Virus record (IMG/VR): IMGVR_UViG_2740892439_000015
Origin: a virus
Lineage: Duplodnaviria > Heunggongvirae > Uroviricota > Caudoviricetes
Strand: one strand, 5' to 3'
DNA length: 4,101 bases
Part shown: positions 1 to 4,101 of the stretch, one piece after another
How positions within the stretch are numbered: the stretch's first letter is position 1
Layout of the letters: every line of letters starts with the position of its first letter
Notes under the pieces: model-generated
Seen by the model: the letters and a program-made list of their open reading frames with translations, nothing else
Database searches by the model: none
Told to the model about the DNA's origin: nothing
Program-made: the position numbers and the translations under genes

Positions 1-67
1 GATACCCCTTTTAACGTCACCAGACCGCTAACGACGCATGTGCCAGACGCCGTGTTACAACCAAATA

Positions 68-143
68 TGGTGGCCCCTACCGGATTTGAACCGGTGACCG
101 TGCGATTATGAGTCGCCTGCTCTAACCACTGAGCTAAAGGGCC
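68..143 (-). tRNA. tRNA with CAU anticodon; tRNA-Ile2 (lysidine) type more likely than elongator Met
   Basis: Reverse complement of 68-143 folds as a 76-nt cloverleaf: acceptor GGCCCTT/AGGGGCC (one G.U), D-arm GCTC-AGTGGTTA-GAGC, anticodon arm GGCGA-CTCATAA-TCGCA, T-arm ACCGG-TTCAAAT-CCGGT, discriminator A, encoded CCA (plus-strand TGG at 68-70). The anticodon stem-loop GGCGACTCATAATCGC matches what I recall for enterobacterial tRNA-Ile2 (ileX/ileY class). G1-C72 pairing argues against initiator tRNA. Confidence 0.85.
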
Positions 144-297
144 AGATTACTGTTAATTCCGCTTACGCTTTTTGCCAGGGCCGCGTAAGGCTTTTGCTGC
201 TTGCTCGACCCCATATGCAACCACCAGCAGAAATAAAAATGTCCACCAAGGGTTCTTGTCGGCAAACGTCCAAAATTCCATCATGTTATCTATTTGG

Positions 298-1125
298 TTA
301 TTTCACCGGAACAAACGGAACAGCTGTATTACTGGTCATATACTGCGGTAGCGTTCCGTTCCATTTGTTGATCGCTTCCAACTCCATAACGCCGGGGTTC
401 TGGCGCAGAGCCTCACCGCGTAAACGAATGGCATCAGCTTCAGCCTGGGCTTTTGTGCGAATGGCATCGGCCTGCCCGGCAGCTTCTGCGCGCAGCATGT
501 TGGCTTCTGCTTCGCGTTGCTTGACTTCCTGCTCGCGTTGCAGAGTTTTCTGGTTCGCCGTGACTTTGGCATTAATGCTGTCGATAACGGTTGGCGGGTA
601 CTCCGGCTTGCCCACATATGAGAGGCTCATTACCTGAATACCGATGGGCGTCATTTCTTCCTGGATGTCTTTAAGAGCTGCATCCAGTAGTTCAGACTTG
701 CCACCGTCGATAAATTTGTCGGTGGTCATTTTGCTGGCCAGTCGGTTAAGTGCGTCGGCAATCTTCTGGCGCAGGTCGGTGTCGGTAATGTCATCCACGC
801 CTTTGCGGTAGGTCTGAAATACAGTTGTGACTTTTGCCGGATCAACCTTGTAAGCTACACCAATGTGGTAACCAATTGTTGTCCCGTCGCTCATTTGGAA
901 GCTGAACGGATCATCATAGGTCTTCATTTGCTTAAAGGTAGGGAAGATATAAACTTCTGTGTTCCAGCCTGTCCAGTAGCGACCAACGCCAACTACTTCG
1001 CCGACACCTTTATCATCCCCCAGCTTATTTACTTTGATCCCTACATTGCCTGGTTCTACCCGGTCGCATCCGGTCAGACATAAAGAACCCAAAATAATCG
1101 CTGCACTAATCAACGTTTTTTTCAT
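298..1125 (-). CDS. SPFH/band-7 (prohibitin/stomatin/HflK-C superfamily) lipoprotein, 275 aa
   Basis: Complete ORF in the supplied track. N-terminus MKKTLISAAIILGSLCLTGC is a typical lipoprotein signal peptide with an L-T-G-C lipobox. The central region resembles an SPFH domain, and the C-terminus is Ala/Glu/Gln/Arg-rich and looks coiled-coil (EQEVKQREAEANMLRAEAAGQADAIRTKAQAEADAIRLRGEAL), as in band-7 proteins. Family call is from sequence character and memory, not a search. Confidence 0.85.
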   Translation of the reverse strand: MKKTLISAAIILGSLCLTGCDRVEPGNVGIKVNKLGDDKGVGEVVGVGRYWTGWNTEVYIFPTFKQMKTYDDPFSFQMSDGTTIGYHIGVAYKVDPAKVTTVFQTYRKGVDDITDTDLRQKIADALNRLASKMTTDKFIDGGKSELLDAALKDIQEEMTPIGIQVMSLSYVGKPEYPPTVIDSINAKVTANQKTLQREQEVKQREAEANMLRAEAAGQADAIRTKAQAEADAIRLRGEALRQNPGVMELEAINKWNGTLPQYMTSNTAVPFVPVK

Positions 1126-1342
1126 TAATCAATTTCCTGGTTTTTTCACGAAAAAAGACTACTGCAAAAGCCGGGTAAATGAGCGCGAGAAGGACTCCCA
1201 ACAATACAAGTATTGTGCTGTCAGATGAGATCATATTTGGCAAAAGCCAAACATACAGAACCAGTGACACAATCAAACAGAGGACGACATAAATATATAA
1301 TCGCACCCATAGCGTTCGACATTTGTTCGGATTGTTCTGCAT
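1106..1342 (-). CDS. small membrane protein (78 aa, two predicted transmembrane helices), co-operonic with the SPFH lipoprotein
   Basis: ORF with ATG at 1342-1340 preceded on the minus strand by GGAGTGAGAGG (Shine-Dalgarno-like). Two hydrophobic segments (LWVRLYIYVVLCLIVSLVLYVWLL and ILVLLGVLLALIYPAFAVVFF). Its 3' end overlaps the SPFH start by 20 nt (1106-1125), suggesting translational coupling. Confidence 0.7.
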   Translation of the reverse strand: MQNNPNKCRTLWVRLYIYVVLCLIVSLVLYVWLLPNMISSDSTILVLLGVLLALIYPAFAVVFFREKTRKLINEKNVD

Positions 1343-1400
1343 CCTCTCACTCCATTATTTAACGAATAAAAAAGCTGCGGTGCCTGGTGCCTCCAGGTGA

Positions 1401-1423
1401 CGTTAACCAGTTAACAATTAACG
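1401..1423. promoter_or_regulatory. candidate operator: three TTAAC repeats (cgTTAACcagTTAACaaTTAACg) with flanking CGTTAA/TTAACG inverted symmetry, about 60-80 nt upstream of the operon start
   Basis: Seen directly in sequence. Position is in the presumed promoter region of the small-membrane-protein/SPFH operon. No sigma-70 -35/-10 pair could be assigned confidently. Confidence 0.25.
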
Positions 1424-1492
1424 CCGGGATGTTTGACTTAACCACTAAGGAGGATTGTTTTAACTGTTCCGCGTGCGCTTAGCCGCATTCAC

Positions 1493-1604
1493 CGCAATGG
1501 TAAGAGCACTTGGCTGGCTGGGCGGCGATGACGCCTGTACGCATTTGGTGATCCGGTTCTGCTTCCGGCATTCGCTTAATTAGCCAAATACTCTTAACGT
1601 TGCG
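1493..1604. repeat. tRNA-3'-end-associated long-stem inverted-repeat element, copy E1 (degenerate)
   Basis: Arms 1493-1513 (CGCAATGGTAAGAGCACTTGG) and 1584-1604 (CCAAATACTCTTAACGTTGCG): 17 Watson-Crick pairs, 1 T.G and 3 mismatches over 21 positions, enclosing 70 nt. The 3' arm ends 1 nt from the CCA end of the Ser-like tRNA (1606). Plus-strand flank GCATTCAC and arm core GGTAAGAGCA are shared with E2/E3. Confidence 0.6.
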
Positions 1605-1605
1605 C

Positions 1606-1692
1606 TGGCGGAGAGTAATGGAATCGAACCATCATCGCTTGCGCAATGGGACGGTTTTCAAGACCGCTTGAGCACCATGCTCCCTACTCTCC
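1606..1692 (-). tRNA. type II (long variable arm) tRNA, anticodon UGA; tRNA-Ser(UGA)-like, atypical D-region
   Basis: Reverse complement is 87 nt: acceptor GGAGAGT/ACTCTCC (7 perfect pairs), anticodon arm GCGGT-CTTGAAA-ACCGT (U33, anticodon TGA, A37), 17-nt variable region containing a 5-bp stem with GCAA tetraloop (ATTGC-GCAA-GCGAT), T-arm GATGG-TTCGATT-CCATT, discriminator G, encoded CCA. The D-region (AGG GAGC-ATGGT-GCTC AA) has 3 nt before the D-stem and a short loop, so function is uncertain. Confidence 0.6.
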
Positions 1693-1826
1693 AGTGATTG
1701 TGGCGACCGGTGCTGATCTCCGGCTTGCGGTTATTTCAGACTCTCACGGGCGTTTAATTGCCCCGCCGAACAGCTCTTTTCCGCAATAGCTGCAATGTCT
1801 TTCGCGCATCAGCCTGCGCATTCACC

Positions 1827-1918
1827 ACAATGTTGAGAACACTGGTTGTTACGCTGCAACGCAACATTTATTCGTAGATTGGGATATGACCCCGTTACGC
1901 CAGTGTTCTCAACGTTGT
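1827..1918. repeat. tRNA-3'-end-associated long-stem inverted-repeat element, copy E2
   Basis: Arms 1827-1845 and 1900-1918 pair over 19 positions with a single T.G (core GTTGAGAACACTGG / CCAGTGTTCTCAAC perfect), enclosing 54 nt. The interior has a hairpin that is U-A/G.U-paired only when read from the minus strand (TTGCG-TTGCAG-CGTAA). The 3' arm abuts the Thr-like pseudo-tRNA 3' end at 1918. Plus-strand flank GCGCATTCAC is shared with E1. Confidence 0.65.
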
Positions 1919-1982
1919 AGTGCCGGTTACGGTTCCGGCCAGGCCTCTTCCTCAACGGGGTGTTCTCCATACGGACTACCGT
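1918..1982 (-). pseudogene. pseudo-tRNA remnant, chimeric: tRNA-Thr-like 3' end joined to tRNA-Tyr-like 5' segment
   Basis: 1918-1932 TAGTGCCGGTTACGG resembles the tRNA-Thr 3' end at 2147-2162 (TGGTGCCGGTTAACGG). 1970-1980 TACGGACTACC resembles the tRNA-Tyr 5' region (TACGGACTAAC, 2298-2308). No acceptor stem or cloverleaf can be formed. Confidence 0.35.
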
Positions 1983-2058
1983 TTATTGGTCGTTCCTGCG
2001 GTTTATGTTGTGAAGCCAGATGCTTATCTTCTGGTTGCTTCTAGGAGCTGCACTTCAT

Positions 2059-2145
2059 CACAACGGTAAGAGCATTTATGGCTCGCATCGCGGGAAAAAG
2101 CCCACGGTAGAGAGTCGAACTCTACAAATGCTCTTACCTGTTGTG
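2059..2145. repeat. tRNA-3'-end-associated long-stem inverted-repeat element, copy E3
   Basis: Arms 2059-2077 (CACAACGGTAAGAGCATTT) and 2126-2145 (AAATGCTCTTACCTGTTGTG) form 19 bp with one bulged T, enclosing 48 nt. The interior has two hairpins on the minus strand: GTAGAG-TTCGACT-CTCTAC (T-arm-like loop) and CGUGGG-CUUUUU-CCCGCG (needs a G.U, so pairs only as minus-strand RNA). The 3' arm ends 1 nt from the tRNA-Thr CCA end (2147). Confidence 0.65.
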
Positions 2146-2146
2146 T

Positions 2147-2222
2147 TGGTGCCGGTTAACGGGATCGAACCGCTGACCATTCGCTTACAAAGCGACTGCT
2201 CTACCAACTGAGCTAAACCGGC
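2147..2222 (-). tRNA. tRNA-Thr (anticodon UGU)
   Basis: Reverse complement is a 76-nt cloverleaf: acceptor GCCGGTT/AACCGGC, D-arm GCTC-AGTTGGTA-GAGC, anticodon arm GTCGC-TTTGTAA-GCGAA (anticodon TGT), variable TGGTC, T-arm AGCGG-TTCGATC-CCGTT, discriminator A, encoded CCA. It differs from the housekeeping E. coli thrU sequence as I recall it. Confidence 0.85.
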
Positions 2223-2226
2223 AATT

Positions 2227-2313
2227 TGGTGGGGAGTGATGGAGTCGAACCACCCGAGTCGCAATGACAGTAGATTTACAGTCTACCCCGCTCCCCCTAC
2301 GGACTAACTCCCC
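2227..2313 (-). tRNA. tRNA-Tyr (anticodon GUA), type II with long variable arm
   Basis: Reverse complement is 87 nt: acceptor GGGGAGT/ACTCCCC, anticodon arm GTAGA-CTGTAAA-TCTAC (anticodon GTA), variable arm TGTCATTGCGACTCG, T-arm GGTGG-TTCGACT-CCATC, discriminator A, encoded CCA. The ACTGTAAATCT and GTCAT segments parallel E. coli tyrT as recalled. Only 4 nt separate it from tRNA-Thr. Confidence 0.8.
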
Positions 2314-2318
2314 TAAAT

Positions 2319-2395
2319 TGGCGATGGTGGGTGGATTCGAACCGCCGACCGACAGCTTAGAAGGCTGCTGCTCTATCCTACTGAGCTACACCATC
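2319..2395 (-). tRNA. tRNA-Arg (anticodon UCU, reads rare AGA codons)
   Basis: Reverse complement is 77 nt: acceptor GATGGTG/CACCATC, D-arm GCTC-AGTAGGATA-GAGC, anticodon arm GCAGC-CTTCTAA-GCTGT (anticodon TCT), variable CGGTC, T-arm GGCGG-TTCGAAT-CCACC (one C/A mismatch), discriminator G, encoded CCA. Same architecture as E. coli argU but divergent sequence. 5-nt spacer to tRNA-Tyr. Confidence 0.8.
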
Positions 2396-2855
2396 ACTTG
2401 CCGGGTACGTCTCCGGCGAGGGCTTCCACCTCCGTATGCTTTTCGGCGCACCGCGCCCTAGCTGCAATTCGGTAACAGGGGATGCACAACCCTGGCTTCC
2501 AGCGTGATTAGCGCCTTCAGCATGACGGGATATACCCGTTACAATAAATTCCCCCAGGATGCCATTAAGCAATGGCTGTTACGCGGGAGGGACGTAACAG
2601 GTAAGGGCGCTGACCAGAAAGACCTGACCCTTCTCATTCATCTGGTTAATCACACCAGCGCCCTTGCCTGTTATGCCTCCCCGTTCCCTAATACACAGAC
2701 GGGGACACTCTGCGGTCGATTTTTTGACGGGGGACGACTCATACCCCGTGGCGTCTGGCTTCTTAGGCCGCTACCATCATCAGATCATCGTTTGCATTTA
2801 CTTTAATGGTCGGTTTCTAAACCGCCGCAAAGTCGCTAACCATGACGAAAACCCT

Positions 2856-2879
2856 AAAAAAGCCCACCCGAAGATGGGC
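2856..2879 (-). terminator. rho-independent terminator (minus strand) with UUCG tetraloop
   Basis: Minus-strand RNA reads GCCCAUC-UUCG-GGUGGGC (7-bp stem, one G.U; stem 2862-2879) followed by UUUUUUAGGGUUUU. Coordinates cover the stem plus the first U-run (2856-2861); the U-rich tract continues to about 2848. On the plus strand the stem is preceded, not followed, by the A/T run, so it is unidirectional. Confidence 0.6.
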
Positions 2880-2898
2880 AAATACGCTACATCTCACA

Positions 2899-2977
2899 CA
2901 AGAAAGAAGCCGACTGCCTGAGCTGGATTCACTTTCAAATGCCCGCTGAAAGGGATCACAAGTCGGCTTCTTTCTTG
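2899..2977. repeat. perfect 17-bp inverted repeat (CAAGAAAGAAGCCGACT / AGTCGGCTTCTTTCTTG) with 45-nt spacer
   Basis: Arms 2899-2915 and 2961-2977 are exact reverse complements. It lies about 20 nt upstream (minus-strand sense) of the terminator at 2856-2879. No credible ORF overlaps it. Confidence 0.6.
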
Positions 2978-3182
2978 ATGCGGCACTCTCTCCGCCCGTC
3001 ACCGCTCTTTCTCGGTTGTCGCGTTTGCCACGCCAGCCATAACGAGGTTTAAAGTCTTTTCACGTTCCCATCACTCGACTGCCGTCTGTGGCTGTTCGTT
3101 GCAGCGGGGGTGCCACCCCCTGGGGATATCCCGGCCTTACCCCATTCTTTCAAGACACAATGCAAGGCCACATCCGCATAGG

Positions 3183-3270
3183 TGCATTACCGCAACATTA
3201 AGGAGACTCAGGCAAAAGGTAACCGCCACAAAAATCCCTATGCCTCCTTAATGTTGAAGATGTGCATTGA
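3183..3270. repeat. perfect 13-bp inverted repeat (CAACATTAAGGAG / CTCCTTAATGTTG, 38-nt spacer) bracketed by direct repeats GTGCATT
   Basis: Arms 3193-3205 and 3244-3256 are exact reverse complements. GTGCATTAC at 3182-3190 and GTGCATTGA at 3262-3270 flank them as direct repeats. Confidence 0.5.
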
Positions 3271-3627
3271 TGATTAGATGCAGCATGTACCGTTACTCTC
3301 TGCCGGACCATCATCAATGAACACCTTAAAAAGACCTTCCGTGGCTCAACATGTATTGTCGTTTACTCCGCAAAGTGCTCTCTCTGAAACCACTTTCCGC
3401 ACTAAACCTGTTGAACTTTGGTCTGCTCGGTGCCAAAGCGTGCTCTTGGTTTACTATACTTTTCTAACACTTTAATTTGTTAATTGCCGGTGGGTAAACA
3501 ATAACCAATAAGTGACTATCAAGCCCAGCAAGCGAAACGTGGGTACCGCCCACCAGCAAGGAAAATTCTATGTTAAGTCATCTTCACAATCAATACATTC
3601 GAATTGTGATTTTAGATTTCTAACACA

Positions 3628-4101
3628 TTATTTCCCGTAAAGATCTTCTACACCCCCATTCTTCTTATCCCATTCGTTCGCCCATACCCGGCAAGCGTCA
3701 ATGATTTCCTGACGACGATCTCCTTGCATGAACGGAATGCTTTCATGGAAACAGCTTGGAATGCAGGCCACACTGAATACAGTATCAAACTCCGTCTGCT
3801 TGATTGCCTCCAGCGTCTCCGGACGCATTTTTAATTCATCGATTGGCGCATCCTTAGAGTCCATAATCCGGCGATATAAGCGCGGAAAATCCGTCTCCAG
3901 GTACGCCATAATTTTATCTGCGAGACATTCGTCTATGTCGGTATTCCAGTCCTTTTCGAAGCCCGGCAGGCGATAGTAAAGCGGCGTTCCCCATACCGAT
4001 GGGATCACATCCATCGTTAACAGGCGATTAGTTCTGATTTGTTGATGGTAATTAGCCGTCAGCAGTGCTTCGCCACGCTGCCCAGTTTCCGCAACCAGGC
4101 C
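3628..4101 (-). CDS. hypothetical protein, C-terminal portion (gene continues beyond window end)
   Basis: Minus-strand ORF with stop at 3628-3630. The track starts it at the Met at 4014, but the same frame stays open through 4101 (my translation of the extension: GLVAETGQRGEALLTANYHQQIRTNRLLT before MDVIPS...), so the true start is probably outside the window. Acidic, soluble-looking sequence with no membrane segment; no family recognised. Confidence 0.65.
   Translation of the reverse strand, partial: GLVAETGQRGEALLTANYHQQIRTNRLLTMDVIPSVWGTPLYYRLPGFEKDWNTDIDECLADKIMAYLETDFPRLYRRIMDSKDAPIDELKMRPETLEAIKQTEFDTVFSVACIPSCFHESIPFMQGDRRQEIIDACRVWANEWDKKNGGVEDLYGK

Follow-up and report, generated by a model that had tools for sequence, protein, structure and literature searches.

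SPFH proteins are a universal class of membrane-organizing cages, few of whose clients are known. In the prohibitin and erlin complexes, the SPFH domains lie on the non-cytoplasmic side of the membrane and are tied to membrane proteolysis or ERAD; the SPFH domain of QmcA faces the cytoplasm. HflK/C is described as facing the periplasm and caging FtsH, and it is linked to phage biology via the stability of lambda CII. Phage SPFH proteins have themselves been noticed repeatedly in genome papers; full-text literature searches brought up no work on the function of phage SPFH lipoproteins, and the papers retrieved only speculate. The two-gene cassette considered here, coding for such a protein and a small membrane-protein partner, is of an already known and annotated family, carried under the RefSeq labels ‘membrane protein’ (PHROG 1130) and ‘lipoprotein’ (PHROG 200), with pairs annotated or found in P88, Erwinia S6, SSU5, an Stx2a phage and Alcaligenes QDWS595. 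Also relevant is the tciABC module of P1, one of eight variable regions and missing from about half of the P1-like elements (PMC9603915).

Here, we analyze 4,101 nucleotides of Caudoviricetes DNA (IMG/VR record IMGVR_UViG_2740892439_000015; hereinafter the window), in which a 78-aa membrane ORF and a 275-aa SPFH gene overlap on the minus strand (Table 1). They are a genuine two-gene cassette carried by many phages, which shows what replaces tciABC in roughly half of the P1-like phage-plasmids, namely those without tciABC.

Genomic setting of the cassette

The whole window is D6/P1-like phage-plasmid DNA. The cassette takes up its ‘tciABC’ variable region, bordered by tRNA-Ser on one side and by the Ile2-like trnI of P1 on the other; trnI is annotated as tRNA-Ile2 in P1 and as tRNA-Ile by PGAP. 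The original prediction of two same-strand genes with a 20-nt overlap, lying between a tRNA array and a tRNA-Ile2-like gene, is confirmed in its coordinates. Homology with D6 and P1 picks up again at about position 1376, the upstream border of the cassette, with a conserved structured leader whose match to the Rfam STnc100/PasD-like model (39.4 bits, E = 2.6e-7) falls below the GA of 47; STnc100 is an sRNA family of prophages. The cassette itself is 97–99% identical to the copies in P1-like elements, and in the closest relative it is followed, just downstream, by a gene of the Tad2 (Thoeris anti-defence) family. Toward trnI, a 43-aa ORF that had gone unmentioned in the original prediction resembles P1 TciC at its N-terminus (FWTFADKNP versus FWDFADKHP) and weakly matches PHROG 23152; it is annotated by PGAP in the JS316 plasmid and missing in Ro157c2YLVW. 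This ORF is a tciABC remnant that belongs to the backbone context rather than to the cassette. The TerB-like TciA and TciB (DUF3927) are both absent from the window, leaving tciABC reduced to the one TciC-like ORF.

Table 1. Coordinates of the cassette and its surroundings in the window
Feature	Position	Strand	Basis and remarks
CAT-anticodon tRNA (P1 trnI)	68-143	-	downstream border of the slot
TciC-like ORF, 43 aa, single helix	153..284	-	between SPFH gene and trnI; ORF list and DNA alignment with D6 and P1
SPFH/Band-7 lipoprotein gene	298..1125	-	275 aa; mature 256 aa, ~28 kDa, pI 5.4
C-terminal motif L-E-A-I-N-K-W-N-G-x-L-P	346..381	-	residues 249-260; most conserved C-terminal stretch
Single 65-residue helix	400..594	-	residues 178-242 (AF2 model); predicted equivalent of the coiled-coil wall (CC1) of SPFH cages
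SPFH (Band_7) domain	502..1062	-	residues 22-208, Pfam envelope
Signal peptide and lipobox	1066..1125	-	residues 1-20; Cys20 codon 1066-1068
Partner gene, 78 aa	1106..1342	-	predicted inner-membrane hairpin protein, 2 TM helices; ORF and PHROG 1130
Overlap of partner stop region and SPFH start	1106..1125	-	20 nt; translational coupling
Structured leader	1376..1496	-	conserved, directly upstream of the slot; sub-threshold STnc100/PasD-like Rfam match; alignment of D6, P1 and Ro157c2
tRNA-Ser(TGA)	1606-1692	-	upstream array
tRNA-Thr	2147-2222	-	upstream array
tRNA-Tyr	2227-2313	-	upstream array
tRNA-Arg(TCT)	2319-2395	-	upstream array

Both genes are preceded by Shine-Dalgarno-like sequences (AGGAA, 8 nt upstream of the SPFH ATG; GGAG/GAGAGG upstream of that of the partner), and in other backbones partner and SPFH gene overlap by 4 nt in ATGA-type junctions. 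Upstream of the cassette lies an intrinsic terminator (2879-2862); a search of the stretch from there to the cassette gave no consensus promoter. Two further candidates in the window were set aside: the dicF-like region annotated nearby in P1 gave no Rfam DicF match at E-values up to 1, and an apparently truncated pmgS retains a reading frame open to the window edge, so that the gene merely continues past it.

The pairing of the two genes is far above chance on three counts. The partner lies directly upstream of the SPFH gene in 78 of 80 close IMG/VR loci from three unrelated backbones; four divergent partner homologs have a Band_7 gene directly downstream in 7/7 places; and in a diverse viral set a small membrane ORF precedes 31 of the 46 SPFH genes as against 11 of 126 control ORFs (p = 5e-14), the other 15 having none detectable upstream. 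The tRNAs behave differently. They occur within 4 kb of the cassette in all 30 P1-like loci versus none of 50 P2-like or lambdoid loci, so that a link to tRNA arrays is rejected as a general trait and is best read as incidental, a part of the P1/D6 backbone, within which the upstream array itself differs among P1-like loci. Of the linkages for which the original prediction would have the homologs surveyed (tRNA arrays, prophages or defence genes), the prophage or phage setting stands and the tRNA linkage fails outside P1/D6. No protein model of PADLOC-DB v2 matched any of four window proteins at E-values up to 0.01.

As to distribution, we found 721 homologs of the SPFH protein, and 792 phage records (about 1.6% of those in GenBank) carry the family, with virulent carriers including Kayvirus, Seunavirus, Schitoviridae, phiCbK-like, crAss-like and Lak phages. 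The homologs are accessory phage or prophage genes, as had been supposed, and not core ones: of 5426 complete E. coli genomes, 514 (9.5%) carry them. In P88, the pair is flanked by cox and the replication endonuclease, with overlaps of 4 nt; the lambdoid copies are found between a cI-like repressor and int, and those of SSU5, S6 and KE22 among recombination and nucleotide-metabolism genes.

The SPFH lipoprotein and its two-helix partner

Assignment of the 275-aa protein to the SPFH superfamily is borne out by Pfam Band_7 (PF01145; 107.9 bits against a cut-off of 23.6, E = 7.8e-31, profile positions 2–176 of 176), by PHROG 200 ‘lipoprotein’ (1.1e-114) and by Foldseek. Older records label the protein a ‘serine protease’; we reject this, as Band_7 is the sole domain detected and a weak PHROG ‘protease’ match (8e-4) falls on the coiled-coil helix, from which we read the label as a legacy transfer. 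An AF2 model of the single chain, of moderate confidence (pLDDT 74.6, pTM 0.53, C-terminus below 55), displays a β-rich N-terminal SPFH part followed by helices and a short C-terminus. Its full-length Foldseek matches (E = 1e-12 to 1e-7) comprise erlin1/2, HflK/C, prohibitin, stomatin, flotillin and QmcA-YbbJ, suggesting that the predicted fold agrees with that of cage-forming SPFH proteins. By sequence, HflC and HflK are the nearest named subfamilies, with the HflK alignment covering residues 114–240. Orthology is nevertheless rejected, because the NCBIfam equivalog models score far below their cut-offs (HflC 25.4 bits versus 134.4; HflK 23.5 versus 159.4).

The protein had been proposed to be a lipoprotein rather than a helix-anchored protein, and the signal peptide and lipobox (L17-T18-G19-C20, then D21-R22) indeed predict attachment to the membrane by lipid. 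Of the 120 closest homologs, at least 106 have a lipobox running into C-D-R or, in rare cases, C-D-N (100 fit the strict pattern, and 6 more come from the 12 listed exceptions); among the other listed exceptions, five are truncated or lack the Cys. In Enterobacterales, Asp at +2 is an inner-membrane retention signal under the Lol-avoidance rule, and Arg at +3 may weaken this retention. We accordingly predict from the conserved +2 Asp that the protein is retained at the inner membrane; position +2 is occupied by S, G, E or Y in family members of other hosts. Megablast homology with the P2-like and lambdoid copies ends at about position 1071, inside the lipobox. The mature protein is under strong purifying selection, with 92–94% identity across P1-, P2- and lambda-like backbones as against only 32–46% for the partner. 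W255, G257 and P260 of the C-terminal motif are invariant in an alignment of 10 phage lineages; the motif, which also served as the pattern for searching loci, is a candidate cap or oligomerization element.

The partner matches PHROG 1130 ‘membrane protein’ (2.4e-15) and has two hydrophobic helices (residues 15–34 and 44–64). Its N-tail is basic (+3), its 9-residue loop acidic, and its C-tail holds five K/R, from which an N-in/C-in topology is predicted. P35, S39 and G49 of the predicted periplasmic loop motif (P35-x-M-I-S39 ... G49) are invariant in the family alignment. The only conserved residues of the partner would be those of this short loop, beside the predicted lipid anchor of the SPFH protein. 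The view of the partner as a two-helix mini-protein that is not of the NfeD type also held up: neither the partner nor six homologs matched NfeD (PF01957) at E-values up to 1 or any Pfam family above threshold, and its 145 homologs are all unnamed and devoid of a Pfam family. Partner and TciB look similar by eye (two TM segments, an ‘SD’ loop and a Pro in TM2); their identity was rejected at an hhalign probability of 0.1%.

Functional readings of the cassette

We lean, by a slight balance of probability, toward a model in which a lipid-anchored SPFH cage and its membrane partner serve the lytic cycle. Upon cleavage of the signal peptide and lipidation of Cys20, the +2 Asp would confine the SPFH protein to the periplasmic leaflet of the inner membrane, where it may oligomerize via the 65-residue helix and the C-terminal KWNGxLP motif, like HflK/C, prohibitin, erlin and QmcA, into a dome or cage covering a patch of membrane. 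The partner would provide the membrane-spanning element that cellular SPFH proteins obtain from their own N-terminal helix or from NfeD, and the cassette as a whole would constitute a host-takeover function acting on the inner membrane during the lytic cycle. Such a role is suggested because P2-like and lambdoid phages carry the genes, with stops and starts overlapping, within early operons under repressor control, and because many carriers are strictly virulent. The same observations divide the earlier idea of a cargo-like position: the slot is variable, but early operons and virulent phages favor a lytic-cycle function over prophage cargo.

As to what the cage would act on, our preferred reading, held with low confidence, is that it corrals or modulates some host machine of the inner membrane in the manner of HflK/C, quality-control proteolysis by FtsH being the prime candidate; a broader role in keeping the membrane of the infected cell intact is possible. 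The main rival, which we regard as doubtful, is superinfection exclusion or an envelope shield, wherein a periplasmic SPFH lattice and its partner would alter the inner membrane so as to block lysis from without, the entry of colicins or the injection of DNA by another phage, resembling the early-expressed T4 Imm/Sp or the lipoprotein exclusion proteins Llp, Cor and Ltp. This would fit a protein that is predicted to be extracytoplasmic and lipid-anchored and is encoded in early operons, and the lambdoid early-left region often carries exclusion genes. Moreover, in a Vi01-like phage the SPFH gene adjoins an annotated superinfection-exclusion gene, and in P1-like elements the cassette is allelic with the TerB-like tciABC, annotated by homology as colicin/tellurite resistance or phage inhibition. 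However, the exclusion proteins known so far act on particular phages or receptors and show little conservation, whereas the SPFH protein is 92–94% identical across P1-, P2- and lambda-like phages and its family is recognizable from Staphylococcus to Caulobacter phages, whose entry routes are unrelated; nor is an exclusion phenotype reported in the literature found, and no PADLOC model matches. A bolder and rather unlikely reading is a phage-specific ‘split’ periplasmic cage that virulent and temperate phages alike deploy early to capture a universal host inner-membrane machine, which could be FtsH with its cage of HflK/C or the patch of membrane that serves in DNA entry. If true, it would represent a general and so far unrecognized mechanism of host takeover or broad exclusion, extending from enterobacterial to staphylococcal phages.

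The remaining readings place the cage in the service of lysis, of the lysogen or of its animal host. Control of lysis timing, by corralling holin, antiholin or spanin components or by preserving the proton-motive force until lysis, would be in keeping with the enclosure of membrane proteins by SPFH cages and with Kayvirus Team1, where the membrane-protein/SPFH pair has the endolysin (CHAP/amidase) genes immediately upstream of it and a transglycosylase downstream. We nonetheless hold it to be improbable, given that in P1-like, P2-like, lambdoid, SSU5, N4-like and Seunavirus genomes the pair lies away from the lysis genes, in regions that are early or devoted to DNA metabolism. A prophage-expressed anti-phage defence or abortive-infection cargo protecting the lysogen draws on the variable accessory slot, the downstream Tad2 family gene of the closest relative and the accessory distribution among complete E. 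coli genomes; it is less probable still, as neither protein has a PADLOC model, the genes are embedded in lytic early operons without intergenic regulatory space of their own, and they are common in strictly virulent phages. A last reading draws on PM0222, a prophage HflK/C-like protein of Pasteurella multocida that is reported in OMVs, activates TLR1/2 and contributes to virulence. On this reading, the phage protein might be a lysogenic-conversion surface factor, i.e., an outer-membrane or vesicle lipoprotein with effects on the animal host, whether through TLR2 agonism or as a virulence factor, but the conserved +2 Asp predicts inner-membrane retention and the family abounds in virulent phages of environmental hosts, making this reading very improbable.

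Returning to the proposed lipid-anchored cage of the lytic cycle, the combination of obligate pairing with a two-helix mini-partner, an inner-membrane retention signal and early lytic operons makes the cassette a concrete and cheap experimental model, and the legacy ‘serine protease’ annotation is hereby corrected.

Comparison with known systems

Among named families and solved structures, HflK/C (with FtsH in E. coli; PDB 7vhp, 7wi3, 9cz2) is the best sequence-level match for the phage protein. The two share the succession of SPFH domain, long wall helix and short C-terminal cap region, and in both, by prediction in the case of the phage protein, the large domain lies on the periplasmic face of the inner membrane. 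Unlike HflK/C, the phage protein is predicted to be lipid-anchored and lacks an uncleaved N-terminal helix, and a single SPFH gene with a two-TM mini-partner stands in place of the K/C heterodimer. The prohibitin and erlin complexes (PDB 8rrh, 9o9z, 9vvg) provide the top full-length structural matches; however, they are eukaryotic and helix-anchored, with 14–18% sequence identity.

In gene order, the cassette recalls the SPFH-NfeD operons (QmcA-YbbJ, PDB 8z5g; YqiK-YqiJ; PH1511-PH1510; FloT-YuaF), in which a small membrane-protein gene is likewise upstream, co-directional and overlapping, and the SPFH subunit fold of QmcA-YbbJ (Foldseek rank 36) is the same as that predicted for the phage protein. 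However, the phage partner has no NfeD/OB or protease domain, just two helices and a 9-residue loop, and the phage SPFH domain is predicted to face the periplasm, in contrast to that of QmcA. The tciA-tciB-tciC module of P1 occupies the same slot, from the conserved leader to trnI, and also has small membrane proteins, with its tciC homologue kept in the window; it differs in that TciA is TerB-like and cytoplasmic and TciB is unrelated to the partner. The closest counterparts are the PHROG 1130 and PHROG 200 pairs of other phages, namely P88 gp11/gp12, Erwinia S6 gp044/gp045, SSU5_061/062, Ro157c2YLVW gp85/gp84 and that of RCS47, which are alike in family, architecture and gene order, with no essential difference from the pair in the window.

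The SPFH lipoprotein and its two-helix partner

The 275-aa protein is a member of the SPFH family, matching Pfam Band_7 (107.9 bits, E 7.8e-31) and PHROG 200 'lipoprotein' (1.1e-114), as the original prediction had recognized from the sequence alone. Its proposed lipoprotein nature is likewise borne out by an N-terminal signal peptide with the lipobox L-T-G-C20 at its end, followed by D-R; the lipobox and the C-D-R motif recur, with few exceptions, throughout its 120 closest homologs. In the AF2 model (pLDDT 74.6), the SPFH domain is rich in beta structure and is accompanied by a single helix spanning residues 178-242 and a short ill-defined C-terminus. Foldseek searches against the PDB recover erlin1/2, HflK/C, prohibitin, stomatin, flotillin and QmcA-YbbJ over the full length (E 1e-12 to 1e-7), these being subunits of cage-forming SPFH complexes, and the model shows a cage-type fold. 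Outside the SPFH domain, conservation is highest in the motif LEAINKWNGxLP near the C-terminus, at the position where cage subunits close the dome. At the sequence level HflC and HflK are the only named subfamilies matched; as the scores are far under the equivalog cut-offs, we reject the reading of the protein as an HflK/C orthologue.

The 78-aa partner, a member of PHROG 1130, is basic at both termini, and its two hydrophobic helices are accompanied by a short acidic loop. A Pfam profile search detects no NfeD signal in it, in agreement with its initial description as a two-helix protein distinct from NfeD, and its 145 homologs are all unnamed and without any Pfam family. An alignment of the partner displays an invariant P35, S39 and G49 located at the predicted periplasmic loop. 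The gene is left unannotated by PGAP in the E. coli JS316 plasmid (L094 6828-7309) and in the Stx2a phage record LC567840 (L007 2816-3004) though conserved, which indicates that this mini-protein is systematically under-annotated. We also observed another family of two-helix ORFs (62-65 aa; MKHF(I/L)LL...YF.W.Y...), unrelated to the first, directly 5' of more distant lipoprotein-type SPFH genes with the lipobox L[TSA]AC[ST]Q (IMG/VR loci L170, L173, L174, L178, L183, L189, L193 and L203). Thus, more than one family of partners has been recruited into the architecture of a mini-membrane protein and an SPFH lipoprotein.

A cassette carried by several phage backbones

The partner and the SPFH gene form a phage cassette that is conserved, and their synteny is shown to be obligate. 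A tblastn search of 50,697 phage records yields 792 with the SPFH protein, including temperate carriers (P1-like elements, the P2-like P88, Stx2a lambdoid phages and the phage-plasmid SSU5), virulent ones (Kayvirus, Seunavirus, N4-like Schitoviridae, phiCbK-like, crAss-like and Lak phages) and haloarchaeal viruses. The partner is directly 5' of the SPFH gene in P88, Erwinia S6, SSU5 and Alcaligenes QDWS595; in an Stx2a phage it is an unannotated 62-aa ORF with a 4-nt overlap with the SPFH start, and in KE22 one 54-aa ORF intervenes. It is carried by 78 of the 80 close IMG/VR loci (SPFH identity 93-100%), one of the two partner-less loci having just 210 nt of upstream sequence. In the converse test, which starts from the partner, four divergent homologs of it in 7 places all lie directly 5' of a 275-286-aa Band_7 gene. 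Across a diverse dereplicated viral set, 31/46 SPFH genes (18/23 in the lipobox subset) have a small membrane ORF whose end falls between -100 and +50 nt relative to their start, as against 11/126 other ORFs of at least 150 aa from the same loci (Fisher p = 5e-14).

The backbones of the 80 close loci are P1-like (30), P2-like (31) and lambdoid (19). Linkage of the homologs to tRNA arrays holds for the P1-like loci, with tRNAs at 30/30, but not for the P2-like (0/31) or lambdoid (0/19) ones. Between the three backbones the mature SPFH protein is 92-94% identical, whereas the partner shows only 32-46% identity, and megablast homology ends at about 1071, inside the lipobox codons; hence, the partner and the signal peptide form a separately diverging module. 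The gene is accessory, as first supposed: of 5426 complete E. coli genomes, 514 carry it, at 393 places on chromosomes and 201 on plasmids.

P2-like phages carry the pair in their early operon, flanked by cox and the replication endonuclease gene, and its start overlaps the stop codon of the gene before it. Its neighbours in lambdoid prophages are the cI-like repressor on one side and xis/int on the other, and codons overlap there as well; in SSU5, S6, KE22 and QDWS595 it is set amid recombination and nucleotide-metabolism genes. We infer that the pair is expressed as part of early lytic transcription rather than from a promoter of its own in the lysogen. In the window, no consensus promoter was found between the cassette and a strong intrinsic terminator 5' of it at 2879-2862.

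The tciABC slot and its structured RNAs

In megablast searches of GenBank phages, Escherichia phage D6 is the best whole-window match (95.7% identity over 67% of the window), and the left 2.9 kb also matches the P1-like elements vB_EcoM-Ro157c2YLVW, RCS47, P7 and P1. The closest complete record is the 91-kb D6-like JS316 plasmid, which is 99.4% identical across 298-1342. The coordinates, strand and overlap of the two ORFs are as originally read, and the flanking tRNA-Ile2-like gene proves to be P1 trnI.

Features of the window, all on the minus strand, in transcription order, with the P1 hairpin repeats for comparison
Feature	Coordinates	Strand	Remarks
pmgS-like gene, 3' part	3628 to window edge	-	Frame open to end
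ORF-free stretch	2400-3600	-	~1.2 kb, pmgS to tRNA array
Sigma-70-like promoter	3593-3565	-	In ORF-free stretch
Four very stable long hairpins	3254-3330, 3193-3256, 2899-2977, 2586-2682	-	z -4.5 to -5.8; third 17 bp, perfect
tRNA-Arg(TCT), tRNA-Tyr, tRNA-Thr	2147-2395	-	Array
Hairpin repeats (three paralogous copies)	1484-1606, 1817-1921, 2050-2147	-	~100-120 nt
tRNA-Ser(TGA)	1606-1692	-	Past spacer from Thr
Slot leader	1376-1496	-	~120 nt, conserved, directly 5' of cassette; 5' of tciA in P1, D6
78-aa partner ORF	1106-1342	-	20-nt overlap with SPFH ORF
275-aa SPFH ORF	298-1125	-	
43-aa ORF	153-284	-	3' of SPFH gene; TciC homologue
CAT-anticodon tRNA (P1 trnI)		-	Last feature; tRNA-Ile2 in P1, tRNA-Ile by PGAP
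P1 hairpin repeats (L002)	4980-5069, 5241-5345, 5474-5571		

[quoted passage not shown] In P1, tciA-tciB-tciC fill the stretch from the Thr/Asn tRNAs to trnI, where the opposite strand carries the annotated ORFs upl and plp; tciA-tciB occupy the corresponding stretch of D6, and Ro157c2YLVW has a membrane-protein/lipoprotein pair identical in kind to that of the window. By DNA alignment, the exchanged segment runs from about 290 to about 1376. The single-helix 43-aa ORF (FWTFADKNP versus FWDFADKHP in P1 TciC) is a backbone remnant, kept in D6-like elements despite the replacement of tciA and tciB and deleted in Ro157c2YLVW; it was overlooked in the first reading and is called hypothetical by PGAP in the JS316 plasmid. 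In that plasmid the first gene past trnI, beyond the window's left edge, is annotated as a Thoeris anti-defence Tad2 family protein (L094 4742-5317; D6 orf6), so that the neighbourhood collects host-interaction genes.

The ORF-free spacers contain many long conserved hairpins. Two of the three hairpin repeats begin at a tRNA 3' end (Ser, Thr), and all three keep a 19-bp stem in which 5 pairs are changed on both sides (fold z-scores -2.0, -6.2 and -5.9). Searched with a covariance model, almost all of the P1/D6-like loci examined yield 3-4 copies, and the P2-like, lambdoid and SSU5 loci yield none. In P1 the repeats underlie upl and plp ('putative lipoprotein'), and these ORFs may therefore be spurious. 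Candidate roles for the repeat are an RNase processing site, an sRNA, or a recombination site shuffling tRNA cassettes. The slot leader has a sub-threshold match to Rfam STnc100, covering model positions 31-147 of 206 (39.4 bits versus a GA of 47, E 2.6e-7). STnc100 is a family of prophage-encoded sRNAs with a reported relationship to PasD. Within the 1.2-kb ORF-free stretch, a candidate long structured ncRNA or set of several sRNAs, P1 homology stops at 2882, inside P1's annotated 'dicF-like region'; an Rfam search of the window returns no DicF match.

The tRNA-Ser(TGA), whose best Rfam match is tRNA-Sec (44.6 bits, under the GA of 47) and which the D6 record marks as uncalled by tRNAscan-SE, may be an atypical long-arm tRNA. 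The tRNA complement itself varies among P1/D6-like elements (L013-L043), with Asn or Arg(TCT) in the first position and Tyr and Ser present or absent, which suggests a cassette-like turnover of tRNA genes.

Candidate functions and known SPFH systems

The window holds one further copy of a known pair: the labels 'membrane protein', 'lipoprotein' and 'SPFH domain-containing protein' are already present in RefSeq and both families are grouped in PHROGs. Published mentions are limited to 'an SPFH/HflC-like gene' and speculation about lysogeny; in the literature searched we found no statement that the pairing with a two-helix partner other than NfeD is obligate, that the inner-membrane sorting signal is conserved or that the cassette and tciABC are allelic.

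The Lol-avoidance rule provides a basis for inner-membrane retention via a +2 Asp, and under it the SPFH protein would be held on the periplasmic leaflet of the inner membrane. There it would oligomerise into a dome, with the partner as a membrane-spanning component whose conserved loop would touch the anchor region, and the pair would act in lytic growth. The broad distribution and strong purifying selection of the SPFH protein argue for a universal host target and not a phage-specific receptor. Superinfection exclusion or an envelope shield is the main rival account of the pair, of rather low probability; control of lysis timing appears improbable, a part in prophage defence still more so, and service as a virulence lipoprotein most improbable of all.

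We tentatively prefer, at a similarly low probability, the possibility that the pair corrals a host inner-membrane machine in an HflK/C-like manner, with FtsH as the prime candidate. This preference draws on the universal-target argument and on a precedent in lambda, whose FtsH inhibitor CIII is encoded in the early-left operon, where the lambdoid pair also sits. It also draws on HflK and HflC being nearest by sequence and having the membrane orientation predicted for the SPFH lipoprotein. The pair belongs with the SPFH-plus-partner operons.

Follow-up and report, generated by a model that had tools for sequence, protein, structure and literature searches.

A tRNA gene module from a D6-like, P1-related plasmid prophage of Escherichia coli with a probable role in codon supply

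The window (the whole stretch of DNA analysed, 4,101 nt) is the tRNA module of a D6-like, P1-related plasmid prophage of E. coli, and the main job of the module is probably codon supply in lytic growth. Between a pmgS-like gene and the lpa/pacAB region, the minus strand bears five tRNA genes, all in one orientation. The gene order along the module is Arg-UCU, Tyr-GUA, Thr-UGU, Ser-UGA, an SPFH gene, and Ile2-CAU (Table 1). The array is a known and ordinary kind of feature, although a few of its details are unusual.

Table 1. Features of the tRNA module, in 5' to 3' order on the minus strand
Feature	Coordinates	Strand	Remarks
Candidate control region	3461..3633	-	Promoter-like site flanked by two repeat copies
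Perfect 17-bp hairpin (2899-2977), then intrinsic-terminator-like hairpin and T run (2879-2862)	2855..2985	-	
tRNA-Arg(UCU), 77 nt	2319..2395	-	First gene of the array; ARAGORN; RF00005, 64.7 bits
tRNA-Tyr(GUA), 87 nt	2227..2313	-	Long variable arm, A73; RF00005, 39.5 bits
tRNA-Thr(UGU), 76 nt	2147..2222	-	Type II anticodon arm; RF00005, 67.2 bits
Thr-Ser spacer	1693..2146	-	Highly structured, modular; stem-loops 1823-1922 and about 2060-2142
tRNA-Ser(UGA), 87 nt, non-canonical	1606..1692	-	ARAGORN; tRNA-Sec model, 44.6 bits
Ser 3' flank	1517..1605	-	Common to phage rV5; one 180-nt module, 82.8% identity
SPFH/Band 7 ORF, 275 aa	298..1125	-	Between the Ser and Ile2 tRNAs; PF01145, E 7.8e-31
CAU tRNA, Ile2 (lysidine) type	68..143	-	Last tRNA of the module; RF00005, 68.2 bits

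The horizontal, phage-type origin proposed in an earlier note on this DNA is borne out, the window being colinear with D6-like and P1-like plasmid prophages (for the D6-like group see PMC6799933). The best match is the 95-kb E. coli plasmid CP058021 (98.7% identity over 100% of the window), and other matches are the plasmid NZ_CP027309 (97%), phage D6 (95.7% over 67%), and P1 (over 29%). Identity to D6 is 97.8% over positions 2317-4101 and 85.6% over 1376-2252; for P1 it is 98% over 5-154, 86% over 1804-2252, and 89% over 2317-2882. The flanking genes agree with those of P1 and D6. The annotated relative NZ_CP027309 bears terminase, portal, tail, phd/doc, higBA, and glnS genes, and judged from the replicons of its relatives the module is carried by a plasmid prophage of about 90 kb. 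A conserved core-genome operon is ruled out by the presence of at least 80% of the window in just 28 of 5,426 complete E. coli genomes and by the plasmid location of the Arg and Ser genes. The Arg gene is found in 68 E. coli genomes and is always plasmid-borne (none of these copies is 100% identical), and the Ser-like gene is found in 331, with 334 of 336 copies on plasmids. In PLSDB 1,066 of the 1,111 matching plasmids are non-mobilizable; their hosts are Escherichia, Klebsiella, Salmonella, and Shigella.

The tRNA genes of P1 (NC_005856), trnA(Asn)-trnT(Thr) ... trnI(Ile2), lie downstream of the C1-controlled Pban. P1 and the window have in common the locus, the strand logic, the Thr scaffold (87% overall), the acceptor stem in slot 1, and an upstream leader that is 89% identical up to position 2882. 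However, P1 has Asn76 in place of Arg, lacks Tyr and Ser, and has a type I Thr anticodon arm; tciABC, upl, and plp are found instead of the SPFH gene, with ban/dbn downstream. D6 (NC_050154) possesses the same Ser(UGA) gene (one difference) and the same spacer organisation, and the D6 family traits glnS and higBA occur in relatives of the window. D6 and pYU39_89 have the order Asn-Thr-Ser-Met, whereas the window has Arg-Tyr-Thr(type II)-Ser-Ile2, and the position of the SPFH ORF is filled by tciA/tciB in D6 (tciA/tciB/tciC in P1). The Ile2-CAU gene is 97.4% identical to P1 trnI, for which the P1 record states 89% identity to ileX, and a homologue is labelled tRNA-Ile by PGAP.

Some parts of the module, namely Tyr, and Ser with its 3' flank, are common to virulent rV5-like phages. 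In rV5 (Vequintavirus) the cluster order is Arg-Tyr-Ser-?-Thr-Met-Pro. As in the window, the cluster opens with an Arg(UCU)-4 nt-Tyr dimer, and the two sets of anticodons agree overall (Arg-UCU, Tyr, Ser-UGA, Thr-UGU, CAU). The tRNA-Tyr of the window is 92% identical to that of rV5 (host tyrU: 68.9%) and its tRNA-Ser is 90% identical. However, rV5 is a virulent phage of 138 kb and of a different type with another gene order, its Arg and Thr genes have other acceptor stems (68-69% identity to those of the window), and it contains a Pro gene and a 99-nt tRNA-like gene which are absent from the window's module.

The array of four tRNAs described in the earlier note is real. ARAGORN calls Arg(tct), Tyr(gta), Thr(tgt), and Ser(tga), all on the minus strand, as well as the CAU tRNA as a fifth gene. 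The packing is tight, as had been noted (Arg-Tyr spacer 5 nt, Tyr-Thr spacer 4 nt), and is followed by a Thr-Ser gap of 454 nt. The Rfam tRNA model RF00005 (gathering score 29) detected four of the genes with the scores given in Table 1 and with E values of 1e-13 to 5e-6 for Thr, Arg, and Tyr; the Ser-like gene falls short of this general tRNA threshold. The 3' CCA is encoded in all five genes. The genes had been called divergent from the E. coli housekeeping isoacceptors, correctly so, because identity to the K-12 isoacceptors is 76.6% for Thr (thrU), 68.9% for Tyr (tyrU), 68.8% for Arg (argU), and 64.2% for Ser (serT). The housekeeping-like architecture that was also claimed holds only in part: it does not extend to Ser, which has a tRNA-Sec-like predicted 8/4 fold, or to Tyr, which has two extra bases before the D stem and the lowest RF00005 score of the four. 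A pseudo-tRNA remnant, likewise suggested earlier, found no support, since cmscan at E<=10 and blastn-short detected no tRNA in the spacers (against the array's own tRNAs, blastn-short gave chance matches of 8-14 nt only). The sole tRNA-like trace there is a T-arm-like hairpin (about 2110-2128) within a larger stem-loop.

Codon usage speaks for codon supply. The earlier argument from rare codons stands: the six codons with the strongest enrichment in NZ_CP027309 relative to K-12 include AGA/AGG, AUA, ACA, and UCA, and, Tyr aside, these six come very close to the set read by the array. The plasmid/host ratios are AGG 7.4, AGA 4.9, AUA 4.7, ACA 2.9, CGA 2.6, and UCA 2.3 (ranks 1-6 of 61), in a comparison of 107 CDS of NZ_CP027309, which is 97% identical and stands in for the window's own replicon, with 42 K-12 CDS from a single 50-kb segment. 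None of the four cognate codons AGA, AUA, ACA, and UCA ranks below sixth (P = 2.9e-5), and with the best Tyr codon included the rank-sum permutation P is 1.8e-4. AAU, the codon of the alternative Asn gene, ranks 8th (1.84x). The Tyr codons are barely enriched (UAU 1.29x, UAC 1.14x), therefore codon supply fails to explain the Tyr cassette. The tail-fibre gene uses the five served codons 89 times per thousand, the K-12 sample about 15 times, and the host-derived glnS of the same plasmid 1.8 times. Most horizontally acquired DNA is enriched in rare A/U-rich codons. The codon match is no proof of a fitness benefit, because it is expected wherever tRNAs follow composition.

The array would be transcribed from an upstream promoter, probably one under repressor control, by analogy with P1, where the Asn and Thr genes lie downstream of C1-controlled Pban. 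Host enzymes would then cut the tRNAs from a polycistronic precursor, and no CCA addition would be needed because the CCA ends are encoded. Charging by host synthetases is probable, since each tRNA has identity elements known for E. coli; read from the sequence, these are A20, C35, and G73 in Arg, A73 and the long variable arm in Tyr, and G1-C72 and C2-G71 in Thr. The charged tRNAs would raise the supply of decoders for AGA/AGG, AUA, ACA, and UCA, which are used 2-7 times above the host level. This would benefit the phage by keeping its proteins, above all those of the tail and tail fibre, from stalling in lytic growth.

A counterpoint is that the sole consensus promoter lies about 1.2 kb upstream and that a terminator-like hairpin is found between it and the array. 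This promoter-like site (-35 at 3593-3588, -10 at 3570-3565) is the only one in the window. It is flanked by two copies of the repeat TTTCTAACAC(A/T)TTA(T/A)TT, at 3461-3477 and 3617-3633 (repeat D6). Seven distinct copies of the 17-mer TTTCTAACAC... were found in NZ_CP027309 (<=3 mismatches to either version of the repeat), compared with 0.4 in shuffles. Six of these are located between annotated genes or at their very end, and one (67109) is inside a CDS. By analogy with Op72/Pban of P1, the 17-mer repeats are candidate operators of a D6-type C1 repressor. Neither the window nor NZ_CP027309 has a match to the operator consensus of P1 C1 at up to 2 mismatches. The hairpin element (repeat I5) is positioned about 470 nt upstream of tRNA-Arg and could represent a small RNA or a read-through point. 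A "dicF-like region" annotated in P1 overlaps its terminator part; no Rfam match to DicF was found in the window at E<=10, and P1 homology stops at 2882.

The description of the locus as a dynamic, recombining cassette region agrees with its relatives. The 80 related loci differ in the tRNA of slot 1, in whether Tyr is there, and in the type of Thr anticodon arm, and these traits occur in nine combinations. Slot 1 contains either Arg or Asn on one identical acceptor/T-arm scaffold, the Tyr cassette is optional (55 of 80 loci), and Thr has two anticodon-arm types. The type II arm of the window is A GUCGC UUUGUAA GCGAA U, with U32, G39, and G41; the type I arm, found on the same scaffold in P1 and D6, is G CCUGC CUUGUAA GCAGG A. 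In some relatives Thr was lost, and one locus (L046) has an Asn::Thr fusion gene. A literature search found no description of the Arg/Tyr variants of the module.

The tRNA-Arg gene is a chimera. It matches the Asn(GUU) gene, the slot-1 occupant in most relatives, along the acceptor and D stems as well as in the T arm and at the 3' end, and the first 15 and last 32 nt of the Arg77 and Asn75 alleles are identical. Only the D loop (with A20) and the anticodon arm are of the Arg type. The same Arg anticodon arm is present on other acceptor stems in unrelated phage tRNA-Arg genes. Among the anticodon arms examined, outside relatives are known for the Arg arm only: in IMG/VR no donors outside the family were found for the Thr type II and Asn75 arms, and the Thr type II arm is confined to the P1/D6-family scaffold. 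The breakpoints fall within conserved tRNA segments. Recombination at and inside tRNA genes, with the conserved segments providing homology, probably drives the evolution of the module. Such exchange would bring whole genes in or out (Tyr), replace one type of Thr arm by the other, and even turn an Asn gene into an Arg gene on one scaffold.

Could this mosaicism be neutral recombination noise among hitch-hiking, decaying tRNA remnants? The Arg and Tyr alleles of the window have private substitutions, and the relatives with a lost Thr or the Asn::Thr fusion fit such a process. In Arg, a private U51>C results in a C.A mismatch in the T stem; the common allele scores 72.1 bits, and the window's allele, with its lower score in Table 1, may be slightly impaired. 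At position 2344 the window differs from the closest plasmid (G/A). In addition, G27 and A43 are mismatched in type II Thr, some variants of which weaken more pairs. However, hundreds of plasmids retain the genes, with the cloverleaves intact, the CCA encoded, and compensatory substitutions (detected in Ser, Thr, and the acceptor stems). The Arg chimera keeps the exact ArgRS identity set (A20, C35, U36, G73), and the anticodon set fits the codon excess of the phage far better than chance. Neutral cargo is thus a very improbable explanation.

The tRNA genes could also serve as att sites or integrase landing pads instead of as tRNAs. The genes of tRNAs are common integration sites and the region is recombinogenic. 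However, neither the window nor NZ_CP027309 has an integrase or att-like duplication flanking the array, more than 6 kb separate it from the nearest tyrosine recombinase, and the element is maintained as a plasmid. Breakpoints inside conserved tRNA segments fit homologous exchange, not site-specific insertion. As the array lacks an integrase or att structure, this explanation was considered extremely improbable and was rejected.

The most unusual gene of the module is tRNA-Ser. Its position 8 is A and not U, the D loop is short, the variable arm (6 bp) ends in a GCAA loop, and position 73 is G. The tRNA-Sec model RF01852 (gathering score 47) recovers it just below threshold with an E value of 7e-7, and the NZ_CP027309 allele scores 48.0 bits. 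It was annotated as "tRNA-OTHER" by PGAP, and in the D6 record as "AA not called by tRNAscan-SE". Identification as a tRNA-Sec (selC) gene is ruled out by the anticodon, which is UGA (reading the Ser codon UCA) and not UCA. The UGA anticodon is found in all alleles and homologues except for a Streptomyces-phage homologue (UAG).

Across 13 diverse phage homologues, 97.7% of the cells of the Ser cloverleaf are paired (slid controls: 37-60%) and 14 of 27 pairs show compensatory changes; none of 500 shuffles reached the observed values. The consensus fold chosen by RNAalifold has an acceptor stem of 8 bp and a T stem of 4 bp (8/4). The 8/4 fold is not proven by covariation, because the two pairs separating it from a 7/5 fold never vary: all 13 homologues have A8-U and a C-G pair where the variable arm begins, and all 13 also have the alternative 7/5 G.U. 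The covariation run on the alternative fold spanned the shared core only (columns 65 and 81 unpaired). U8 is near-universal in tRNAs, and its replacement by A8 favours the 8/4 fold. The variable arm also shows compensatory changes, and U73 is found in the Acinetobacter-phage and phi92 homologues. Features of SerRS identity, the long variable arm and G73, are recognizable in the gene.

With this predicted fold the gene fits the tRNA-Sec-like (8/4) tRNA-Ser class, which was reported in bacteriophages (Mukai et al. 2017, PMC5389517). Members of the class, allo-tRNAs included, resemble it in the long variable arm, G73, the predicted pairing of position 8, the 4-bp T stem of the consensus fold, and the compact D arm. 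They differ in having a D stem of 6 bp with a tetraloop, whereas here and in the homologues the stem is 4-5 bp and the loop 3-5 nt. In contrast to the allo-tRNAs the anticodon is a normal Ser anticodon, therefore no recoding is implied. Enterobacterial phage-plasmids often carry such a tRNA-Sec-like Ser tRNA (6% of complete E. coli genomes), which annotation pipelines label "tRNA-OTHER" or which reaches the tRNA-Sec threshold.

It has long been asked why tRNA genes are found in phages, and the two leading answers are codon supply and the replacement of tRNAs destroyed by host defence systems. For this family the second answer would mean that the tRNAs replace or out-number host tRNAs cut by abortive-infection nucleases and that the swaps reflect an arms race. 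Such a role is compatible with codon supply. The content of the array matches known nuclease targets: the family has Thr(UGU), Asn(GUU) (alternating with Arg), and an optional Tyr, which is also the one tRNA that codon usage leaves unexplained. The AriB nuclease of PARIS cuts E. coli tRNA-Lys(UUU), Thr(UGU), and Asn(GUU) at U36AAUC|A41; cleavage is abolished by a change of U39 and inhibited by a change of A41, and the Lys, Thr, and Asn tRNAs of T5 rescue infection against PARIS (PMC12409363). The pool of tRNA-Tyr is depleted by Retron-Eco7, and T5-like phages are rescued when more of this tRNA is supplied (PMC11555353). By sequence, the family resembles the anti-defence tRNAs of T5 in the isoacceptors Thr(UGU), Tyr(GUA), and Asn(GUU) (Asn in sister alleles), but the phage here is temperate and has no Lys(UUU).

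At the AriB site the host has UAAUCA, whereas Thr in the window has UAAGCG (G39, G41), Thr in P1/D6 has UAAGCA, and Asn75 has UAACCA. Anti-defence genes are also located nearby. In the closest annotated plasmid a Tad2 anti-Thoeris gene is found about 450 nt past the CAU tRNA, beyond the left end of the window, and darB/ulx-like anti-restriction genes lie upstream. However, G39/G41 are weak evidence because any non-orthologous tRNA differs from the host in the anticodon stem, and Thr alleles vary as much in the T loop. The cleavable UAAUCA is retained in P1/D6 Asn76 and in rV5 Thr. The prime PARIS/PrrC target, Lys(UUU), is absent from the array, and the Arg, Tyr, and Ser anticodon loops are identical to those of the host. 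A counter-defence role is possible, though less probable than codon supply.

A wider proposal, which we consider unlikely, is that the P1/D6-family tRNA locus is a hot-swappable cassette for both decoding and counter-defence. The constant acceptor/T-arm scaffolds would act as recombination handles for trading Thr anticodon arms (type I or II) and whole genes (Tyr), and a patch of about 30 nt bringing A20 and the UCU arm would convert Asn to Arg. Exchange would occur among phage-plasmids and with virulent rV5-like phages, under selection that comes partially from PARIS and Retron-Eco7, and the tRNA-Sec-like 8/4 Ser tRNA would be a structural escape variant.

The locus leaves the overall picture of phage tRNA function unchanged. 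It indicates that recombination below the level of the gene can change which amino acid a tRNA gene stands for while the gene stays where it is. It also presents a natural allelic series against a backbone that hardly varies: slot 1 has Arg or Asn on an identical scaffold, Tyr may be there or not, and Thr has one of two arms. Hundreds of sequenced plasmids from E. coli, Salmonella, and Klebsiella sample this series. Simple swaps on this one backbone could therefore separate codon supply from counter-defence.

The Thr-Ser spacer also varies in the family. In the window its minimum free energy is -166 kcal/mol (z = -6.3) and it contains the repeats I3, I9, and D2. Its counterpart in P1 is the plp ORF, on the opposite strand, the frame of which is broken here by two in-frame stops and one frameshift. 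In relatives the spacer ranges from 195 to 705 nt through gain and loss of blocks.

The tRNA array is real and far beyond chance, as seen from the ARAGORN calls, the scores with the Rfam tRNA model (gathering score 29 bits) and the CCA end encoded in five of five genes. Its spacers measure 5 nt (Arg-Tyr), 4 nt (Tyr-Thr) and 454 nt (Thr-Ser).

Features of the window, with supporting evidence where reported
Feature	Coordinates	Strand	Evidence
CAU tRNA	68-143	minus	ARAGORN; Rfam tRNA model 68.2 bits
STnc100-like element	1376-1496	minus	39.4 bits, E 2.9e-6; below gathering score 47
27-nt repeat	1484-1510
tRNA-Ser(UGA)	1606-1692	minus	ARAGORN; misses Rfam tRNA model
Region homologous to P1 plp	1799-2173	plus
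27-nt repeat	1817-1843
27-nt repeat	2050-2076
tRNA-Thr(UGU)	2147-2222	minus	ARAGORN; Rfam tRNA model 67.2 bits
tRNA-Tyr(GUA)	2227-2313	minus	ARAGORN; Rfam tRNA model 39.5 bits
tRNA-Arg(UCU)	2319-2395	minus	ARAGORN; Rfam tRNA model 64.7 bits
Hairpin region	2855-2985	minus	Perfect 17-bp hairpin, then the terminator-like hairpin
Intrinsic-terminator-like hairpin	2879-2862	minus	GCCCATCTTCGGGTGGGC + T6
17-mer	3461-3477
Promoter-like site	3593-3565		Sole such site of the window
17-mer	3617-3633

From end to end, the window is colinear with plasmid prophages some 90 kb in size. The closest are the E. coli plasmids pRHB04-C06_3 (CP058021; 98.7% identity, 100% coverage) and NZ_CP027309 (97%, 98%), followed by phage D6 (95.7%, 67%) and phage P1 (~90%, 29%). 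NZ_CP027309 encodes terminase, portal, sheath and tail-fibre genes, as well as phd/doc, higBA, RepB, ParM and glnS, which are hallmarks of D6-like elements (PMC6799933). Among PLSDB matches, 1,066 of 1,111 plasmids are non-mobilizable, and the hosts are Escherichia, Klebsiella, Salmonella and Shigella. The earlier note had proposed a horizontally acquired array as opposed to a conserved core operon, and the distribution bears this out: at least 80% of the window is held by 28 of 5,426 complete E. coli genomes, and the Arg gene, found in 68 of them, is plasmid-borne every time. The Ser-like gene occurs in 331 of these genomes (334 of 336 copies on plasmids).

Genes for tRNAs are not new in such elements: they are documented in the P1 and D6 records, Asn, Thr, Ser and Met genes have been described in D6-like plasmids (PMC6799933), and arrays of the same type are auto-annotated in RefSeq. 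P1 trnI, described in its record as an ileX-like Ile2 gene, is 97.4% identical to the CAU tRNA, whose homologue PGAP names tRNA-Ile. In the D6 RefSeq record (NC_050154; L003 5125-5830) three tRNAs are annotated on the strand opposite to that of cmscan, and a CAU tRNA at 4067-4139 (58.5 bits) is missing from the annotation. Literature searches found no description of Arg/Asn scaffold sharing, an optional Tyr cassette, two Thr arms, the rV5 link or the 8/4 class of the P1/D6-family Ser gene.

Identities to K-12 genes and to phage rV5, respectively, are 76.6% (thrU) and 68% for Thr, 68.9% (tyrU) and 92% for Tyr, 68.8% (argU) and 69% for Arg, and 64.2% (serT) and 90% for Ser. The likeness to rV5, whose array runs Arg-Tyr-Ser-(99-nt tRNA-like gene)-Thr-Met-Pro, extends about 90 nt beyond the Ser gene. 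Parts of the module are thus common to two lineages, one of temperate phage-plasmids and one of virulent myoviruses. The tRNA-like gene of 98-99 nt between Ser and Thr of rV5-like phages (rV5 locus L007, 1724-1820, minus strand; also loci L040 and L043) receives a four-base 'anticodon' and no amino acid from ARAGORN, scores 35.5 bits with the Rfam tRNA model and is absent from the window.

Within the family the array is a mosaic. Exact-pattern scans of IMG/VR yielded 57 loci with the Ser gene, and scans for the anticodon arms of Arg, Thr type II and Asn75 added more. The first gene, Tyr and the Thr anticodon-arm type occur in nine combinations among the 80 loci for which the full context is available. 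With Tyr present these are Asn75 with Thr type II (24 loci) or type I (19), Arg77 with type I (7) or, as in the window, type II (4), and Asn76 with type II (1). Without Tyr they are Asn76 (10), Asn75 (8) and Arg77 (6) with type I, and Arg77 with type II (1). Thr alleles combine the two anticodon arms with at least four T-loop versions, and the Thr-Ser spacer varies by blocks from 195 to 705 nt among relatives.

Arg77 and Asn75 are identical over the first 15 and last 32 nt (acceptor stem, start of the D arm, T arm and CCA end). Their differences are confined to a patch of about 30 nt in the D loop and anticodon arm, whose Arg version introduces A20 and the UCU arm. Many unrelated tRNA-Arg genes of phages share the Arg arm AGAGCAGCAGCCTTCTAAGCTGT but not the acceptor stem, whereas in the IMG/VR scans the arms of Asn75 and Thr type II are limited to the P1/D6-family scaffold. 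On sequence comparison, the best reading of the Arg gene is therefore an Arg core brought into the resident Asn scaffold, with the amino-acid identity switched in place. By established identity rules, ArgRS reads mainly A20 and the anticodon, and AsnRS the anticodon and G73, so such a switch would be tolerable. At a related locus (L046, 1050-1124) an Asn::Thr fusion joins a 5' part of Asn75 to the T stem and acceptor strand of Thr, leaving the acceptor stem unpairable; it evidently arose by deletion between the common GGTTCGAATCC T loops.

Each packed tRNA gene of the window is one base apart from the closest known plasmid. In Thr the change (2155) brings back the G5-C68 pair, and in Tyr (2293) it sits in the D loop. 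In Arg, U51>C (2344) turns a T-stem pair into a C.A mismatch, brings the score down to 64.7 bits from 72.1 and is absent from every other sequence examined, including all 68 E. coli plasmids.

With the tRNA-Sec model the Ser-like gene scores 44.6 bits (gathering score 47), and the NZ_CP027309 allele passes with 48.0 bits. PGAP labels the gene tRNA-OTHER, and according to the D6 record no amino acid could be assigned to it. A selenocysteine tRNA is ruled out by the UGA anticodon, which identifies the gene as a predicted serine tRNA. Position 8 is A instead of U, the D arm is compact, the variable arm carries a GCAA loop and the discriminator is G73. Homologues were found in rV5-like, T5-like and T4-like Klebsiella phages, phi92, and phages of Acinetobacter, Aeromonas and Streptomyces. 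RNAalifold on 13 diverse sequences gave an acceptor stem of 8 bp, a T stem of 4 bp and a variable arm of 6 bp, with 97.7% of cells paired and compensatory changes in 14 of 27 pairs, values that no shuffled or slid control approaches. The pairs that discriminate 8/4 from 7/5 are invariant across the alignment, so the 8/4 split is favoured but not proven. The (8/4) tRNA-Ser and allo-tRNAs, reported in bacteriophages (Mukai et al., PMC5389517), were found by the same tRNA-Sec-model route that recovers the Ser gene of this family.

Codon usage in 107 CDS of NZ_CP027309 was compared with 42 K-12 CDS. The highest plasmid/host ratios belong to AGG (7.4), AGA (4.9), AUA (4.7), ACA (2.9), CGA (2.6) and UCA (2.3). 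Arg-UCU, Ile2, Thr-UGU and Ser-UGA all have their cognate codons among the six highest of the 61 (P = 2.9e-5), and the codon of the alternative Asn gene, AAU, comes eighth. The five served codons (AGA, AGG, AUA, ACA, UCA) reach 89 per thousand in the gene for the tail fibre and 82-88 in a further two phage genes, compared with about 15 in K-12 and 1.8 in the host-derived glnS of NZ_CP027309. This enrichment and load support codon supply as the probable main function. Tyr is the exception, its codons being barely enriched (1.29x, 1.14x), and here counter-defence, in which phage tRNAs replace nuclease targets, is a real but minor possibility for Tyr, Thr and Asn, compatible with codon supply. 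Retron-Eco7 depletes tRNA-Tyr and infection is rescued by extra tRNA-Tyr (PMC11555353). PARIS AriB cuts the Lys(UUU), Thr(UGU) and Asn(GUU) tRNAs of the host at U36AAUC|A41 and no longer does so once U39 is changed (PMC12409363). At this site the window Thr reads UAAGCG, but UAAUCA is retained in Asn76 and in the Thr of rV5, and the array has no Lys gene. The locus provides a natural series of alleles with which the reasons for phage-borne tRNAs could be tested. A Tad2 (anti-Thoeris) gene is found in the closest annotated plasmid some 450 nt 3' of the CAU tRNA, just outside the left end of the window (locus L001, 5034-5609; NZ_CP027309 53766-55427).

The Thr-Ser spacer is strongly structured (z = -6.3), with long stem-loops. 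The earlier reading is supported in all but one element: neither cmscan nor blastn-short against the array tRNAs recognised a tRNA remnant in this spacer. It is homologous, on the opposite strand, to P1 plp (locus L002, 7223-7600), annotated as a Cys-rich 'putative lipoprotein' with a TTG start and an antisense overlap with trnT. In the window and the related locus L008 the plp frame is broken by two in-frame stops and a frameshift; plp may not be a real gene, and the region is more likely a structured non-coding RNA. The STnc100-like element, 3' of Ser, resembles a prophage sRNA family. Its 5' motif UG(C/U)GGUGAAUGCG reappears within the Thr-Ser spacer as the 27-nt repeat, of which there are three copies, which suggests that the region may hold sRNA-like modules between the tRNAs.

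About 1.2 kb 5' of Arg is devoid of long ORFs. The terminator-like hairpin lies about 470 nt 5' of the first tRNA, and the 'dicF-like region' of the P1 annotation overlaps it; the Rfam DicF model had no match in the hairpin region, which is a candidate small RNA or regulated read-through point. The 17-mer TTTCTAACAC(A/T)TTA(T/A)TT flanks the promoter-like site on both sides. It occurs seven times in NZ_CP027309 (11804, 13053, 13209, 23871, 33944, 39574, 67109), against 0.4 in shuffles, and six of the seven copies are placed between annotated genes or right at the end of one (67109 is inside a CDS). The P1 C1 operator consensus was not found, and the 17-mer is a candidate D6-type C1 repressor operator unlike it. 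In the P1 record the Asn and Thr genes are downstream of the C1-controlled Pban, and by analogy a repressor-controlled early lytic transcript would carry the tRNAs.

Follow-up and report, generated by a model that had tools for sequence, protein, structure and literature searches.

The window analysed here is a stretch of 4,101 nucleotides of DNA from a virus of the Caudoviricetes (IMG/VR record IMGVR_UViG_2740892439_000015). At positions 1606–1692 it contains what a preliminary description, made from the sequence alone, called an atypical type II tRNA with anticodon UGA and a non-canonical D-region. The description offered three readings: a functional divergent serine tRNA, a tRNA-like regulatory RNA, or a decaying pseudogene. 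The question is what kind of tRNA this is, and what use it would be to the phage.

The tRNA-Ser(UGA) gene

ARAGORN calls a tRNA-Ser with anticodon tga at exactly 1606–1692, on the minus strand. The coordinates are those of the preliminary description, which gave no strand. The encoded RNA is GGAGAGUAGGGAGCAUGGUGCUCAAGCGGUCUUGAAAACCGUCCCAUUGCGCAAGCGAUGAUGGUUCGAUUCCAUUACUCUCCGCCA, 87 nt long with its encoded CCA; tRNA position i corresponds throughout to window coordinate 1693-i. Much of what had been described can be read directly in the sequence: a well-formed 7-bp acceptor stem (GGAGAGU/ACUCUCC), a G73 discriminator, the encoded CCA, the T-loop UUCGAUU, and a 5-bp variable stem (AUUGC/GCGAU) capped by GCAA. 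The anticodon loop, CUUGAAA, is as stated that of a tRNA-Ser(UGA), in agreement with the ARAGORN call, and is identical to that of E. coli K-12 serT.

The difficulty lies in the D-region. In a conventional 7/5 drawing (7-bp acceptor, 5-bp T stem), A8 G9 G10 precede a 4-bp D stem (GAGC/GCUC) with a 5-nt loop (AUGGU), which is the extra nucleotide and the short loop noted previously. These observations are correct. We propose that they are not defects of a 7/5 type II tRNA, and that they are accounted for by an 8/4 fold, with an 8-bp acceptor and a 4-bp T stem.

Covariance-model scoring had been suggested as a check. The best Rfam match of 1606–1692 is the tRNA-Sec model, at 44.6 bits (E=7e-7), which is below the gathering threshold of 47; in the Rfam clan competition this model beat the general tRNA model. 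The tRNA match is far above chance, because of this E-value and because the gene has been kept, with compensatory changes, across unrelated phage lineages. On a covariance model of its own family (see below) the region scores 93.1 bits.

tRNAs commonly fail to fold as a cloverleaf in single-sequence thermodynamics. RNAfold, run on the single sequence, did not recover the cloverleaf and gave a fold moderately better than those of shuffled sequences (z = -2.97). On both grounds it was dropped as a judge of the architecture.

Covariation in homologues and the 8/4 architecture

Homologues were collected by scanning IMG/VR. The search pattern kept four elements constant, namely the GG of the D loop, the AA preceding the anticodon stem, CUUGAAA and GGUUCGA. 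Positions 8–10, the start of the variable region and the ends of the T stem were left free. A family sample drawn by pattern is not an unbiased census, and the conservation of AA, GG and the loops within it is no evidence, because the pattern imposed them.

In what follows, '49' and '65' are the two bases that would form a fifth T-stem pair in a 7/5 drawing, '65' being the base after the fourth T-stem pair, and V0, V1 and V2 are the first, second and third bases after the anticodon stem. The scan gave 54 distinct matches with a compact D-arm. Position 8 is paired with '65' in 49 of the 54 (A-U 29, G-C 11, U-G 4, U-A 3, C-G 2), while '49' is paired with '65' in 37, mostly as G·U. Base 10 is paired with V0 in 46/54 (C-G 30, G-C 13, U-G 2, U-A 1), base 9 with V1 in 44/54, and V2 with '49' in 50/54 (C-G 38, U-A 6, G-C 4, U-G 2). 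When the junction partners of these 54 matches were taken in slid registers, pairing was far rarer.

A plain MAFFT alignment of the 54 members shifted several 5′ ends, and a covariance-model alignment was used instead. Searching with the model at E≤0.001 drew about 170 unrelated tRNAs; a strict cut-off was then applied. In the covariance-model alignment of 64 phage sequences, 93.3% of the cells are paired, against 66% when shuffled and 38–51% when slid, and double-sided changes are found in 27 of the 29 pairs. The D stem is 94.8% paired, with double-sided changes at all four pairs, and the anticodon stem 98.7% paired, again with covariation. The cells that decide the architecture are as follows.

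8:'65', A-U 33, G-C 12, U-G 4, U-A 3, C-G 2, with 8 unpaired
9:V1, G-C 38, C-G 15, U-A 3, with 2 unpaired
10:V0, C-G 35, G-C 13, U-G 3, U-A 1, with 7 unpaired
V2:'49', C-G 43, U-A 8, G-C 5, A-U 2, U-G 1, with 4 unpaired
'49':'65' (the rival fifth T-stem pair), G·U 31, G-C 9, A-U 2, C-G 1, with 20 of 63 unpaired and a single double-sided change

A further 28 sequences, from bacterial genomes and held out when the model was built, behave in the same way: 93.4% of cells are paired overall and 95% in the junction pairs. Here 8:'65' is G-C in 13, A-U in 4, G-U in 1, U-G in 1 and unpaired in 6, and V2:'49' is U-A in 12, C-G in 10 and G-C in 2, with none unpaired.

Because position 8, '49' and the linker 9–10 covary with their 8/4 partners in the homologues, the window tRNA is best drawn as having a predicted 8-bp acceptor closed by A8-U76, a 4-bp T stem, a junction helix of G9-G10 with C44-C43, and C45-G60 closing the variable arm. 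The features of this drawing, all on the minus strand, are:

1606–1692, minus: (8/4) tRNA-Ser(UGA) gene, from ARAGORN, the Rfam tRNA-Sec match, the family model and the annotations of near-identical records
1685–1692, minus: acceptor 5′ strand, tRNA 1–8 (GGAGAGUA), partner 1610–1617, with A8 in the eighth pair
1610–1617, minus: acceptor 3′ strand, tRNA 76–83 (UACUCUCC), with covariation at all 8 pairs
1683–1684, minus: linker G9 G10, 5′ half of the 2-bp junction helix (9–10 with 44–43)
1649–1650, minus: C43 C44, the first two bases past the anticodon stem, 3′ half of the junction helix
1670–1682, minus: compact D-arm, tRNA 11–23, stem GAGC/GCUC (11–14 with 20–23), loop AUGGU
1668–1669, minus: A24 A25, unpaired between D stem and anticodon stem
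1651–1667, minus: anticodon arm, tRNA 26–42, stem GCGGU/ACCGU (26–30 with 38–42), loop CUUGAAA, with UGA at 1658–1660 (tRNA 33–35)
1633–1648, minus: variable arm, tRNA 45–60, 6-bp stem CAUUGC/GCGAUG (45–50 with 55–60), GCAA tetraloop at 1639–1642
1618–1632, minus: T-arm, tRNA 61–75, 4-bp stem AUGG/CCAU (61–64 with 72–75), loop UUCGAUU
1606–1609, minus: discriminator G at 1609 (tRNA 84, equivalent to 73) and encoded CCA at 1606–1608, read from the sequence

The D loop contains G17 G18, equivalent to the canonical G18 G19, and a fifth D-stem pair, A15-U19, is possible. A25 and C43 are unable to pair, and the equivalent cell in the family is A:C or A:G; C43 pairs with G10 instead. The closing pair of the variable arm, C45-G60, uses the base that would be '49' in a 7/5 drawing. 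The 'extra nucleotide' vanishes in the 8/4 drawing, because nearly every base outside the loops is paired.

G60·U76 can also form in this one sequence, and for that reason the 8/4 assignment here rests on the homologues. An ordinary 7/5 class II tRNA-Ser would have A8, one inserted base before the D stem, a short D loop, and G60·U76 as its fifth T-stem pair. ARAGORN accepts the gene as a tRNA-Ser, and G·U is the commonest combination at '49':'65' in the family (31/63). We nevertheless consider the 7/5 drawing decidedly unlikely. The rival pair is unpaired in nearly a third of the family and has changed on both sides once, whereas 8:'65' occurs as five pair types and '49' covaries with the third base of the variable region. 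U8, the large D loop and other features of the canonical core are absent, and on the family model E. coli serT scores 46 bits against 93 for the window tRNA.

Relatives and annotation history

The window comes from a P1/D6/P7-like phage-plasmid of E. coli, of which it forms the tRNA region. About 28 E. coli plasmids match it at 96–97% identity over 98% of its length, and phage D6 matches it at 95.7%. The tRNA itself recurs at 100% identity in phage P7 and many E. coli plasmids. The identical copy in the P7 record (AF503408.1, 72257–72343) carries no annotation.

Other copies have fared little better. For the D6 copy, tRNAscan-SE gave no isotype. Among near-identical records PGAP labels one variant "tRNA-OTHER" and others "tRNA-Ser", and the "tRNA-OTHER" variant differs solely by A12 to G and A25 to G. 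The homologue in phage rV5, 90% identical, is a tRNA-Ser that was missed by tRNAscan and found only with ARAGORN (PMC3606486). The 8/4 fold, and not damage, accounts for these annotation difficulties, a recurring puzzle in well-known coliphages that runs from rV5 and D6 to the PGAP label and the unannotated gene of P7.

The compact D-region, A8 and the G·U at '49:65' are common to rV5-like myoviruses, SSU5-like plasmids of Klebsiella and E. coli, a T5-like Klebsiella phage, T4-like Klebsiella phages and Acinetobacter Saclayvirus. The best Rfam match of these relatives is likewise tRNA-Sec, at 38–44 bits. Compensatory changes include D-stem A12-U22 to G-C in Klebsiella plasmids, and acceptor A5-U/G6-C to G-C/A-U.

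Selection has not been uniformly strict, because some close copies carry changes that weaken helices. D6 has C12·U22 in the D stem; in the Klebsiella plasmid pX39-7 a G of the T stem is replaced by U, and the C opposite G9 by A; and one E. coli plasmid copy has U31·U39 and A73. This suggests a relaxation of selection in some plasmid lineages. Among the near-identical plasmids, differences between tRNA and flanks were too few for a test of purifying selection.

Such changes are what would be expected if the gene were a decaying pseudogene, or a hitch-hiking remnant in a mosaic tRNA region that is no longer used. The mosaic make-up of the region, the missing isotype in D6, the "tRNA-OTHER" label, and a possible decayed tRNA at 1940–2035 (see below) point the same way. 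However, every helix of the copy in the window is intact, the sequence is unchanged in P7 and many plasmids, and compensatory changes have preserved the architecture in unrelated phages as well as in bacterial tRNA arrays. We therefore regard decay, one of the three readings offered originally, as very doubtful. The first of them, a functional divergent serine tRNA, agrees with the intact helices, the double-sided changes throughout the family, the serine identity features and the host-identical anticodon loop. The gene most probably encodes a working (8/4) serine tRNA carried by the phage.

The same tRNA-Ser(UGA), with 8/4 branch and junction pairs, also occurs in cellular genomes, always within dense tRNA arrays (6–25 tRNA genes per 8-kb locus). 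The hosts of these arrays are cyanobacteria (Nostoc, Microcoleus, Calothrix, Phormidium), Nocardia, Neolewinella and a Pyrinomonadaceae MAG. Because the cellular copies always sit in arrays, the 8/4 fold seems to belong with mobile tRNA sets rather than with housekeeping tRNAs, which bears on why phages and tRNA arrays carry tRNAs of their own.

The tRNA cluster and its surroundings

According to ARAGORN, the minus strand of the window carries five tRNA genes, and the plus strand none. In addition to tRNA-Ser these are:

68–143, minus: CAU tRNA (ARAGORN)
2147–2222, minus: tRNA-Thr(UGU) (ARAGORN)
2227–2313, minus: tRNA-Tyr (ARAGORN)
2319–2395, minus: tRNA-Arg(UCU) (ARAGORN)

The cluster is on sequence grounds a mosaic, because the Ser and Tyr genes are far closer to their rV5 counterparts (90% and 92% identity) than are Arg, Thr and CAU (68–74%).

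The tRNA-Tyr gene (2227–2313, minus) also has an irregular D-region and a low general-tRNA score of 39.5 bits, and its rV5 homologue gives a weak tRNA-Sec match of 33.7 bits. By inspection its architecture is 7/5, not 8/4. In rV5 itself, an unannotated tRNA-like sequence lies between tRNA-Ser and tRNA-Thr (590–686 of the locus examined). It scores 35.5 bits, above the Rfam tRNA threshold; ARAGORN gives it a 4-base anticodon, and visual inspection shows a long variable region and perhaps a UUU anticodon.

Three long hairpins are found among the tRNA genes:

1493–1604, minus: long imperfect RNA hairpin (HP1), starting at the base after the tRNA-Ser CCA (fold prediction)
1824–1921, minus: middle hairpin, with homologous arms, -65 kcal/mol, z -7.6
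2059–2145, minus: hairpin with homologous arms, starting at the base after the tRNA-Thr CCA

A motif shared by the hairpin arms, CAAYRKTRAGARYRYTKG, has 5 matches in the window where 0.04 are expected. The three hairpins may be RNase III-type processing sites or copies of a small repeated element. A long hairpin lies 3′ of the tRNA in D6, rV5 and the SSU5-like plasmids, that is, in all contexts examined. The tRNA and its 3′ hairpin look like a unit, possibly a processing site, because the hairpin follows the tRNA in rV5 and the SSU5-like plasmids too.

The middle hairpin is confined to P1-like phages (28 records), and in P1 it lies under the annotated small ORF plp. Upstream it is adjoined by 1940–2035, which has weak similarity to the D-arm region of tRNA-Tyr (1964–1978 against 2292–2306, 87%) and may be a decayed tRNA copy. 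An Rfam match to the sRNA STnc100 at 1376–1496 (minus; 39.4 bits against a threshold of 47) overlaps the foot of HP1. This match, and those to mir-142, permuted tmRNA and Plastid-ycf2, were all below threshold and were rejected.

A scan for sigma-70 consensus sequences found no promoter upstream of the tRNA cluster. Its sole signal was a terminator-like hairpin at 2862–2879 (minus), located on the transcribed strand 5′ of the cluster and followed by a T-run. Adjoining it is a long inverted repeat, found by eye, at 2890–2975 (AAGAAAGAAGCCGACT...AGTCGGCTTCTTTCTT).

Codon usage and proposed function

Codon usage was compared between 65 CDS of the closest plasmid (NZ_CP027309, 1–50 kb) and 42 CDS of K-12, the host sample covering only 50 kb. 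Values for the codons matched by the tRNAs of the cluster, per thousand, are:

UCA, read by tRNA-Ser(UGA): plasmid 10.0 (18% of Ser codons), K-12 5.2 (10%)
AGA, neighbouring tRNA-Arg(UCU): plasmid 6.6, K-12 1.2 (5.5-fold)
ACA, neighbouring tRNA-Thr(UGU): plasmid 13.4, K-12 5.4 (2.5-fold)
AUA, neighbouring CAU tRNA: plasmid 12.5, K-12 2.4 (5.2-fold)

The enrichment of UCA is modest, about twofold. The Tyr codons of the 65 plasmid CDS are no different from those of the 42 K-12 CDS.

In serT this loop has cmo5U34 and a modified A37, and it decodes UCA, UCG and UCU. Because the anticodon loop is the same as that of serT, the window tRNA would be expected to decode UCA along with other UCN codons. 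The host SerRS would recognise it as a serine tRNA by the long variable arm, G73, G1-C, G2-C and A3-U. The short D-arm would keep only the GG that docks on the T-loop, while G9 G10 would pair with C44 C43, so that the variable arm starts at once, closed by C45-G60. Because the acceptor/T branch is still 12 bp long, it should suit EF-Tu and the ribosome like that of an ordinary tRNA, and it would fit EF-Tu and not SelB. In this way the tRNA would top up the supply for codons that are commoner in phage than in host genes. We conclude that it is most likely a working UCN decoder supplied by the phage for codon supply. Its transcription, processing, serylation and use in translation are inferred by analogy with published 8/4 allo-tRNAs in E. 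coli.

A different purpose can also be considered. Phage tRNAs have been proposed to evade tRNA-targeting defences (PMC10264068), and the gene might serve counter-defence over codon supply, replacing a host tRNA-Ser(UGA) that a tRNA-targeting nuclease, of the host or of a competitor, has destroyed or blocked, with the non-canonical body acting as a poor substrate. The concentration of the fold in phage clusters and tRNA arrays would fit, as would the gene for the Thoeris anti-defence protein Tad2 that lies about 1 kb beyond the cluster in related plasmids. Yet the anticodon loop, which is the usual nuclease target and the reported site of evasion mutations, is the same as the host's, this analysis identified no nuclease against the body of tRNA-Ser, and codon bias is a simpler reason. 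We thus consider counter-defence unlikely. Escape from a nuclease through mutation of the anticodon loop was rejected, the loop being equal to that of host serT.

In the closest plasmids, the gene annotated 'Thoeris anti-defense Tad2 family protein' lies about 450 nt past the CAU tRNA (534–1109 and 537–1112 in two loci), just beyond window position 1.

More speculatively, the fully paired core (8-bp acceptor, junction helix, and variable arm closed by '49') might represent a separate, 'portable' design of tRNA-Ser that is peculiar to mobile tRNA sets. It could have been selected for host-independent recognition by SerRS through a rigid variable arm, or for escape from host factors that act on the resident tRNA-Ser. 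We hold this to be improbable; if true, codon supply alone would be insufficient as an explanation.

The non-canonical fold has so far been known mostly from metagenomes and synthetic biology, and it is here placed in the tractable E. coli phages P7, D6 and rV5. In these phages its charging, its behaviour on the ribosome and its benefit to the phage are directly testable.

Comparison with known tRNA classes

The closest known system is that of Mukai et al. (Nucleic Acids Res 2017; PMC5389517). In that work, the Rfam tRNA-Sec model, together with ARAGORN, turned up false positives that were tRNAs with 8/4 or 9/3 acceptor/T branches; (8/4) tRNA-Ser occurs in phages; and 8/4 and 9/3 allo-tRNAs are serylated and used in E. 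coli translation. The window tRNA shares with the (8/4) tRNA-Ser described there an 8-bp acceptor and a 4-bp T stem (12 bp in all), the choice of this branch resting here on homology, together with a long variable arm, G73 and a serine anticodon. It also shares location in phage tRNA clusters, and detection by the tRNA-Sec model and ARAGORN rather than by standard tRNA models, and its compact D-arm may be Sec-like as well. The anticodon, UGA, is the trait that separates (8/4) tRNA-Ser from other allo-tRNAs, and the SerRS identity set of a long variable arm with G73 or U73 is represented by a 6-bp variable stem with GCAA loop and G73. On its predicted architecture, the gene is a member of this already described class.

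Two differences can be seen. The phage examples of that work are metagenomic (marine alpha-proteobacterial phages, and rumen), whereas those here are cultured enterobacterial phages and phage-plasmids (P7, D6, rV5-like and Klebsiella phages), annotated simply as tRNA-Ser. The allo-tRNA consensus combines a 6-bp anticodon stem with a long, tetraloop-capped D stem, whereas here the anticodon stem has 5 bp, not more, and the next base pairs with linker base 10 instead. The D-arm has a stem of 4 bp (5 with A15-U19) and a loop of 5 nt (or 3), shorter than the 6 bp and 4 nt of tRNA-Sec.

E. coli serT, the host counterpart, is like the window tRNA in the loop CUUGAAA, G1-C72, G2-C71, A3-U70, G73, CCA, the long variable arm and its length (88 against 87 nt). 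It differs in having U8, a 3-bp D stem, an 11-nt D loop, a 5-bp T stem and unpaired bases beside the variable arm, and its score on the 8/4 family model, given above, is half that of the window tRNA. The features that define a canonical 7/5 class II tRNA (7-bp acceptor, 5-bp T stem, U8 and a D loop of 8–11 nt) are not those of the window tRNA as drawn here.

With tRNA-Sec (RF01852) the window tRNA has in common the 8-bp acceptor, small D loop, long variable arm and G73, and serylation by SerRS, which here is predicted. tRNA-Sec is also its best Rfam match, and the D-arms of allo-tRNAs can bind SelA (PMC7590224). These points might indicate a relative of tRNA-Sec, converted by SelA and inserting selenocysteine at UCA, or, as the preliminary description had allowed, a tRNA-like regulatory RNA acting outside translation. 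Either is hardly credible. tRNA-Sec has a 13-bp branch (8/5), a 6-bp D stem, a 6-bp anticodon stem and anticodon UCA, whereas the window tRNA has a 12-bp branch (8/4), a D stem of 4–5 bp and the serine anticodon UGA, and its score (44.6 against 47) is below the tRNA-Sec threshold. The context suggests no regulatory target, and a regulatory role is unsupported.

Having named the gene as an (8/4) tRNA-Ser, we may add to the description of that class one modest structural detail, the covarying junction helix predicted from the alignments. The nearest parallel is the engineered 9/3 allo-tRNA UTu1. Cryo-EM on the ribosome shows that its D tetraloop keeps the G18:U55 and G19:C56 contacts, and that a pair between linker and variable arm is rigid, fixes the orientation of the arm and impairs translocation in E. 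coli (PMC9561287), which speaks against the function proposed here. Synthetic UTu1 has one such pair, which is non-Watson-Crick and harmful to translocation, whereas the natural 8/4 tRNAs here have two covarying Watson-Crick pairs. By analogy, the two junction pairs look like a natural and stronger form of the UTu1 linker contact, and they provide a structural hypothesis for how 8/4 tRNAs replace the canonical tertiary core.

Follow-up and report, generated by a model that had tools for sequence, protein, structure and literature searches.

A repeated tRNA-Thr 3′ end in the tRNA region of a P1-like phage-plasmid marks a conserved unit in a tRNA and hairpin array rather than an integration event

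The usual interpretation of a tRNA 3′ end found in duplicate is the scar of an attachment site. In the tRNA-gene att sites used by P4-like phages and genomic islands, and in ICE/CIME remnants, a same-orientation repeat lies 3′ of an intact tRNA. Phage tRNA clusters also co-transcribe stable RNAs that are not tRNAs, such as the species 1 and 2 RNAs of T4, and RNase III processing stems are well known from rRNA operons, T7 early RNA and the maturation of DicF. STnc100, or PasD, is a family of prophage sRNAs (RF02076; bioRxiv 10.64898/2026.05.13.724894).

The locus described here carries a same-orientation repeat 3′ of an intact tRNA-Thr, as tRNA-gene att sites do, but has neither a recombinase nor presence/absence polymorphism; the histories of its two copies are independent, and the distal one is part of a unit, here termed psi, that also exists without the tRNA. 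Like the T4-type clusters, it is a polycistronic mix of tRNAs and small structured RNAs with tRNA-like ends, although here a long hairpin with conserved arms follows each unit, and psi is a predicted RNA. These hairpins (E1, E2 and E3) resemble RNase III stems in that ∼20–24 bp flank or enclose an RNA to be released within long phage or operon transcripts; in contrast to those stems, these putative processing stems have arms (CACAAC...GUUGUG) unusually conserved in sequence across P1-like, SSU5-like and lambdoid phages. A literature search covering the tRNAs of the P1 ban operon, phage tRNA arrays, hairpins and RNase III, and P1 transcriptomes returned nothing on these elements.

Order of units in the tRNA region

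Sequence searches with the window (the whole 4,101-nt stretch of DNA analysed) gave P1, P7, D6, RCS47 and P1-like plasmids as best matches, and by this similarity the window corresponds to the tRNA region (bank) of a P1-like phage-plasmid. In P1 the region forms the leader of the ban operon, which C1 represses, and its transcription is from the minus strand. On the tRNA strand, the annotation of P1 shows Pban and its C1 operators upstream of the region, a dicF-like region just upstream and ban downstream. The part of interest reads, in this sense, tRNA-Thr, E3, a mini-spacer, psi and E2 (Table 1). For the tRNA-Ser called by ARAGORN, the top Rfam model is tRNA-Sec, at 44.6 bits, under the gathering score of 47.

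Table 1. Features of the tRNA region in the window, listed in the sense of the tRNAs
Feature	Coordinates	Strand	Basis
tRNA-Arg (UCU)	2319–2395	−	ARAGORN, Rfam
tRNA-Tyr	2227–2313	−	ARAGORN, Rfam
tRNA-Thr (UGU), intact	2147–2222	−	ARAGORN; Rfam tRNA, 67.2 bits
Hairpin E3	2056–2146	−	Inverted repeat I14; MFE −43.1 kcal/mol
Mini-spacer with small hairpin	2004–2055	−	96% conserved in all P1-like loci
psi, 86-nt conserved non-tRNA unit	1918–2003	−	100% identical in 8 P1-like loci
9-mer common to psi and tRNA-Tyr D-arm region	1970–1978	−	Chance-level match
Hairpin E2	1823–1922	−	Inverted repeat I3, 91% complementary
Spacer with STnc100-like architecture	1698–1822	−	Fold; compensatory variants
tRNA-Ser (UGA)	1606–1692	−	ARAGORN
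Hairpin E1, adjoining tRNA-Ser 3′ end	1490–1608	−	Direct-repeat family D4; MFE −44.9 kcal/mol

The explanation we favour, and consider probable, is that psi is an old unit of a P1-like tRNA and hairpin array in which nothing has integrated and the hairpins would act as processing stems. On this reading the locus is a chain of structured-RNA units, with the tRNA runs and psi each followed directly by a long hairpin (E1, E2 or E3, stems of ∼20 bp) and with STnc100-like spacers between some of the units.

The 1698–1822 spacer, which lambdoid prophages also have, is laid out like STnc100/PasD: a closing stem encloses a hairpin on the 5′ side (GCGCA-GGCUGA-UGCGC) and one on the 3′ side (CCGG-AGAUCAGCA-CCGG), with a variable middle between them. 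Compensatory variants of these helices (GCACA/UGUGC, GCUCA/UGAGC and UCGG/CCGA) occur across 16 sequence types, and the block is 98% identical in the early-left leader of a lambdoid prophage. In contrast to STnc100 itself, however, the spacer is not matched by the family model (Rfam search of 1690–2150, E≤10), and a partial match at 1376–1496 (model positions 31–147) reaches 39.4 bits against a gathering threshold of 47. The fold has a z-score of +0.18, and the spacer is therefore not thermodynamically special. The mini-spacer forms a hairpin, CCAGA-AGAUAAGCA-UCUGG, that resembles the 3′ hairpin of the STnc100-like spacer; its fold is likewise unexceptional (z −0.47), and it is also found in SSU5-like and Klebsiella plasmids, directly before tRNA-Ser or another hairpin.

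Hairpins and the exchange of units

The arms of E1, E2 and E3 are related, and the predicted E stems are 18–27 bp long. E3 begins directly after the CCA of tRNA-Thr, and its stem of ∼20 bp (ACAACAGGTAAGAGCATTT / AAATGCTCTTACCGTTGT) encloses a 48-nt interior that holds two small hairpins, one of them T-arm-like (GUAGAGUUCGACUCUCUAC). The 23-bp stem of E2 encloses a degenerate T-arm-like interior (GGGGUCAUAUCCC), and its outermost pairs take in the last 5 nt of psi (CACUA with UGGUG), the change from CCA to CUA at the psi end being accommodated by G.U pairing. Strand asymmetry of folding energy in the window is mixed, E2 favouring the minus strand (MFE −48.8 kcal/mol, against −41.9 kcal/mol on the plus strand) and E0 the plus strand.

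A long hairpin adjoins the 3′ end of the last tRNA in each run. Among unique contexts, hairpins followed tRNA-Thr in 13 of 17, tRNA-Ser in 10 of 10 and tRNA-Met(CAT) in 7 of 10, against 4% of random positions. The stems are 90% paired, with both-side changes at 20 of 22 pairs, and on the minus strand their non-Watson–Crick positions are G.U in 59 cases and A.C in 6; these counts overstate independence, since the hairpins had been chosen for their pairing and related copies are among them. Taken on the tRNA-sense strand, the hairpins have the look of RNA structures. The predicted stems offer what RNase III recognizes, about two turns of mostly Watson–Crick double-stranded RNA on the transcribed strand, and we infer that the E hairpins may function in RNA processing. 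Their action would be on RNA, within the tRNA-sense transcript, where they would most likely serve as RNase III-type double-stranded processing stems that separate the tRNAs and free the variable interiors, as happens in the rRNA operon and in DicF maturation.

Comparison of related loci showed in what order the units lie and how far they are conserved, and that genomes exchange both units and hairpin interiors. Against its closest relative (L001), the window has 99% identity in tRNA-Tyr and 100% in psi, whereas tRNA-Thr is 87% identical and the E3 interior is different. The tRNA-Thr allele of the window is 96–97% identical to those of L008 and the SSU5-like plasmid L013 but 84–87% identical to those of P1 and L001, and the tRNA slot upstream of E3 holds Arg-Tyr-Thr in the window, Asn-Thr in P1 and Asn-Tyr-Thr in L008 and L010. 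Here tRNA-Tyr, tRNA-Arg and tRNA-Thr form an exchangeable block. The E3 interior is 100% identical in a lambdoid prophage (L005, in the Q-holin leader) and in L011, while L001, L008 and P1 have unrelated interiors between the same E3 arms; at least 12 unrelated interiors occur between the same hairpin arms. Moreover, L008 and seven viral contigs carry a 160-bp insert exactly at the junction of psi and E2. On these comparisons, units are shuffled among P1-like, SSU5-like and lambdoid phages. The conserved arms of the hairpins and the ends of the tRNAs would be where recombination exchanges them, a tRNA plus its hairpin then acting as a cassette.

It is possible, though we advance it tentatively, that the E hairpins constitute an undescribed cassette system for phage non-coding RNAs, serving as processing signal and recombination linker at once. 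The ∼20-bp stem (CACAAC...GUUGUG, with a recurrent G.U near its top) would cut out of a single long transcript both the tRNAs and the small RNAs of the interiors, some of which are T-arm-like, and as a linker it would allow cassettes of tRNAs and sRNAs to pass between P1-like, SSU5-like and lambdoid phages. Were this so, psi would be a tRNA-Thr-derived member of the repertoire with a function of its own.

Two other kinds of element were considered for the hairpins and rejected. Integron cassettes with attC sites are similar in that units are bounded by imperfect palindromes with conserved ends and variable centres, but the arms (C)ACAAC...GTTGTGA break the core RYYYAAC...GTTRRRY, there is no integron integrase, and the G.U bias points to RNA and not to single-stranded DNA. 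A MITE is contradicted by the restriction of the copies to phage operon leaders, by their unrelated interiors and by the same G.U bias, which indicates RNA.

The repeated tRNA-Thr 3′ end and the psi unit

A first-pass annotation of this DNA had reported a direct repeat of the tRNA-Thr 3′ end ∼230 bp away, bracketing E3, and both observations hold: TAGTGCCGGTTACGG lies at 1918–1932 and TGGTGCCGGTTAACGG at 2147–2162, 229 bp apart from start to start, with E3 and the 52-nt spacer between them. The window has two occurrences of the repeat core, GTGCCGGTTA(A)CGG, and no more (1920–1932 and 2149–2162); over 200 dinucleotide-preserving shuffles the mean number of matches was 0.00, and no shuffle contained two copies. 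Copy A (2147–2162) is the last 16 nt of tRNA-Thr, comprising the 3′ strand of the T-stem, the 3′ strand of the acceptor stem and then ACCA; copy B (1918–1932) is the last 15 nt of psi, and the two differ by one indel and one mismatch. They bracket E3 because the locus is a chain of tRNA or psi units, each followed by a hairpin. Sixty-five of the 91 tRNA-Thr genes neighbouring psi (∼70% of loci) carry AATCGGC and end in AATCGGCACCA, while psi always has AACCGGC and retains AACCGGCAC. Since most neighbouring tRNA-Thr 3′ ends differ from the psi tail, the two copies have separate histories and evolve independently.

Psi is not a tRNA: ARAGORN made no call in 1918–2003 and Rfam returned no tRNA match there (whole window at E≤1; 1690–2150 at E≤10). 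The same Rfam searches gave nothing for psi or E3 and generic miRNA-like hairpin matches for E2. Psi is 100% identical in P1, P7, SJ46 and RCS47, and remains so in P1 and seven other P1-like loci in which the adjacent tRNA-Thr is 84–97% identical. It was found in 549 plasmids, 421 of them at ≥99% identity, and in 21 phage records, and 70 of 110 IMG/VR matches were identical. Psi is also present without an upstream tRNA-Thr in phiNP and other contigs (at 11 psi loci no tRNA-Thr was called within 700 nt upstream), and four different hairpins come after it in L012, L016, L017 and L129. Psi is thus not the product of recent decay of the adjoining tRNA but an old unit with a conservation of its own.

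The 3′ domain of psi is a hairpin, GCCGG-AACCGUAA-CCGGC, whose stem is the same as the first 5 bp of the tRNA-Thr acceptor stem. The consensus fold is closed by a CAGG/CCUG helix, which is UAGG/CCUA in one homologue (L041); a single compensatory change gives a thin hint that psi may be selected as an RNA, and with a z-score of −0.30 the fold is no more stable than that of shuffled sequence. A 53-aa minus-strand open reading frame across psi and E2 (1809–1970) was rejected, being broken by a 1-nt deletion in L012 and lying in another frame in L016.

The psi tail most likely descended from a tRNA-Thr. In the SSU5-like plasmids L006 and L013, an intact tRNA-Thr takes the position of the psi tail relative to an E2 homologue of 93–96% identity, and alignment of psi with these tRNA genes is near-perfect from GTAACCGGCAC onward and ∼35% identical upstream; the GCCGG further upstream in psi corresponds to acceptor positions 1–5 of tRNA-Thr. 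Both the core, absent in duplicate from all 200 shuffles, and the tRNA-like position next to E2 are what a tRNA-derived fragment should display. From the 5′ strand of the acceptor the tail retains the initial 5 nt (GCCGG); the 3′ strands of T-stem and acceptor follow, then the discriminator, and the whole folds into a microhelix. The event that formed it is old, psi now being fixed and evolving independently in the P1 family and some other phages. The tRNA-Thr ancestry of the tail is read from ∼15 nt plus GCCGG, and the CCGU part is not conserved in L016.

An unlikely alternative to this old descent is that tRNA-Thr plus its hairpin was recently duplicated in tandem in situ, and that the downstream tRNA then decayed or fused with a copy of tRNA-Tyr. 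E2 and E3 do have arm sequences in common and both follow a Thr-type 3′ end, and the array has a unit-plus-hairpin periodicity; however, the interiors of E2 and E3 are unrelated and the body of psi contains no tRNA signal. Its 9-mer TACGGACTA is identical at 1970–1978 and at 2298–2306, in the D-arm region of tRNA-Tyr, but a match this good between the 70-nt psi body and any of five tRNAs arose in 7.5% of dinucleotide shuffles (P∼0.07). The 9-mer is also out of register, beginning 25 nt into psi as against position 8 of tRNA-Tyr, and is replaced by UAGUAUGAA in the divergent homologue L016. It is best treated as chance, and the chimeric Thr/Tyr pseudo-tRNA of the first-pass annotation, in which the remnant ran on into a Tyr-like segment, finds no support in this match, in L016 or in the ARAGORN and Rfam searches. 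Moreover, psi is invariant in P1, P7 and D6, and other phage types have psi with other hairpins; any duplication would therefore predate the family and would not be tied to the present neighbour. What survives of the earlier proposal of tandem duplication, deletion and fusion is the rearrangement of tRNA-plus-hairpin modules, seen in the hairpins at run ends, the common arms and the module swaps, but not psi as a recent decayed tRNA copy or as a Thr/Tyr fusion.

We regard as highly improbable the reading that tRNA-Thr was the target of a site-specific recombinase, whose insertion of an element left the tRNA 3′ end in duplicate as attL and attR, with the 214 bp between the copies as a decayed remnant whose integrase is gone; the att core would be CCGTTAACCGGCACCA. 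The geometry fits, with an intact tRNA, an ‘element’ and a same-orientation direct copy of the tRNA 3′ end. In L006 and L013, moreover, tRNA-Thr directly on E2 is formally like the empty site for a 214-bp insertion, with a sharp break in homology at the boundary of T-stem and acceptor. Yet no integrase-sized open reading frame lies between the copies (the largest overlapping the interval encode 49–63 aa) or is evident in the window, and no integrase is annotated beside the array in the eight P1-like loci examined. P1 and hundreds of its relatives have this arrangement as a fixed feature, the psi tail is also found where tRNA-Thr is absent, and the interval is built of the hairpin and spacer modules seen throughout these arrays. 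Nor are the copies identical or co-evolving as attL and attR should be: beyond the indel and the mismatch they differ further in most genomes because of the AATCGGC allele of tRNA-Thr (AACCGGC psi with AATCGGC tRNA-Thr at 65 of 91 loci). The comparison of orthologues that the first-pass annotation had set as its refuting test gave a mixed outcome. What lies between the repeats is variable (34 distinct sequences, the spans being 206, 225 or 421 nt), but this variation is the exchange or addition of hairpin and spacer modules. The P1-like genomes yielded no island and no empty site, all loci examined having psi between tRNA-Thr and E2, and tRNA-Thr directly on E2 was seen only in the distinct SSU5-like plasmids. 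The repeat is not an integration footprint, and the highly reduced integrated element that had been suggested is not supported.

Equally improbable, in our estimate, is chance or convergence, by which the GC-rich end hairpin of psi (GCCGG/CCGGC) merely happens to resemble the tRNA-Thr acceptor stem. A palindromic stem reduces the information content of the match, and the loop differs in L016 (AUAUGUAA), where therefore only GUAACCGGCAC and GCCGG are common. However, none of the 200 shuffles had two copies of the 13–14-nt core, the CCGU-AACCGGCAC match occupies the place of real tRNA 3′ ends relative to the E hairpins, and it takes in the discriminator A and C.

That the region is conserved for a plus-strand protein, with the repeat incidental, has next to no probability: P1 records annotate plp (‘Plp putative lipoprotein’) across the stretch, overlapping the antisense of tRNA-Thr, but a stop at 2042–2044 cuts the frame to 52 aa in the window, the RefSeq annotation of P1-like plasmids has no gene there, and in P1 the predicted protein is rich in Cys, Ser and Arg, with a TTG start and a frame that passes antisense through a tRNA.

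Meaning for P1-like phages

Where the annotation of P1 has had the open reading frames upl and plp since 2004, there appears to lie a dense array of structured RNAs instead, with modules that are exchanged across three types of phage. The tciABC region is a listed variable region of P1-like phage-plasmids (PMC9603915), and two papers on P1-like plasmid diversity mention just this variable region, or phage tRNAs, in passing. The analysis guards against a false att call, the repeat here being a constant part of a phage genome that is among the best studied. Hairpin-linked modules would provide a concrete route for swapping the Asn-Thr, Asn-Tyr-Thr and Arg-Tyr-Thr sets, with or without Ser, and such swapping of tRNA sets may bear on how phages tune or protect translation.

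The array and the tRNA-Thr repeat

To judge by its sequence, the 4.1-kb window matches the region of P1-family phage-plasmids that carries the tRNAs. Where they align, identity is 95.7% with phage D6 and ~90% with P1 and P7, and ~90-kb E. coli plasmids match the window at 96–98% identity across 94–98% of its length. In the P1 annotation the C1-controlled ban promoter lies on one side of the region and ban on the other, and the tRNAs are all on the strand equal to the window's minus strand. An SPFH-domain gene sits in the window where P1 has tciABC, which is listed among the variable regions of P1-like plasmids (PMC9603915). On the minus strand the units run tRNA-Arg, tRNA-Tyr and tRNA-Thr, hairpin E3, a mini-spacer, psi (an 86-nt non-tRNA unit), hairpin E2, an STnc100-like spacer, tRNA-Ser, hairpin E1 and an STnc100-like segment, and it is because of this order that E3 is bracketed by the two repeat copies.

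Features of the array and its upstream flank in the window
Feature	Position	Strand	Source or remark
Long hairpin	3254-3330		
Long hairpin	3190-3259		
Long hairpin	2898-2978		
Intrinsic-terminator-like site	2862-2879	minus	approximate position of dicF-like region in P1 annotation
Long hairpin	2593-2675		E-like arms
tRNA-Arg(UCU)	2319-2395	minus	ARAGORN/Rfam
tRNA-Tyr	2227-2313	minus	ARAGORN/Rfam
tRNA-Thr(UGU)	2147-2222	minus	ARAGORN/Rfam
E3	2056-2146		
Mini-spacer	2004-2055		
Psi	1918-2003	minus	
E2	1823-1922		
STnc100-like spacer	1698-1822	minus	
tRNA-Ser(UGA)	1606-1692	minus	ARAGORN; best Rfam model tRNA-Sec
E1	1490-1608		
STnc100-like segment	1376-1496	minus	partial Rfam match
tRNA(CAU)	68-143	minus	ARAGORN/Rfam

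The first-pass annotation had reported a direct repeat of the tRNA-Thr 3′ end and a chimeric Thr/Tyr pseudo-tRNA. Both repeat copies are present (TAGTGCCGGTTACGG at 1918–1932 and TGGTGCCGGTTAACGG at 2147–2162), the core GTGCCGGTTA(A)CGG occurring exactly twice in the window and twice in none of 200 dinucleotide shuffles; the copy at 2147–2162 comprises the 3′ strand of the tRNA-Thr T stem, the 3′ strand of the acceptor stem and ACCA. The Tyr-like 9-mer is real, with an equally good match to any of five tRNAs in 7.5% of shuffles, so that it is no better than chance; its register differs from that of tRNA-Tyr, and a divergent homologue does not keep it. No tRNA was called within 1918–2003 by ARAGORN, nor by Rfam when 461 nt were searched at E≤10. 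The repeat is thus confirmed, the chimera not.

A further four long hairpins precede the tRNAs. For tRNA-Ser(UGA) the top Rfam model, tRNA-Sec, scores 44.6 bits (gathering score 47), and RefSeq labels the gene 'tRNA-OTHER' in the closest relative, L001 (3084–3170). The tRNA-Thr(UGU) alleles of the window and L001 (3606–3681) are identical in acceptor stem and D arm; the anticodon stem is swapped whole, in compensatory fashion (GUCGC/GCGAA versus CCUGC/GCAGG), together with part of the T stem, a case of fine-scale mosaicism within a tRNA gene. L001 also carries a Thoeris anti-defence Tad2 family gene (534–1109) directly downstream of tRNA(CAU) in the same operon, which suggests that counter-defence genes are part of the variable cargo surrounding the array.

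Conservation of psi and the origin of the repeat

Psi, read on the minus strand from 2003 to 1918 (AACCGCAGGAACGACCAAUAAACGGUAGUCCGUAUGGAGAACACCCCGUUGAGGAAGAGGCCUGGCCGGAACCGUAACCGGCACUA), shows 100% identity to the copies of classic P1 and seven other P1-like loci, where its tRNA-Thr neighbours are only 84–97% identical to that of the window. It occurs in 549 plasmids (421 at ≥99%) and in 21 phage records, among them P1, P7, D6, SJ46 and RCS47, and 70 of its 110 IMG/VR matches are identical to the window across 120 nt. Citrobacter supplies two divergent copies, one on a plasmid (L012, 98%) and one in phage phiNP (L017, 89%), a 45-kb phage that has it in its early-left leader; others are in the SSU5-like plasmid pSTM_Phi (L016, 82%) and at locus L041. 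In every psi-bearing case compared, the 3′ end is GUAACCGGCA(C) with a long hairpin directly after it, the hairpin itself differing between cases, and 11 loci carry psi with no tRNA-Thr call in the 700 nt upstream. The 3′ domain is a hairpin, GCCGG-N8-CCGGC, equal to tRNA-Thr acceptor base pairs 1–5 and followed by the discriminator A. In the consensus fold a closing helix, CAGG/CCUG, encloses an inner hairpin; this helix is UAGG/CCUA in L041, a compensatory change, and contains a G·U pair in L016, while the stability of the fold is unremarkable (z −0.30). The description that fits psi best is that of a conserved unit whose microhelix tail is probably derived from tRNA-Thr. As a fixed relic of a tRNA, it is in itself an ordinary finding.

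An integration scar in tRNA-Thr, as proposed in the first pass, is not supported. The sole observation counted in its favour comes from the SSU5-like plasmids L006 and L013, in which an E2 homologue is fused straight to an intact tRNA-Thr, the similarity to psi–E2 starting abruptly at GUAACCGGCAC. This is an old recombination junction at the tRNA 3′ end; since the psi tail also adjoins other hairpins and also occurs without any tRNA-Thr, the junction goes back to the origin of psi and not to an insertion in this lineage. Within the P1 family, however, the arrangement is fixed and not polymorphic, none of the P1-like loci examined lacking psi between tRNA-Thr and E2. In these loci the 3′ ends of tRNA-Thr and psi are 206, 225 or 421 nt apart, the last class arising because in L002, L007 and L010 the 1698–1822 spacer is placed upstream of psi with a hairpin on either side. 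Moreover, the two copies have separate histories: AACCGGCAC is constant in psi, whereas 65 of 91 adjacent tRNA-Thr genes, P1's own included, end in AATCGGCACCA, and L001 matches the window at only 87% in tRNA-Thr, as against 99% in tRNA-Tyr and 100% in psi. No integrase-sized ORF lies between the copies (overlapping ORFs are of 49–63 aa), no integrase is annotated beside the array in the P1-like relatives examined, and the interval consists of modules recurring throughout these arrays. The other first-pass proposal, duplicated modules, holds in part: the interval is made of recurrent hairpin and spacer modules, and modules are exchanged between genomes. Overall, the repeat is probably no att site but a relic tail borne by a conserved unit within a modular array.

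Hairpin modules and their exchange

E1, E2 and E3 have common arms (repeat family D4; inverted repeats I3 and I14) and folding energies of −43 to −49 kcal/mol. Across all loci fetched, taking the last tRNA of a run and at least 15 of 18 paired positions as a hairpin, a hairpin starts within a few nucleotides of the tRNA 3′ end in 13/17 unique contexts for Thr, 10/10 for Ser and 7/10 for Met(CAT), compared with 4% at random positions. The E2 stem takes in the last five nucleotides of psi, where CCA/CUA variation stays paired through G·U. The arm base is conserved (CACAAC...GUUGUG) and covariation lies higher up: an alignment of 14 diverse hairpins has 90% of its cells paired, both sides change at 20 of 22 pairs, and the covariation score, for hairpins pre-selected for pairing, is 0.80, against 0.26 for shuffles and 0.11–0.26 for slid partners. 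Among 25 unique stems read on the minus strand, some of them related copies, non-Watson–Crick positions are G·U in 59 cases and A·C in 6. Selection on the tRNA-sense RNA would give the same excess, which speaks against both a plus-strand RNA and a DNA cruciform; the strand preference of folding energy within the window is mixed.

The arms ACAACAGGUAAGAGCA...UGCUCUUACCGUUGU enclose at least 12 unrelated interiors. That of the window's E3 is 100% identical in a lambdoid prophage (L005, between Q and the holin gene) and at another array position in locus L011, while the E3 slot holds other interiors in L001, L008 and P1. A lambdoid prophage found at ~780 E. coli chromosomal places has the 1698–1822 spacer, at 98% identity, in its early-left leader. 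Locus L008 (~1616–1775) and seven IMG/VR contigs (for example L105) carry a 160-bp insert exactly at the junction of the psi tail (AACCGGC) and E2; the insert has a small ORF, MERNMWAFNGIRVVTAIINGELKYSRFETNERDGKCIGVRLVREYA. This pattern of exchange places breakpoints at hairpin arms and tRNA ends, and the conserved arm and tRNA-end sequences may act as recombination linkers.

RNA units, annotation and possible processing

T-arm-like hairpins lie within several interiors (GGGUUCGAAUCCC in P1, ~4500–4550; GAGUUCGACUCUC in the window's E3, 2078–2125; GGGGUCAUAUCCC in E2, ~1880–1895), the T-loop consensus being embedded in these non-tRNA hairpins. The segment at 1376–1496 is a sub-threshold match to the STnc100/PasD prophage sRNA family (39.4 bits, gathering score 47), whose phage association has been described (bioRxiv 10.64898/2026.05.13.724894). 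The 1698–1822 spacer has the same layout, and its terminal hairpins covary among 16 sequence types (GCGCA/UGCGC, GCACA/UGUGC, GCUCA/UGAGC; CCGG/CCGG, UCGG/CCGA). In pSTM_Phi (~1715–1835, minus strand) a tRNA-Thr-like gene, not called by ARAGORN, keeps the acceptor stem, D arm and T arm and has a ~72-nt insert in place of the anticodon arm (GCCGGTTTAGCTCAGTTGGTAGAGCGC-[72 nt]-AGGTCAACGGTTCGAGTCCGTTAACCGGCACCA); just upstream is a minimal tRNA-like element of 58 nt, whose acceptor stem has 7 bp and whose T arm is canonical (GGGAGTT...GAGGTTCGATTCCTCAGCTCCC).

In P1 (4031–4600, plus strand), the annotation places two genes antisense to the array, upl and plp ('putative lipoprotein'), of which plp overlaps tRNA-Thr. 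Both are probably spurious ORFs, because in the window (1886–2044) only 52 aa of the truncated plp frame are left, and RefSeq has no call for it in the plasmids; plp is probably an annotation artefact.

Among known systems, tRNA-derived fragments in phage tRNA clusters are one of the closest categories. The defining features of integrase att duplications were sought here and not found, and the array has neither the core motif nor the integrase of integron attC cassettes. The literature searched makes no mention of psi or the hairpin modules. The predicted E stems have the structure of RNase III processing stems; such stems around rRNAs, and the maturation of DicF, serve as models, and a dicF-like region lies just upstream in the P1 annotation. 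The array could be a single transcript in which the long stems would serve as signals for processing, parting the tRNAs from one another and perhaps freeing the interiors as well, a role we propose only tentatively. The array of RNAs linked by hairpins, unannotated in the records examined, is a lead of moderate interest.

Follow-up and report, generated by a model that had tools for sequence, protein, structure and literature searches.

A tmRNA-like module in a putative protein-free RNA island of a D6/P1-type phage-plasmid

What is specified by a stretch of phage DNA in which no gene can be recognised, yet which carries perfect inverted repeats and an intrinsic terminator? The question is raised by positions 2398-3627 of a 4,101 nt stretch of viral DNA (IMG/VR record IMGVR_UViG_2740892439_000015; the whole of it is referred to here as the window), which its matches to D6 and the P1-family phage-plasmids identify as part of a D6/P1-type phage-plasmid. 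The original prediction, made from the sequence alone, held the interval to be poor in ORFs, none of them with a credible ribosome-binding site or protein-like composition. The lack of a credible gene is borne out: the longest ORFs within it are of 100, 85, 65, 64 and 61 aa, and none matches Pfam. A plus-strand ORF, 2504-2806, does match the family phrog_27020, but the homologous frame has no start that could serve in P1 or at 47 other loci, varies in length between 4 and 180 aa and, at some loci, runs across the antisense of tRNA-Arg. As the frame is not maintained in relatives, phrog_27020 is a spurious ORF family; on this comparison, it is an artefact that arose when ORFs were called opposite a conserved RNA.

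We consider it probable that the stretch is an RNA island, composed of several modules and encoding no protein, which forms the leader of a repressor-controlled early operon. It appears to be the counterpart of the P1 operon composed of Pban, the 'dicF-like region', tRNAs, tci and ban. The P1 annotation (NC_005856) places Pban and the C1 operator Op72ab ahead of the 'dicF-like region', which is followed by around 455 nt and then the tRNAs; order and strand are the same in the window, the terminator is identical, and the segment of approximately 455 nt between terminator and first tRNA is around 89% identical. The two differ upstream, where the window and D6 have a 700 nt leader with other modules in the place of the P1 promoter. 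At least six RNA modules, shared with lambdoid prophages and virulent phages, are joined in the region as a mosaic (Table 1).

Table 1. Features of the RNA island and its flanks, in the direction of the minus strand.
Feature	Coordinates	Strand	Basis and remarks
pmgS-like gene, 3' part	3628..4101	-	ORF; matches D6 orf9 'PmgS-like head morphogenesis'
Predicted D6-type C1 repressor operator OA, AATGTGTTAGAAATCTAAAAT	3609..3629	-	Kept in 8 relatives
Sigma-70-type promoter, TTGATT-17-TAGAAT	3565..3593	-	Promoter scan; predicted start near 3558
Predicted C1 operator OB, AAAGTGTTAGAAAAGTATAGT	3453..3473	-	Around 100 nt inside the leader; core conserved
Long hairpin CAACATTAAGGAG.../...CTCCTTAATGTTG	3193..3256	-	Inverted repeat I6; precedes the tRNA-shaped unit
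STnc100/PasD-like tRNA-shaped unit	3098..3196	-	Closing stem GTTGCGG/CTGCAAC around several arms
Conserved 'core'	2980..3097	-	Common to a Pantoea plasmid, a Mixta prophage and L018; 1 nt indels
Invariant GCTGGCGTGGCAAACGCGACAACCG in core	3037..3013	-	Sequence comparison
Small hairpin with GAGAGA loop, in core	2996..2980	-	Both strands of the stem vary by lineage (read by eye)
17 bp perfect hairpin	2899..2977	-	Arms 2899-2915 and 2961-2977, 100% complementary; 45 nt loop
Intrinsic terminator GCCCATCTTCGGGTGGGC plus T6	2856..2879	-	GCCCATC-TTCG-GGTGGGC; 7 bp stem with 5 GC pairs, UUCG loop
tmRNA-like module	2683..2852	-	Directly after terminator; sequence and covariation
5' motif GTTTTCGT..AGCGACTTTGCGG	2852..2825	-	Start of tmRNA-like module
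Tag frame GCA AAC GAT GAT CTG ATG ATG GTA GCG GCC TAA (ANDDLMMVAA*)	2795..2763	-	
Pseudoknot A	2748..2714	-	After stop-codon hairpin
Pseudoknot B	2714..2677	-	After pseudoknot A
Long hairpin GGAGGCATAACAGGCAAGGGCGCTG / CAGCGCCCTTACCTGTTACGTCCCTCC	2586..2680	-	Inverted repeat I2; alignments
P1/D6-specific structured segment up to tRNA-Arg	2396..2585	-	Fold z-score -3.3
tRNA-Arg(UCU)	2319..2395	-	ARAGORN and Rfam; first of the downstream tRNA array

The upstream neighbour, the pmgS-like gene, has its stop codon at 3628-3630, and the distance from there to the terminator, predicted to be about 750 nt, was measured as 749 nt. Between the two lie a conserved, predicted promoter and a pair of operator-like sites, which argues that the stretch belongs, as its leader, to a separate operon under repressor control. 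The suggestion of an independent structured small RNA or a long 3' untranslated region can be upheld insofar as the minus strand here specifies non-coding RNA, but the locus is neither one small RNA nor simply the 3' extension of the gene upstream. Both promoter hexamers are kept in 8/8 D6-type relatives, within flanks that vary. The GTGTTAGAAA motif occurs 15 times in D6, against a mean of 5.8 in shuffled sequences, with 13 of the 15 copies being intergenic; several are syntenic with P1 C1 operators (c1, lpa, ref and hrdC-dmt). C1 control in the P1 family uses an asymmetric operator of about 17 bp, repeated at early promoters around the genome; the fuller D6-type motif, tRTGTTAGAAAAyTAAwwT, fits this in occurring at the 13 intergenic sites, and its two copies in the window, both conserved in eight relatives, are predicted to be the C1 operators OA and OB. 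The P1 operator consensus itself is absent from both the window and D6: P1 operators are of the ATTGCTCTAATAAATTT type, whereas those predicted here are of the GTGTTAGAAA type. A second promoter at OB is doubtful, as the -10-like hexamer that follows this site varies among the relatives.

Further into the leader, a long hairpin precedes a tRNA-shaped unit, and the same order, a long hairpin and then GTTGYGGT, is found in HK620, DS8 and Mixta. The minimum free energy fold of the unit is a multi-arm junction held by the closing stem, with the last arm, GGGGG-TGGCA-CCCCC, abutting the 3' strand. Among 48 distinct versions, the closing stem and the adjacent hairpin covary. The unit is homologous to a segment of Qin that Rfam scores as STnc100, although a search with this model (RF02076) did not detect the copy at 3196..3098; a second STnc100-like unit at 1376-1496 on the minus strand scored 39.4 bits, below the gathering cut-off of 47. 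Both resemble STnc100 and PasD in having a GTTGYGGT(G)AATGC 5' strand, internal arm(s) and a 5 bp hairpin abutting the complementary 3' strand, into which arrangement the copy at 3196..3098 folds, but neither attains the Rfam gathering score. Members of the family are known from prophages; the resemblance of the predicted shape to a tRNA is our own reading. The consensus fold of the core that follows has no covariation support. A tag-like frame within it (GCA AAC GCG ACA ...) was rejected, because neither its stop nor its length is conserved in Mixta.

The original prediction singled out the next two elements, the 17 bp perfect hairpin and the minus-strand terminator, and both are present as it described them. 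By our own arithmetic, a perfect inverted repeat of 17 nt is expected by chance around 2e-5 times per 4.1 kb. The hairpin encloses an inner one at 2952..2932 and is conserved in relatives, in which the variants CAAGATAAAAGCCGACT/AGTCGGCTTTTATGTTG and CAACATACAAGCCGATT/AGTCGGCTTGTATGTTG retain pairing through changes in both arms; judged by these paired changes, it is under structural constraint, and it is a candidate RNase III-type double-strand processing stem. A terminator scan found three terminators where 1.5 were expected, a count that is not significant by itself. The hairpin of this one is kept in P1, D6 and all relatives, and its variants (e.g. GCCCACC/GGTGGGT) stay paired via G.U pairs that are possible only in the minus-sense RNA.

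The terminator forms the 3' end of the annotated 'dicF-like region' of P1, and sits at the position of DicF in Qin, where the counterpart of the P1 dicF-like body is immediately 5' of DicF. The locus thus has, by synteny through this body, the leader position and intrinsic terminator end of DicF. The likeness to the dicBF operon of Qin also includes the repressor-controlled early operon, the long non-coding stretch and an STnc100-like unit that follows in Qin and here. However, the window has no DicF sequence, and no conserved seed was found. Neither the window nor P1 nor the relatives gave a match to Rfam DicF (RF00039) at E<=1; the same search detects DicF in Qin with 76.7 bits. The body, of around 110 nt, is present in P1, L006-L009 and Qin, and is lost in the window and D6. 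Furthermore, the 20 nt or so before the terminator differ fully by lineage (GUGAGAUGUAGCGUAUUU in the window, ACCGCGAGUGGGAUAUUU in L006 and ..GUUACGAGCUUCCAGUUU in P1), and this speaks against a conserved seed for base pairing at that place.

These observations bear on whether the locus encodes one trans-acting, Hfq-type small RNA ending at 2856, consisting of the hairpin, a short single strand and the terminator, and pairing with host mRNAs as a positional analogue of DicF. The layout of a structured 5' part, an AU-rich single strand, a GC hairpin and U6 is typical of such RNAs, the terminator takes the place of DicF and of the 3' end of the P1 'dicF-like region', and the STnc100 and PasD relatives are prophage small RNAs known to act by base pairing. 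Yet the divergent sequence before the terminator, the loss of the body from the window and D6, the lack of a promoter close to the hairpin and the failure to match the DicF model together make this single-RNA reading less likely than not. Such an RNA would be compatible with the multi-module island, as one of its processing products.

The original prediction saw the point of interest on the upstream side of the terminator; what is most unusual about the locus is found just downstream. This is a tmRNA-like module, in which a UAAAU|GCA resume-codon context opens a frame of ten codons and a stop, followed by an apparent stop-codon hairpin and two pseudoknots; the module is closed in all lineages by a long hairpin (I2 in the window) belonging to the CACAACAGGTAAGAGC family. 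A survey of the tag at 144 loci gave 25 nucleotide versions and 16 peptides, all having ten codons and TAA with no internal stop, and further tags were found in phiMAM1, wV8 and SSU5. In around 27 versions, the length of the frame and its tag-like character are kept: the N terminus is AN(D/E)(D/E) and the C terminus hydrophobic or alanine, with synonymous changes present. Only the GCA frame is conserved, since an out-of-frame AUG is missing in SSU5.

The module has a covariation score of 0.244, compared to 0.110 in shuffles, none of 500 of which reached 0.244. The two downstream pseudoknots covary between lineages (helices 4 and 5), with helix 4 having changes on both sides at 4/4 pairs and being 94.7% paired. 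The stop-codon hairpin, identified by eye, is paired in 67% of the cells of the MAFFT alignment, and an equivalent of PK1 was not established; several stems of our structure are paired in only 60-70% of cells, partly owing to MAFFT offsets. Along the region, conservation peaks at the covarying RNA helices.

The distribution of the module is broad. It matches 753 phage records, including HK620, FelixO1-like phages, Ackermannviridae, N4-like phages and SSU5, and is present in 660 of 5,426 complete E. coli genomes. None of the matches listed has an RNA annotation, the sequence being either unannotated or part of a 'hypothetical protein', and no earlier description of the tag peptides or of such phage tmRNA-like elements was found in the literature library searched. 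The module often adjoins tRNA genes and tRNA-shaped units. In DS8, wV8 and SSU5, a promoter is positioned for an RNA starting at GTTTTCGT, whilst in HK620 the module is within the PR'-tQ late leader, between PR'/qut and the late terminator. The '6S' RNA of lambda, from PR' to tR', is likewise a late leader transcript, and Stx phages have tRNA genes at this location. Window and HK620 agree in having the module behind a terminator, within a non-coding leader that is regulated, but the control predicted in the window is by a repressor rather than Q antitermination. As the terminator separates the promoter from both the module and the tRNAs, their expression requires read-through, or an internal promoter that escaped detection; we know of no antiterminator in P1.

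Between the I2 hairpin and tRNA-Arg, the structured segment has around 90% identity to P1 and is almost invariant in D6-type copies. By motif comparison, a hairpin within it, GGAGG-TGGAAGC-CCTC (2433..2418), is also found in DS8, Uz-1 and L018. The tRNA array beyond consists of Arg, Tyr, Thr, Ser and a Met/Ile2-type CAT tRNA. The Rfam scan that the original prediction had proposed, run on the window and relatives, returned only tRNAs above threshold, and no DicF, C4, put-like, GOLLD, ROOL or ribozyme families. The idea of an HK022 put-type antiterminator gained no support, the HK022 record having no put annotation.

How closely does the module correspond to known tmRNAs? The Rfam consensus sequences of permuted tmRNA and beta-tmRNA align base-for-base around the resume codon, the match to the window stopping at the stop of the tag. 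Scores with RF04321 were 24.1 bits in the window and 33.4 at best (Uz-1), relative to a gathering score of 47, and those with RF01850 were 11.8-18 bits; all Rfam tmRNA matches are below the gathering score, and ARAGORN called no tmRNA in any lineage. In a BLAST comparison with an approximate E. coli ssrA sequence, on which we do not rely, only the start of the tag and the 11 nt GUGGAAGCCCU matched, and similarity beyond the tag start was at chance level. The module resembles SsrA (RF00023, RF01850 and RF04321) in its resume context, GCA start, ten-residue tag of the form AN(D/E)(D/E)xx..(A/V)A, stop codon within an apparent hairpin and downstream pseudoknots. It differs in having just two pseudoknots, in being phage-encoded within RNA islands, and in having no acceptor/T-arm/CCA domain or G3:U70 pair. 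Across 13 lineages, the 5' end had no consistent partner with acceptor, T-arm and CCA, and several lineages have no T-arm within 1.1 kb; an alanine-identity tRNA-like domain was not found in most lineages, a G3:U70 pair being present in only one neighbouring tRNA-like element, that of wV8. The unusual 'tRNA-Cys(ACA)' genes carried by Uz-1 and phiMAM1 were considered as the tRNA-like half, but the acceptor search was negative.

Two readings of the module itself follow from this. It may be a working trans-translation template with a separate or adjacent tRNA-like piece, through which a phage tag (ANDDLMMVAA and its relatives) would be added to stalled chains, for instance when host defences cut tRNAs or mRNAs. 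Two-piece tmRNAs occur in alpha-proteobacteria and some other bacteria; the constancy of frame length, stop and tag ends, the conservation of the GCA frame alone, the tmRNA-like arrangement of apparent stop-codon hairpin and pseudoknots and the frequent proximity of tRNA genes and tRNA-shaped units all point the same way. Nevertheless, the alanine-identity domain missing from most lineages, the lineages with no nearby T-arm and the sub-threshold Rfam scores make this functional reading less likely than not.

Alternatively, the module may be a mimic or decoy, or the relic of a captured tmRNA, which binds ribosomal protein S1, the ribosome or RNases, or has some other RNA function, the 'tag' being conserved for reasons at the RNA level. 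The known phage tmRNAs, those of the mycobacteriophage Bxz1 group and Bacillus phage G, are canonical, whereas mycobacteriophage DS6A has a TLD-only tmRNA fragment discussed as a possible inhibitor (PMC4131195), and hence a precedent for partial tmRNAs in phages. The module is the converse, consisting of the messenger half only, and is found in enterobacterial phages rather than those of Actinobacteria and Bacillus. The absence of the tRNA-like domain is as a decoy would have it, as is the spread of tag variation over all three codon positions (6, 4 and 8 variable columns, respectively), with 1216 non-synonymous pairwise differences against 314 synonymous. What RNA structure alone leaves unexplained is the constant ten sense codons with an in-frame stop, and the acidic residues 3-4 and Ala/Val-Ala end found in all versions; on balance we regard a pure mimic or relic as rather unlikely.

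Two further accounts concern the region as a whole. The inverted repeats could act mainly as DNA, either as protein-binding palindromes or as recombination hot spots that generate the mosaic: breakpoints in homology do fall at module borders beside hairpins (2884, 2898 and 3098), and both strands fold better than shuffled sequence. This is nonetheless improbable, given that G.U pairs are tolerated in the minus sense only (in the terminator, the L009 hairpin variant and the P1 I2 stem), that pseudoknot covariation follows a strand-specific RNA logic, and that the DS8 and wV8 promoters point along the module strand. The decayed pseudogene that the original prediction offered as an alternative can practically be dismissed, for the one PHROG match in its favour is the artefact described above, no ORF matches Pfam and no protein homologues were found, frame-breaking indels of 1, 2 and 4 nt separate the relatives across the region, conservation is greatest at covarying helices, and homologous modules are found in unrelated phages with no gene remnants around them.

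While the anatomy, conservation, covariation and synteny of the locus are shown by the comparisons above, we infer from the sequence how a multi-module RNA island of this kind might be transcribed, repressed and processed, and what part it could play in translation. In the prophage state, a C1-type repressor bound to the two GTGTTAGAAA-type operators would shut the promoter. Upon infection or induction, host RNA polymerase would read the minus strand, and most transcripts would end at the terminator, giving a leader RNA of around 700 nt that contains the STnc100/PasD-like unit, the conserved core and the long hairpin. The covarying long hairpins between modules are probable cleavage sites, at which separate stable RNAs would be released in a manner comparable to the excision of DicF from the dicBF transcript. 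Read-through RNA would extend into the tmRNA-like module and then the tRNA array. As a canonical tRNA-like domain was not found, the function of the module has to be deduced: with the messenger half of a tmRNA and no recognisable tRNA-like half, its most likely part during phage growth would be in rescuing ribosomes or in tagging, whether by serving as a template in need of a tRNA-like partner RNA or by mimicking host tmRNA and competing with it.

A wider proposal, which we put forward as speculative, is that unrelated enterobacterial phage families carry a previously unrecognised 'half-tmRNA' class that redirects, or competes with, host trans-translation. Such an RNA would comprise a messenger domain with its own ten-residue tag and pseudoknots, and no tRNA-like domain; the families concerned would be the P1/D6 and SSU5 phage-plasmids, the P22-like HK620, FelixO1-like phages, Ackermannviridae, N4-like phages and others. 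It might counter defences that cut tRNAs or mRNAs, a role with which its placing in islands beside tRNA genes and tRNA-shaped small RNAs would agree.

P1, HK620 and the FelixO1-type phages are among the best-studied of all, yet this conserved module is unannotated or mis-annotated among the matches listed. Coordinates and consensus sequences are now available for its annotation, and the spurious protein family phrog_27020 is removed. If the tag frame is used, then phages bring to ribosome rescue and tagging a template of their own, one without the part thought essential for tmRNA function, raising the question of how trans-translation is entered or subverted. Even if the module is a mimic only, the analysis shows the 'tRNA regions' of phages to be organised RNA islands of reusable modules, namely long processing-type hairpins, STnc100/PasD tRNA-shaped units, DicF-type terminators and the tag module.

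The 4.1-kb window has its matches in phage D6 and the P1-family phage-plasmids, and its 1.2-kb gene-free stretch (2398-3627) is 98% identical to unannotated DNA of E. coli plasmids of around 90 kb. The features are all minus-strand and are tabulated in order. The stretch is a modular RNA leader, predicted to be transcribed as part of a repressor-controlled operon.

Features of the window, in minus-strand order
Feature	Position	Strand	Remarks
pmgS-like gene, end part	stop codon 3628-3630	-	first in order, then the gene-free stretch
Predicted C1 operator copies	3629..3609 and 3473..3453	-	both kept in eight D6-type relatives despite diverged flanks
Sigma-70-type promoter, TTGATT-17-TAGAAT	3593..3565	-	promoter scan; kept in eight D6-type relatives, like the operators
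Multi-arm junction unit	3196..3098	-	closing stem GTTGCGG/CTGCAAC
Shared core	3097..2980	-	
17-bp perfect inverted repeat	2899-2915/2961-2977	-	repeat finder
Terminator	2879..2856	-	terminator scan
tmRNA-like module	2852..2683	-	tag frame 2795..2763
Hairpin recurring in several lineages	2418-2433	-	
tRNA-Arg, tRNA-Tyr, tRNA-Thr, tRNA-Ser	tRNA-Ser, 1606-1692	-	after the gene-free stretch, in that order
Long hairpins between tRNA genes	2057-2146 and 1823-1922	-	CACAAyGkTrAGArC family
Second STnc100-like unit	1376-1496	-	
Small (78-aa) membrane ORF	1106-1342	-	after tRNA-Ser
SPFH/band-7 lipoprotein gene	298-1125	-	after tRNA-Ser
CAT-anticodon tRNA		-	after the SPFH lipoprotein gene

The terminator and inverted repeat of the original prediction were both recovered, and the stretch does lack a credible gene: none of its ORFs has a Pfam match, and the sole PHROG match, of the plus-strand ORF 2504-2806 (phrog_27020, function unknown), is artefactual. 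P1 and 47 other loci have no start codon for the homologous frame, whose length varies between 4 and 180 aa and which in some loci reads across the antisense of tRNA-Arg; phrog_27020 appears to have been built from spurious ORFs opposite the tmRNA-like RNA module. The non-coding character of the stretch stands, but neither of the proposed forms, one small RNA or a 3' UTR, applies: it is a modular leader. The third proposal, a decayed pseudogene, is rejected on the lack of Pfam matches, the artefactual PHROG match and the indels of 1, 2 and 4 nt that separate the stretch from its relatives.

The P1 C1 operator consensus is found neither in the window nor in the whole D6 genome. The motif GTGTTAGAAA, allowing up to one mismatch, has 15 copies in D6 (shuffled sequence gives 5.8 on average and 10 at most); 13 are intergenic, and several coincide with the C1 operator places of P1, namely those upstream of c1, lpa, ref and the hrdC-dmt operon, where the site is bivalent, and one or more within the immI region. 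Its extended D6-type consensus, tRTGTTAGAAAAyTAAwwT, has a TTAGA core in common with the P1 operator. From these sequences we infer that the leader promoter is C1-controlled and starts near 3558, so that the leader would run for ~700 nt as far as the terminator. In the two most divergent D6-type plasmids (L007 and L008) a third, inverted operator copy, TTTCTAACAT, abuts the -35 hexamer, giving a bivalent site like P1 Op72ab; it aligns to window positions 3590-3605, where the copy is degenerate.

The order in the P1 record is Pban with the C1 operator Op72ab, a 'dicF-like region', tRNA-Asn and tRNA-Thr, tciABC, tRNA-Ile and ban. The 'dicF-like region' ends in the same hairpin as the window terminator, GCCCATCTTCGGGTGGGC plus a T tract, and the ~455 nt from the terminator to the first tRNA are ~89% identical between the two. 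A conserved body of ~110 nt separates the hairpin (or promoter) from the terminator in P1, three E. coli/E. marmotae plasmids and a Shigella plasmid, and is lacking in the window and D6; the ~20 nt before the terminator are not conserved between lineages. Of 5,426 E. coli genomes, 4,242 have copies of this body in the chromosome, at 77-79% identity; its place in a K-12-type strain is the ydfC-dicB spacer of the Qin prophage, immediately 5' of DicF. Hence the window terminator stands at the position of DicF; DicF itself gave no Rfam match at E<=1 in the window or P1.

The conservation profile is strong over 2987-3205, whilst 3206-3627 is more variable than the adjacent coding sequence. In the multi-arm junction unit a 5-bp hairpin sits directly against the 3' strand of the closing stem. 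Among the fetched loci the unit has 48 distinct versions, in which both the stem (GTTGTGGT/ACCACAAC, GTTGCGGT/ACCGCAAC, ATTGTGGT/ACCACAAT) and the hairpin (CCGGG/CCCGG, CCTGG/CCAGG, GTCGG/CCGAC, GCCGG/CCGGC) covary. Its counterparts are the Qin segment that follows DicF, with a weak Rfam STnc100 score, and the second STnc100-like unit of the window. The latter (ATTGCGGTGAATGCGG...CCTGG-AGGCA-CCAGG-CACCGCAGC, then T6) scores 39.4 bits for STnc100 (cut-off 47) and lies just upstream of the membrane ORF, as the STnc100-like segment of Qin precedes dicB. STnc100 and PasD are known prophage sRNAs (2026 Pas/STnc100 preprint).

The core that follows the junction unit recurs in a Pantoea plasmid, a Mixta prophage and contig L018; in the prophages it is part of the long non-coding DNA downstream of a CI-type repressor gene. 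Five sequences gave no covariation support for a fold. Both arms of the 17-bp hairpin after it are changed in other lineages. Hairpins of this kind, the CA(A/C)NA...TTGTG family, flank modules throughout the RNA islands, and are candidate RNase III-type processing stems. In the Pantoea plasmid (L010, 2208-2359, minus strand), the core is followed by a long hairpin whose loop measures 130 nt, then by a tRNA-like sequence of 99 nt that carries an insertion (Rfam tRNA, 45 bits; uncalled by ARAGORN) and overlaps a weak RprA-like match (48.8 bits vs 70), and then by a terminator, TTTGCCCATTCCTGTAATGGGCATTTTTT, similar to that of the window.

The most notable component is the tmRNA-like tag module, which lies within the region of the original prediction and was overlooked there. 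The first ~190 nt past the terminator have matches of 70-80% in 206 phage records (753 with a related query), including HK620, FelixO1-like, Ackermannviridae, N4-like, SSU5, Erwinia and Aeromonas phages; among the matches listed, the annotation at the module is 'none' or 'hypothetical protein'. The window tag reads ...UAAAU GCA AAC GAU GAU CUG AUG AUG GUA GCG GCC UAA, encoding ANDDLMMVAA and a stop. Across 144 loci there are 16 tag peptides in 25 nucleotide versions, all of exactly 10 codons plus TAA with no internal stop, which start AN(D/E)(D/E/N) and have a hydrophobic or alanine tail (e.g. ANDDVVLMAA, ANDEQFLAVA, ANEEMYLAVA). Synonymous differences occur within peptides, and the remaining two frames are not kept open. 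Further tags of this pattern are found in phiMAM1 (ANDNAYLMVA), wV8 (ANDNVFLAVA, stop TGA) and SSU5 (ANEDTYLAVA); an out-of-frame AUG frame is excluded as a coding alternative because SSU5 lacks the AUG.

Around the resume codon the module follows the Rfam permuted-tmRNA and beta-tmRNA consensus at almost every base, and the tmRNA-model match in the window ends at the tag stop; all module scores are sub-threshold (24-33 bits, gathering cut-off 47). A structure comprising a stop-codon hairpin and two H-type pseudoknots gave a covariation score of 0.244 in a 57-sequence alignment, compared with 0.110 for shuffles (0 of 500 reaching the observed value) and 0.05-0.15 for slid registers. In the loop-to-downstream helix of the first pseudoknot, which is 94.7% paired, each of the four pairs is changed on both sides; the other stems are weaker, in part through alignment offsets.

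No tmRNA was called by ARAGORN in any lineage scanned, no consistent acceptor/T-arm/CCA partner for the module's 5' end was found, and no T-arm lies within 1.1 kb of the module in three lineages. Similarity to E. coli ssrA is at chance level past the tag start. As these tRNA-like parts are missing, the module is named a tmRNA-like messenger domain rather than a tmRNA. Only one neighbouring tRNA-like element, in wV8 (L157, 865-946), has G3:U70, and no other candidate for an alanine-identity partner was found. Uncalled and ~40 nt past the tag module, this element has an acceptor CGGGGCG/CGCCTCG, a T-arm GCGGG-TTCGAGT-CCTGC, a 3' ACCA and an anticodon-like loop CUUCUAA, but no normal D-arm. Odd 'tRNA-Cys' genes with anticodon ACA adjoin the module in two unrelated virulent phages, Uz-1 (L048, 1673-1751, 79 nt) and phiMAM1 (L046, 1280-1371, 92 nt). 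A hairpin, GG(A/C)GG-TGGAA(G/A/T)C-CC(T/C)(C/G), preceded by AAAA(A/G)CA(G/T)A(T/C)GG, is found in the window and in L047 (2398-2416), L018 and L048; its GUGGAAGCCCU is an 11-nt match to the PK3 region of E. coli tmRNA, which may be accidental or one more vestige of tmRNA ancestry.

Settings of the module vary. In phiMAM1, Uz-1 and wV8 it is inside tRNA arrays; in DS8 the entire island lies between opposite-strand genes; and in HK620 it is between PR'/qut, where a first hairpin resembles a terminator, and tQ, the late terminator. DS8, wV8 and SSU5 have a good predicted sigma-70 promoter placed for an RNA start a few bases before GTTTTCGT. Of 5,426 E. coli genomes, 660 carry the module, at 582 plasmid and 140 chromosomal places.

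Several observations concern the tRNA genes and those beyond. ARAGORN calls the tRNA at 1606-1692 as tRNA-Ser(UGA), its best Rfam score is for tRNA-Sec (44.6 bits, cut-off 47), and its homologue is 'tRNA-OTHER' in RefSeq, with the amino acid uncalled by tRNAscan-SE in the D6 record; it is an atypical tRNA. The three tRNAs annotated on the plus strand of D6 (NC_050154, 4125-4830) are opposite in strand to their homologues in the window and RefSeq plasmids and to ARAGORN calls on D6 itself, and this annotation is probably a strand error. The first long hairpin between the tRNA genes has a T-arm-like GTAGAGTTCGACTCTCTAC in its loop, and in other phages (L052, L056) loops of such hairpins contain GGGTTCGAATCCC-type T-arms, which suggests that these modules are tRNA-derived. 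The SPFH/band-7 gene stands where D6 and P1 have tciA/tciB and is ~89% identical to genes of lambdoid phages (P88, phiP27, Stx phages), hence there is a mosaic junction within the operon.

In a 2014 survey that included RefSeq viruses and plasmids, phage ssrA was found only in mycobacteriophages and Bacillus phage G, with a TLD-only fragment in DS6A (PMC4131195), and tmRNA is unmentioned in the 2026 Pas/STnc100 preprint. In the literature covered, no match to the tag peptides or to phage tmRNA-like elements of this kind was found; an earlier description may exist, for instance in the P1 and D6 genome papers. The leader has its relatives in the DicF/STnc100 islands of lambdoid prophages, and its tmRNA-like tag module, which may act in ribosome rescue, is widespread and apparently undescribed so far.
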